From Escherichia phage FCWL1, in sequence record PP558327: a stretch of 49,336 nucleotides of DNA, one strand, 5' to 3'. Shown one piece after another: positions 1-49,336 of the stretch (the stretch's first letter is position 1; the number at the start of each line of letters is the position of its first letter). The position numbers and the translations under genes are program-made. The notes under the pieces are model-generated. The model searched no databases. It worked only from the letters and a program-made list of their open reading frames with translations, and was not told the origin of the DNA.

Positions 1-104
1 GTTGCATGATGTGCAACTGTTGATGTGATTGTTGCTTGGAATGCAATGATTGTGAGAGGGAGGATCTAGTGTTGCCCGGTTCGCCTGGTAGTCATCTCCA
101 TTTT

Positions 105-119
105 TAGCAAAAAGTGCTA
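105..119. promoter_or_regulatory. 15-bp palindrome TAGCA-AAAAG-TGCTA (operator-like site), just upstream of the 136-164 promoter
   Basis: Inverted repeat TAGCA/TGCTA with 5-bp AT-rich spacer; same palindrome recurs more than 20 times in intergenic DNA. Confidence 0.5.
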
Positions 120-135
120 TCGATTACACTTTACC

Positions 136-164
136 TTGTCACGGATGTAATATTTGTCTAGAAT
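136..164 (+). promoter_or_regulatory. sigma70-like promoter (TTGTCA - 17 bp - TAGAAT)
   Basis: -35-like TTGTCA and -10-like TAGAAT with 17-bp spacer, upstream of first gene block. Confidence 0.4.
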
Positions 165-169
165 CGCAC

Positions 170-370
170 TTGTGACAAAATTACACACTGTGACGCCTCT
201 AAATATACATATAGATATATGTATCTATATAATATATATAGTGTTTTTTTTATTTATATATATAGATAATTATATTGTAATAGTTGTGTATAGTTGTCTT
301 ACATTGTCTAGCGTACTGTTGGCATATTTCTATCTGCATGTTTATATATACAGTACTTTTTTGAGAGCTA
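170..370. repeat. AT-rich control region with short direct repeats (TATATAATATATATAG, AGTTGTCT, TTACACAC); homologous to 29750-30170
   Basis: Exact 17-mer CTATATAATATATATAG shared with 29837-29853; TA-repeat tracts; iteron-like TAGTTGTGTA/TAGTTGTCTT repeats. Confidence 0.55.
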
Positions 371-377
371 TATATTT

Positions 378-893
378 ATGAGCAACACCAATCAGGAATT
401 AAAAATCACCGATATGATTCGACTAACCTGCGATGCAATGTATCGCGACAAAGGCATGAATGAGTTCTCTTTCGTGGCTGATGATATGGCCCTCGAGGCC
501 GCGCGATTCTACTTCCGTGACCAGGAGGTAAGTGATAGCGATCTTGAATCTGCCGCTGCCGGATGGGTGGACCAGAACCAGGGTGAGGTGGAGAAGCGAT
601 TCAAGTCTGCTTTCATTACGCCAATCATTACCCGGCACTTTTGCAAGTATGGCAAGGTGGCAAAGGTGAAGGTAGGCCGGAATGACGCTGCAATCACAAT
701 GATAACGGTTATCGTTACCGACGAAGAGATTCCCGCGAAGAAGCGCCGCAGCCGGAAAAAAGTTAGCCTGGCCGACTGCCTGGATTCGTTTGATGTTGAT
801 GTTGGCAAGCTATCGGATAGCGAGTTAATGGTTCGCGACGTGAATGAGATCGTACGCCAGATGAAAGCACATATCGAAAAGTGCGGGCTGTAA
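378..893 (+). CDS. hypothetical early protein (171 aa)
   Basis: Long ORF, first gene after AT-rich control region; no recognisable motif. Confidence 0.55.
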   Translation: MSNTNQELKITDMIRLTCDAMYRDKGMNEFSFVADDMALEAARFYFRDQEVSDSDLESAAAGWVDQNQGEVEKRFKSAFITPIITRHFCKYGKVAKVKVGRNDAAITMITVIVTDEEIPAKKRRSRKKVSLADCLDSFDVDVGKLSDSELMVRDVNEIVRQMKAHIEKCGL

Positions 894-941
894 GTGATTT
901 GGCATAATTACCTCATCGAAACGAGATTGAGGAAAAACAAA

Positions 942-1127
942 ATGTCACGTCGCATCACTAAAGACCTTAAAGTCCTGAACAAAGAAAACGTAGTTAAAAT
1001 TCTGGTTATATGGGGATACAGCGAAGAATCAGCAAGACAAAAGGTCGAGGCTGGTTATGACCTGGCTATCAAGGCAATGCCTAACGACGACGCTAAAGGT
1101 ATTGCAAATTACGTATCTTTCTTCTAA
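942..1127 (+). CDS. hypothetical small protein (61 aa)
   Basis: ATG at 942 preceded by GAGGAAAAAC RBS and the conserved leader CATCGAAACGAG; track ORF 894 start is upstream of the RBS. Confidence 0.45.
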   Translation: MSRRITKDLKVLNKENVVKILVIWGYSEESARQKVEAGYDLAIKAMPNDDAKGIANYVSFF

Positions 1128-1168
1128 CACGAATTGTTAAAACCTGATCGGGGTATCTTGCTATAGTT
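1125..1168 (+). promoter_or_regulatory. promoter cassette: degenerate palindrome TAACA-CGAAT-TGTTA, GC hairpin, TATAGT
   Basis: Operator-like palindrome, about 22-23 bp spacer containing GGGGTA/TACCCC hairpin, TATAGT hexamer, conserved leader, RBS, ATG 1206. Confidence 0.5.
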
Positions 1169-1205
1169 ACCCCATCGAAACGAGATACCAATCAGAGGAA
1201 TAACC

Positions 1206-1436
1206 ATGTCAATCGTCAAGAACCAGCAAGCCATCGATTCAACCAACAACAACCGCTTTGCTATTTTCATCACTCGCGACAACAAGCGTTTTGCGGTCAA
1301 GGTAGTACCGGGTGGATACAATACATACATGGAAGGTAACGGAAAATGGGTTCGGTGTGACAACCTCTCAAACTTCCTGGTCTGGAATGCAGAACTCCAG
1401 GGATTTGATGATATCAGCACTTTAATTGAGGAGTAA
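1206..1436 (+). CDS. hypothetical protein (76 aa)
   Basis: ORF with strong RBS (CAGAGGAAT) downstream of promoter cassette. Confidence 0.55.
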   Translation: MSIVKNQQAIDSTNNNRFAIFITRDNKRFAVKVVPGGYNTYMEGNGKWVRCDNLSNFLVWNAELQGFDDISTLIEE

Positions 1437-1441
1437 TAATC

Positions 1442-1669
1442 ATGCCACGTTACAGCAACCTAACTCAACTAACCCGCGTCAACGGGCACATGATCCCGGC
1501 TAAATCTACTCACTGCGCGAAAGGCGCAAAGCACGGATTATATTTCAAGTGGCGCGGCCAATGGAACTTCACAGCTGTGAATAATTTCTACATGCGAGTT
1601 CCAGGTGATGACCCGCAATCAGTAGTAGAAAACTCAATCGGTGACAACAAGATCGAGGTACTAAAATGA
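1442..1669 (+). CDS. hypothetical protein (75 aa)
   Basis: ORF tightly packed after 1206-1436; RBS GAGGAG upstream. Confidence 0.5.
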   Translation: MPRYSNLTQLTRVNGHMIPAKSTHCAKGAKHGLYFKWRGQWNFTAVNNFYMRVPGDDPQSVVENSIGDNKIEVLK

Positions 1670-1776
1670 ACTTTAATACAGTAGCGCTATGGTCTGCCGT
1701 CTGGTTCTTCTGCATGGGTCACGTCATGGTCGGCATCGTGGTAATGCTTCTCCTGCGTGCGGGGGCGTTCGAATGA
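1666..1776 (+). CDS. possible small hydrophobic peptide (36 aa, MNFNTVALWSAVWFFCMGHVMVGIVVMLLLRAGAFE)
   Basis: ATGA overlap with preceding stop; single predicted TM segment; below the 60-aa track threshold. Confidence 0.25.
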   Translation: MNFNTVALWSAVWFFCMGHVMVGIVVMLLLRAGAFE

Positions 1777-1946
1777 TGCGTATATTGATTTGCATGATGG
1801 CTGCTGTCGCCCTGACTATCCTGGTAGTGTCCGGCTGCGGCGAGGTCAAAGAGCGATGCCATGAAACCGGGAGCCAGGTTACTACTTTCGTGATGGTTGG
1901 CAACGTATTGCTACCAATCACATCAAATGAAATCACTTGCGAATAG
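1773..1946 (+). CDS. putative small lipoprotein (57 aa)
   Basis: N-terminus MMRILICMMAAVALTILVVSGC has signal-peptide character and a lipobox-like VSGC; overlaps the stop of the 1666 peptide. Confidence 0.35.
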   Translation: MMRILICMMAAVALTILVVSGCGEVKERCHETGSQVTTFVMVGNVLLPITSNEITCE

Positions 1947-1955
1947 GATGTTAAA

Positions 1956-2147
1956 ATGGCTGATTTTATGCACCAAATGATTGCAGTATTCAAATGTAGT
2001 GATGACCAGGAAGTTAAAGAGTGCTTTACCGTTGACAAGCCTTATAACGCATCGCTAACCAGCTTCGGGAACATCTCATTGCTTGATGATAATGGCGACC
2101 CCTGGATATTCGACGAAGACACCGATTGCTTCGAAATTAAAGAATAG
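1956..2147 (+). CDS. hypothetical acidic small protein (63 aa)
   Basis: ORF with upstream GGATG context; acidic C-terminus. Confidence 0.4.
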   Translation: MADFMHQMIAVFKCSDDQEVKECFTVDKPYNASLTSFGNISLLDDNGDPWIFDEDTDCFEIKE

Positions 2148-2187
2148 CACTTTTTGTTAAAAATAAATTCCGGGGTTGCGATATAGT
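2145..2187 (+). promoter_or_regulatory. promoter cassette (TAGCA-CTTTT-TGTTA, hairpin, TATAGT), first of a tandem pair
   Basis: Palindrome, 22-bp spacer with GGGGTT/AACCCC hairpin enclosing TATAGT; followed immediately by a second cassette. Confidence 0.5.
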
Positions 2188-2214
2188 AACCCCATCGACA
2201 ACGAACGAGGACGA

Positions 2215-2258
2215 TAGCCACGAATTGCTAAAACGTCGATGGGGTGATTTGATATAGT
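2215..2258 (+). promoter_or_regulatory. promoter cassette (TAGCCA-CGAAT-TGCTA, hairpin, TATAGT), second of tandem pair
   Basis: Same architecture as 2145-2187; conserved leader CATCGACAACGAAGAGAG then ATG 2291. Confidence 0.5.
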
Positions 2259-2290
2259 TACCTCATCGACAACGAAGAGAGAAAATCTAA

Positions 2291-2779
2291 ATGAAAATCA
2301 AATTAATTTGCACTGGCGGTTACAAGGGATTTACCCGAGATCTGGAAGCGGACCCTATCGTGGTTGATGCGGTGAAGTGTGATTCCAGTACTGGAGGCTA
2401 CCGTGTTAAGGTTGACGATCTGGTAAAAGCTGGCGTGTACGATCTTGATTATGGGCTTTCGGTTAGCCCGGTATTTGGTCCGGCCGACTTCAACGAGAAA
2501 GACGGAACGATGTTCTTTTTTGAGTGGGAAGTGCAAGCGAACGTCAAGCCTCGTAAGGTTCGACTTCTCAACAATGGCGGCTACCCGATGAGACCAGGTT
2601 ATGAGAATCGCACGTTCCCAGTTATTGTGGACTTCACCGAAATCACTAACAAACTGGTCTACGTCAGCAATGAGCATTTCCAGGCTGTAGGATTCACTGG
2701 CGGTATGCATAAAGAAGCGCTGTGCTTCGTTCGAGAAGAAATGCACGGTTACTATTCTGAGTGCGAGTTAGTTTACTAA
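2291..2779 (+). CDS. hypothetical protein (162 aa)
   Basis: ORF downstream of tandem promoter cassettes. Confidence 0.55.
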   Translation: MKIKLICTGGYKGFTRDLEADPIVVDAVKCDSSTGGYRVKVDDLVKAGVYDLDYGLSVSPVFGPADFNEKDGTMFFFEWEVQANVKPRKVRLLNNGGYPMRPGYENRTFPVIVDFTEITNKLVYVSNEHFQAVGFTGGMHKEALCFVREEMHGYYSECELVY

Positions 2780-2820
2780 GAACGAATTGTTAAAAGGGGA
2801 TTTGGCCTGACTGGTATAAT
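2778..2820 (+). promoter_or_regulatory. promoter cassette (half-palindrome CGAAT-TGTTA, hairpin, TATAAT)
   Basis: Right half-site TGTTA conserved, 22-bp spacer, GGGGAT/ATCCCC hairpin around TATAAT. Confidence 0.4.
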
Positions 2821-2850
2821 CCCCGCATAAACCACTAAGAGGAAAGCATC

Positions 2851-3357
2851 ATGTTAAAATTAGAAGACGTAAAATTCCCGATTAAATTTATCAGCCTGGG
2901 TTGCGGTGAAATTACATTCACCAGTGAAGATAAAGGCAAGTTGGCCACTGGTGAGGTGTCTCAGCTTAAGTTGGATTGGTTTATCAATCGGCACAATGAA
3001 GTAAATCCTGAAAACTCAGCCAAGAAGGATTACCATTACATTATTAGTTGTAGTTATGATGCGTACGGAAAGTATGATGGTTGGAAAACTGATCGATCCA
3101 TCTTCCACCCCTCAAAGCCAGAAGTCGAGCCATCGCTACAATGCACTCAGATCGAGAGCATGCCATTGAGCGCTACGCTAAAGGGCGTCCAACTTGATAG
3201 CGAATCCTGGGCCGAGATTACAGCCACACCTAAAACTATTGAGGTACATGATGATGTGGTGATTCTCCTGTTGCATTACGGCAGCTTTAAGCACAAAACG
3301 GTATCAGGTGAAATCAGCATTAAGCGCGGAACGCTTGTACGATATGAGGTGAAATAA
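2851..3357 (+). CDS. hypothetical protein (168 aa)
   Basis: ORF with RBS AAGAGGAAAG. Confidence 0.55.
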   Translation: MLKLEDVKFPIKFISLGCGEITFTSEDKGKLATGEVSQLKLDWFINRHNEVNPENSAKKDYHYIISCSYDAYGKYDGWKTDRSIFHPSKPEVEPSLQCTQIESMPLSATLKGVQLDSESWAEITATPKTIEVHDDVVILLLHYGSFKHKTVSGEISIKRGTLVRYEVK

Positions 3358-3506
3358 TGGCTGCGTGGGTCTTGATTATCTTGATGAGTACCGGTCCGGA
3401 TCACGTATACATGGAAAGTCAGCAATCATGCAACAAGGCTCGGGAGGTGATTTCAGAGAACAAGCCGTTCGGATACGAAGTAAAAACGATGTGCGTTAAA
3501 CGATAG
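3357..3506 (+). CDS. possible small protein (49 aa)
   Basis: TAATG overlap with upstream stop; hydrophobic N-terminus MAAWVLIILMS; stop codon overlaps palindrome at 3504. Confidence 0.25.
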   Translation: MAAWVLIILMSTGPDHVYMESQQSCNKAREVISENKPFGYEVKTMCVKR

Positions 3507-3546
3507 CACGAATTGCTAAACCTTCCGCAAGGCCATTTGATATAGT
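3504..3546 (+). promoter_or_regulatory. promoter cassette (TAGCA-CGAAT-TGCTA, hairpin, TATAGT)
   Basis: Perfect palindrome, 22-bp spacer with AAGGCC/GGCCTT hairpin, TATAGT, leader with CCAATCAGAGGAAT RBS. Confidence 0.55.
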
Positions 3547-3586
3547 GGCCTTATTGAAGCAGAGCGACCAATCAGAGGAATCGGCT

Positions 3587-3886
3587 ATGAAAATCAGATT
3601 AACCAGTAGCTACTTTAACCGTGAATCTTTCAATCAGTACATAATCACAGACGGAATGAATACAGGCATCGTCCTTGATGTATCCCACAACATTGGCGAC
3701 GTTATGTTTGTATCAGCAACTGAGCTTGCAAAGTACGCAAAGCCAGAACATCGCCACCTGGCAGAGCCGCACTTGAGCGATGGAAAGGTTACAGATTACG
3801 CATTCACCAAAGGTGAGCATGAAATCGTGAGATCTGGACCTTTCAGATTCTGGAACAAACTTAAATCAGGGGAGTTATTCAAATGA
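3587..3886 (+). CDS. hypothetical protein (99 aa)
   Basis: ATG at 3587 after RBS CAGAGGAAT; track start 3545 lies inside promoter hairpin. Confidence 0.5.
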   Translation: MKIRLTSSYFNRESFNQYIITDGMNTGIVLDVSHNIGDVMFVSATELAKYAKPEHRHLAEPHLSDGKVTDYAFTKGEHEIVRSGPFRFWNKLKSGELFK

Positions 3887-4170
3887 GCAAAACTCATAAG
3901 TTAAAAATCGCCCCTGTACATTTCATTGGTGTAATGAACGGAACCAAAACGGCAGAGTTCCGCATCAATGACCGAAACTTCCAATCTGGCGATATCCTGG
4001 AGCTATGCGAGTTCGATCGAGATGAGTTTACCGGGTGGGAAGTTCACGCCAGGGTATCCGATGTTACCGATGTGACGCCATACATCAATCGCGGGTATGA
4101 CGAGCAAGAATGCGACTTCACGCAATACGTGATGTTATCAATCAAGCCTTACAGGAAGGTTAGACCATGA
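3883..4170 (+). CDS. small ASCH/PUA-like domain protein (DUF3850-like), tentative
   Basis: 95-aa protein MSKTHKLKIAPVHFIGVMNGTKTAEFRINDRNFQSGDILELCEF resembles the short ASCH-like phage family; by-eye only. Confidence 0.4.
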   Translation: MSKTHKLKIAPVHFIGVMNGTKTAEFRINDRNFQSGDILELCEFDRDEFTGWEVHARVSDVTDVTPYINRGYDEQECDFTQYVMLSIKPYRKVRP

Positions 4171-4805
4171 AATTTGAATGTGTGCTTAGTAACGGATCTG
4201 GATTTAAGTACGGCAAAATCTACGAAGGCGCTCGCGTCAATTGCAACAGCTTCGTTATCACGGATGAGCGCGGTAGAAATGTTAACGTTGTCCGGCGTCA
4301 CGAATACCAGGAAATTTTCCTGCCGTACGGCAATAGTTCAAAATACATCTTCCATCGAATCGTTGATGGTGTTAAATTTAAAGACGTAATCGAAGCAATC
4401 AACCAACTTCATAATAAAGAGGTAAAATTTATGAAATTCGAATGTATCAGCGATAACACCAAAAAATTTACTGTTGGCAAAATTTACGATGTTCCCTCTG
4501 AGCACGCTAAGCACACGGCTGTAATTACCGACGACACGGGCCGCCACCGCATTGCAACCGTAACGCACAACGGTGAAGGTCTTCGCTGGAATAGCGGCGG
4601 CACTAAGTTCGCAACGTTCGGCAAGAAGCGCAAGCGCACTTTCTGCGTCAAGGGCAATGTTGCGGCGAACAAGACCCACAACGACAAGGCGTCACAAGTT
4701 GACCGCAAGCCAGCATTGAAGTTTGAAGAGAAAGCGGATTTATCCGGCCTGGCTGTTGCGCTTGTTCTCCTGGTAGCTTCGATTTCGCTGATGTTCATCA
4801 TGTAA
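4167..4805 (+). CDS. membrane-anchored protein with two tandem copies of a small repeat domain (KFEC...GKIY...ITDxxG)
   Basis: Internal duplication MKFECVLSNGSGFKYGKIYEG / MKFECISDNTKKFTVGKIYDV; C-terminal hydrophobic anchor LSGLAVALVLLVASISLMFIM. Confidence 0.55.
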   Translation: MKFECVLSNGSGFKYGKIYEGARVNCNSFVITDERGRNVNVVRRHEYQEIFLPYGNSSKYIFHRIVDGVKFKDVIEAINQLHNKEVKFMKFECISDNTKKFTVGKIYDVPSEHAKHTAVITDDTGRHRIATVTHNGEGLRWNSGGTKFATFGKKRKRTFCVKGNVAANKTHNDKASQVDRKPALKFEEKADLSGLAVALVLLVASISLMFIM

Positions 4806-4953
4806 TTTTAACGGGGAATCGGATCTGAACGGTTCCCCTTTCTTTTGGAGAAAACACTATGCCAGACTTTTCTAACTGGAATAACGAGCCGCCATCATTT
4901 CAGGAGTTGCTATTTTGCCTCCTGGCCCTGACATTATCTCTTAAGGGTGTTTT

Positions 4954-5172
4954 ATGGCTACTATCATAACCGCAGAAGATGCGGCGCGTGACGCAGTGGA
5001 AGGAATGCGCCCAAATACCTCCAGAATCGCCCACTACTACAAGTTTGAGGTGTCGGCAGTGCAATTGGTCCACGAAATTTTAAGGCTCCCACAAGTCGAT
5101 TCAGCGCGAGTAGTGACGTGCTTAAAAAATTATTTTTGCATCACTATTAAAACGAATAGCACGAATTGCTAA
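4954..5172 (+). CDS. hypothetical protein (72 aa), weak
   Basis: ORF without clear RBS; ends just before promoter cassette at 5157. Confidence 0.3.
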   Translation: MATIITAEDAARDAVEGMRPNTSRIAHYYKFEVSAVQLVHEILRLPQVDSARVVTCLKNYFCITIKTNSTNC

Positions 5173-5199
5173 AACTTGCTCAAGGGTATTTGATAGAAT
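5157..5199 (+). promoter_or_regulatory. promoter cassette (TAGCA-CGAAT-TGCTA, hairpin, TAGAAT)
   Basis: Perfect palindrome, 22-bp spacer, AAGGG/CCCTT hairpin, TAGAAT, CCAATCAGAGGAAT RBS. Confidence 0.55.
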
Positions 5200-5239
5200 G
5201 CCCTTCGTTGAGTTAAGCAACCAATCAGAGGAATAAATC

Positions 5240-5851
5240 ATGGATAAAATTACCATTTGGGGCCAGACTGTCAACCTGTTTCTAGGTACTCGCCGTGTGG
5301 CAATCTTTGACTTCGACGGAACGCTGAGTGACGGCTCAAAACGTCTTCACCTGCTACCGACAAAAGATTTGCACTTGACTGAAAGCTGGTCTGAGTTTAA
5401 CCGCGCGGCAATATTTGATAACCCAATCCAAAGCACGATCGACGTAATGAACTCCATGTATGCCGCTGGTTATCATGTGATAATTTTAACCGGGAGAAGC
5501 GATGAGGTGCGTTACGCATCTGAGTTATGGCTTAAGCATCACGGCGCAAGATATGATTACTTAGTCATGAGGCCGCATACCGACAACCGCAAAGACACGG
5601 TAATGAAAGAAGAGGCGGTGCGCGCGATCGGCGTTGATAACATTCTGGCAGCTTGGGATGACTCACCGCAAATTATTCCATTATTCCGATCGCTTGGAAT
5701 AACCACGTATGCCGTAGTTGACTATGGCGATAACGTTCACGATCATTTAAAATCTCACGGGGTGGATGAGGTTTGCAATCATGAACCATCTGAGCCGCTA
5801 CCGCCATTTGGCGATAAAATATGCATTAAGTGCAAGGAGTTATTGAAGTGA
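5240..5851 (+). CDS. HAD-superfamily phosphatase (polynucleotide 3'-phosphatase / nucleotidase-like)
   Basis: HAD motif I FDFDGTLSDG (DxDGT); 203 aa; adjacent to kinase gene. Confidence 0.6.
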   Translation: MDKITIWGQTVNLFLGTRRVAIFDFDGTLSDGSKRLHLLPTKDLHLTESWSEFNRAAIFDNPIQSTIDVMNSMYAAGYHVIILTGRSDEVRYASELWLKHHGARYDYLVMRPHTDNRKDTVMKEEAVRAIGVDNILAAWDDSPQIIPLFRSLGITTYAVVDYGDNVHDHLKSHGVDEVCNHEPSEPLPPFGDKICIKCKELLK

Positions 5852-5958
5852 ACCTGTACGAATTTATTGCAGCACATCCTGTATTGACGGTTATCATCCT
5901 GTTAATCATCAATCACACTATCATCAATGTGGCAAAATTATTTTTAGGGAGATACTAA
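5848..5958 (+). CDS. possible small membrane peptide (36 aa)
   Basis: GTG start 8 nt after strong AAGGAG SD, GTGA overlap with phosphatase stop; hydrophobic core PVLTVIILLIINHTIINV. Confidence 0.3.
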   Translation: MNLYEFIAAHPVLTVIILLIINHTIINVAKLFLGRY

Positions 5959-5959
5959 C

Positions 5960-6532
5960 ATGAAAACAGCTATCATTTTAAACGGCGCACCTGGAGCGGG
6001 AAAAGACACTATCGGATGCATCCTTGCTGACACTTACGATCACGTAGCCTTGCGCAGCTTCAAAGCGCCAATGTTTGAGATTGCCAGGGCAATCCTGGGT
6101 GAAGCTAACTACGAGTATTTCATGTTCTTGTATGAGGACCGTCGATATAAAGAAGAGCCAGCATCAATCCTGAACGGTAAAAGCCCGCGCCAGTTTATGA
6201 TCTGGATTAGCGAGGAAGTCATCAAGCCGCAGTTCGGAAATCGCTTCTTCGGTATGCGAGCGGAAAGCAAGGTGAAAGAGTCGCACTCCCTTTCGGTATT
6301 TACTGATGGTGGATTCAAAGACGAAATCTTGCAGATGATTGAAGGTGATATCCAGGTCAAGCTATGTCGAATACATCGCAACGGTTGCAGCTTTGATAAC
6401 GACAGCCGCGACTATATCTATCTTGACGACATGATCGGGGTTAACGGTTATCAGGAATGTGACTTCTTTTCTGTCGAAGGTCATCCAGAAATTACCGCTC
6501 AGCACATAGCCGCCACGTTCATCAATAAATAG
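5960..6532 (+). CDS. P-loop nucleotide kinase (dNMP kinase-like)
   Basis: Walker A GAPGAGKDT at N-terminus; NGKSP motif; 190 aa. Confidence 0.55.
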   Translation: MKTAIILNGAPGAGKDTIGCILADTYDHVALRSFKAPMFEIARAILGEANYEYFMFLYEDRRYKEEPASILNGKSPRQFMIWISEEVIKPQFGNRFFGMRAESKVKESHSLSVFTDGGFKDEILQMIEGDIQVKLCRIHRNGCSFDNDSRDYIYLDDMIGVNGYQECDFFSVEGHPEITAQHIAATFINK

Positions 6533-6742
6533 ATGACGGTATCAACTGATAAGTTTTTCACTTGCACTAAAACTTCTGAAGTATTCGAACTGGTTCATAC
6601 TGATAATGGTGATTTCATGCATGACGGTTGCGACGTTTTCATTGAAGTGAAAGAAAGCGACTATGACGACGGAGTTTATTACAGCCCGGCAGTTAACACG
6701 CAGTTTTTTACCCCGATCGAGGAAGATGGAGAAGAGGCATGA
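6533..6742 (+). CDS. hypothetical acidic protein (69 aa)
   Basis: ORF abutting kinase stop. Confidence 0.4.
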   Translation: MTVSTDKFFTCTKTSEVFELVHTDNGDFMHDGCDVFIEVKESDYDDGVYYSPAVNTQFFTPIEEDGEEA

Positions 6743-7098
6743 TTACGATTAACCTGTCAGAGAAGCAAGCTCGTGAAATCCTGGACACGATCGGCGACCA
6801 GTTACACATCAAGGGCGCTACCGCCGAACTTCTTAACCAGATCGAAAGGCAGCTTACCCCAGCATCAACGAATCAAGCTGAGTTCGCAGCATGGAAGAGT
6901 GAACGCATCTTGCCAAATATCATCAAGGCATGGAAGCGCAAGCATAAAAAAGAAATCAACGTTGAGGATTTGTTTACCGACGAATTAAGCCCTTCAAAGG
7001 TTGCTCAATATCAGTTGCGATACATGGAATCAGTTTGCAATCAGGTTTTAGGTGTTAATTTTCATTTTGGAGAGGTAAATAATGTTCGGATTAAGTGA
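6739..7098 (+). CDS. hypothetical protein (119 aa)
   Basis: ATGA overlap with upstream gene. Confidence 0.5.
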   Translation: MITINLSEKQAREILDTIGDQLHIKGATAELLNQIERQLTPASTNQAEFAAWKSERILPNIIKAWKRKHKKEINVEDLFTDELSPSKVAQYQLRYMESVCNQVLGVNFHFGEVNNVRIK

Positions 7099-7312
7099 AG
7101 CGGAATGGAACGTGGTAAAGCGCGCGGCGAAGGAATTAAATAAATTCGTCAGTGGCATGAAGAAAGAAGATCGGAAAAACGACAAGATCATGATTGACGT
7201 TATTTCTACTCACCACAAAAAGGTCGAATTACTCATCGATCGCTACAAATTTGTCTGGACTGCCGGGTATATTGCCGGGCGCGTAGGTAACAAAGAAGGG
7301 GATTACGAATAA
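7082..7312 (+). CDS. hypothetical protein (76 aa)
   Basis: ORF with RBS GGAGAGG. Confidence 0.45.
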   Translation: MFGLSEAEWNVVKRAAKELNKFVSGMKKEDRKNDKIMIDVISTHHKKVELLIDRYKFVWTAGYIAGRVGNKEGDYE

Positions 7313-7515
7313 TGGCTAATTTACCGAAGAAAGGAGATCAGGTTCGATGCATCACTTCACGTAATGGCGATGCTTTCTCAGCTGGGTGCTTGTATGACGT
7401 TGAAAAAGTCAGTAAAGCAAAGAGGCTCGTATATGTGTACGGCGACGATGGAAACCTGCATGAGATTAATTACCCGCAGGATATGACTAAGGGTCAATTT
7501 GAAATTAATGATTGA
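7312..7515 (+). CDS. small protein of the dispersed KxxC...Y(G)DDG repeat-domain family
   Basis: VRCITSRNGDAFSAGCLYDV...YVYGDDGNLH matches pattern seen at 4167, 41137 and 45012. Confidence 0.45.
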   Translation: MANLPKKGDQVRCITSRNGDAFSAGCLYDVEKVSKAKRLVYVYGDDGNLHEINYPQDMTKGQFEIND

Positions 7516-7677
7516 CCTACGTCCCTGAGCGGTGATAGTATTAATCCCGTAGACAAACTAGGCGCAATGAAGCGCAACGCGTGAGACGATTCTCACACTT
7601 CCAGCTAACAAGCTCGGTTGCATAGTGGTTAAGCAACGCCGCAGACCCGTAAGCGGCAACAATTCAAGAGGATTGCA

Positions 7678-7842
7678 TGATGCAAAACACCAAAGACGAA
7701 TCAGTAAAAATTGAAATTAAAGTAACTCGCAACGGTGAAACCACTCGTTATAAAAAACGATTAAATCCGGGAGAGGCTGTTATTGGTCGAATTGCTGGCG
7801 TTATGATTAAGGCGCAGGAAGATGAAGCGATTCAAGGTTAAA
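7678..7842 (+). CDS. possible small protein (54 aa)
   Basis: ATG preceded by AAGAGGATTGC RBS; below track length threshold. Confidence 0.3.
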
Positions 7843-8008
7843 TTAATTATTCGAAAGATGGGGATGTTTTGCCAGTCGTGCAAACAATCTTTCGAAACAG
7901 AATTATCTGCAACCAGTCAGGCAGAAGCCATCACGAAAGCAAAAAAACTTTCCGGCGCTAACCTTGACACTCACAAAATAAATATTGAATTAATCAAGGA
8001 GATTTAAC

Positions 8009-8236
8009 ATGACAATTTTTTTATTGATTATCGCTGGTGTCATTATTTTTGGTGCTGGTTTGTTTGCTGGCTTCGCACTTGTGGCGGCAGCAATTGCGAT
8101 GGACGCGAAGGATAAAACTGGTGTATGGCTGACCTACTCACCTAAGAAGGACCAATGGGAGATGACTGGCGACCTTGCTCACTGCTACTCTAAAGCTCAG
8201 ACCCACCCTAAAGGAATTAAGCGACTATTGTCGTGA
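8009..8236 (+). CDS. small membrane protein (75 aa)
   Basis: N-terminal TM helix IFLLIIAGVIIFGAGLFAGFALVAAAIA; RBS AAGGAG. Confidence 0.45.
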   Translation: MTIFLLIIAGVIIFGAGLFAGFALVAAAIAMDAKDKTGVWLTYSPKKDQWEMTGDLAHCYSKAQTHPKGIKRLLS

Positions 8237-8246
8237 TAAACACTAA

Positions 8247-8267
8247 CCCGCTTCGGCGGGTTTTTTT
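8247..8267 (+). terminator. intrinsic terminator (CCCGC-TTCG-GCGGG + T7)
   Basis: GC stem with UUCG tetraloop followed by T-tract. Confidence 0.6.
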
Positions 8268-8287
8268 ATGCCTGCAATATGGTAAAA

Positions 8288-8302
8288 TAGCACTAAATGT
8301 TA
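8288..8302. promoter_or_regulatory. palindrome TAGCA-CTAAA-TGTTA immediately upstream of terminase small subunit RBS
   Basis: Operator-like palindrome between terminator and RBS. Confidence 0.4.
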
Positions 8303-8320
8303 AACAAAGAGGATGGATTT

Positions 8321-8845
8321 ATGAGTGAACATAAAAACGCTCCCGTTGTTCAGGGAGGTAATTTCAAAGAGCTATACAAGAAAAAGTTCGGCACTGTTCT
8401 TGCTAAGAATCGGGCAATGACGCCTGAGCAACTATTCGATCTGTCAGTTAAGTATTTCGAATGGGCTGAAGACAATGCGATCAAGGCTTCTGAGTCTGCC
8501 AGCTTTCAGGGTGGCGTTTATGAATCGCTAGTTCATAAGCCGCGCGTCTTCACCTGGACCGGATACCGACTATTCATCGGTGCAAGCGAGGCCGCAATCA
8601 TTAAGTGGAAGCGAGAGGAAGAATACAGTGAGGTTATGGAGTTTGTGGAATCGGTAATCAACGAGCAAAAATTCCAGCTTGCCGCCAACGGTGTTATTAA
8701 CGCCTCATTTATCGGTAAGGATCTCGGAATCGACAAGCCAGCCTCAATCAATATCGAAAACTCGTCAGCTTCCGCATCGACCGCTGTCGCCACTACTGAG
8801 GACGCAATGAAAGAGGCTGTAAACAGTATTCTTGACATGCTTTAA
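8321..8845 (+). CDS. terminase small subunit
   Basis: 174-aa protein directly upstream of terminase large subunit; RBS AAAGAGG; helical N-terminal region typical of small terminases. Confidence 0.55.
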   Translation: MSEHKNAPVVQGGNFKELYKKKFGTVLAKNRAMTPEQLFDLSVKYFEWAEDNAIKASESASFQGGVYESLVHKPRVFTWTGYRLFIGASEAAIIKWKREEEYSEVMEFVESVINEQKFQLAANGVINASFIGKDLGIDKPASINIENSSASASTAVATTEDAMKEAVNSILDML

Positions 8846-8883
8846 CGTTACGGGCGCGCAAGCGCCCATACAGGAGAATTGAT

Positions 8884-10452
8884 ATGATTCAATGGGAAGA
8901 ACTCGACGCAACTCAGAAGTTGGCGATCAAAAAAATGAGCGAGGCCAATTTCGAAAAAATGATTCGGATCTGGTTTCAGCTTATGCAGGCTCAGCAGTTC
9001 CAGCCTAACTGGCATCACCTTTACCTATGTCACGAAGTGGAGGAAATTATTGCAGGCCGACGCGGTAACACTATCTTTAACGTCACGCCAGGCTCCGGTA
9101 AAACTGAGGTGTTCTCAATTCACCTTCCGGTGTACGCAATGCTCAAGTGTAAAAAGGTGAGAAACCTTAACGTGTCGTTTGCCGACAGCTTAGTTAAGCG
9201 TAACAGTAAGCGTGTCCGTGAGATTATCAGCAGCAACGAATTTCAAGAGCTATGGCCTTGCAAGTTCGGTACATCGAAAGACGAGGAGATGCAGGTTCTT
9301 AATGAAGACGGAAAGGTTTGGTTTGAGCTAATCTCCGCAGCGGCTGGTGGTCGTATTACTGGTTCGCGTGGTGGGTACATGATGCCAGGATTCTCAGGTA
9401 TGGTAATGCTCGACGATATCGACAAGCCTGATGATATGTTCTCAAAGGTTAAGCGTGAGCGTACGCACATGCTATTGAAAAACACCATTCGATCCCGTCG
9501 TATGCATAACGAAACGCCAATTATCGCAATTCAGCAGCGACTACATGCTCAGGATTCAACCTGGTTCATGATGAATGGCGGGATGGGTATTGAGTTTGAC
9601 CAAATCTCAATCCCGGCGCTGGTGACGGAAGAATACGGAAAGACACTTCCTGATTGGTTGCAGCCTTACTTTGAGCGTGATGTTTTATCGTCTGAGTATG
9701 TAGAATTGGATGGCGTTAAGCATTACTCTTTTTGGCCCAGCAAGGAAAGCGTTCACGACCTGTTAGCCTTGCGAGAAGCTGATCAGTACACCTTTGACTC
9801 TCAGTATCAGCAGAAGCCGATCGCGCTTGGTGGCTCCGTGTTTAACTCGGAGTGGTGGACCTATTACGGCAGCAGCCTTGACGCTGACGAGCCAGATCCT
9901 GGTAAATATGATTACCGTTTTATCACAGCAGATACCGCTCAGAAGACGGGTGAGCTAAACGACTACACGGTCTTTTGTTTATGGGGTAAGAAAAACGATA
10001 AGGTTTACTTTATCGACGGCATTCGCGGCAAGTGGGAAGCGCCTGATATGGAGAAACAATTTACCGCCTTTGTGAATCAGGCATGGAGGCACAATAAATC
10101 AATGGGCGTGCTTCGCAAAATCTACGTGGAAGATAAAGCGAGCGGAACGGGCTTGATTCAGAACTTAAGGAAAAAGACCCCGATCTCAATTACACCATTG
10201 CAACGTAACAAAGATAAAGTTACCCGAGCGATGGATGCGCAGCCAGTTATTAAGGCCGGGCGTGTAGTTCTTCCAGAAGAGCACCCTATGCTTGCGGAAA
10301 TCATCGCAGAGCATAGCGCTTTCACATATGATGACACACATCCGCATGATGACATTGTCGATAACTTCATGGATGCGGCGAACATTGAATTGCTGACTAT
10401 TGACGATCCTATTGAGCGAATGAAGCGACTTGCCGGGATGGTTAAGCGGTAA
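8884..10452 (+). CDS. terminase large subunit
   Basis: 522 aa; ATPase Walker A-like VTPGSGKTE, Walker B MVMLDDIDKPDD; C-terminal nuclease-like acidic residues; position before portal. Confidence 0.85.
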   Translation: MIQWEELDATQKLAIKKMSEANFEKMIRIWFQLMQAQQFQPNWHHLYLCHEVEEIIAGRRGNTIFNVTPGSGKTEVFSIHLPVYAMLKCKKVRNLNVSFADSLVKRNSKRVREIISSNEFQELWPCKFGTSKDEEMQVLNEDGKVWFELISAAAGGRITGSRGGYMMPGFSGMVMLDDIDKPDDMFSKVKRERTHMLLKNTIRSRRMHNETPIIAIQQRLHAQDSTWFMMNGGMGIEFDQISIPALVTEEYGKTLPDWLQPYFERDVLSSEYVELDGVKHYSFWPSKESVHDLLALREADQYTFDSQYQQKPIALGGSVFNSEWWTYYGSSLDADEPDPGKYDYRFITADTAQKTGELNDYTVFCLWGKKNDKVYFIDGIRGKWEAPDMEKQFTAFVNQAWRHNKSMGVLRKIYVEDKASGTGLIQNLRKKTPISITPLQRNKDKVTRAMDAQPVIKAGRVVLPEEHPMLAEIIAEHSAFTYDDTHPHDDIVDNFMDAANIELLTIDDPIERMKRLAGMVKR

Positions 10453-10470
10453 TAAATGAGATATAATCAA

Positions 10471-10494
10471 GGCTGTCAATTGACGGCCTTTTTT
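10471..10494 (+). terminator. hairpin + T-tract between terminase and portal
   Basis: GGCTGTCAATTGACGGCC hairpin followed by TTTTTT. Confidence 0.45.
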
Positions 10495-10506
10495 ATTGGA
10501 GGAAAC

Positions 10507-11790
10507 ATGAAAATTGTTAAACATGATGGATATAACGATATCTTTAACGGCGGCGCGGACGGTTCACCAAAGCCATTTTTTATGTCAGACGCATCATATC
10601 ACGTAGGATCTTTCTATAACGATAACGCAACAGCGAAGCGAATTGTAGATGTGATCCCGGAAGAAATGGTGACGGCTGGATTTAAAATTTCAGGCGTTAA
10701 GGATGAAAAAGAGTTCAAATCTCTGTGGGATAGTTACAAAATTGATCCTAGCTTGGTTGATGCTCTTTGCTGGGCGCGCTTATACGGTGGGGCGGCTATT
10801 GTAGCAATCATTAATGACAACAGAATGCTAACCAGTCCAGTTAAGCCTGGGGCTAAACTTGAAGGTGTGCGTGTTTACGATAGGTTCGCAATTACAATCG
10901 AAAAAAGAGTAACCAATGCGCGATCGCCTCGCTATGGTGAGCCTGAGATCTATAAGGTGTCACCTGGTGACAATATTCAACCTTACTTAATCCACCACAC
11001 AAGAATTTTCATTGCTGATGGTGAGAGAGTTACCCCTCAGATGAGGAAGCAGAATCAGGGGTGGGGTGCTTCAGTTTTGAATAAGTCACTGATTGATGCA
11101 ATCTGCGACTACGACTATTGCGAATCACTTGCGACTCAGATCCTTCGGCGTAAGCAACAGGCGGTATGGAAGGTCAAAGGTCTTGCCGAAATGTGCGATG
11201 ATGACGATGCTCAGTATGCGGCGCGTCTGCGACTTGCTCAGGTTGATGATAACTCCGGCGTAGGCCGCGCGATCGGTATCGATGCTGAGACGGAAGAATA
11301 CGATGTTCTAAACTCTGATATCAGCGGAGTACCTGAGTTCTTATCAAGCAAGATGGATCGTATTGTTTCCCTTTCCGGGATTCATGAGATTATCATCAAA
11401 AATAAGAACGTAGGCGGCGTATCAGCGAGCCAAAACACGGCGCTTGAGACTTTCTATAAGTTGGTAGATCGTAAGCGTGAGGAAGATTACAGGCCGCTTC
11501 TTGAGTTCTTGCTGCCGTTCATTGTTGACGAGCAAGAGTGGTCGATCGAGTTCGAGCCTTTATCTGTTCCGAGCAAGAAAGAGGAATCAGAGATCACGAA
11601 GAATAACGTTGAGTCGGTTACGAAAGCTATCACTGAGCAAATCATCGATCTGGAAGAGGCTCGCGATACGTTGCGCTCTATCGCCCCTGAGTTTAAGCTA
11701 AAGGACGGTAATAACATCAACATTCGCGAACCGGAAGAGCCAACCGAACCGGAGCCGGGATTAGGGGAGAAGTTAGAAGATGAAAATTAA
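10507..11790 (+). CDS. portal protein
   Basis: 427 aa, immediately downstream of terminase; acidic C-terminus; RBS GGAGGA. Confidence 0.8.
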   Translation: MKIVKHDGYNDIFNGGADGSPKPFFMSDASYHVGSFYNDNATAKRIVDVIPEEMVTAGFKISGVKDEKEFKSLWDSYKIDPSLVDALCWARLYGGAAIVAIINDNRMLTSPVKPGAKLEGVRVYDRFAITIEKRVTNARSPRYGEPEIYKVSPGDNIQPYLIHHTRIFIADGERVTPQMRKQNQGWGASVLNKSLIDAICDYDYCESLATQILRRKQQAVWKVKGLAEMCDDDDAQYAARLRLAQVDDNSGVGRAIGIDAETEEYDVLNSDISGVPEFLSSKMDRIVSLSGIHEIIIKNKNVGGVSASQNTALETFYKLVDRKREEDYRPLLEFLLPFIVDEQEWSIEFEPLSVPSKKEESEITKNNVESVTKAITEQIIDLEEARDTLRSIAPEFKLKDGNNINIREPEEPTEPEPGLGEKLEDEN

Positions 11791-12541
11791 TGGCGTTGCT
11801 ACTCAGTGGCGCTATCCTGAAATGAGCGAGCGCGCAATGTCGCGCTCCCTACAGGATGTAGCAGCCAAACTAACTGAAAAAATGCGTGACGAATTAAAGC
11901 CTATGAAATTTGATGCTACCGACGAAGAGATAGATCAGGCAGAAAGGTCATTGCTTGATTACGTTGAATCGCTCATCTCGCCGATTATAGGTTCTCTATC
12001 ATCCGTTGCGCTCACGATCTATAAATTCAACTCTAAGCAGTGGCTGCGCATCGCTCGCAATGCTGGAGGTAAGAAGAATCAAGCCGTGATGCTACTTGCC
12101 CTGATTGGTCCTACCGCTGACGAAAGCTGGTACTCAGGACAATATAATCTGTGGCGATCGCAGGTTACTACTTCTATCAGGAAATTTGCCGCCAACATGG
12201 TTACTGATTTCACTGATAAACTTCGTGCGGCATCCGGTCAGGGTAAAAGCAAGGATTTTGTTGTTGAACTTGCTAAGGAACGATTTGGTATTTACCGGAA
12301 CTGGGCCAAAAATAGAGCGTCGGGAATTGTCGGAACATGGAACAGTAGACTGATGCGGCAGCGTGTAAAAGACGCTGGTGTATCTTACTATTTCTGGCGC
12401 GGGGTGATGGATTTACGCGAACGTGAAAAACATGTAAGATGGGAAGGTAAGCGCATAGCGGTAGATTCCGATCACGTATTCCCGGGTGAAGAATACAACT
12501 GCCGTTGTTGGGCTGTTCCAGACTTTTCCACAGGAGATTAA
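11780..12541 (+). CDS. head morphogenesis protein (SPP1 gp7 / Mu F-like)
   Basis: C-terminal motif DSDHVFPGEEYNCRCWAVP typical of this family; position after portal. Confidence 0.75.
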   Translation: MKINGVATQWRYPEMSERAMSRSLQDVAAKLTEKMRDELKPMKFDATDEEIDQAERSLLDYVESLISPIIGSLSSVALTIYKFNSKQWLRIARNAGGKKNQAVMLLALIGPTADESWYSGQYNLWRSQVTTSIRKFAANMVTDFTDKLRAASGQGKSKDFVVELAKERFGIYRNWAKNRASGIVGTWNSRLMRQRVKDAGVSYYFWRGVMDLREREKHVRWEGKRIAVDSDHVFPGEEYNCRCWAVPDFSTGD

Positions 12542-12543
12542 AA

Positions 12544-13656
12544 ATGAAGGCAAAGCAAAGATTCGATTCGGTAAAAATCAAGGCACACTTTGATGATAAT
12601 GGTTTTTTGGTTGATCGCCCCATCGTGGCGAGAATTGGTGCTCAGGTTTACAAGACTCCACACGGCGATCGCGTTGAGTTCCGTCCGGCGTCCGAAGTTT
12701 TCAAGCAAGATTCATTGCAAAGTTTTGCAGGCAAGCCGATTACAGTAGGTCACGTAACGGTAACTCCCCAAAATGCTAAGGATGTTGTTGTCGGATCGTG
12801 TGCTGGCGCTGGTATTGCTTCAGGGGTTGGCGTTGAAGTTCCTTTGAGTATTTACAGCGACTACGCGATCAGCAAAGCTAAAGCGAAGGAGGCCGGGGAA
12901 TTATCTGTAGGGTATACGTCGGTAGATATTGATAAGCCCGGCTGGGGTTCAAATGAGACTGGAGAATATATCTTCGAAGAGGATATGAAACAGGACGAAG
13001 CGCCGCCTGAAGGTTGGGTGAAATTCGACGCGGTACAGACTAATATCAAGGTCAACCATATTGCCCTAGTTTTTAAAGGTCGTGCGGGAATTGCTAAATT
13101 AAATCTTGATGCCGAACAGGAGTTCCCGTATGATAATAACGTTCAATTAACTAACGAGGACAAGCAAATGAAAAAAATTAAGATCGACTCAGTTGATGTG
13201 GAAGTAACCGAAGACGTTGCGAACCATATCGAAAAATTAACCGCTCAGATTGCCACCATTCAGGGGAAAGCTGATGGCTTCGAAGCTGAGCGCGATGCGC
13301 TGAAGGTTAAGGTTGACTCTCTGCCGGAACTTGTGAAGGCCGAGGTAGAGAAGCAAAAAGCCGATGCCGCCGCACGCGCAGAAGTTACCGCAGTAGCAGA
13401 AACCGCAGGCGTCAAACATGATGGTCTTGATATCAAAGACGTCAAGATTGCCGTAGTTAAAGCCATGCTTGATAAAGATGTTAGTGAAAAATCTGATGCA
13501 TATATCGACGCTATGTTTGATGTTGCTAAAGATTCTGATATCATGGCTATTCAGCGTAAAGCAGTAAAAGGCGACTCTATCGAAGGCGGTAAGCCGGAAG
13601 AGAAAAACGACGCCGCGCCTGTTACGCCAAATTCACGTTTAAGCAAAGTAATGTAA
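12544..13656 (+). CDS. scaffolding protein (possibly with N-terminal protease-like domain)
   Basis: Coiled-coil-rich C-terminal half (AQIATIQGKADGFEAERDALKVKVD...), position before capsid genes. Confidence 0.55.
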   Translation: MKAKQRFDSVKIKAHFDDNGFLVDRPIVARIGAQVYKTPHGDRVEFRPASEVFKQDSLQSFAGKPITVGHVTVTPQNAKDVVVGSCAGAGIASGVGVEVPLSIYSDYAISKAKAKEAGELSVGYTSVDIDKPGWGSNETGEYIFEEDMKQDEAPPEGWVKFDAVQTNIKVNHIALVFKGRAGIAKLNLDAEQEFPYDNNVQLTNEDKQMKKIKIDSVDVEVTEDVANHIEKLTAQIATIQGKADGFEAERDALKVKVDSLPELVKAEVEKQKADAAARAEVTAVAETAGVKHDGLDIKDVKIAVVKAMLDKDVSEKSDAYIDAMFDVAKDSDIMAIQRKAVKGDSIEGGKPEEKNDAAPVTPNSRLSKVM

Positions 13657-13667
13657 GGGGAAATATC

Positions 13668-14144
13668 ATGGCACAAATTAATGCATCTTATCAGCGAGAT
13701 ATGGCGATTGCGCTTCCGGGTATGGTTGCGGATACTTCAAAGTACAATATTGACGGCGCTTGTGTCGTTAATGAAGGTGATGTTCTTGTTGGCGCTGCCG
13801 TACAAGTTGTTCAAGCTCAGGCGGTTGATGGTCATAAGTTGGTTAAGGCTCTTACTACCGGAACCACTCCTTACGGCGTGGCAATCCGATCTCACTGGCA
13901 GACTGTTAACGCTCAAAATCAGATGATTTACGAAGATGGCGGCGCTATCAACGTGATGACTTCAGGCCGAGTATGGATGCTTTCCAAATCCACCGAAGCA
14001 CCAACTTTCGGCTCTGCCGTTAAACTTGATGTTGATGGTCAGGAAAAATCTGATGGCACGATCGAAACAACCTGGACCTACGCTGGCGGTTGGACTAAAT
14101 ACAAAGATATTCAGCTTGTTGAGGTTCAGTTGCATCAACTGTAA
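13668..14144 (+). CDS. capsid decoration-like protein (paralog A)
   Basis: Shares N-terminal core (TSxYNIDGACV...AVQVV...TPYG.A.RS...SHGRVW) with 14207-14974. Confidence 0.45.
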   Translation: MAQINASYQRDMAIALPGMVADTSKYNIDGACVVNEGDVLVGAAVQVVQAQAVDGHKLVKALTTGTTPYGVAIRSHWQTVNAQNQMIYEDGGAINVMTSGRVWMLSKSTEAPTFGSAVKLDVDGQEKSDGTIETTWTYAGGWTKYKDIQLVEVQLHQL

Positions 14145-14158
14145 TTAGCGTTTAATAT

Positions 14159-14192
14159 GGGGACTATCTTTTTTTTGGATAGTCCTTTTTTT
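14159..14192 (+). terminator. intrinsic terminator
   Basis: GGACTATC...GATAGTCC hairpin followed by T7; RBS of next gene abuts T-tract. Confidence 0.6.
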
Positions 14193-14206
14193 ATGGAGAA
14201 ATCATT

Positions 14207-14974
14207 ATGGCTTACGAAAATTTGTTCTTGCGCCCCGCGTGTCCGGGAAATATTTCTGATACTTCAACCTACAATATTGATGGAGCTTGTGTGGCTCAAG
14301 GTGACATTGGGTTCGGCTCAGCGGTTCAGGTTGTAGGCATCGTTGACGGTGTAAAAGTTGTGGCGGCGCTTCCTGATGGTGGAACTCCTTACGGTATCGC
14401 TTTCCGTTCCCAATATGAACACCTGAGCGGTAAAATCCTTGACGGTGAAGTGTGCAACGTCGTTTCTCACGGTCGCGTATGGACTCTTACTTCTCTTGGT
14501 GAGGCTCCCAGCTTGTTCTCAAAGTTACAGTTTGGGTCTGGTGGAGTTGTTACTGGTGGATCTGGTTCCGCAGGTTGGACATTTGCGGGTGGCTTTGTTA
14601 AGCATGAAGATGGCTACATCATTGAGGTTCAGGTGAAACAAAATGCTTTCATCGCTCCACCGCCACCGCCCCCTGTCGTTCTTGTTGAATCTGCTACAAT
14701 CGCCACTGACAAGGAAAGCCCTCAACCAAACAATGTTACGATCCAGTGTGTAGCTAATGCTCTTCCGGATAATGCAACCGATAAGACTGGTAAATGGTCA
14801 ATCGACGCTACCAATATCGCCACTGTCGATCCGGACTCAGGTCTTGTAACTCCTGTTGGTGGAGAGGTAGTCGGTGATTTCAATATTACCTGGACGGCTA
14901 ACGATGCCAGCAAGACGACGGCAACTATTGCTTATCGCGTAGAAGCAGTGCCAACGCCAGAGGTTGATGCATAA
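14207..14974 (+). CDS. capsid decoration-like protein (paralog B) with poly-Pro linker and C-terminal Ig-like domain
   Basis: N-terminal homology to 13668 product; APPPPPPVVL linker; C-terminal beta-rich domain resembling bacterial Ig-like (Big_2-type) folds. Confidence 0.45.
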   Translation: MAYENLFLRPACPGNISDTSTYNIDGACVAQGDIGFGSAVQVVGIVDGVKVVAALPDGGTPYGIAFRSQYEHLSGKILDGEVCNVVSHGRVWTLTSLGEAPSLFSKLQFGSGGVVTGGSGSAGWTFAGGFVKHEDGYIIEVQVKQNAFIAPPPPPPVVLVESATIATDKESPQPNNVTIQCVANALPDNATDKTGKWSIDATNIATVDPDSGLVTPVGGEVVGDFNITWTANDASKTTATIAYRVEAVPTPEVDA

Positions 14975-14995
14975 CATAAAAACACTTTGACGCTT

Positions 14996-15010
14996 TAACA
15001 AAAAGTGCTA
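14996..15010. promoter_or_regulatory. palindrome TAACA-AAAAG-TGCTA overlapping TTGACG...TATTAT promoter-like elements
   Basis: Operator-like palindrome lies in spacer/-10 of a putative promoter upstream of capsid gene. Confidence 0.35.
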
Positions 15011-15018
15011 TTATTGAA

Positions 15019-15044
15019 GCCGTGAACATAATCACGGCTTTTTT
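15019..15044 (+). terminator. intrinsic terminator
   Basis: GCCGTGA...TCACGGC hairpin + T6. Confidence 0.55.
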
Positions 15045-15065
15045 ATTAACTACGGAGAAGTAATA

Positions 15066-16025
15066 ATGACTACTAAAAAATTTGATGAAGCAGATAAAAG
15101 CAATGTTGAAATGTATCTGATCCAGGCTGGCGTAAAACAGGATGCAGCCGCAACGATGGGTATCTGGACCGCTCAGGAACTACACCGCATCAAGAGTCAG
15201 TCCTATGAAGAAGACTACCCGGTCGGCTCCGCTCTACGAGTATTCCCGGTTACAACCGAACTCTCTCCGACCGACAAGACGTTTGAGTACATGACCTTTG
15301 ATAAGGTTGGTACTGCTCAGATTATCGCTGACTATACCGATGACCTGCCTCTGGTTGATGCACTTGGTACTTCTGAATTTGGTAAGGTGTTCCGTTTGGG
15401 TAACGCGTATCTGATCTCAATCGACGAAATCAAAGCAGGTCAGGCAACTGGTCGCCCACTGTCAACCCGTAAGGCGAGCGCGTGCCAGTTGGCGCATGAT
15501 CAGCTTGTTAACCGCCTGGTGTTCAAAGGTTCCGCACCGCACAAGATTGTGTCCGTGTTTAACCATCCGAACATCACTAAAATTACCTCCGGTAAGTGGA
15601 TTGATGCATCTACTATGAAGCCGGAAACTGCGGAAGCTGAGCTAACTCAAGCGATCGAAACCATCGAGACGATTACTCGGGGTCAGCACCGCGCAACCAA
15701 CATCCTGATCCCGCCTTCCATGCGTAAGGTTTTGGCGATTCGTATGCCTGAGACAACCATGTCTTATCTGGACTATTTTAAGTCTCAGAACTCCGGTATC
15801 GAAATCGACTCTATCGCAGAGCTTGAGGATATTGACGGCGCAGGCACCAAAGGCGTACTGGTGTACGAAAAGAATCCGATGAACATGTCCATCGAGATCC
15901 CGGAAGCATTTAATATGCTGCCAGCACAACCGAAAGACTTGCACTTTAAAGTGCCTTGCACTTCTAAGTGTACTGGTCTTACAATTTATCGCCCGATGAC
16001 TATTGTCTTAATCACTGGCGTGTAA
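15066..16025 (+). CDS. major capsid protein
   Basis: 319 aa; position after scaffold/decoration genes; followed by a strong terminator. Confidence 0.75.
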   Translation: MTTKKFDEADKSNVEMYLIQAGVKQDAAATMGIWTAQELHRIKSQSYEEDYPVGSALRVFPVTTELSPTDKTFEYMTFDKVGTAQIIADYTDDLPLVDALGTSEFGKVFRLGNAYLISIDEIKAGQATGRPLSTRKASACQLAHDQLVNRLVFKGSAPHKIVSVFNHPNITKITSGKWIDASTMKPETAEAELTQAIETIETITRGQHRATNILIPPSMRKVLAIRMPETTMSYLDYFKSQNSGIEIDSIAELEDIDGAGTKGVLVYEKNPMNMSIEIPEAFNMLPAQPKDLHFKVPCTSKCTGLTIYRPMTIVLITGV

Positions 16026-16032
16026 TATTATA

Positions 16033-16059
16033 GGGGCTAACTTAGTTAGTCCCTTTTTT
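16033..16059 (+). terminator. intrinsic terminator after major capsid gene
   Basis: GGGGCTAAC...GTTAGTCCC hairpin + T6. Confidence 0.6.
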
Positions 16060-16074
16060 ATTGGAGAAATCAAA

Positions 16075-16362
16075 ATGGCTAAAGAAAAAACTGTTGTTAT
16101 CGTAAACGTTGGTGTAGCTCTTCAGATGTTCCGTCTTGAAGATGGTTCCTTTGCTAAAGTTCTTCCAGATGAAGAGGTCACGCTTCCGGCGTCCGTTCTT
16201 GATTTGCCTGGCCTGCGTTGCTTAATTGCTCGCGAAGAAATCGAAGTTAAAGACGACAGTGCAACCAACCGCAAAATCCGCGCTGAAATGGCAAAGATCA
16301 CTAAGCCAGATCCGTGGGATAGCAAAAGCGTTAAAGAGCTTGAGGACGGCGGCGAATATTAA
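16075..16362 (+). CDS. hypothetical virion-associated protein (95 aa)
   Basis: ORF between two terminators, RBS GGAGA. Confidence 0.45.
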   Translation: MAKEKTVVIVNVGVALQMFRLEDGSFAKVLPDEEVTLPASVLDLPGLRCLIAREEIEVKDDSATNRKIRAEMAKITKPDPWDSKSVKELEDGGEY

Positions 16363-16368
16363 TCATCA

Positions 16369-16393
16369 AGGCGCTCATGTAGCGCCTTTTTTT
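16369..16393 (+). terminator. intrinsic terminator
   Basis: AGGCGCT...AGCGCCT hairpin + T7. Confidence 0.6.
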
Positions 16394-16405
16394 ATGGGGG
16401 TAATT

Positions 16406-16816
16406 ATGAATCAAGAAACTTTAATTGCAGCTGTTGAGCAAATGCGAAAGCTGGTTCCGGCACTTCGTAAGGTTCCAGACGAAACGCTTTATGCGTGGGT
16501 AGAAATGGCTGAGCTTTTTGTATGCCAGAAGACCTTTAAAGACGCATACGTCAAAGCGATCGCTCTTTATGCATTACACCTTGCTTTCCTTGATGGGGCG
16601 CTAAAAGGTGAAGATGAGGATCTGGAATCGTACTCACGCCGCGTTACGTCATTCTCACTGAGCGGTGAATTTAGCCAGACTTTCGGAGAGGTTACGAAGA
16701 ACCAGTCAGGGAACATGATGCTTTCTACGCCGTGGGGTAAGATGTTCGAACAGCTTAAAGCGAGACGCCGTGGTAGATTCGCATTAATGACAGGACTCCG
16801 TGGAGGATGCCACTAA
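16406..16816 (+). CDS. head-tail connector / head completion protein
   Basis: 136-aa ORF in connector region; ATG at 16406 directly after terminator. Confidence 0.45.
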   Translation: MNQETLIAAVEQMRKLVPALRKVPDETLYAWVEMAELFVCQKTFKDAYVKAIALYALHLAFLDGALKGEDEDLESYSRRVTSFSLSGEFSQTFGEVTKNQSGNMMLSTPWGKMFEQLKARRRGRFALMTGLRGGCH

Positions 16817-17187
16817 TGAACTACTCACAGATTGAAAGAATGGCTCGCAAAGGCGTGGCTTTCTTCACCGATCCGTCAAGACCTATGAACCTGATAAAAC
16901 AAGGTGAATACGGATATGATGAAAACGGATTCGAGATCCCACCGATGGAACAGGTTATTCCAATATCCGGCGCGACGAGAAGACCGAACGCGCGTGAGAT
17001 TGACGGGGAAACTATCCGCGCCTCAGATATTTTGGGGATCTTCAATAATGATCATGAAATAAACGAAGGTGACTATATAGAGATTGATGGCATTCGTCAT
17101 GTTGTCGTTGATGCTCGCCCGGTTCAGGCGTCACTGGAACCAGTTGCCTATCGTCCAGTGTTGCGGAGGGTATCAGTCGGTGGCTAA
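16807..17187 (+). CDS. head-tail adaptor protein
   Basis: Position in neck gene cluster; overlapping start with upstream gene. Confidence 0.45.
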   Translation: MPLMNYSQIERMARKGVAFFTDPSRPMNLIKQGEYGYDENGFEIPPMEQVIPISGATRRPNAREIDGETIRASDILGIFNNDHEINEGDYIEIDGIRHVVVDARPVQASLEPVAYRPVLRRVSVGG

Positions 17188-17623
17188 TTATCAGATTCGT
17201 AGATTTCAAGGCGAGATTGATGCGTGGATTAAGGCAGCTGAAAGCACGTTAGAACATGCCATTGAGATATTCGTAAGGGATGTTCACGACGCTCTTGTTA
17301 GCCGCTCCCCTGTTGATACAGGTCGATTCAAGGGTAACTGGCAGATAACTTTTAACGAAATCCCTAACCACGCATTAAACCGATACGATAAAACTGGCAG
17401 TGTCGTAAGAGGTGAGGAGCAGGCCAAAACTTATGGCATGTTCAGCCGTGGCGGCGCGATAACATCAGTTCACTTTTCAAACATGTTGATTTATGCAAAC
17501 GCTCTTGAGTACGGTCATTCACAGCAAGCACCGAGCGGAGTTGTCGGTCTTGTGGCATTAAGGCTGAGATCATATATGGCTGACGCAATCAAGCAGGCAA
17601 GGAGACAGCAAAATGCACTATGA
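17180..17623 (+). CDS. neck / tail completion protein
   Basis: GTG start at 17180 with GGAGGG SD 8 nt upstream; overlaps upstream stop. Confidence 0.45.
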   Translation: MANYQIRRFQGEIDAWIKAAESTLEHAIEIFVRDVHDALVSRSPVDTGRFKGNWQITFNEIPNHALNRYDKTGSVVRGEEQAKTYGMFSRGGAITSVHFSNMLIYANALEYGHSQQAPSGVVGLVALRLRSYMADAIKQARRQQNAL

Positions 17624-18011
17624 GTTATCAGCGGCGGCGCGAGCCGCTTTTCTATCAAAGTACAGAGACTTTCCTCACTACATGGAAAACAGAAATTTCA
17701 CACCTCCTAAGGATGGCGGCATGTGGCTGAGGTTCAACTACATTGAGGGGGATACGCTTTATCTATCCATTGACAGAAAGTGTAAATCTTACATCGCAAT
17801 CGTTCAGATCGGCGTAGTGTTCCCTCCAGGCTCCGGCGTTGACGAAGCAAGATTGAAGGCAAAAGAGATTGCTGATTTTTTCAAAGATGGTAAAATGCTT
17901 AACGTTGGTTATATTTTCGAGGGTGCAATCGTGCATCAAATTGTTAAACATGAAAGCGGGTGGATGATTCCGGTTCGCTTTACAGTACGAGTAGACACAA
18001 AGGAGACTTAA
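17613..18011 (+). CDS. tail terminator-like protein
   Basis: 132-aa ORF immediately upstream of major tail protein gene. Confidence 0.4.
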   Translation: MHYELSAAARAAFLSKYRDFPHYMENRNFTPPKDGGMWLRFNYIEGDTLYLSIDRKCKSYIAIVQIGVVFPPGSGVDEARLKAKEIADFFKDGKMLNVGYIFEGAIVHQIVKHESGWMIPVRFTVRVDTKET

Positions 18012-18012
18012 T

Positions 18013-18681
18013 ATGCACTTACCAAATGGCGCGCAAATTTTCGTGGAAACCTCTCGCGGAGAAGAGATAGAGGCGACCGCTGTCACTAACGAAAAAAATC
18101 CTGTTGCTACAGTTGCATCTAAGGGCGACTTAGCAAAAGGCGATTACGTTATTGTAACTCAGTCAACCTGGGCCAAGATGGTCAGTCGAGTGCTAATTGT
18201 TACTGACGCTCAGGAAACAAGCATCACTCTTGCTGGGATTGACACCTCTGATACTCTTGTTTTCCCGGCTGGCGGTACGATGAGCTTTGCAAAAATTACT
18301 GGCTGGACTGAGATTCCTTGCGTACAGGAGATTGGTCAGGACGGCGGCGAGCAGCAGTATTATACTTATCAGTGCTTGTCAGACGATAAAGAACAGCAGA
18401 TCCCAACGTTTAAATCTGCGATCTCGCTAACGTACACTTTCGCGCACGAATTTGATAACCCGATCTACCAGATTCTGCGCAAGCTGGATTCGTCTGGTCA
18501 GGTAACAGCGGTTCGAATGTACGTTCCGAAAGCGAGCGAAATGCGTATGTGGGCTGGCATCTTGTCGTTTAACGATATCCCATCCACGCAGGTTAACGAA
18601 ATGGAAACGGTGGAACTCGCCGTATCCCTGAAAGGTGACTTTACTTTCATTTCCTCCACTCTGGCATCGCCTGGTGCTTAA
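18013..18681 (+). CDS. major tail protein
   Basis: 222 aa, immediately upstream of G/GT chaperone pair and tape measure (lambda V position). Confidence 0.6.
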   Translation: MHLPNGAQIFVETSRGEEIEATAVTNEKNPVATVASKGDLAKGDYVIVTQSTWAKMVSRVLIVTDAQETSITLAGIDTSDTLVFPAGGTMSFAKITGWTEIPCVQEIGQDGGEQQYYTYQCLSDDKEQQIPTFKSAISLTYTFAHEFDNPIYQILRKLDSSGQVTAVRMYVPKASEMRMWAGILSFNDIPSTQVNEMETVELAVSLKGDFTFISSTLASPGA

Positions 18682-18693
18682 ATCCTATCCATA

Positions 18694-18720
18694 GGGGGCT
18701 TGCGCCCCCTTGTTCATTTC
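18694..18720 (+). terminator. hairpin (GGGGGC-TTGC-GCCCCC) with weak T-rich tail
   Basis: GC-rich stem-loop after major tail gene. Confidence 0.4.
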
Positions 18721-18757
18721 TGTAAAATCATCCTATCAACTTTATTCGATTAACTTT

Positions 18758-18772
18758 TAACAAAAAGTGCTA
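18758..18772. promoter_or_regulatory. palindrome TAACA-AAAAG-TGCTA upstream of tail chaperone gene
   Basis: Operator-like palindrome followed by CCAATCAGGAGAAA RBS. Confidence 0.4.
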
Positions 18773-18794
18773 TCAACCAATCAGGAGAAACATC

Positions 18795-19112
18795 ATGGCT
18801 AAATTCAATTTCGTGTTGGGCCAACTTCCAGACTTCAAACTTCCGGTGACATTCACCATGCCAAACGGCGAGGATGCGACTATTATTTTTACAGTACGCC
18901 ACCTTTCCAGTAAAGAAGTGCAAGATATGTATGCGAAGCAGGGCGAAATGAATGATAGCGATTTCATCACTAAGATCGCGTCAGGCTGGAATCTGGAAGA
19001 AGAATTTAACGAAGAGAATGCGCGTAAACTGGTACAGTATTATCCTTCCGCAGCATACAATCTGACGGCAACTTACATCAAGGCGCTCGCCGGACACCGC
19101 GCAAAAAACTAA
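18795..19112 (+). CDS. tail assembly chaperone (G-like)
   Basis: 105-aa ORF between major tail and tape measure genes; ends at slippery A_AAA_AAC. Confidence 0.6.
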   Translation: MAKFNFVLGQLPDFKLPVTFTMPNGEDATIIFTVRHLSSKEVQDMYAKQGEMNDSDFITKIASGWNLEEEFNEENARKLVQYYPSAAYNLTATYIKALAGHRAKN

Positions 19113-19429
19113 AAAGGGCGGTTTATCTGTTATATCAGAAACCGCCGACAGAAGAGCAATTGCGATCGGTTGGTCTTAGTCTTTCTGACTATGAAGGCGA
19201 GGAACCGGAAACGATAATCGGCGATGCTGAAATGGTGAAGGCGTGGAATGTTTTTACGTCAATGCTCACTCAGTGGAGAAGTTCAGGCGCTGGAGCTTAT
19301 GGTCTTGACTATAATGTTTTGCCTATGTTGTTCAAAATCTATAAAATAGAAGATGAAGAACTGGCATTGCAGGACGTTAGGATCATGGAAGCGAAAGCGC
19401 TTGAAATGATTGCTAAGCAAAACAACTAA
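18795..19429 (+). CDS. tail assembly chaperone GT-like fusion via programmed -1 frameshift
   Basis: Slippery heptamer A_AAA_AAC at 19103-19109 just before the G stop; -1 frame is open from 19109 to 19429. Confidence 0.55.
19103..19109 (+). other. -1 ribosomal frameshift slippery heptamer A AAA AAC
   Basis: X_XXY_YYZ heptamer in frame with G-like ORF, 1 codon before its stop. Confidence 0.55.
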
Positions 19430-19450
19430 GCCGCCGTTTGGCGGTTTTTT
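19430..19450 (+). terminator. intrinsic terminator before tape measure gene
   Basis: CCGCC-GTTTG-GCGG hairpin + T6. Confidence 0.5.
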
Positions 19451-19467
19451 CGTATATAGGGGGTTAT

Positions 19468-22341
19468 ATGGTTGATAAGGTAGCAGGTCTGTCGCTTGAC
19501 GTTGATGTGTCAACAGTGCAGCGCGCCGTCAAGTCACTGAAAGAGTTTTCAAAGGCCAACGACCAGGCCGCTGATTCTATGGGTTCTTTAATCAATGAGT
19601 CAGAGGTTGCAAAACAGAAGGCCAAAGAACACGCTGAACAACTCAGGCGTCAGAGAAAAGAGTATGAGGCCGTGGAGAAGGCAATCGATCCTACAGTATC
19701 AAAAATGGAAAGGTTGAAGATTGCATCTCAGCAGCTTGATAAACTCTGGCAGCAGGGAGTCGTTCCAGATGAGACATTTTTCCGTTTGGGTGAAATGCTG
19801 GATCTGCAAAACGCAAAACTTGCTCTCAGCCGGGCTATGCTTACGGAAGAAGGTCAGGCGGCATTGCAGGAAGCGAAAGCAAAAGAGCAGGCGGCAGCAC
19901 GAAGCAAGGCGTTCATGGATGCCCTGAATGGTCAAGTTAACGCGATCGGCAAGACTCATGCTGAATTGATGGAACTGAAAGCGGCTGAGCTTGGTTTATC
20001 GAAAGAAGCAGCACCACTAATCGCAAAACTTAAAGATCAAGGCCGGGCTATGAATGCAGCAGGTATTAGCGCCGGGGAATACAGGCAGGCAATGCGAATG
20101 CTTCCTGCACAGATTACCGACGTCGTTACATCTCTTGCATCCGGCATGCCAGTTTGGATGGTTGCCATCCAGCAAGGCGGTCAAATCAAGGACTCGTTCG
20201 GCGGGATCAGTAATACGTTTAAAGTGTTGCTGAGTTATATTAATCCAGTCACAGCAGGGGTTGGCGTTCTCGTTGGCTCGTTAGGTCTTCTGGCGAAAGC
20301 TGGTTATGACTCTTACAAGTCAATAACTGATATTCAGAATGCGCTTATTGAGACTGGCGGTTATGCAGGTGTTACGGCTGAAGAGCTTGATTCAGTGTCT
20401 AAAAAGATCGCACAGACAAGCAACTCAACCATTGGGAGTATTCGCGATATTGTAACGGAGTTGGCGAGTTCTGGTAAGTACACCCGCGAGCAGATCCAGA
20501 ACATCACTAAGGCTACCGCAGAGTGGTCAGCGTCAACAGGAAAATCAGCAAGCCAAATTATTTCTGAGTTCGACAAAATCGCAAGCGATCCGGTAAAAGG
20601 CCTGAAGAAGTTAAACGAGCAATATAATTTCCTTGAAAAAGGGCAACTTACCTATATCGATACATTAAGCCGGACGAAAGGAGAAACTGAGGCAGTATCA
20701 GAGGCTACCAAACTATTCGCAGACGTAATGGAAAAGCGAATGAAGTCGATCGCGGATAACGCTACTCCTCTGGAAAAGATGTGGAGCGATATTAAACAAT
20801 GGGCTTCGGACGCGTGGGGATGGGTTGGTGATCATACACTCGGGGCGCTAAACCTGATTGTCGACGTTGTTCAGGGTACAGTGATTCAGGTTAAAATGAT
20901 TCTTGCGAAGGGTGATGAGTACATCTCAAACTTTATCGCCTCAGCCATAAAGGCAACTCAGTCACTACCTGGAATGAGTGATTTCGGCGCTGATGTGCTG
21001 AAGGAGCAGGAGAACATCGTAAAAAGTTCTCGCGACAACTACGACCAGTTGGCTTCAGAGCTTGATGCTATTAACGCTCGCGTAGAAAAAGGCGAGATGG
21101 GATACGTTGAAGCGATGAAGCAGCGTCGAACTCTTGAAAAGCAGTACAGTGAGGAAACTAGGGAGGCAATAAGGAAAGAAGCAGAAGAGATCGAGAAGCG
21201 AAACCGAGAAAGAAATAAGCAGTCGAAAATTGTACGCTCACCGACAGAGCAATTCGACAAGGAGTTAATTTCACTCAAGGCTCAACTTAAGGTATTGCAG
21301 GAGCATAAGGAGATCGGTCAAAAACTTTCCGCGCAGAGAAAGGCGCTGTTTACTACCGAGGCTACGATTGCTGTTCTTCGTGAAGCCAGCTCTAAGCGTC
21401 AGTTGTCTGCGGAAGAAAAAGCGTTGCTGGCAAGTCAGGAGAGAGTTATTGAGCTTGCGAAACAGAAGGCCGAGATTGGCGATCAGATTGTTAAGCAACA
21501 ACAGTTGAATGATCTTACCGATAAATCTCTGAAGTTTGTCAATGAGATGACGGCAGCTACAGAACAGCTAAACGCGTCTCGAGGGATGAGCACCCGAGAA
21601 ATGGAAAGGCAAGCTGAGTTGGCTAAGATCACTACTGATTATATTAATGCAGGTGGCAGCGAAGGAGATGAAAAACTCCAGAACATGATCAAGGCACAAA
21701 ATGATTACTATGCTGCGGAAGATGCCAAGCGTTCTGACTGGTTAGCAGGTGCTGAAAGTGCATTTGCAGATTACGGCGATTCTGCAATGGATATGTACGG
21801 CAATGTGTATGATATCGCGTCAAGTTCACTTAACGGAATGAGTGACATGATGACCCAATTCCTGACTACAGGTAAGGCAAATTTTGAGGACTTTGCGAAA
21901 AACATCATTAGCATGATTATTAAGATGATTGCTCAAATGGTAATCTTCAATACGATCTCAGGCATGATGGGCGGTAAGACGTGGAGCTTTGCTGGAGGGG
22001 TGTCGCCTGGTGCTTCTGCGGTATCACAGGCAACTCCTACGCCTGCCGTCTCTGGTTTTAGGTCTTTATCTTCAGGCGTCGCTGTTACCTCGCTTGCTGC
22101 CGCTGCGGGTAGTGTTGCAACATCTGGATTTAACGCATCTAAATCCGCACCGAAGGCAGTGAACCAATCAGCAGGCGGGACGGTCGTTGATGTTAGGGGT
22201 ATGGAGGTTAAAGTTGACAACGGTTCAGATCCGAGAGGAATTTCTCAGGGCGTAGAAATGATGTTCAAAAAAATGATTCGAGAGTCTTGTTCACAGGGCG
22301 GAGAGGTTTACAATTACATTCAGGAAAAAACAGGAGGCTAA
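19468..22341 (+). CDS. tail tape measure protein
   Basis: 957 aa, coiled-coil-rich, hydrophobic central segments, Gly/Ala-rich C-terminus; downstream of G/GT. Confidence 0.85.
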
Positions 22342-22343
22342 TA

Positions 22344-22697
22344 ATGGCGACACTTGACACTTTCAGTTGGTGTACGCAGGTTCAAGGGGGCGGCGGCTCC
22401 CTTACCACTACCAACAATGACAGATCCATACAGTTTGGAAACGGCCACATGCAGCTTGCATCTTCTGGATTTAACACCACGCGACGCGAGTATTCAGTTG
22501 TCTATGCTGGGGAAGATTTCATGGCTGTTTACGACTTCTGTGATTCTCACCGCATTAAACCTTTCGCATGGACGCCGCCGGACGGGAAGATCGGAATATG
22601 GGTTGTTAAGCCTAACAGCCTGGGCGCGAAGCCAGTATCACGCGACGTGATGGAAATTAATGTCACGTTTATGGAGCAGTTTACATCTATGGAATAG
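22344..22697 (+). CDS. minor tail protein (lambda M-like)
   Basis: 117 aa immediately after tape measure; RBS AGGAGG. Confidence 0.65.
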   Translation: MATLDTFSWCTQVQGGGGSLTTTNNDRSIQFGNGHMQLASSGFNTTRREYSVVYAGEDFMAVYDFCDSHRIKPFAWTPPDGKIGIWVVKPNSLGAKPVSRDVMEINVTFMEQFTSME

Positions 22698-22713
22698 CAC
22701 TTCATGACAAAAG

Positions 22714-22735
22714 CCCGCCTTGCGCGGGTTTTTTT
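22714..22735 (+). terminator. terminator hairpin CCCGCCTTGCGCGGG + T7, followed by extended -10 TGTAGAAT
   Basis: Same hairpin sequence as at 24893. Confidence 0.6.
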
Positions 22736-22776
22736 GTAGCTGTAGAATGGTTGCAACTAAACAAGAGGAAAAGACA

Positions 22777-23559
22777 ATGAGCGAAAACAAAAAACTTTAT
22801 GATGAAGAAAGCGGGAAGAGCCTGTTTCACAACTGCCTTCAATCACTATACCCTGGAGAGATAATCACTCTGATTGAAGTTGATGGCAGCAAGTTCGGCG
22901 CTCAGGTGTACCGTTTCCACGGGGAAAATATCCAGTACACTCCAGAAGAAATCATGCAGGCACAGCAAACCGGAACGCTACCGCCGAAAGAAATCACCTT
23001 CCGTGGCGAGCAATACGGCGCGCGACCTTTCGGTATATCCGGGATCTCGTTCGACAGTTCCGGCAAGGCCACAAAGCCACAATTAACGGTGGCAAACATC
23101 GATAGTCGCGTATCTGCGATGATTCGTGCATATAACGGACTAATGCAAGCTAAGGTGACTATCTGGATCACTCAAAAGGACTTAATTCAACATAACGGCT
23201 CAATCGCTGACGGAGCTTACCGAAAACTGGTATACTATATCGAACGCCCGAGCTATGTCGATAAGAGTGTCGCCAGGTTCGATCTAACGTCTCCTTATGA
23301 TATGGATGGAATCATGATACCGTCACGACTAACTCAAAGCGTTTGCTATTGGGCGCAGAGGGGATGGTATAAAACCGGGAAGGGGTGCGGATACAACGGG
23401 CAAAATGGTTACTTCGATAAAGACAATAATCCGGTAGACGATCCTTCGCTGGATTTTTGCCCGGGAACGGTAACGGCCTGCCGCCTGAGATTCGGCGCAA
23501 ACAATGAATTGGATTTTGGCGGTTGCGCAGTCGCTTCACTACAGAGGAAAAATCAATGA
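22777..23559 (+). CDS. minor tail protein (lambda L-like)
   Basis: 260 aa; conserved Cys cluster near C-terminus (DFCPGTVTACRLRFGAN); synteny M-L-K-I-J. Confidence 0.7.
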   Translation: MSENKKLYDEESGKSLFHNCLQSLYPGEIITLIEVDGSKFGAQVYRFHGENIQYTPEEIMQAQQTGTLPPKEITFRGEQYGARPFGISGISFDSSGKATKPQLTVANIDSRVSAMIRAYNGLMQAKVTIWITQKDLIQHNGSIADGAYRKLVYYIERPSYVDKSVARFDLTSPYDMDGIMIPSRLTQSVCYWAQRGWYKTGKGCGYNGQNGYFDKDNNPVDDPSLDFCPGTVTACRLRFGANNELDFGGCAVASLQRKNQ

Positions 23560-24290
23560 TTAGTGCAAAAATTAAACTTGAAATTATGACTCACGCTCAA
23601 GAAGAATATCCTCGCGAATGCTGTGGGGTAGTCACCCAAAAGGGCCGCGTACAAAAATACCATCGCGTTGATAATGTACACCGCGATCCCGAGAATCATT
23701 TCATGATGGATGCTGTACAATACGCTTGCATTGAGGACGATGCGGAATCAACAACAATAGCAATTGTTCACAGCCACACAGGAGACGGGGCTACAACTCT
23801 ACCAAGCGCTCACGATACGTGCATGTGCAACGAGATGGAAGTTACCTGGATTATTGTTAGCGTGCCGGAAGGGGATATGCGATTTGTGAAGCCGGAGAAA
23901 TTGCCTCTGATTGGTCGTCCGTGGTCATTAGGATCATTCGACTGTTACGGTCTTGTTATGGCGTGGCACAAAGAGCACGGCGTAGAATTGCGCGATCGCC
24001 GATTGAATTTTGAATGGTGGAAACCTGAGTACGGAATTAATCTCTATCAGGATTATTACAAGCAGGATGGCTTCGTTGAGATTCCAGATCAGAATAATCC
24101 GTCATTCGGTGATATGGTAATCATGCAGATAGGGCAAAACGTTCCGGTATGGAACCATGCAGGGATTTACCTGGGAGATAATCAGATCTTGCATCATGCC
24201 TTCGGCAAGCTATCTCGTCGTGATATTTATTCCGGATGGTATCAGGATCATACTGTTTTAATCGTTCGCCATAAGGATCTTAAATTATGA
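23556..24290 (+). CDS. tail assembly protein (lambda K-like; JAB/MPN + NlpC/P60 domains)
   Basis: HSHTGDG (JAMM-like) motif and Cys/His peptidase-like C-terminal region; ATGA overlap with L-like gene. Confidence 0.7.
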   Translation: MISAKIKLEIMTHAQEEYPRECCGVVTQKGRVQKYHRVDNVHRDPENHFMMDAVQYACIEDDAESTTIAIVHSHTGDGATTLPSAHDTCMCNEMEVTWIIVSVPEGDMRFVKPEKLPLIGRPWSLGSFDCYGLVMAWHKEHGVELRDRRLNFEWWKPEYGINLYQDYYKQDGFVEIPDQNNPSFGDMVIMQIGQNVPVWNHAGIYLGDNQILHHAFGKLSRRDIYSGWYQDHTVLIVRHKDLKL

Positions 24291-24886
24291 ATGATGTAAA
24301 AGTAATTAAATTGTCAGGTTCACTTGGGAGACGCTTCGGCGTCTTTCACCGTTACGCTGTTGACTCTTACCCGGAAGCCATACGGGCGCTATCCAGTCAG
24401 GTGGACGGATTTAAAGAATACATGCAAAGCGAGGTAGGATCTCGTAGCAAGTTTTCAATATTTGTGGATGGCGTTAACGTGGGACACCATGAAGAGGAAA
24501 AATTCAAGTGCGCGAAAGAGATAAGAATCGTACCGATCCCTACTGGCTCTAAGACAGGAGGTCTATTTCAGGTTGTATTGGGCGCGGCAATAATGGTTGC
24601 AGCATTCTATACTGGCGGCGCGTCTCTGGCTTTAATGGGCACAATGTCCTCTTCTCTGTTTATGATGGGCGGCGCTATGGTGTTGGGTGGAGTGATGCAG
24701 ATGATTTCACCGCAGCCGGGAGGCGCAAACTTTGAAGTTCAATCAAGCAAGAATAAACCTTCTTACGCGTTCGGCGGTGCTGTCAATACGACGGCGGCTG
24801 GATACCCTCTCCCGGTCCCGTATGGATATCGCGCCGGAGGTGGCGCAACTTTCTCAGCAGGTTCTTATGCCGAGGATATGAGTTAA
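24287..24886 (+). CDS. tail assembly protein (lambda I-like)
   Basis: 199 aa with hydrophobic Gly/Ala-rich segment GLFQVVLGAAIMVAAFYTGGASLALMG; position between K-like and J-like. Confidence 0.65.
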   Translation: MNDVKVIKLSGSLGRRFGVFHRYAVDSYPEAIRALSSQVDGFKEYMQSEVGSRSKFSIFVDGVNVGHHEEEKFKCAKEIRIVPIPTGSKTGGLFQVVLGAAIMVAAFYTGGASLALMGTMSSSLFMMGGAMVLGGVMQMISPQPGGANFEVQSSKNKPSYAFGGAVNTTAAGYPLPVPYGYRAGGGATFSAGSYAEDMS

Positions 24887-24892
24887 AATTAA

Positions 24893-24927
24893 CCCGCCTT
24901 GCGCGGGTTTTTTTTCGCCTGTATAAT
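24893..24927 (+). terminator. terminator hairpin CCCGCCTTGCGCGGG + T8 followed by extended -10 TGTATAAT
   Basis: Hairpin identical to 22714; TGn-TATAAT immediately downstream. Confidence 0.6.
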
Positions 24928-24963
24928 GAGTCCACCGATAAATAGCACAAAAAGGTAAACATC

Positions 24964-27900
24964 ATGATTCAAAAAGTGATAAGTGGATCTAAAGGCGGCT
25001 CGCCTAAGCCTCATAATCCAGTTGAGATGGAAGACAATCTAATCTCAATCAACAAAATCAAGATCCTGTTAGCTGTATCTGATGGTGAAATTGACGAAAC
25101 ATTCAGCCTGAAGCAGTTGATGTTTAACTCAGTCCCGGTGCAAAACGAGGATGGATCGTTCAACTTCGAAGGGGTAAAGGCTGAGTTCAGGCCGGGAACT
25201 CAGACGCAGGAATACATCAAGGGCATGGAGGATAGTTCCAGCGAGGTAACTGTAAATCGTGAGGTTACTACCGATAACCCATACACGATCTCAGTGACCA
25301 ATAAAACACTATCGGCAATACGCATCAAAATGTTCATGCCTCGCGGCGTACGAATTGAAAGTAACGGTGATAAAAATGGCGTAAGAGTTGAGTATGAGGT
25401 GCAACAAGCTGTTGATGGCGGTTCGTTTGAGACTGTTCTTACTGACGTAATTGAAGGCAAAACAATGTCAGGTTACGACAGAAGTCGACGTGTAAACCTG
25501 CCTAGCTTTAACAACCAGGTAATATTCAGAGTTGTTCGAAAGACTCCAGACTCTAACGACTCTAACGTTGTTGATGCGATCCAGGTAAAGAGCTATGCCG
25601 AGGTGATTGATGCCAAATTCCGTTACCCTCTGACAGGTCTTCTTTTCGTCGAGTTCGACTCGAAGATGTTCCCAAACCAGTTACCTACGATCTCAATTCG
25701 TAAGCGCTGGAAGATTGTAAGCGTTCCGTCGAACTACGACCCAGAATCGCGAACATACAACGGCAATTGGGATGGCACTTTCAAAAAAGCATGGACGAAC
25801 AATCCGGCGTGGGTTCTTTATGACCTGATGATTAATCAGCGTTACGGCTTGGATCAGAAAGAGCTTGGTATCGCTGTCGATAAATGGGCGCTCTACGAGG
25901 CTGCGCAATATTGCGATCAGATGGTTCCTGATGGGAAGGGCGGGACGGAACCTCGATACCTTTGCGACGTGATAATCCAGTCTCAGACTGACGCTTACAA
26001 GGTTATTCGAGATATTTGCTCAATCTTTCGAGGTATGAGCTTTTGGAATGGCGAAAGCATTTCGGTAATCATCGATAGGCCGCGTGAGCCTGCGTACATC
26101 TTCACTAACGACAACGTGGTTAATGGTGACTTCTCCTACACGTTTGCAAGCGAAAAGAGCATGTACACGACGTGTAATGTGATGTTTGACGACGAGCAAA
26201 ACATGTATCAGCAGGACGTTGAGCCAGTATTCGATCGTGAGGCTACTCTACGGTTCGGGAACAACGTAACGAGCATTACAGCGATCGGCTGCACACGTCG
26301 AAGCGAGGCCAACCGACGCGGGAGATGGATTCTGAAAACTAACCTCCGCAGCACTACGGTAAACTTCGCTACCGGACTTGAGGGTATGATTCCGACAATC
26401 GGAGATGTTGTGGCAATAGCTGATAACTTCTGGTCAAGTAACTTGACGATGAACCTATCAGGGCGCTTGCTCGAAGTATCCGGTAGTCAGATTTTCTTGC
26501 CGCTCCGGGTGGATGCACGCGCGGGTGACTTTATTATCGTAAATAAGCCAGATGGCAAGCCCGTGAAGCGCACAATATCAAGTGTTAGTGCGGATGGTAA
26601 GACTATAGAGGTTAACATTGGCTTTGGCTTTCCTGTGAAGCCTAACACGGTATTCGCTATCGACCGCACCGACATTGCGTTACAGCAGTACGTCGTGACA
26701 AAAATCGATAAGGGCGATGATGATGAGGAATTTACCTACAAAATAACGGCGGTGGAGTACGATCCTAACAAGTACGATGAGATTGATTACGGAGTTAATA
26801 TCGACGACCGACCGACGAGCATCGTTGAACCAGATCAGATCCCTAGACCGGAAAACGTGCAAGTGTCCTCAGAGTCACGAATCGTCCAGGGGATGAGCGT
26901 AGAAACGATGATTGTTAGCTGGGATAAAGTGCCGTACGCAGTTTTCTATGACGTCCAGTGGCGAAAGGATAACGGCAACTGGCAAAATGTACCGCAGACA
27001 GCAAACAAAGAGGTATACGTTGAAGGTATTTACGCTGGCAACTATCAGGTTCGCGTTCGCTCCGTAGCTGGTTCCGGTACGACTTCAGGATGGTCAAATG
27101 TCGTAGCTGCGACGCTGACGGGCAAACAAGGTGAGCCGGGTGGACCGATTAACCTTACAGCTACGGATGATGTTGTTTTTGGTATCCGTACAAAATGGGG
27201 GTTCTCTGATGGTTCTGGAGATACGGCCTATACAGAGTTGCAACAGTCACCAGATGGAACAGTGGATAACGCAAGTTTGCTTTCTTTGATTCCGTACCCG
27301 CAGCATGAGTATTATCACTCACCGATGCCTGGAGGGAATATTGTTTGGTATCGTGTAAGGACGGTTGATAGGATCGGTAACGTGTCTCAGTGGACTGATT
27401 TTGTCAGAGGTATGGCATCAACAAACGTTGACGATATCATTGGGGAGATTTCTGTCGATATCGAAAACTCGCCGGGTTACGAGTGGCTTGTTGATAACGC
27501 AACCGACAACGCGGCGCAGAACGCAGCTAACGCAGAGGCAGCAATAGAAAACGCGCTCGCCAATGACAAAGACGCGATCTACATGAAGAAGGAGAACGGA
27601 AAACGAAAAGCTGAGTACACGAAATCACTGAAACTTATTGCTGATGAGACGCAGGCGCGAGTGACGGCGATCGAGCAATTGAAGGCAAGTTTTGGCGATC
27701 AGATTAGCGCTAGCAACAGCGAATTGCGTGAAGTTATCGCAACTGAGACTGGAGCGCTATCGCGTGAAATTGACCAACTCAGGGCAGAGATTGGTGATGA
27801 TATCCAGGCAAGTTTGACCGATATCAGAGAGGCTATAGCAAACGAGACTGAGGCGAGAACGCAAGCTGACTTGTCGTTAAGCGCGAGGCTTGGGAATAAT

Positions 27901-28383
27901 GAGGCAGCACTTTCTCAAAAACTTGATTCGTGGAGCAATGCAGATTCGACTGGTGCAATGTACGGCGTCAAGCTCGGTCTGAAGTATAACGGCCAAGAAT
28001 ACAGTGCAGGCATGGCTATGTCTCTGATTGGTTCCGGAGCTGCGGTTAAGGCGCAGATTTTGTTTGAGGCATCACGATTTGCCATCATGAATGGAATGAA
28101 TGGTCAGACTCAGTACCCATTCGTTGTTGAGAATGGCCAGGTTATTTTAAGTAGCGCGATTATCAAGAACGGATTCATCACGAATGCGATGATTGGTAAT
28201 GTTATTCAATCGAATAACTATGTCGTTAACAAGGCTGGCTGGATACTTGACAAGGGTGGAACATTAGAAAACTACGGAAGTGACGCTGAGGGTGCAATGA
28301 AGCAAACTAATACCACAATATCTGTTAGGGATGCGAGTGGTCGCCTGAGGGTTCAGATTGGCAGGTTGACTGGTTCATGGTAA
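24964..28383 (+). CDS. central tail fibre / host specificity protein (lambda J-like)
   Basis: 1139 aa; conserved J-family segment NPAWVLYDLMINQRYGLDQ...; fibronectin-like repeats; coiled-coil C-terminal region. Confidence 0.85.
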   Translation: MIQKVISGSKGGSPKPHNPVEMEDNLISINKIKILLAVSDGEIDETFSLKQLMFNSVPVQNEDGSFNFEGVKAEFRPGTQTQEYIKGMEDSSSEVTVNREVTTDNPYTISVTNKTLSAIRIKMFMPRGVRIESNGDKNGVRVEYEVQQAVDGGSFETVLTDVIEGKTMSGYDRSRRVNLPSFNNQVIFRVVRKTPDSNDSNVVDAIQVKSYAEVIDAKFRYPLTGLLFVEFDSKMFPNQLPTISIRKRWKIVSVPSNYDPESRTYNGNWDGTFKKAWTNNPAWVLYDLMINQRYGLDQKELGIAVDKWALYEAAQYCDQMVPDGKGGTEPRYLCDVIIQSQTDAYKVIRDICSIFRGMSFWNGESISVIIDRPREPAYIFTNDNVVNGDFSYTFASEKSMYTTCNVMFDDEQNMYQQDVEPVFDREATLRFGNNVTSITAIGCTRRSEANRRGRWILKTNLRSTTVNFATGLEGMIPTIGDVVAIADNFWSSNLTMNLSGRLLEVSGSQIFLPLRVDARAGDFIIVNKPDGKPVKRTISSVSADGKTIEVNIGFGFPVKPNTVFAIDRTDIALQQYVVTKIDKGDDDEEFTYKITAVEYDPNKYDEIDYGVNIDDRPTSIVEPDQIPRPENVQVSSESRIVQGMSVETMIVSWDKVPYAVFYDVQWRKDNGNWQNVPQTANKEVYVEGIYAGNYQVRVRSVAGSGTTSGWSNVVAATLTGKQGEPGGPINLTATDDVVFGIRTKWGFSDGSGDTAYTELQQSPDGTVDNASLLSLIPYPQHEYYHSPMPGGNIVWYRVRTVDRIGNVSQWTDFVRGMASTNVDDIIGEISVDIENSPGYEWLVDNATDNAAQNAANAEAAIENALANDKDAIYMKKENGKRKAEYTKSLKLIADETQARVTAIEQLKASFGDQISASNSELREVIATETGALSREIDQLRAEIGDDIQASLTDIREAIANETEARTQADLSLSARLGNNEAALSQKLDSWSNADSTGAMYGVKLGLKYNGQEYSAGMAMSLIGSGAAVKAQILFEASRFAIMNGMNGQTQYPFVVENGQVILSSAIIKNGFITNAMIGNVIQSNNYVVNKAGWILDKGGTLENYGSDAEGAMKQTNTTISVRDASGRLRVQIGRLTGSW

Positions 28384-28389
28384 TATCAA

Positions 28390-28415
28390 GGGCATCGAGA
28401 GATGCTCTTTTCTTT
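28390..28415 (+). terminator. hairpin (GCATC-GAGA-GATGC) + T-rich tract
   Basis: Stem-loop with GNRA-type loop and TCTTTTCTTTT; RBS of next gene abuts. Confidence 0.45.
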
Positions 28416-28428
28416 TGGAGGATTTATT

Positions 28429-28734
28429 ATGGCGTACGGTATATCAACTTGGGACGCAAATGGCGTTTATAATAACTATGGAATTAAGCCTGTTACGGTT
28501 GTTGGTTGGAACTTTTTGTCAGCAGGACAGAATTCAGCATCGTTCAGCTATCAAGTTCCTCCTGGTATGCATGTGAACTACGTTATAAGCCTTGACAATG
28601 GCGCCATTAGTGGGCCTGGCAGGAAAATTATTGCTAGCGGTAATACGATAACAGTAACGCCAACAAACTCACCCGGGCCAAACGTGTACCCATCATCAAA
28701 CTGTTACTTAATAGCATATCTGGAGAATGATTAA
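28429..28734 (+). CDS. tail-associated protein (paralog pair member 1)
   Basis: N-terminus MAYGISTWDANGVYN resembles that of next gene (MSYGAFIDVNGNPFI). Confidence 0.45.
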   Translation: MAYGISTWDANGVYNNYGIKPVTVVGWNFLSAGQNSASFSYQVPPGMHVNYVISLDNGAISGPGRKIIASGNTITVTPTNSPGPNVYPSSNCYLIAYLEND

Positions 28735-29423
28735 TGTCATACGGTGCTTTTATAGATGTAAACGGAAACCCATTCATAACCCCGTTATCCACGCCATTCG
28801 CCTTATATGAGAGAGGGGAAATTCAATCAGTAAATGTTAGTGGTTCACAGGTTGCGGAGAGATATGTTCGGATACCTACAGGTGTTCCGGTTATAGCTTT
28901 TTGCAAAACAACAAACACGCAGCAGGGGACCGCGCTTTCAGCCTTTACTTTCAGAAGCGGACCCAATGTTGGAACTGTTTATATAAGGGGGACAAATCCA
29001 GCAAACCAATCATACACGCTAACATACTACATATTTGCCATATTTGAGCAGTCACTACCGAGCTGGGGTATGGCAATATGGGATTCGTCAGGAAAGCTAG
29101 TGCTGACAAATGAGACAAAAGTCCTTAGTGATTTGGTTACAATCGGCACTCCTGGATACGCTGGAGGTGGATTAAACATAGACACAACACTCAGCGGAAG
29201 CTACGCAGTTGTTCCAACTATACTTGGCAACTATCAAATTGTTATTGGCAGGCTGCCAACTGGGCAACCCATAATAGGAAACTCAACAGCAGGCAGCTCA
29301 TGCAGATACAACGGGAGCACAACGAGAATAAATGCAGCAGCAACCACTGCGGCAGGTCGGATATTGAACACCACGAATAATGGAAATATTATAACAGCAA
29401 TAAAAACGGCAGCATACGACTAA
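28734..29423 (+). CDS. tail-associated protein (paralog pair member 2)
   Basis: 229 aa, Gly/Thr/Asn-rich, last gene of tail module. Confidence 0.45.
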   Translation: MSYGAFIDVNGNPFITPLSTPFALYERGEIQSVNVSGSQVAERYVRIPTGVPVIAFCKTTNTQQGTALSAFTFRSGPNVGTVYIRGTNPANQSYTLTYYIFAIFEQSLPSWGMAIWDSSGKLVLTNETKVLSDLVTIGTPGYAGGGLNIDTTLSGSYAVVPTILGNYQIVIGRLPTGQPIIGNSTAGSSCRYNGSTTRINAAATTAAGRILNTTNNGNIITAIKTAAYD

Positions 29424-29446
29424 GCCCCTTTCGGGGCTTTTCTTTT
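29422..29446. terminator. terminator hairpin (AAGCCCC-TTTC-GGGGCTT) between convergent genes
   Basis: GC stem with T-tract downstream on + strand; sits between tail module end and antisense lipoprotein gene. Confidence 0.6.
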
Positions 29447-29672
29447 ACATCGAGCAATCGTGAGACTTGAAGTTATTCTCTGATACGTAATGGAATGAGA
29501 ATGGATACCCAGCACGTAACAGCATCTCATCACCGCGCATCTTTGATCCAAAAACGGAAACCGAGTACTCTGCGTCACCTGATTCATAAATCGCAGTACA
29601 AGTGCGCTCAGGCATCGATGAGCAACCAGTCAGGATGAATGCCGCAGCAATAATGGTGATTAATTTTTTCAT
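29445..29672 (-). CDS. outer-membrane lipoprotein, Cor/Llp-like superinfection-exclusion candidate
   Basis: Only minus-strand gene; N-terminus MKKLITIIAAAFILTGCSS is a lipoprotein signal with lipobox LTGC; GAGGA SD; own sigma70-like promoter; adjacent to receptor-binding tail genes. Confidence 0.5.
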   Translation of the reverse strand: MKKLITIIAAAFILTGCSSMPERTCTAIYESGDAEYSVSVFGSKMRGDEMLLRAGYPFSFHYVSENNFKSHDCSM

Positions 29673-29701
29673 TTGCATGTCCTCGTCGTTAGTGTGATTG
29701 C

Positions 29702-29730
29702 ATTGTATGTCGCATTTACTTTTATTGCAA
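29702..29730 (-). promoter_or_regulatory. sigma70-like promoter for antisense lipoprotein gene (TTGCAA - 17 bp - TACAAT on minus strand)
   Basis: -35/-10 hexamers with 17-bp spacer read on minus strand, about 25 nt upstream of start codon. Confidence 0.45.
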
Positions 29731-29749
29731 TAGCGCAATTACAATTTTT

Positions 29750-30170
29750 TTTCGTGTAACGGGTGTCTATTTTTGTAACTGGAGATGGTGTTACAAAATC
29801 TACCCAATCCGAACGCAGGTAGATATGATAAAAACTCTATATAATATATATAGATAGATAATATTTAATTTTAGCTTTATATATATAATTATTGTTGTGT
29901 AACAGTTGTCTATCGTGTAACTGGTGATTTGATTGATTCGTCAAATTTCTATCATATATGTTCAAAATTTAATCAATATGGATTCTACTTGTAGCTATCC
30001 CTGTATTTCTAAGAAAAAGCGGTTACAAGTATTACACAGTAGACATCACATAAAAATAGACTTAAGCCATTGATTCCGTTAATGCTGGTTGTAACTTGAG
30101 CGATATAGACACGCTATTACACACCAATTACATGTATCCGATTGACTAAACGCTGTTAATGGCTATAATG
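29750..30170. repeat. AT-rich control region with flanking ~28-bp direct repeats (GTGTAAC-N3-TGTCTAT-N-GTAACTGG), candidate origin/early promoter region
   Basis: Direct repeats at ~29753-29782 and ~29896-29924 bracket an AT core containing CTATATAATATATATAG (identical to 225-241); TTACACAC/ATAGACA motifs. Confidence 0.5.
30142..30169 (+). promoter_or_regulatory. sigma70-like promoter (TTGACT - 16 bp - TATAAT) for recombination operon
   Basis: Near-consensus hexamers about 30 nt upstream of exonuclease gene. Confidence 0.5.
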
Positions 30171-30200
30171 GATTCATCGTAAACGAGGGAGATAAACGCA

Positions 30201-31265
30201 ATGTTCCAGGTGTTCACATCAAGTCAGCTTTCTAATGACGAGTATCATAGCAACGAAGGTTGGGCGGCAGAGTATGTAAGCGGTTCTAGCCTTGCAGAAA
30301 TTTATCAGACTTGCCCGGCTAACTGGAGATTCAAGAAGAATGAGACAACGAAGGCGCTGGAGTTTGGTACTCAGTCGCATACCAACTTTGAGAGCCGAGA
30401 TCTGTTTACTGCAACGTATGCACGTTGTCCGGCTCCGTCAGAGTTCAAGGATCTGATTACGTCACAAGCCGCACTGGCTGCAAAATTAAAATCTTTCGGC
30501 CTGAAAGGTACATCCGGTAAGCAGTACCCGGACCTCATCAAGATGATGGTTGATTGCGGTGAAGAGCTAAACGTCCAATATCTGATCGAGTTGATTGCGG
30601 AAGCAGAGGCGCGCTCTGAAGGAAAGAAATTGGTTGACGCTGACAAATACGACGCTTGCATGAAGATGAGAGCAATCCTTGAACAAAATCCTGATCACGA
30701 AGCGTGCATCAACAGTGAAACGGCGCAGCGTGAGATTTCAATCTTCGGTGAGATATCCGGCGTCAAGGTTAAGGTTCGACTTGACCATCTGGACTACAAA
30801 GAGAATGTTCCAGGTCGTGTCCTGACTGGTTATGATGAGAATGGAGATCCGGTATTCGAAGATGTTATTTTCCCTGAAGCACTGATTATCACTGACTTCA
30901 AAACAACAATGAGCGCCAACCCGTTAGAGTTCCCGAGACTGGCATACAATCACGGGTATTATCTGAAAATGGCCTTGCAGCATGATCTGCTACGACGCGC
31001 AATCCAGGCTGGCGCTTTTGAAGGCAACTTCCCGGAAGATATCCCGATCGTAGTTCGATTGCTGGCTCAGGAGAAAAAAGAGCCTTACATCGCACTTGCT
31101 TACCGTATGACTATGGAGCAAATCAGGATCGGTCGTAGCCAGTATGTTAGCGTAGTCCACACTTACAAGGCTTGCTCTGAAATGGATGTTTGGCCTGGGT
31201 ACGCTGGCGACGCAAGCGAGATTGAACTTGAAACGCCATCATGGGTGCGTTACCAAAATAAGTAA
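30201..31265 (+). CDS. PD-(D/E)XK exonuclease (RecE/lambda Exo-like recombination exonuclease)
   Basis: Motifs RLDHLDY...IITDFKTT (D...D/ExK); first gene of operon with ERF and SSB. Confidence 0.6.
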   Translation: MFQVFTSSQLSNDEYHSNEGWAAEYVSGSSLAEIYQTCPANWRFKKNETTKALEFGTQSHTNFESRDLFTATYARCPAPSEFKDLITSQAALAAKLKSFGLKGTSGKQYPDLIKMMVDCGEELNVQYLIELIAEAEARSEGKKLVDADKYDACMKMRAILEQNPDHEACINSETAQREISIFGEISGVKVKVRLDHLDYKENVPGRVLTGYDENGDPVFEDVIFPEALIITDFKTTMSANPLEFPRLAYNHGYYLKMALQHDLLRRAIQAGAFEGNFPEDIPIVVRLLAQEKKEPYIALAYRMTMEQIRIGRSQYVSVVHTYKACSEMDVWPGYAGDASEIELETPSWVRYQNK

Positions 31266-31339
31266 ACGGCACAAATAGCTAAACAAATAATTAATGAGGT
31301 GTTATAATGCACCTCATACACCAATCAGGAGAAGTTAAG

Positions 31340-31987
31340 ATGCAATTATCACCAGAAACAAACGAAATTCTTCCCGCACTGTTCAATGCTCGCAACAAAT
31401 TTGCTAAAGCAAAGAAGGACGCAAAAAACAATCACCTGAAAAATTCATACGCAACCCTTGATGCAATGATGGCGGCCGTTAGCCCGGCGCTCACCGATAA
31501 CGATATTATGATCCTGCAATCAATGCTGGACACCAGCACGGAAACAACCTTCCATCTTGAAACGATGCTGATTCACAAATCCGGGCAATGGGCCAAGTTC
31601 TTCATGATGATGCCTATTGCAAAGCGCGATCCTCAAGGTGTAGGCTCAGCGATGACGTATGCGCGGCGTTACTCATTAGCCGCAGCGCTGGGGATTAGCC
31701 AGAGTGATGACGATGCTCAGCTTGCAGTGAAATCTGTCAAGGACTGGAAAAAAGAACTTGATGCGTGTGAAGATATCGAATCACTGAAAGAGGTATGGGC
31801 TAACGCTTACCGCCAGACGGACACGGCAAGCAAGTCAATCATTCAGGATCACTACAACGCACTTAAGGCTAAGTTTGAGATCGGTAAAGCTCGTGGTATT
31901 CGCCCGGCGCAACCGGAGCAGAAAAAACAGGTTGAAGCAACGAGCGCGAAGCCTGTACAATCTCAATCAATCACCAACTTCGAATAA
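31340..31987 (+). CDS. erf: ERF-family single-strand annealing protein
   Basis: Conserved ERF signature ...GSAMTYARRYSLAAALGI...; RBS AGGAGAAG. Confidence 0.7.
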   Translation: MQLSPETNEILPALFNARNKFAKAKKDAKNNHLKNSYATLDAMMAAVSPALTDNDIMILQSMLDTSTETTFHLETMLIHKSGQWAKFFMMMPIAKRDPQGVGSAMTYARRYSLAAALGISQSDDDAQLAVKSVKDWKKELDACEDIESLKEVWANAYRQTDTASKSIIQDHYNALKAKFEIGKARGIRPAQPEQKKQVEATSAKPVQSQSITNFE

Positions 31988-32033
31988 TCATCAGGACGGC
32001 TTCGGTCGCCCATAAATTTTAGGAGAGAAAATC

Positions 32034-32447
32034 ATGCATATTATCACTGGAGAGATCCGAAAAGAACCTAAGATTCTTGAACGTAACGGCGGGAATACTT
32101 ATATAATCGAACTGGCAGAGAGCTACAAGCCTCGAGATGGAGATCGAGAATACACCAACTACACATTCTTTTTTAGCGACGGTGGAAAGCCTGGCCTTGC
32201 TGACTGGTATCGTGAAGCATTCCAGGTTGGTCGCGTCGTATCAGTATCATGCGAGACGTTGAAGATCTCATCCCGTGAACACAATGGAACGGTTTACAAT
32301 TCATTGCAGGCCGCTGACTTCCCGAAGTTGGTATTTAGTCAACGAGGACAAAGCAATCAACAACGAGCACCGCAGCAACAACAGCGAACGCAATCACAGC
32401 CACAGCCAAATCCTCAATCAACTTTCGATGATGATATCCCGTTCTAA
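32034..32447 (+). CDS. ssb: single-stranded DNA-binding protein
   Basis: OB-fold-sized N-domain, Gln/Pro-rich linker, C-terminal acidic tip DDDIPF identical to bacterial SSB tails. Confidence 0.8.
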   Translation: MHIITGEIRKEPKILERNGGNTYIIELAESYKPRDGDREYTNYTFFFSDGGKPGLADWYREAFQVGRVVSVSCETLKISSREHNGTVYNSLQAADFPKLVFSQRGQSNQQRAPQQQQRTQSQPQPNPQSTFDDDIPF

Positions 32448-32453
32448 CAAAAA

Positions 32454-32474
32454 TCCCCGCAATGCGGGGATTTT
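32454..32474 (+). terminator. intrinsic terminator after ssb
   Basis: TCCCCGC-AAT-GCGGGGA hairpin + T4. Confidence 0.5.
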
Positions 32475-32475
32475 A

Positions 32476-33981
32476 ATGGCTTTATATCGACGCGGTACTG
32501 CATCAATGGATGCAGACGGAACGGTTCACGGAACCGATACAAAATGGAAAGACCAGCTTGCTCTTATTCGCGTAGGTGCAACTATCGTGTTCCTTGAGCA
32601 ACCAATTAAGCTAGCTGTGATTAGCGATATCGTTAGTGATACAGAATTAAAGGCTATCTCTACTGATGGTCAGACTGCCGATGACGGTAAGTATGTGATC
32701 CTACTTAATGACTCTCTAACCGTTAACGGATTAGCTCAAAACGTCGCCGAGACTCTTCGATACTATCAAAGCAAAGAGACTGAGATTGCGGCAGCTATAG
32801 ACCTGATAAATCAGCTTGATATGAATAAACTTGAGCAAATAGTTGCTGATGTGAATCAGGCGAAATCTGATTCTCAAGCTGCGCAAAATCAGGCTGAATT
32901 AGCGCGTGACGATGCGGTAAGCTCAAAAGATGCGGCTGCGGTAAGTGCTCAAGAAGCAAAAGACGCAGCTAACAGCATCAATGCTGAAAATCTTTTAACT
33001 AAGGATGGCAATTTAGCTGGTCTTGAGGATAAAAAAGAGTCAAGAAAAAATATTGGGTTAGGTGAAAATGATGCTGTTAACTTTCTTGCTATTAACACCA
33101 CTGGCGCTATAGGTGCAGGAAGGAATTCATGGGACGGTTCTAGCTGGGGTAGTCAGTCCATATTGTCATCATTGATGATTATGTCACCTGATGGAATATC
33201 TACGCCAGGTATTTACGTCAGAAAAGAACGTAGCGATAATGGTTATGCTGGGGCTTTATTATTTTATGAGGGGGCAAACTACTTCGAGACTAACAATAGA
33301 TTCAGAGCTAATCAGTTTTTATGCCAGAAAACATCTATGGGTTACAACCAGATGTGGTCTGCTTCATGCTTCCAGGGTAATGCTTACACCGCTGATAGTG
33401 GTGCTGAAAACTATCAATCACTTATTGCTGGATCGTGTGGCACCAGAGGTCAGGGATACGTTGGCGGCGTAGCATTTGGCATGATGACTACGGGTAATCC
33501 TGAATGGCCCAGGGCACAAATATCAGTAGGCACTCAAGATAGGGATGGAGCAGGCAATATTGGTCTGCAAATGCATTTCAGGTTTATGGCTTCAGGGCAA
33601 ATATCTTACGCTGGACCGCAAGGGGCTGGAAGTTTCCAACAGGTTCCGGCATCTGACAGAAATATAAAGCACGGCATAAAGGATGATGAATCAAGCATTG
33701 CATACAACAACATAAAATCAATGAGATTTAGGAACTTTATATTTAACGATGATGAGCAAGAAAGGGTAAGGAGAGGTGTTATAGCTCAGGAGATAGAAGA
33801 GATCGACAATCTATATGTTAAGAGAAGGGTGTATGAGAGCCACGAGCTAAACGGGCCAAAAGTTGAAAGGCTTGAGCTTGATACAACTCCTTTATTGCTT
33901 GACACTATGAGAGCTTTACAGGATACAATAAAGAAAGTTGAAGAGTTACAAGAAGAGATAAAAATGTTGAAGTCCAAATGA
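32476..33981 (+). CDS. side tail fibre with C-terminal intramolecular chaperone (peptidase S74-like) domain
   Basis: C-terminal ASDRNIKHGIKD...IAQEIEEI... coiled-coil matches auto-cleaving chaperone domains of tail fibres/endosialidases; start placed after terminator (track ORF 32275 over-extended across ssb). Confidence 0.65.
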   Translation: MALYRRGTASMDADGTVHGTDTKWKDQLALIRVGATIVFLEQPIKLAVISDIVSDTELKAISTDGQTADDGKYVILLNDSLTVNGLAQNVAETLRYYQSKETEIAAAIDLINQLDMNKLEQIVADVNQAKSDSQAAQNQAELARDDAVSSKDAAAVSAQEAKDAANSINAENLLTKDGNLAGLEDKKESRKNIGLGENDAVNFLAINTTGAIGAGRNSWDGSSWGSQSILSSLMIMSPDGISTPGIYVRKERSDNGYAGALLFYEGANYFETNNRFRANQFLCQKTSMGYNQMWSASCFQGNAYTADSGAENYQSLIAGSCGTRGQGYVGGVAFGMMTTGNPEWPRAQISVGTQDRDGAGNIGLQMHFRFMASGQISYAGPQGAGSFQQVPASDRNIKHGIKDDESSIAYNNIKSMRFRNFIFNDDEQERVRRGVIAQEIEEIDNLYVKRRVYESHELNGPKVERLELDTTPLLLDTMRALQDTIKKVEELQEEIKMLKSK

Positions 33982-34002
33982 AATATAAACTCCTTAAGTA
34001 AA

Positions 34003-34017
34003 TAGCACGAATTGCTA
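34003..34017. promoter_or_regulatory. palindrome TAGCA-CGAAT-TGCTA upstream of primase gene
   Basis: Perfect operator-like palindrome just downstream of tail fibre stop. Confidence 0.45.
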
Positions 34018-34081
34018 AACACAGATTTTATCATCGCGCCACGAGTCTTGCAACGGGCAATAAAAAACCGCCCGAAGGCGG

Positions 34082-35002
34082 ATGATGTTTCAGAAAGAGG
34101 ACGTTTTGCCGTACATGAAGGGGTTATGGCGCGAGGCTTTCCAATCAATCTGCGGATTGCCGAATGATGTTTTTAATAAGAAACACCAACCTTGCCCTAA
34201 CTGCGGGGGTAAGGACCGCTTTCGCTGGACTGATAACCTTAACACTCCGGGCGACGGCGGTGCGATCTGCAACTCATGCGGTAACGACTCTGGAGTCGGT
34301 TGGTTGATTAAATTAACTGGTATGCCGTACAGCGAATGTATAAATATCCTGGGAAGATTTCTCGGCAAGGTTCCGCAGGAATACATTGTCAAGGTCAACA
34401 AAAAAGCGCGAAGAACTCCGGTAGCTGGCGTCAATGTTATGATGGCAGAACACGAGGCAGTGATGAAAGTTATGGAGCGCACAGAGAAGCGCATAAACAC
34501 ACCTCTAAGCATGTTTGAGTCGCTACCTACTGAATCATTCGACGTTGGCGTAAAACGTCGAGAGGATGGCGGCGAGAGTGTATTTCACACCATACCATGT
34601 CAACTTGTACACGAGGACGGTCTTGATGAAGAGTTTTGCAATATTTTGATTATTGATGAGGAGGGTAGGGAGTCATTTTATGCAAAGAAATACACAAGTT
34701 GCTCGGTTGCCGTGACTGGTAAAACTGAAAAAGCGATCTACTTATGCCTTAATTGGATTGATGCTCAGCATATTGCATTTCACACAAAGCAAGAGGTATG
34801 GGCCTGCTTCACTCCTGAAAATCTAGAAATGGTTGCGTACAGATACAAGGGAGATCGGGAGGTAAGGGTGGCGTGCGAACCATCTGATAAAGAAACTTTA
34901 TACATGGCAGACGACAGACAATTAAAAATAATCATCCCGAATCAGGGAGGATACCGCTCAGGAATGCAAGCTAAGTTATTCTCAGCAAGTGATCTACTAT
35001 AA
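34082..35002 (+). CDS. primase-type zinc-ribbon protein (putative DNA primase)
   Basis: CPNCGGKDRFRW...GDGGAICNSCG Zn-ribbon typical of phage primase N-termini; start codon uncertain (hairpin directly upstream, no SD). Confidence 0.5.
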   Translation: MMFQKEDVLPYMKGLWREAFQSICGLPNDVFNKKHQPCPNCGGKDRFRWTDNLNTPGDGGAICNSCGNDSGVGWLIKLTGMPYSECINILGRFLGKVPQEYIVKVNKKARRTPVAGVNVMMAEHEAVMKVMERTEKRINTPLSMFESLPTESFDVGVKRREDGGESVFHTIPCQLVHEDGLDEEFCNILIIDEEGRESFYAKKYTSCSVAVTGKTEKAIYLCLNWIDAQHIAFHTKQEVWACFTPENLEMVAYRYKGDREVRVACEPSDKETLYMADDRQLKIIIPNQGGYRSGMQAKLFSASDLL

Positions 35003-35051
35003 AAATTCTTCGTTCACTTCCAGATCTCCAAAATAAAAAACGCGTAGAAGG

Positions 35052-35531
35052 ATGTTAACCCGCTACGCGTCGTTTGTTATGAGTATTCAACGTATCGCAG
35101 AGTCAACTGGTGAAATCGATAAACGTCACATCAATGGTAACAACGGAACACGACGCGGTAAAGATAAAAAGCCTCGACAGCGCTGCGGCTTCTATATTCA
35201 TAAAGAAGAAACACGCGCCGGATTGCGAGCGCGACTTGATGCGCTTATCGAATATTATGGTGGCCCTGCGGCCTGCGCAAAAGCTCTAAAGGTTAGCAAT
35301 CAGACGGTGCAAGGCTGGAAAGAACGCAACATGATTTCGTGGCAAGGTGCTGAAGCTGCGCATCGTGCTTACCGACGACAGGGGTGTAAAGGATTTCGTG
35401 CCGCATGGTTGCGATTCGACCTGAAGTTTGACGGTAACGGCAAGTGCCTTGAGAAGCGATGCAAGAACAAGAAATTTATGCGCGTCGTGAAGAAGGAAGA
35501 TATCGGGACGACCAATAGCATTTTTAGTTAA
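35052..35531 (+). CDS. HTH DNA-binding protein (Cro/YdaS-like), candidate regulator
   Basis: Segment YGGPAACAKALKVSNQTVQGWKERNMISWQGAEAA matches Cro/YdaS-type helix-turn-helix pattern; start uncertain. Confidence 0.4.
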   Translation: MLTRYASFVMSIQRIAESTGEIDKRHINGNNGTRRGKDKKPRQRCGFYIHKEETRAGLRARLDALIEYYGGPAACAKALKVSNQTVQGWKERNMISWQGAEAAHRAYRRQGCKGFRAAWLRFDLKFDGNGKCLEKRCKNKKFMRVVKKEDIGTTNSIFS

Positions 35532-35543
35532 CTTAATTCTCCT

Positions 35544-35586
35544 ATAGCACTTTTTGCTAAAAACGTTTACTGTATGCCGTGTATTA
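35544..35586 (+). promoter_or_regulatory. promoter cassette (TAGCA-CTTTT-TGCTA, 9-bp hairpin, TATTAT)
   Basis: Perfect palindrome, 22-bp spacer, AACGTTTAC/GTAAACGTT hairpin enclosing TATTAT; upstream of helicase. Confidence 0.5.
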
Positions 35587-35624
35587 TAGCGTAAACGTTA
35601 CAACGATTCAAAGGATTAATAGAC

Positions 35625-37643
35625 GTGACAATGAACATTAAAAAGCAGATTGCATTACTTGGCGAGGACTATATAAAGCGAACTCAGGAGCGATTCACTG
35701 TCGGTGAGGTTGTTCCTTATCCGTACCAGGTTGTTGCTTATGCTGAGATCGCGAAACGCCTATCAAATTACGAGCATCCATTCTTTGTTAAAGCGTCAGT
35801 ATCTGCTGGTAAGACCATCATTTTTGCTATGGTTGCAAAGCAGTGTCAGAAAATGGGCTTAAAAATGCTCGTTCTGGCTCGCCAGGGTGAGATTGTCGAT
35901 CAGGATAGCGAGGAGATTGACAACTTTGGGGTAACTAACTCCATATTCTCAGCCTCATTAGGTATTAAGTCCTGCTATTTTCCTATCGTGGTAGGCTCAG
36001 AGGGTACTGTTGCAAATGGCCTCGACAATGAGCTTGCTGATTTCGTCCCGCATGTAATTGGGATCGACGAATGTCACCAGGTGGATTGGGAAGACCTTGC
36101 GCAAGCCATTGAGGGCAAGGAAACAATGGAACAAATGAGGGGCGAGAAGGGAAAAATCATCATGGATGGAGATATTCCCCTGATTGGTAATGATGGAAAA
36201 CCTTTGCTTGGGACTAAGCGCAGTCAGTACACAATCGTAATCATGGAAATGATGCGGCGCTGTAAAAAGGTTCACGGTCACGATCTCAGAATATTTGGTA
36301 TGACTGGATCTGAATTTCGTGGCGTAGTTCCTATTCTGGTAGAGAATCCGAAAGCATTGGGATTCTGGCGTGAGCGAGTAACTGATATCGACACAAACTA
36401 TCTGATTGAGTTCGGTTCTGTTGTGCCGACAATATTCGGTTCAACAGACGGAGTTCATTACGATCTGGATAAGTTCAAGGCGTCGAGCGAGGACGGAGTG
36501 CAGGACTTTACAGAGAAAGACATGAAGGCTATGGAAGATGAGATCCTTCATGATAAATCTCTTACTCAGCGAATCATGCAAATGGTTGCCAAAAAGGCTG
36601 AAGAGCGTAACGCGGTACTGATTACATGTGCTGGTGTGCGCCACTGCAAAGAGGCAGCGGCAGCACTTCCTCCGGGAAGCACCTATGCAATTATTACTGG
36701 CGACACAGACAACAAAACGCGCAAGAAGATTCTGGACGATGTAAGGGCCGGAAAAATTAAATACACCTTTCAGGTAATGGCGCTCACTACTGGTGTTAAC
36801 GTTCCAAATTGGGATTTCAGTGTCATACTCCGCAAAATAGGGTCGCTCACACTGTTGATTCAACTTTTGGGTAGGGGTATGCGTCTGCTTAAATCCTGGC
36901 AGGTTGCTGAGGGAATGGTTAAGCAGGACCATCTGGTATGGGATTTCGCAGGTACGATGGATGAGTTGGGCCAGCTTTATTTCGATCCGATACTTGAGCA
37001 GGCGCAATTCCAAAAGCGTTTTGAAAACGGCAAAGATCCGAAAACATGTCCGAAATGCGGTTGCGTAAATAGCTTCTATGCTCGACGATGCGTTAATGTC
37101 ATTGATGGTGAACGTTGTGATCATTTCTGGACTTCTCAGGTTTGTGAGGACCAGGTTGACGAGCGCACCGGAAAAATCCTTGTTAAAGGATGCGGCGCAG
37201 AGAATGACGTTGTGGCCAGAGTCTGTCGTTGCTGTGATGTTTCGCTTGTCGATCCTAACCTGAAGTTATCCGGTAAGGCGTACACTAAGAATGACTGGTA
37301 TGAAGTAAAGAATTTTGAGGTTACGCTAACCAAAAACCAGAAAGGCATAATATACAAATACACTCTTATTAACGATGATGGTGATGAGTTCAAGGCGTAT
37401 GAAAAATTCTTCCCCGAGTCTGACTCTAAGATTTGCGGTACGCTATGGAAAACTAAAGGTGTATTGCCACACGTATCGGATCCTAAAATGCGCCGATACT
37501 TTATCGGAATGAAGAACGCCATCAAGATTTTGCAATACTCACATCATATTGCTCACCCGGTGCGCGTAACTCATCGTCGCAACCAGAAGAAAGAAGATAT
37601 TATCTCACGAAAAGACTTTGGTATGGAGGATATCCCGGAATGA
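35625..37643 (+). CDS. SF2 DNA helicase with C-terminal Zn-ribbon region
   Basis: Walker A SVSAGKT, DECH box (IGIDECHQV), C-terminal CxxC clusters. Confidence 0.75.
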   Translation: MTMNIKKQIALLGEDYIKRTQERFTVGEVVPYPYQVVAYAEIAKRLSNYEHPFFVKASVSAGKTIIFAMVAKQCQKMGLKMLVLARQGEIVDQDSEEIDNFGVTNSIFSASLGIKSCYFPIVVGSEGTVANGLDNELADFVPHVIGIDECHQVDWEDLAQAIEGKETMEQMRGEKGKIIMDGDIPLIGNDGKPLLGTKRSQYTIVIMEMMRRCKKVHGHDLRIFGMTGSEFRGVVPILVENPKALGFWRERVTDIDTNYLIEFGSVVPTIFGSTDGVHYDLDKFKASSEDGVQDFTEKDMKAMEDEILHDKSLTQRIMQMVAKKAEERNAVLITCAGVRHCKEAAAALPPGSTYAIITGDTDNKTRKKILDDVRAGKIKYTFQVMALTTGVNVPNWDFSVILRKIGSLTLLIQLLGRGMRLLKSWQVAEGMVKQDHLVWDFAGTMDELGQLYFDPILEQAQFQKRFENGKDPKTCPKCGCVNSFYARRCVNVIDGERCDHFWTSQVCEDQVDERTGKILVKGCGAENDVVARVCRCCDVSLVDPNLKLSGKAYTKNDWYEVKNFEVTLTKNQKGIIYKYTLINDDGDEFKAYEKFFPESDSKICGTLWKTKGVLPHVSDPKMRRYFIGMKNAIKILQYSHHIAHPVRVTHRRNQKKEDIISRKDFGMEDIPE

Positions 37644-38056
37644 TTACAGACAAAGGTGATTATTTAGAATTTTACGAGAGAGATCCAAGCGACACTCGAA
37701 AGGAGGACGCTCATCAGGTGGATTGTGTATCCTGGCTGAAATACAATTTTCCTCACCTTCTATTTTGGCACACTGTCAATGAAGGTGAAAAAACAATCAC
37801 ATCGGCGCTCAGGGATGAGCAGGCCGGATTACTTAAAGGCGTGTCAGACTTCGTTATCCTGATTGGTGTTAACTCACGATACCCGTTTGCAGCAATCGAA
37901 CTTAAGCGGGTTAATAAGTCAGGCAAAGGAAAGGCGTCACCAGTCAGCGACAAGCAAAGGGAATTTCTCCAAAAGGTCCGGGAGCGTGGCGGCTTCTCTG
38001 CCGTCGCATACGGATTCGGGCAATTCAAGATCGCAATTTACGAAATGATGAAATAG
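37640..38056 (+). CDS. VRR-NUC domain nuclease
   Basis: PD-(D/E)XK-type motif GVSDFVILIG...AAIELKR; ATGA overlap with helicase. Confidence 0.65.
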   Translation: MITDKGDYLEFYERDPSDTRKEDAHQVDCVSWLKYNFPHLLFWHTVNEGEKTITSALRDEQAGLLKGVSDFVILIGVNSRYPFAAIELKRVNKSGKGKASPVSDKQREFLQKVRERGGFSAVAYGFGQFKIAIYEMMK

Positions 38057-38099
38057 CACTTTTTGTTAAAACTGCCGGGATGGAATCTGGCATTATTAT
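38054..38099 (+). promoter_or_regulatory. promoter cassette (TAGCA-CTTTT-TGTTA, hairpin, -10-like ATTATT/TATTAT)
   Basis: Palindrome overlaps VRR-NUC stop; GCC hairpin; leader AAAACGAGAGGAAT. Confidence 0.45.
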
Positions 38100-38123
38100 C
38101 TCACCAAAACGAGAGGAATAAAA

Positions 38124-38837
38124 ATGAAAGACTTTAATGATATCGAAACTATCGACTTTGCAGAAACTGGTTGCTCATTCACTCGCGAAGCAATAGCATC
38201 AGGCGGTTATTATCAGGCATTGAAAACGCCAACCTGCAAAGAGATTTCAGGGCGTCGATACAAGGGGACAAATACCCCTGACGCTGTTCGTGATTTATGG
38301 TCAACCCCGCGCGAGGTTATCGCATACCTTGAGGGTCGTTACGGAAAATATGATCTAGACGCTGCGGCAAGCGAAGAAAATAAAGTTTGCGAGAAGTTTT
38401 ATTCCCAGGAAACAAACTGCTTAAAACGTTGGTGGGGTAAAAATAAGCACGTATGGTTAAATCCTCCTTATAGTCGACCTGATATATTCGTCAAGAAGGC
38501 GATCGAGCAAATGGAGCACAACAATCAGATTGATATTCTGTTGCCTGCCGATAATTCCACAGCGTGGTTTACTGAGGCGAGACAGAACGCGGCTGAGATT
38601 ATCTGGATTGAAGCTGACTTGACTGAAGATATCGACGGTAACGAGTACGCCAGATCTGGTCGCCTGGCTTTCATATCCGGTGAAACTGGAAAGGCGGTTG
38701 ACGGCAATAACAAGGGTTCGGTAATTTTCATAATGCGCGAACTTAAAGAGGGTGAGACACAGCAAACTCACTATATCCCAATCACAAGCATTTGCCCTTC
38801 GGTGAAAAACAAGCGCGCAAAAGTGAGGAAAGTATGA
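38124..38837 (+). CDS. dam: DNA N6-adenine methyltransferase (phage Dam family)
   Basis: Catalytic NPPY motif (VWLNPPYSRPDIF) and conserved LWSTPREV N-terminal motif. Confidence 0.75.
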   Translation: MKDFNDIETIDFAETGCSFTREAIASGGYYQALKTPTCKEISGRRYKGTNTPDAVRDLWSTPREVIAYLEGRYGKYDLDAAASEENKVCEKFYSQETNCLKRWWGKNKHVWLNPPYSRPDIFVKKAIEQMEHNNQIDILLPADNSTAWFTEARQNAAEIIWIEADLTEDIDGNEYARSGRLAFISGETGKAVDGNNKGSVIFIMRELKEGETQQTHYIPITSICPSVKNKRAKVRKV

Positions 38838-39085
38838 TGAACGAGAAAATGATTCCGGTTAAGTTAACTGATCAAGGTTTATGGCTGCTTTATCGAGCTA
38901 CCTGCTGCGAAATCATGGAACAAAACGGATTGACGCAGGATGTTATTGGTTGCGATCTGTGGGAGTTCACTAGCTCTCTTGATATGTCTTTCGATGAGAT
39001 AAAAAATGAATACATAGAGAATTGGCCTTCAATCATACAGAGAGACGTAGAGGAACTTAAAGCTGATATGATCGTTCAGCACTAA
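38834..39085 (+). CDS. hypothetical protein (83 aa)
   Basis: ATGA overlap with dam stop; RBS GAGGAAAG. Confidence 0.45.
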   Translation: MMNEKMIPVKLTDQGLWLLYRATCCEIMEQNGLTQDVIGCDLWEFTSSLDMSFDEIKNEYIENWPSIIQRDVEELKADMIVQH

Positions 39086-39119
39086 TTGCTAAAACTACCC
39101 GGCGAAAGTCGGGTATAGT
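39077..39119 (+). promoter_or_regulatory. promoter cassette (CAGCA-CTAAT-TGCTA, hairpin, TATAGT)
   Basis: 22-bp spacer with CCCGGCGAAAGTCGGG hairpin; leader CATCGAGACGAAATGAGGAAT. Confidence 0.5.
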
Positions 39120-39151
39120 TATTTCATCGAGACGAAATGAGGAATCAAAAG

Positions 39152-39361
39152 ATGGCACGCATTAACGCAAACTTTTTCAATATCGCTCAACAGTCCGCAA
39201 AAATGGCTGTTCATATCACTGACAAGAAAGGCGGCAACTTTGATTGGGATATTGCTATGAACTTCCTTAAAATGGCTTATTACCTCTGCTCAGTCAAAGA
39301 TGTTGAGTGTTTTATTGAAAGCGTGGAGAAACCAACCAATGCTGATAAAAAAACAAGGTAA
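39152..39361 (+). CDS. hypothetical protein (69 aa)
   Basis: ATG after RBS in conserved leader. Confidence 0.4.
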   Translation: MARINANFFNIAQQSAKMAVHITDKKGGNFDWDIAMNFLKMAYYLCSVKDVECFIESVEKPTNADKKTR

Positions 39362-39611
39362 ACGAGAGGTTTGGGATCACGCGAAGGAGTGCGGAATCTC
39401 AGACGATATAGCACTAATAGCAAAATATTTCGATATAAAGGATGTTAGCATCATCTCAAACGGAAAGATTTCATTTATGGAAGATATGCCGAGAAAAATG
39501 CATAGAGTGCCAGCCACCCCATCACTTGAATTTTATCGTGAAGAAGGAAAGAGAATTGAGCGAGAACGAAAAACAGCAAAGAACAACAAGTCTTCCAGGC
39601 TTAAACATTAA
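39339..39611 (+). CDS. hypothetical protein (90 aa)
   Basis: Overlapping ORF; weak RBS. Confidence 0.3.
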   Translation: MLIKKQGKREVWDHAKECGISDDIALIAKYFDIKDVSIISNGKISFMEDMPRKMHRVPATPSLEFYREEGKRIERERKTAKNNKSSRLKH

Positions 39612-39843
39612 CGCAGAAGATTATCAGACTATCTGGATCGGAGAAAAGCAGGTTAAGAAAATCCCTTTCTCTGATTGGTTGCCTCCTGACTTCGTTAATG
39701 TGCTTTGCACCATCGGTATGGAACAGGAGTTGCATATAGGTTATTACTCACCAGGTAGAAACAGCATAATGCTTGAGGTTGATGGGAAACTTGTTGAGTT
39801 TAAATCTTCAGATCTCGGATTCTGGTTAAAGGCTGTGGCATGA
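39442..39843 (+). CDS. hypothetical protein (start uncertain)
   Basis: ORF overlapping previous; true start possibly internal. Confidence 0.3.
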   Translation: MLASSQTERFHLWKICREKCIECQPPHHLNFIVKKERELSENEKQQRTTSLPGLNINAEDYQTIWIGEKQVKKIPFSDWLPPDFVNVLCTIGMEQELHIGYYSPGRNSIMLEVDGKLVEFKSSDLGFWLKAVA

Positions 39844-39921
39844 ATCTTTATTTTGCTGTAGTATTAACACCGCTAATTTCATTTTTAGTAATGTATTTCA
39901 TTATCATGTAAGGATTAAAAT

Positions 39922-41073
39922 ATGTCACAAGCTAAAATCACTACCGAACAACTTGTCGAAGAGCGCATGAACGGCCTAACACTTCGCGAGATCGCGGAAA
40001 AGTACGGTATGCACATTCGAACTGTTGAAGCTCGCCACGCAAAGTTGGCAAAAGAAGGTCACTTCCACGGTAACGAGCATGTTGCTAAGAACGTACCGGA
40101 AGGATTCATGGTAAAAGGCACATCAACGATGATTCGCGGCGATGGGACCGAGGTGGTGCGCTGGGTTAAGACCGATCAGGACCGTGAGAAGATTGCAGCA
40201 ATGATGGAAGCGGCGCGTATTGCATTCTGTGAAGATCTGCCGCGAGCAAAGCCAACTGAGCTACTAACCTCACAAGGGCTTACTACAGCGATGGGTAAGC
40301 TGGCACTCTATCCGGTATTCGATCTTCATATTGGCGCGCTTGCTCATAAGCATGAATGCGGAGAGAACTATTCTACCGATGTAGCGGAAAAAGTGCTGAG
40401 TGACTTCTTTAATTACGCGATCGATATTGCTCCGAACGCAGAGAAGGCTGTTCTGTTAATCGGCGGTGACTTCCTGCACTCTGACGGACTTGATGCAGTT
40501 ACTCCGGCAAGCGGTCACGTTCTTGATCAGGATTCACGATATGCTAAATTGGTGCATGTAGCGATTCGATCGGTGCGACGAGCTATAGACAAAATGCTGA
40601 CGAAACACAAAGAGGTCGAAGTTCAGGTTATCGAAGGAAACCACGACCAGGCCGGGATGATTTGGTTACGCGCAGCAATGGCAGCATACTATGAAGACGA
40701 GCCGCGAGTATTCGTTGACGTCAGTCCTATGATTCTGCATAAGACTCGTTGGGGAAATACCTTGTTGGGATACACTCACGGGCACACTATGAAAAAGGCA
40801 GACACGCGACTTGCAGCGATGGCAGCAGATTTCCGATCGGATTTCGGCGAGAGCAAGTATGTGTATACTCATAGCGGGCACTGGCATCACCAGACAATCA
40901 CTGAGCACTCGCTAGGTATTGATGAAGTACACGGTCAGTTAGGCGCGAAAGATGCATACGCAGCACGCGGAGGGTGGCGCTCATATCGCCAGGCGGCGGT
41001 AATTGTTTACGATAAGCAGTTTGGTGAAATCGGTCGATTCATCTATCGTCCAGAAATGACAGGATCGCACTAA
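39922..41073 (+). CDS. N-terminal HTH fused to calcineurin-like metallophosphoesterase
   Basis: HTH-like LTLREIAEKYGMHIRTVEARHAKL; phosphoesterase motifs DLHIG, GGDFLHSD, GNHD, GHTM, GHWHH. Confidence 0.6.
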   Translation: MSQAKITTEQLVEERMNGLTLREIAEKYGMHIRTVEARHAKLAKEGHFHGNEHVAKNVPEGFMVKGTSTMIRGDGTEVVRWVKTDQDREKIAAMMEAARIAFCEDLPRAKPTELLTSQGLTTAMGKLALYPVFDLHIGALAHKHECGENYSTDVAEKVLSDFFNYAIDIAPNAEKAVLLIGGDFLHSDGLDAVTPASGHVLDQDSRYAKLVHVAIRSVRRAIDKMLTKHKEVEVQVIEGNHDQAGMIWLRAAMAAYYEDEPRVFVDVSPMILHKTRWGNTLLGYTHGHTMKKADTRLAAMAADFRSDFGESKYVYTHSGHWHHQTITEHSLGIDEVHGQLGAKDAYAARGGWRSYRQAAVIVYDKQFGEIGRFIYRPEMTGSH

Positions 41074-41107
41074 TTGATAAAAACGCCCGAAGGGATTCGG
41101 GTATAGT
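41065..41107 (+). promoter_or_regulatory. promoter cassette (degenerate palindrome, hairpin, TATAGT)
   Basis: 22-bp spacer with CCCGAAGGGATTCGGG hairpin; leader CATCGAAAACAAAGAGGAT. Confidence 0.45.
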
Positions 41108-41136
41108 AACCACATCGAAAACAAAGAGGATATATC

Positions 41137-41313
41137 ATGAAGCGAGTTAAGTGCATCCGAAATGACTCCAAAACACTTCCATTCCGCGTAAATCAGATCT
41201 ATAGTGTTGGTTATGATTTCGGTGGGGGATTATTTGAGATTTACGACGGGCGAGGTTCAGCAATTCAGGCTCCTCTGAACGGTAGCTATCTGGAATTTAT
41301 TGCGATAGATTAA
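41137..41313 (+). CDS. small protein (58 aa) of the dispersed KxxC repeat-domain family
   Basis: MKRVKCIRNDSKTLPFRVNQIYSVGYDFGGGLFEIYDGRG; below track threshold; preceded by promoter cassette and RBS. Confidence 0.4.
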   Translation: MKRVKCIRNDSKTLPFRVNQIYSVGYDFGGGLFEIYDGRGSAIQAPLNGSYLEFIAID

Positions 41314-41335
41314 CAATATCATTCATCACCTTACA

Positions 41336-41365
41336 GGCTGGCATGATTTACATGCTAGCCTTTTT
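41336..41365 (+). terminator. intrinsic terminator
   Basis: About 10-bp stem GGCTGGCATG/CATGCTAGCC + T5. Confidence 0.55.
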
Positions 41366-41431
41366 GCGTTGTATCAAGTAAATTTGAAGGTTAAAATCGA
41401 CTCACTTGTTCAAAAAATATATGGTGAGATT

Positions 41432-41647
41432 ATGAAAGAATTTTTAACAGCAGCTACGTCAAGCACGGGCGGTGCTTCATTAGTCGGGGCCGCTACCGGG
41501 CAACTTTATATTGCTGGCGCTACATTCATTTGCTTTCTGCTTTTTGGTGCCTGGGGTGCATACTGGAAGTATCGTGATAGTAAGGCAATTCAGGAAGCGT
41601 TAAACGATGGCGATCTAAATAAGGCGCTTAAGATCAGGGGGAGATAA
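41432..41647 (+). CDS. holin (pinholin-like, two weakly hydrophobic TMDs)
   Basis: 71 aa; Gly/Ala/Ser-rich TMD1 ([15 protein letters not shown]) and hydrophobic TMD2 ([19 protein letters not shown]); immediately upstream of endolysin with overlapping stop/start. Confidence 0.55.
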
Positions 41648-42135
41648 TGAGCTTAAAAAATAACGTTATAGGCGCATCGATCGGGGCTGCTTTGACGTTG
41701 ACACCCACCCTACTGGAACGAATCGAAGGTATAGAATACGAGGTGTATTACGATATAGCCGGAGTCCCTACCGTATGCAGCGGAATAACCGGGCCGGACG
41801 TCATACCTGGTAAGAAATACACTAAGCGAGAATGCGATGCATTGCTGATAAAACATATCGGCGTCGCTCAGCGATACGTTGACAAAAAGGTGAATGTTGA
41901 TATTCCGGTAACGATGCGCGCGTCACTGTACAGCTTCACTTTCAACGTTGGAACTGGCGCGTTCGGATCTTCTACAATGCTTAAGCTAATAAATCAGAGT
42001 AAGCACAAGGAAGCGTGCAATCAGTTATGGCGATGGGTATACTACTACAACCCAAAAACCAAAAAGCGAGAAGTGTCTAGAGGACTCAAGAACCGACGCG
42101 CTGAAGAATACGCGTATTGCGTTAAGGAATTATGA
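41647..42135 (+). CDS. SAR endolysin (T4-lysozyme-like muramidase, GH24)
   Basis: N-terminal Gly/Ala-rich signal-anchor-release segment [19 protein letters not shown]; catalytic E-8x-D-5x-T pattern ([16 protein letters not shown]). Confidence 0.75.
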
Positions 42136-42536
42136 TGAAACTGAAGAAAACGTGCATTGCGATTACAGTGGCTGTTGGTGTTATTTCTCTATCCGGTTGC
42201 TCTACGGCATCTGCCCTGAGCGGTTTAATCGGATCTAAACCGGAAGTTACAGCACAAATCGGAGAGGAGAACACAAAGCAATTAGCAGGAGTAACCGCAA
42301 AATCCGAAGATAAGCGAGATGTTAAAGTTGAGAAGTCCAATGTAGGAAAGATTGACTCTTCCTTGAAGAAGTCAATTGAAGTGTCAACCATTAAGGCTAA
42401 CACGGTTAACGCTGAAAGCATCACAATAACAAAGCCAGAAAACTGGTACGATGCAATTGTAGGATGGACTCTCGTTTTCATTGGCCTATTGCTGGTTTAT
42501 TTTTCAATTCGTAAGGACGAAAAAAAAGGAGGCTAA
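42132..42536 (+). CDS. unimolecular spanin (OM lipoprotein signal + C-terminal IM transmembrane helix)
   Basis: Lipobox LSGC near N-terminus and C-terminal [21 protein letters not shown], as in the phage T1-type u-spanin; ATGA overlap with endolysin. Confidence 0.7.
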
Positions 42537-42551
42537 GCCTCCTTTTCTTTT
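42520..42551 (+). terminator. terminator hairpin (AGGAGG...CCTCCT) + T-tract after lysis cassette
   Basis: Stem-loop containing spanin stop codon, followed by TTTTCTTTT. Confidence 0.5.
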
Positions 42552-42595
42552 GCGACAAGGAGGGGGAGTTACTCCTTCACGTAAAAAGGTACAAA

Positions 42596-42638
42596 TAGCA
42601 CTTTTTGTTAAAACACCCGATCTCGCATCGGGTATATT
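42596..42638 (+). promoter_or_regulatory. promoter cassette (TAGCA-CTTTT-TGTTA, hairpin, TATATT)
   Basis: 22-bp spacer with CCCGATCTCGCATCGGG hairpin; leader CATCGAAACGAAACG. Confidence 0.5.
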
Positions 42639-42672
42639 TGTTTCATCGAAACGAAACGACCTGAAGGAAAAC

Positions 42673-42891
42673 ATCACGGCTAACAAATTTTTAGTAGTTC
42701 GCGTTTACAATCACTCAAACGGTACTAGCAGTGAGATTCCTACTCTTTACAGTAAAGCTGATGGGTGGACCGAAGAATCAGCGGTAGCTAACGAGAAGAA
42801 GGTTGCTGAGATGTACGGTGACACTTGCGAGTTTGAAGTTCGAGAATATGCAAAACTCACTAACGAGAGTTACATGTGGGCAGATGCATAA
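42673..42891 (+). CDS. hypothetical protein with apparent non-AUG start (ATC/ACG) or start-codon mutation
   Basis: Conserved cassette and GAAGGA SD present but the codon at the expected start position is ATC-ACG; ORF open to 42891. Confidence 0.3.
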   Translation: MTANKFLVVRVYNHSNGTSSEIPTLYSKADGWTEESAVANEKKVAEMYGDTCEFEVREYAKLTNESYMWADA

Positions 42892-42927
42892 AGATTATGC
42901 TCGCTTTCGTTACTGGCCCTCATTGAA

Positions 42928-43362
42928 GTGAGTAACAGACTCAACAACCCTTGCATGCTGCTTCTTCTAGATCTGTTCATATTCTGCGAAGGTTACGACA
43001 AATACACTCGACAGCACATAGCGAAATTTATATACGCCCACAAGGAAAGTGAGCGATTTGCTAAGGCTGCTGGAATGACTCGCCGTGAATTTACAAGCGC
43101 GCTATCTAAGGAGTTTTGCGCTCGTTGCGTGACTGAGGGTTACTTAGATCGCAAGGATGGAGTTTACTGGTGCAAGGGAAAGATTAAGCGCCCGGTAATG
43201 ATGAAGCTGATGTGTATTGATGGCTACAACAATCGGTATACGTGGGAAATGATGCACATTGGAGAGATGAGTGATGAAGATTTGTTTGGCGAACGTAGAA
43301 ACATTGATAGATCGGAACGTCGAATTGTGCGCAAGGCTCCAGCTTACGAAAGAAGAATTTGA
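42928..43362 (+). CDS. hypothetical protein (144 aa)
   Basis: GTG-initiated ORF; basic C-terminus. Confidence 0.4.
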   Translation: MSNRLNNPCMLLLLDLFIFCEGYDKYTRQHIAKFIYAHKESERFAKAAGMTRREFTSALSKEFCARCVTEGYLDRKDGVYWCKGKIKRPVMMKLMCIDGYNNRYTWEMMHIGEMSDEDLFGERRNIDRSERRIVRKAPAYERRI

Positions 43363-44935
43363 ATCAATGTTTAATATTAAGCCAAAACTGAATTACCAAC
43401 AGATTATTGAGATCGCCAATAGCACTGGAGTTAATCCGGTGGCGATCGCAATTCGTGAAAACAGCTATGGTGACTCAGTTTCATTTTGGCAAGATCCGAT
43501 CGATATCAATAGCGGCAACGATAAGTTCCCTCTGATTTCGTTAGGTGGCGATAACCTGGTATTCGAATATGCAAAAGCAAAAGCTGAATCAGTCCAGTTC
43601 CCGGTTTCATCCGCGTATGCTCATTTTATAGGTTGCATCTCAGCCGCGATGCTCGGGAAGTTTTGGGTGCAATATCACGGAGAGGAACAGCCGACCGCGC
43701 TTTACATGGTAATCAGCCAGCCACCATCAACAGGTAAGTCCGCGATTAACTCAGCGGCGATTACACCTATGCGTGCGGAGATTCAGCGACTGAATGAAGA
43801 GCGCAAAAAGGAACGTATTCGTTTAACCAGTCAGCTACGCCAGGTTGAGAAGGAAATCAAGAATGATCCTAAAGGAAACACGACTGCGGCACTATGCGAG
43901 GACAAAGAAAAACTGGAAGAGAAGATCAAAAAGATGGCTGATATTGTTTTTGCTGTATCAGATCCTACACCTGAAGGTCTTGCGAAAGTAGCCGCTGTTC
44001 AGGGCCACTTTTCCGTAATTTCTGATGAGGCAACGGCAATCAATACATTGCTCGGTCTTACGTATGGAGGTTCAGATAAGAAATCTAACAGTGAGCTTAT
44101 TCTTAAGGCGTGGGATAAAAACCATATGGAGGTCGCTCGCTCCAATCAGGACAACAACTTGTCTCTTTGCCCGGTTGGCTCGATCTGCGTAATTGCGCAG
44201 GATGAAACAATCAAAGGTATCATGGACGCAGGCCAACGAGGTATCGGTGTATCTGAGCGCTTCCTGTTAGTTCGCGAGGAACCGCTTTTAGGTACTCGTA
44301 TTCTTTGTGATGAAAATGGTGATGCATTGTATAAAGAAGTCGATCGAGGACTGGTTAGCAAATATTACAGACTCGTTCACAACATCATGAAGGAGGAAAA
44401 CGTTGTTCTCTCTGTAAGCCGTAATGCTATGCGTGAATTAAACCTTGCGCGTCAGGCGATGGAACCGGATTTCGCCGCAGGTGGGAAATACTCTCACTCA
44501 ATGCTACGCGGTCATCTCGGCAAGTTCGATAAGCACGCCTTGCGTATTGCTTCAGTTCTCCACACGATCAAGAATTGGGAGGGTGAATCACCGAACCGTT
44601 CCAACCGTGAGATTGACCTTGAAACAATGCAGGAAGCAATCATGATCTTCAATGAGCTTTCCAGGACTTATCTGTCGTCTGCCAGCGCTGCCGGGTATGC
44701 TGGTGATGAGGCTGAATCTCGTAAGCTGATTGATGTTATCACTGAGATCGCGAAGAAAAACAAAGGCCGCGCACCTATTCATAGCATCGTTGCAAAGTGC
44801 CGGAACGTTACGCCTTTCAACGGTCAACAGAAAGTATCTGAGCGAATCGATAGTCTTCTTATCACGCTCGAAGAGATGAACTACACTTGCCGGATTGATG
44901 ATATTGTTTTCATTAATCCTCGGCTGATGGGTTAA
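43271..44935 (+). CDS. large protein with deviant P-loop (QPPSTGKS), possible NTPase
   Basis: 554 aa; Walker A-like STGKS and hydrophobic-Asp Walker B-like IVFAVSD; start may be the internal ATG near 43367. Confidence 0.4.
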   Translation: MMKICLANVETLIDRNVELCARLQLTKEEFESMFNIKPKLNYQQIIEIANSTGVNPVAIAIRENSYGDSVSFWQDPIDINSGNDKFPLISLGGDNLVFEYAKAKAESVQFPVSSAYAHFIGCISAAMLGKFWVQYHGEEQPTALYMVISQPPSTGKSAINSAAITPMRAEIQRLNEERKKERIRLTSQLRQVEKEIKNDPKGNTTAALCEDKEKLEEKIKKMADIVFAVSDPTPEGLAKVAAVQGHFSVISDEATAINTLLGLTYGGSDKKSNSELILKAWDKNHMEVARSNQDNNLSLCPVGSICVIAQDETIKGIMDAGQRGIGVSERFLLVREEPLLGTRILCDENGDALYKEVDRGLVSKYYRLVHNIMKEENVVLSVSRNAMRELNLARQAMEPDFAAGGKYSHSMLRGHLGKFDKHALRIASVLHTIKNWEGESPNRSNREIDLETMQEAIMIFNELSRTYLSSASAAGYAGDEAESRKLIDVITEIAKKNKGRAPIHSIVAKCRNVTPFNGQQKVSERIDSLLITLEEMNYTCRIDDIVFINPRLMG

Positions 44936-44992
44936 CACAATAAACTCCTTGGTTGACGGTGTAAATGATACACCGCCAATGGTACACGCGTT

Positions 44993-45007
44993 TTGCAAAA
45001 AGTGCTA
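44993..45007. promoter_or_regulatory. palindrome TTGCA-AAAAG-TGCTA abutting start codon of 45012 gene
   Basis: Operator-like site ends 4 nt before ATG; no canonical SD. Confidence 0.4.
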
Positions 45008-45011
45008 TTGG

Positions 45012-45428
45012 ATGAAATCCATCAAACTTAAATGTACTTCCGCAGATAAAATCACAGGATTTGAAGTAAACAACCTGTACAAAGGTCGTGAGCGCTATGA
45101 TGGCACTCGCGAAGTAAAATTAAAATGCGGAAAGTATTTAAAACTTGAAAAGCATGATGAATTACAGATTCACGGATCTGATGAAATCTTCTTCGCGAAG
45201 TTCGCTGAGTTGAAAACAAAGACGCTCAAGTGCACCGGGCTTGACCATCGTAATCCGATGAAAAAATCATTCAAACTTGGCAAGCGTTACCAGGTGGAAA
45301 GCGGTCGCGCTCTCGGCGGCGTAGCTGGTTATATTTTTGATGAGGATGGTTGTCGTTGGACATTGTTTCGCGAAGAGATCGGTTTTAGCATAGCTGACGG
45401 CACAACCTTTGAGGCCAAATACTTATAA
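45012..45428 (+). CDS. protein with two copies of the KxxC repeat domain
   Basis: IKLKCTSADKITGFEVNNLYKG and KTLKCTGLD...KLGKRYQV...YIFDEDG match the 4167/7312/41137 pattern. Confidence 0.45.
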   Translation: MKSIKLKCTSADKITGFEVNNLYKGRERYDGTREVKLKCGKYLKLEKHDELQIHGSDEIFFAKFAELKTKTLKCTGLDHRNPMKKSFKLGKRYQVESGRALGGVAGYIFDEDGCRWTLFREEIGFSIADGTTFEAKYL

Positions 45429-45492
45429 TGCGTTAGCTCCTGATTGGTTATCTTGAATAAGGTCACTTTATCAAATGACCTTACGGCAATAT

Positions 45493-45507
45493 TAACAAAT
45501 CGTGCTA
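45493..45507. promoter_or_regulatory. palindrome TAACA-AATCG-TGCTA abutting ATG 45509
   Basis: Operator-like site ends 1 nt before start codon. Confidence 0.4.
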
Positions 45508-45508
45508 T

Positions 45509-45721
45509 ATGGAACAGGATAATTTCTGGACTCGTTATTTTGCAGCGCTCGATGCCGGGCTTGGTGCGGAATGGTGTATCAAGGTTGCATATAAAGAAAT
45601 TACGCTTGACGACGCGCTAGGGAATATGGATATGGACGCAGAAAGTGAATATAATCCCGACTTCGATATGCCAGGCGATGATACTGGTGATAATGACGAC
45701 GACGATTATATTCCCTGGTAA
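45509..45721 (+). CDS. small highly acidic protein with SSB-tail-like C-terminus (DDDDYIPW)
   Basis: 70 aa, about 30% Asp/Glu; C-terminal DDDDYIPW resembles SSB tip DDDIPF. Confidence 0.45.
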   Translation: MEQDNFWTRYFAALDAGLGAEWCIKVAYKEITLDDALGNMDMDAESEYNPDFDMPGDDTGDNDDDDYIPW

Positions 45722-45724
45722 TAA

Positions 45725-45949
45725 ATGAGCATTAAAGTTGAGAATATCATCAAGCATCTTAACGCAAAAGGCCGTGTAGTTATCAAGATGGATAAGTCTT
45801 CCGGTTTTATTTCAATGACGGTAACTAAGACGCGTAACGGAAATAGCGTTATCGGAAGTGTACCGGGATCTCGACTGATAAATGCAACAGATGCGGATGT
45901 TCGCGCAACGCTTGAGGATAACTCGATTTACATTAATTCATGGAGCTAA
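45725..45949 (+). CDS. hypothetical protein (74 aa)
   Basis: ORF 3 nt after previous stop. Confidence 0.4.
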   Translation: MSIKVENIIKHLNAKGRVVIKMDKSSGFISMTVTKTRNGNSVIGSVPGSRLINATDADVRATLEDNSIYINSWS

Positions 45950-46011
45950 TTTTAATTCCTTTGTTTTGTTTGGTGTGTGAGTAATATACCTTACTCACTA
46001 TTTATTGTCTT

Positions 46012-46026
46012 TAGCAATTAGTGCTA
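46012..46026. promoter_or_regulatory. palindrome TAGCA-ATTAG-TGCTA abutting ATG 46027
   Basis: Perfect half-sites; preceded by 8-bp hairpin GTGAGTAA/TTACTCAC. Confidence 0.4.
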
Positions 46027-46347
46027 ATGAACCACACTTATAAAATCACAACGAAGTCACCGAAGATTAACGGAAGCACGGTTGCGGCGCTTAATAACGC
46101 GGCAGCAATCCACGAAAAAAACATCATGGAGCGCGTGAAGGCGGCAGTAGGCCGATTCTATGGAATCAACGCCGACATTGCTGACAGCAAGCGACTGTTC
46201 AAATACGTGCCAGGTCATCCATATAGCCGGATGATTGATATTAAGCATGATAAAGAACTGGTTCGAATAGGTTCGCTTAGCATTGACGAGTTTGACCATA
46301 GCATTAACCTTGTGACGGCGTATCAAACCTGGGACGGTAAAAAATGA
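46027..46347 (+). CDS. hypothetical protein (106 aa)
   Basis: ATG immediately after palindrome. Confidence 0.4.
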   Translation: MNHTYKITTKSPKINGSTVAALNNAAAIHEKNIMERVKAAVGRFYGINADIADSKRLFKYVPGHPYSRMIDIKHDKELVRIGSLSIDEFDHSINLVTAYQTWDGKK

Positions 46348-46503
46348 TTTATATTCACACTTTCTATACTGGCAAATTTAACAGCGTAAAAAATGTTCGC
46401 GTTTACGATAGTCACCAAAAAGCAATGATGCAGAAAGTAGTTCTAGGTGGAACAATCAAGGAGTGCCAAGTAATTTCCGAGTACTGATATTCCCCCTAAC
46501 CAG

Positions 46504-46875
46504 ATGCTTAAACAATTCGTAGACCTGGACTTCTCAGCAAGCACAGCAATCCAGACTGACGAGAAAGAGAACGTAGCGATCGAGAACATTGCGCGCAAGA
46601 TTTACAACAAGCAAGAGAAGGCAGTGAGAGCCGCTCTAAGCGCTTATTACGGTGTAAGTGATGCAATGGAGTGCGTGAACCGAGTAACGCGCGTGGCGGA
46701 CCATTCTGGCGCGTCTCGTTTCGTAGATAACGATACTGGAGAGATGATAATCCAGCTTAACAATCCATCAATGCGCACTGAACTTGGCAATATTGCATTG
46801 TGGGGTGTGGCTAACTACTCAATCACCGTCAACTCCTGCATTGCGGGTCGCGTCAAGGAGGCATTATATGAGTGA
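46504..46875 (+). CDS. hypothetical protein (123 aa)
   Basis: ORF; weak resemblance to 46027 product. Confidence 0.4.
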   Translation: MLKQFVDLDFSASTAIQTDEKENVAIENIARKIYNKQEKAVRAALSAYYGVSDAMECVNRVTRVADHSGASRFVDNDTGEMIIQLNNPSMRTELGNIALWGVANYSITVNSCIAGRVKEALYE

Positions 46876-47068
46876 TAATATTTACCGCGTGGTTGCGATC
46901 TCACGCAGGACGCAAAAGAGCGTAGTTGCCTACATGGGAAATGGCGCAATTGAGGCAACAGACGCATTCGAGCTACTGAAGAATAACGAAGGATTTATGA
47001 ACACGTTCCGCGTTAGACTTGAGCGTCTTGAACCTGTTATCATTGATGAAGCGAGAAAGCTATCCTGA
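46868..47068 (+). CDS. hypothetical protein (66 aa)
   Basis: ATG overlapping upstream stop. Confidence 0.35.
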   Translation: MSDNIYRVVAISRRTQKSVVAYMGNGAIEATDAFELLKNNEGFMNTFRVRLERLEPVIIDEARKLS

Positions 47069-47127
47069 GGTGATTGCCTCGTTTTCTGTTGATGGGAGAA
47101 CTATAGCAGCCCTCCCGCATTTTCGTT

Positions 47128-47142
47128 TAGCAAAAAGTGCTA
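47128..47142. promoter_or_regulatory. palindrome TAGCA-AAAAG-TGCTA abutting ATG 47144
   Basis: Same sequence as site at 105-119. Confidence 0.4.
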
Positions 47143-47143
47143 T

Positions 47144-47329
47144 ATGAAAACAAAATTAGTTCATAAATCAGAAATCAAGATCGGCGATACCGTGATTCAC
47201 AACGGAGAGCTTAAAACTGTTGGCAAGGAGTCAATAACCAACGATGAATTTATGGGTCTGTTATTGTTCGGGGACTCCTATCGACTTGGTTACAAAATGG
47301 TTGAGCTTGTTGAAGATGTAAAATTCTAA
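47144..47329 (+). CDS. hypothetical protein (61 aa)
   Basis: ATG 1 nt after palindrome. Confidence 0.4.
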   Translation: MKTKLVHKSEIKIGDTVIHNGELKTVGKESITNDEFMGLLLFGDSYRLGYKMVELVEDVKF

Positions 47330-47357
47330 TTACTGGCCTGTTAAACCGATCGAGTTT

Positions 47358-47372
47358 TAACAAAAAATGCTA
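47358..47372. promoter_or_regulatory. palindrome TAACA-AAAAA-TGCTA containing ATG 47367
   Basis: Start codon lies inside the palindrome. Confidence 0.35.
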
Positions 47373-47726
47373 TCAGCAATCGCTTTGAAAAATCCACGAG
47401 GATATAAGGAACGTATCAGCTTCGTTTTGGCAGACTTGCCGCCCAGCTTGTTTTGCTGTGCAGAGTACCCGTCAGGCAGGCTTACAGGTTTTCTCTCGGG
47501 CATGACAAAATCGATGGAACCAAAATTTGAATGTGCCGTGCAATGCATTAGCGTTAGCACCGACAGCTTCACGAATCAATCAGTGTATGAGATCTACCTT
47601 ATTGATGGTGGGTACTTCGCTACTGACAATCAGCAAAATCAGATCGGCGTTTTCCGCTCAATGAATGGATGGGATCGCTTCCTGACCAATAACGGGCAGA
47701 CGGTATTCAAAGAGGTAACGAAATGA
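47367..47726 (+). CDS. hypothetical protein (119 aa)
   Basis: ORF; overlaps downstream gene by ATGA. Confidence 0.4.
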   Translation: MLSAIALKNPRGYKERISFVLADLPPSLFCCAEYPSGRLTGFLSGMTKSMEPKFECAVQCISVSTDSFTNQSVYEIYLIDGGYFATDNQQNQIGVFRSMNGWDRFLTNNGQTVFKEVTK

Positions 47727-48271
47727 AATTAATCTGGTCGCTATTTGACGGTTCCGGTCTTGCAGGTCATGAACTGGCTAAGCAAGGTCATAAGGTGATG
47801 TGCTTCAACTTTGACGGAGCCGATCACGGAGATTACGAAAAGTACAATGCCAGAGTGGAGCATCCGAACATTGAGTATGTGAACGTGTTCATTGATGAAA
47901 CGTTCGAACGTGATGCTATCGCTGGCGTGTATGGCAAGCCGGATTTCATTATGGCTTTCCCGCCGTGCACTGACCTGGCTGTTAGTGGTGCGCGACACTT
48001 TGCCAGCAAGCGTGAACGCGATCCGTTATTCCAGGAGAAGGCTGTCGCTAGTGCCCGGATTGCTGCGAACATTGGAGATAGCCTGGGCGTGACTTACATC
48101 ATTGAGAATCCGGTGAGCGCCCTGTCGTCTGCGTGGAGAAAACCAAATCACTCCTTCAATCCCTGGGAGTATGGCGGCTATCTTCCTGAGAATGACTCAC
48201 ACCCCTGGTTCCCGATGTATATTGCGCCGCGAGATGCTTACCCGAAGAAAACTTGTCTTTGGGACCTCTGA
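47723..48271 (+). CDS. truncated DNA cytosine-5 methyltransferase-like protein (182 aa)
   Basis: C5-MTase-like motif I LFDGSGLAG (FxGxG), motif IV-like FPPCTDLAVSG (PC), motif VI-like IIENP (ENV); too short to contain a target-recognition domain. Confidence 0.45.
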   Translation: MKLIWSLFDGSGLAGHELAKQGHKVMCFNFDGADHGDYEKYNARVEHPNIEYVNVFIDETFERDAIAGVYGKPDFIMAFPPCTDLAVSGARHFASKRERDPLFQEKAVASARIAANIGDSLGVTYIIENPVSALSSAWRKPNHSFNPWEYGGYLPENDSHPWFPMYIAPRDAYPKKTCLWDL

Positions 48272-48289
48272 TGCGTGATTCCTCTGATT

Positions 48290-48430
48290 GCTATAGTGAC
48301 TCTAGACAGCTAGACAAATGTTACACGGCTTAAAATTGGCTCGCAGGCATTGACAGCTCTACATCGCAATGTCACAATGGCAATTGTTGACACATTATGA
48401 CACCATTTACACACGAATAGACAAAGAGGG
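48290..48430. promoter_or_regulatory. third control region: tandem TTGACA promoter-like elements, imperfect palindrome TGTCACAATGGCAATTGTTGACA, TTACACAC/ATAGACA motifs
   Basis: TTGACA-17bp-CACAAT and second TTGACA; motifs shared with the 170-370 and 29750-30170 regions. Confidence 0.4.
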
Positions 48431-48451
48431 TATATTCGCTGATAGGTGAAA

Positions 48452-48494
48452 TAGCACTTTTTGTTAAAGCCCGGTCGAGCGGATCGGGTATTAT
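48452..48494 (+). promoter_or_regulatory. promoter cassette (TAGCA-CTTTT-TGTTA, hairpin, TATTAT)
   Basis: 22-bp spacer with CCCGGTCGAGCGGATCGGG hairpin; RBS CAGAGGAAT; gene at 48527. Confidence 0.5.
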
Positions 48495-48526
48495 CTTCTC
48501 ATTGACACGATACAGAGGAATCGAAG

Positions 48527-48721
48527 ATGGAAACGCAAATTGACGTAGTGGTTGTTCAGCGAGACTCAACTCATGAAAAGGGTCTGTTCAAGAAAGGAAC
48601 CGAAATCACGATCGACCTTGAGGATATGGTTGCGTATCACTCTGGCCTCACTTGGAACGTGGTGCGCGTAGGCAGCGACTACAAACTCAAAGGCTTTAAC
48701 ACTTACTTTGCGGAGGTTTAA
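48527..48721 (+). CDS. hypothetical protein (64 aa)
   Basis: ORF after promoter cassette. Confidence 0.45.
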   Translation: METQIDVVVVQRDSTHEKGLFKKGTEITIDLEDMVAYHSGLTWNVVRVGSDYKLKGFNTYFAEV

Positions 48722-48723
48722 TT

Positions 48724-49194
48724 ATGGCGACAATTACCGTATTTCTTGCTAAAGATGAGCTTGATGGCGAAATGTCATTCTTCGCGTTTGAGCATAAAAC
48801 CGGCTCGCACTGGCACACTTACAGCCATTACACGGTTATCTCAATCGAAGCGTACGACGGCGAACTGCTCACTGATAAACTGAGTAATTTCATTGAAGCC
48901 GTTAAAGCTAGCGGCGGCTGCGAGTGGAAGGAAGATCACGAAGTTATGCGAATGTTTGAGATGGTCAATCCGGTTCGCCTTGAGTCGTTCGAGCTTGATG
49001 CTAATGTGACTATCAAGGTGAGAAAGTCGGGTGAGTTATTGCCAGGGATGCGTGTACTGACTGGTTACTCTGGCCGTAAGGTGTGGCGCACTGTATCCAA
49101 GATTCGCCAGCGCTCGGCAACATGCTATAGCGTATTCTTTGATGATGGTTGGAATATGATGTCCGGTAGTGAGGTAAAGTATCTCACCAAATAG
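48724..49194 (+). CDS. hypothetical protein (156 aa)
   Basis: ORF 3 nt after previous stop. Confidence 0.5.
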   Translation: MATITVFLAKDELDGEMSFFAFEHKTGSHWHTYSHYTVISIEAYDGELLTDKLSNFIEAVKASGGCEWKEDHEVMRMFEMVNPVRLESFELDANVTIKVRKSGELLPGMRVLTGYSGRKVWRTVSKIRQRSATCYSVFFDDGWNMMSGSEVKYLTK

Positions 49195-49235
49195 GTTGAT
49201 GAGGTGAATCATACCCGATCGGCAGGACTGATGTG

Positions 49236-49250
49236 TGGCAAAAAATGCTA
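49236..49250. promoter_or_regulatory. palindrome-like site TGGCA-AAAAA-TGCTA near window end
   Basis: Matches dispersed operator-like motif; may belong to the control region continuing at window start if genome is circularly permuted. Confidence 0.3.
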
Positions 49251-49336
49251 TTCCAATAGTTGCTCATTATTCCACCAGCAATGGAATATCTGGAATAATT
49301 GCGATCCCGATTGATCTAGAATGATGAAATGTGATT

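What the first reader, a model, noticed from the sequence alone, without database searches (positions are those of the whole stretch)
47723..48271. Truncated C5-cytosine methyltransferase-like ORF lacking a target-recognition domain
The 182-aa product carries recognisable C5-MTase catalytic-domain motifs (motif I LFDGSGLAG, PC-type motif IV FPPCTDLAVSG, ENV-type motif VI IIENP) but stops before any TRD or motifs IX/X. The PCQ glutamine is replaced by Thr. It could be a degenerate methyltransferase, a SAM-binding protein repurposed for another role (for example SAM depletion or restriction-modification mimicry), or a fragment needing a partner.
Basis: partly seen in the sequence, partly recalled or inferred. 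Interest (0 to 1): 0.5.

Follow-up and report, generated by a model that had tools for sequence, protein, structure and literature searches.

The report
Frameshift-truncated phage Dcm methyltransferase gene
The 182-aa ORF is a T1-like phage's small Dcm-type cytosine methyltransferase gene cut short by one extra G; the family is already known (it methylates CCWGG and triggers the retron Ec86 defence), so this is an ordinary broken copy rather than a new kind of protein.

The parts
47723..48271 (+). Truncated dcm ORF (phiD2-2 GP17, WRH07549.1), 182 aa. It carries motif I (F8-D-G-S-G12), catalytic P81-C82 (T83), E128-N-P130 and K175/K176.
   Evidence: It is 100% identical to record OR861627.1 6713-7261 (-).
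48261..48263 (+). GGG run containing the one-base insertion (relatives have GG). It shifts the frame after Trp180.
   Evidence: Alignment of phiD2-2, SH2 and AV106. Indel mapping against LeonhardEuler places it at nt 538. Coordinates.
48269..48271 (+). Premature TGA, a stop hidden in the -1 frame of the intact gene (CTC TGA C). It is reached two codons after the insertion.
47357..47513 (-). Orphaned 3' end of dcm: codons for residues about 183-234 (DDFVMPERKPVSLPDGYSAQQNKLGGKSAKTKLIRSLYPRGFFKAIADSIFC*), still open. In the native genome it directly follows 48271. In the window it is displaced and inverted because the spacer was not flipped with the gene.
   Evidence: reverse complement of native downstream found at window 47345-47513; repaired product 234 aa; block map; chimeric minus-strand ORF 47357..47572 containing this peptide.
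47514..47726 (+). Upstream gene GP18 (70 aa), translationally coupled to dcm by an ATGA overlap and flipped together with it as one block. The 119-aa ORF listed at 47367..47726 is an artefact that extends into the misoriented spacer.
47712..47716 (+). GAGGT ribosome-binding site, 6 nt upstream of the dcm ATG.

Best explanation
The ORF is the 5' 77% of the phage's dcm gene. This gene encodes a compact (about 234 aa) Dcm-like C5-cytosine DNA methyltransferase, conserved in Drexlerviridae and many other enterobacterial phages. In the phiD2-2 lineage a single G insertion (GG to GGG) after codon 180 shifts the frame, and translation stops two codons later. The product keeps the SAM-binding motif I, the catalytic Cys82, Glu128 and Lys175/176. 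It loses the last 54 residues, which form three helices and contain near-invariant family residues (LGGKS.KTK.IRSL.PRGF). I infer that the truncated protein is catalytically dead or unstable, so this phage no longer methylates its roughly 100 CCWGG sites itself. The lesion is a real, recent allele of a lineage that circulates as a laboratory contaminant. The loss is either neutral on lab hosts or advantageous, because the intact enzyme is the trigger that activates the retron Ec86 (Retron-Eco1) abortive-infection system native to E. coli B/BL21. Shown here: the frameshift, family membership, fold, recurrence of the allele, and independent lesions in relatives. Inferred: loss of activity and any selective advantage.
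For: Identity of the window: it is phiD2-2, and the ORF is GP17 at 100% identity.

The lesion: there is one extra G relative to SH2 and AV106. Removing it gives 234 aa, the same length as AV106, with no other stops.

The tail is constrained. L206-G-G-K-S210, T213, K214, I216-R-S-L219, P221-R-G223 and A227 are at least 90% conserved among close members. P188, R217, P221, R222 and G223 remain conserved at 27% mean identity.

Link to the characterised enzyme: 56% identity over 229 aa (E 1e-88) to KarlJaspers bas06_0055, a 711-bp gene. That is the gene type shown to make 5mC at CCWGG, to depend on C82/E128/K175/K176, and to trigger retron Ec86. Escaper phages carried a 1-bp frameshift, a deletion, or upstream mutations in dcm (bioRxiv 10.1101/2023.08.16.553469; cited as established in PMC13376987).

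The allele is real: the exact 182-aa product with the same CTTTGGGACC is on 7 contigs, including Logan assemblies of SRR34831173, DRR869217 and SRR35248293, and there is a second NCBI accession.

Lab lineage: a 99.9%-identical phage was isolated from a laboratory sink (PMC13535254).

Independent dcm lesions in other Tunavirus genomes: ADB-2 -C at nt 360, LHE71 +CG at nt 269, IME18 -G at nt 581 (host BL21(DE3)), and vB_SsoS_008 with multiple deletions.
Against: No experiment shows that the 182-aa product is inactive. It retains every residue mutated in the published catalytic-dead control.

The tail shows no decay, so the event is recent, and selection cannot be separated from drift.

The retron-escape link is circumstantial. 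The genetic background of the recorded host (E. coli delta rfaD) is unknown, and I found no isolation paper. IME167 was also grown on BL21(DE3) and keeps an intact gene.

The Logan contigs may all derive from one contaminant lineage, so the allele may count as few independent events. The 932-bp L015 contig, which suggests a second genomic background, could be an assembly chimera.

At the sequence level the family does not reach Pfam PF00145's threshold.
Confidence: 0.8

Rival explanations
1. Sequencing or assembly error: the phage really has an intact 234-aa dcm, and the extra G is a homopolymer miscall in the deposited record.
For: The lesion is a one-base length change in a G run. The tail is perfectly preserved, identical to SH2 over the spacer apart from a T-run difference. 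No isolation or sequencing-method paper was found.
Against: The identical 182-aa product and the same CTTTGGGACC string are present on 7 contigs from at least 4 separate datasets, with both SRR and DRR prefixes. The run is only 3 bases long. The exact repaired 234-aa sequence is absent from a collection of about 15 billion proteins.
Confidence: 0.05
2. Residual activity through recoding or a split enzyme. Either a low-level +1 ribosomal shift at CUC-UGA-C restores the frame, or translation reinitiates at the ATG 11 nt after the stop and makes a 48-aa C-terminal peptide that complements the 182-aa fragment. The precedents are the naturally split M.AquI alpha/beta subunits and fragment complementation of C5-MTases (from my own knowledge, not tested here).
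For: A +1 shift at the stop would restore the tail frame exactly. UGA-C is a weak terminator context (own knowledge). An in-frame ATG lies 11 nt downstream and opens a 48-codon tail ORF. The tail remains open in all carriers, including the recombinant L015.
Against: There is no Shine-Dalgarno sequence before that ATG and no stimulatory element before the stop. The arrangement is not conserved, since all other relatives have a fused gene or unrelated lesions. The open tail is fully explained by the event being recent.
Confidence: 0.08
3. Neofunctionalised truncated protein. The 182-aa N-terminal domain is retained because it does something else, such as SAM binding or sequestration, DNA binding, or acting as a decoy, while no longer triggering methylation-sensing defences.
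For: The start codon, RBS, motif I and catalytic loop are intact. A second allele (P0279, 181 aa, ending ...CLWT) appears to be truncated one residue away and sits on 5 contigs. That could hint at a preferred truncation point.
Against: Other natural lesions fall at codons of about 90, 120 and 194, and one genome has multiple deletions, so there is no common product. The P0279 DNA could not be inspected. There is no sequence divergence or adaptation after the frameshift. The lost residues are among the most conserved in the family.
Confidence: 0.05

Closest known systems
Phage K42 / KarlJaspers (Bas06) Dcm, bas06_0055, the trigger of retron Ec86 (Retron-Eco1). Wang et al., bioRxiv 10.1101/2023.08.16.553469; published as Cell Rep 2024 per the reference list in PMC13376987.
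   Same: Same family: 56% identity over 229 aa, E 1e-88. Same size class (236 against 234 aa when repaired). Same residue numbering for C82, E128, K175 and K176. Same phage family (Drexlerviridae). Laboratory retron escapers carry a 1-bp frameshift with a premature stop in this gene, which parallels the lesion seen here.
   Different: The copy here is already frameshifted in the deposited genome and truncated at residue 180 rather than about 150. Different genus (Tunavirus against Hanrivervirus). CCWGG specificity and retron triggering have not been tested for the Tunavirus orthologue.
Intact Tunavirus orthologues: SH2 gp79 (YP_009790614.1), AV106 WPK33300.1 and LeonhardEuler bas13_0055 'Dcm-like C5 cytosine methyltransferase' (phrog_757).
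   Same: 94-99% identity. Same locus and neighbours in the native genome (GP18 upstream, the 61-aa genes downstream). Identical motifs.
   Different: They are 234 aa (SH2 is 243 aa because of a T-run change at the very end) and uninterrupted. phiD2-2 has the extra G and stops at 182 aa.
Canonical C5-cytosine DNA methyltransferases (Pfam PF00145: M.HhaI, M.HaeIII, E. coli Dcm, DNMT3A/B catalytic domains).
   Different: Much smaller (about 234 aa against 320-480 aa), with a very short target-recognition region. PCT replaces PCQ, and ENP replaces ENV. The sequence is too divergent for the Pfam gathering threshold (12.5-13.2 bits against 22) or for profile hits to PDB sequences.
Naturally split C5-MTase M.AquI (alpha and beta subunits). 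Recalled from the literature, not tested here.
   Same: An N-terminal catalytic fragment and a C-terminal fragment are encoded consecutively in different frames.
   Different: In M.AquI both parts are bona fide conserved genes with their own translation signals. Here the split is a unique 1-nt insertion, the tail has no RBS, and all relatives are fused.

Membership tests
C5-cytosine DNA methyltransferase (Pfam PF00145 DNA_methylase) | Profile match at or above the curated gathering score | tested here: not met
   13.2 bits (E 0.058) for the 182-aa ORF and 12.5 bits for the repaired 234 aa, against a cut-off of 22. Only 1 of 39 diverse family members hits at E<0.01. NCBIfam gives no hit.
C5-cytosine DNA methyltransferase (Pfam PF00145 DNA_methylase) | Motif I (FxGxG), motif IV Pro-Cys nucleophile and motif VI ENV-type glutamate | tested here: met
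   F8-D-G10-S-G12, P81-C82 (followed by an invariant T83 rather than Q) and E128-N129-P130. All are invariant or nearly so in alignment A2.
C5-cytosine DNA methyltransferase (Pfam PF00145 DNA_methylase) | C5-MTase three-dimensional fold | tested here: met
C5-cytosine DNA methyltransferase (Pfam PF00145 DNA_methylase) | C-terminal conserved region after the target-recognition segment (equivalent of motifs IX/X) present in the product | tested here: not met
   The window ORF stops at residue 182. The conserved tail (residues 183-234, three helices) is encoded out of frame.
C5-cytosine DNA methyltransferase (Pfam PF00145 DNA_methylase) | Formation of 5-methylcytosine in DNA | not testable with these tools
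   Published for the 56%-identical K42 Dcm by LC-MS of msDNA. Not known for this truncated product.
Phage Dcm-like small methyltransferase (phrog_757; K42/KarlJaspers Dcm) | Significant full-family profile or sequence match | tested here: met
   phrog_757 E 9.7e-67. BLASTP to bas06_0055 E 1e-88 at 56% identity. More than 4,500 homologous clusters.
Phage Dcm-like small methyltransferase (phrog_757; K42/KarlJaspers Dcm) | Complete protein of about 225-250 aa covering the whole profile | tested here: not met
   182 aa, covering profile positions 14-164 of 247. Relatives are 225-250 aa.
Phage Dcm-like small methyltransferase (phrog_757; K42/KarlJaspers Dcm) | Residues shown to be required in K42 Dcm (C82, E128, K175, K176) | tested here: met
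   All four are present at the same numbering in the window ORF and conserved in A2 and A3.
Phage Dcm-like small methyltransferase (phrog_757; K42/KarlJaspers Dcm) | CCWGG specificity and activation of retron Ec86 | not testable with these tools
   Only literature on the K42 enzyme is available. The genome has 100 CCWGG sites against about 50 expected.
Naturally split (two-subunit) C5-MTase, M.AquI type | Separate, translatable second ORF for the C-terminal fragment, conserved as split in relatives | tested here: not met
   The tail has an ATG 11 nt after the stop but no Shine-Dalgarno. About 40 close relatives have a fused gene, and the few disrupted ones have unrelated lesions.

The most novel reading that the evidence does not exclude
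The +G allele is a naturally selected 'retron-escape' genotype. On this reading, a T1-like lineage that circulates in laboratories, where BL21(DE3) with its native retron Ec86 is ubiquitous, has shed its own Dcm because the enzyme betrays the phage to methylation-sensing abortive-infection systems. The scattered independent dcm lesions in other Tunavirus isolates (ADB-2, LHE71, IME18, vB_SsoS_008, and possibly P0279) would then record the same recurrent arms-race outcome outside the laboratory evolution experiment in which it was first seen.
Probability: 0.3. Interest if true: 0.35.

Novelty: already known. Interest (0 to 1): 0.15.

Why it matters
The practical value is for annotation. GP17 of phiD2-2, currently a 'hypothetical protein', should be labelled a frameshifted dcm (Dcm-like C5-cytosine methyltransferase) pseudogene. 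It should not be treated as a novel TRD-less methyltransferase. There is one biologically useful point. Phage Dcm is a known trigger of retron Ec86, and loss-of-function frameshifts are the known escape route. Natural isolates with broken dcm, including this one, could therefore serve as ready-made isogenic-like controls for retron sensitivity, and they hint that such escape also happens outside the laboratory. The case also shows that this window has been artificially re-oriented gene by gene. Any inference from what lies next to a gene end in it is therefore unsafe.

Tried and rejected
- NCBIfam scan: no hit.
- Literature search for the phiD2-2 isolation paper or the background of the delta-rfaD host: not found. 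The only mention is a 99.9%-identical lab-sink phage.
Its lesion could therefore only be inferred from the protein end.
- IMG/VR survey (33 loci): no disrupted copies beyond those already seen in GenBank.
- Programmed frameshifting was considered and rejected as the main explanation. The insertion is unique to this allele and there are no stimulatory signals.
- My first guess, from the break in homology to SH2 at exactly the stop codon, was a downstream replacement or deletion. That was rejected once one search showed the break is an artefact of the window's block-wise strand flipping.

Full report
**What is there**

A GAGGT ribosome-binding site sits 6 nt upstream, and the ATG overlaps the stop of the preceding gene (ATGA).

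**What the window is, and a caveat about it**

Megablast and tblastn identify the window as Escherichia phage phiD2-2 (OR861627.1; Drexlerviridae, Tunavirus; 49,337 bp). The ORF is its GP17, annotated 'hypothetical protein', at 100% identity.

A whole-genome comparison shows that the window is not collinear with the record. Every minus-strand CDS block of the record is reverse-complemented in place, with block ends coinciding exactly with annotated CDS ends. The intergenic spacers keep their original orientation, and a few pieces are relocated: GP16 to window 894-1127, GP19 to 371-893, and record 7486-8008 across the window ends.

Independent metagenome/SRA contigs are collinear with the GenBank record, not with the window. 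The window layout is therefore artificial.

The consequence for this finding is that GP18 and GP17 were flipped as one block (window 47514-48271), so the sequence after the stop at 48271 is not what follows the gene in the phage. The true downstream 169 nt lie at window 47345-47513 in the opposite orientation.

**Cause of the truncation**

I aligned the native phiD2-2 locus with its closest relatives, SH2 (99.6% DNA identity) and AV106. There is a single difference in length inside the gene: CTTTGGGACC in phiD2-2 against CTTTGGACC in the relatives. The extra G lies in window 48261-48263, and the shifted frame hits TGA 9 nt after the start of that run.

Deleting one G gives an uninterrupted 234-aa protein of the same length as AV106 and LeonhardEuler. 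The displaced tail still encodes ...TSDDFVMPERKPVSLPDGYSAQQNKLGGKSAKTKLIRSLYPRGFFKAIADSIFC* with no further lesion. In the window this tail is the 3' part of a chimeric minus-strand ORF listed at 47357..47572. The 'missing C-terminal fragment' is therefore simply the rest of the same gene.

**The family**

- phrog_757 ('DNA methyltransferase') matches at E 9.7e-67 but only over profile positions 14-164 of 247.
Nearly all are 225-250 aa and cover 97-100% of the query.
- An exhaustive phmmer run finds 937 representatives at 50% clustering.
- tblastn finds the gene in about 1,520 phage records from Escherichia, Klebsiella, Salmonella, Shigella, Campylobacter and other hosts.
- The family is compact and divergent. 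Pfam PF00145 scores only 12.5-13.2 bits against a cut-off of 22, 1 of 39 diverse members reaches E<0.01, and a family profile finds no significant PDB sequence.
- Motif I (F8-D-G-S-G12), P81-C82-T83 and E128-N-P130 are invariant within the family. The PCT is therefore a family trait, not a decayed PCQ.

**What is already known about it**

BASEL phage annotations call this gene 'Dcm-like C5 cytosine methyltransferase'. A preprint on retron Ec86 (bioRxiv 10.1101/2023.08.16.553469) is cited in PMC13376987 as Cell Rep 2024 and as the established mechanism. It reports the following:

- The 711-bp dcm of the KarlJaspers-like phage K42 produces 5mC on the retron msDNA at a CCWGG site.
- A quadruple C82A/E128A/K175A/K176A mutant no longer produces 5mC on the msDNA and no longer triggers the retron.
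- Dcm expression activates the Ec86 abortive-infection system, which is native to BL21(DE3).
- All four escaper phages had dcm lesions, including a 1-bp deletion that causes a frameshift and premature stop.
- 34 of 35 Ec86-sensitive phages encode Dcm.

KarlJaspers bas06_0055 is 711 bp and 56% identical to the repaired phiD2-2 protein over 229 aa (E 1e-88), with the same residue numbering. The window ORF is therefore a broken copy of a known, experimentally characterised gene family.

**Is the frameshift real?**

The exact 182-aa product is encoded on 7 contigs. These include Logan assemblies of SRR34831173, DRR869217 and SRR35248293, all with the same GGG, and it has a second NCBI protein accession.

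In the 932-bp SRR35248293 contig, the first 798 nt are identical to phiD2-2. All 22 differences lie in the tail, which there matches the LeonhardEuler/AV106 allele and is still open. This indicates either recombination just 3' of the lesion or a chimeric assembly.

A phage 99.9% identical to phiD2-2 was isolated from a laboratory sink (PMC13535254). That fits the reputation of T1-like phages as laboratory contaminants (PMC13164509) and explains why the allele turns up in unrelated runs. A one-off sequencing error is therefore unlikely.

**Recurrent loss in relatives**

About 40 close Tunavirus relatives were examined, and most have an intact 702-nt gene. Several carry independent lesions:

| Phage | Lesion |
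|---|---|
| ADB-2 | -C at nt 360 (annotated 'potential frameshift') |
| LHE71 | +CG at nt 269 |
| IME18 | -G at nt 581 (propagated on BL21(DE3)) |
| vB_SsoS_008 | four deletions |
| SH2 | +T at nt 694, altering only the last residue and adding ten |

A further 181-aa allele (P0279, ending ...CLWT) exists on five contigs, but its DNA could not be retrieved. IME167 was also grown on BL21(DE3) and is intact, so the link to retron pressure is suggestive only.

**Likely consequence**

The truncated product keeps motif I, the catalytic loop, E128 and K175/K176. It loses three C-terminal helices (201-205, 211-217, 222-232) that carry many of the most conserved positions in the family. These include LGGKS, TK, IRSL, PRG and A227 at 90% or more among close members, and P188, R217, P221, R222 and G223 across members at 27% mean identity.

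In canonical C5-MTases the C-terminal conserved motifs complete the catalytic domain, and N-terminal fragments alone are inactive (established knowledge, not tested here). I therefore infer a null or severely impaired enzyme.

The genome has 100 CCWGG sites against 50 +/- 6 expected. It does not avoid the target, and on dcm-negative hosts it would be unmethylated.

Low-level rescue cannot be excluded but has no positive support. The possible routes are a +1 slip at CUC-UGA-C, or reinitiation at the ATG 11 nt downstream, which lacks a Shine-Dalgarno.

**Verdict**

This is a degenerate C5-MTase, but the cause is a trivial 1-nt frameshift in a known gene. It is not a TRD-less or repurposed protein.

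Novelty is 'already known'. Interest is low. The only mildly interesting angle is that natural dcm-null alleles mirror laboratory retron escapers.

Noticed in passing
whole window (block map), e.g. 32476-33981, 34082-35002, 42549-42892, 42955-43362, 43367-44935, 46504-47068, 47514-48271: The window is phiD2-2, but every minus-strand CDS block is reverse-complemented in place, with boundaries matching the annotated CDS ends. Spacers are left in their original orientation, and a few pieces are relocated (GP16 to 894-1127, GP19 to 371-893, record 7486-8008 split across the window ends). Natural contigs match the GenBank layout, so the window is an artificial, strand-normalised sequence. Gene-end contexts in it are unreliable.
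   Followed up: yes
window 47367-47726 (+) and 47357-47572 (-): Two listed ORFs (119 aa and 71 aa) are chimeras created by the artificial flipping. The first is GP18 (native 70 aa, 47514-47726) extended into the misoriented spacer. The second fuses antisense GP18 sequence to the genuine dcm tail.
   Followed up: yes
L005 (ADB-2), L006 (LHE71), L007 (IME18), L008 (vB_SsoS_008), L002 (SH2): Independent lesions in the orthologous dcm of other Tunavirus genomes: -C at nt 360, +CG at nt 269, -G at nt 581, multiple 6-11-nt deletions, and a +T at nt 694 in SH2 that only remodels the C-terminus. IME18 was propagated on BL21(DE3), the native retron Ec86 strain. IME167 was propagated on the same host and is intact.
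   Followed up: partly
protein P0279 (Logan, 5 contigs, longest 47,015 bp): A different dcm allele of 181 aa that ends ...KKTCLWT, one residue from where the phiD2-2 product diverges. A 2-nt deletion creating ACC-TGA would explain it, but the DNA could not be retrieved. This may be a mutational hotspot or a coincidence.
   Followed up: partly
whole window; within the ORF at 47974, 48031, 48082, 48162, 48204: CCWGG, the Dcm target, occurs 100 times against 50.3 +/- 6.2 expected from shuffles, so there is no site avoidance. Five of the sites lie inside the 549-nt dcm ORF itself, about 4.5 times the genome average. This is probably a by-product of Pro-Trp and Pro-Gly codons.
   Followed up: no
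L015 (SRR35248293 contig, 932 bp), positions 799-932: The first 798 nt are identical to phiD2-2, and then there are 22 mismatches, all in the dcm tail, which switches to a LeonhardEuler/AV106-like allele. This is either a recombination breakpoint about 35 nt 3' of the frameshift or an assembly chimera.
   Followed up: partly
window about 38124-38837 (record 46426-47139, GP74): The phage also encodes a Dam-type N6-adenine methyltransferase, annotated in the record, which appears intact. Only the cytosine methyltransferase is broken.
   Followed up: no
window 2214-2294 against record 14759-14838 and 10482-10520: A short sequence of about 40-80 bp matches two places in the record, apparently a repeated intergenic element upstream of GP27 and GP35. 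I did not examine it.
   Followed up: no
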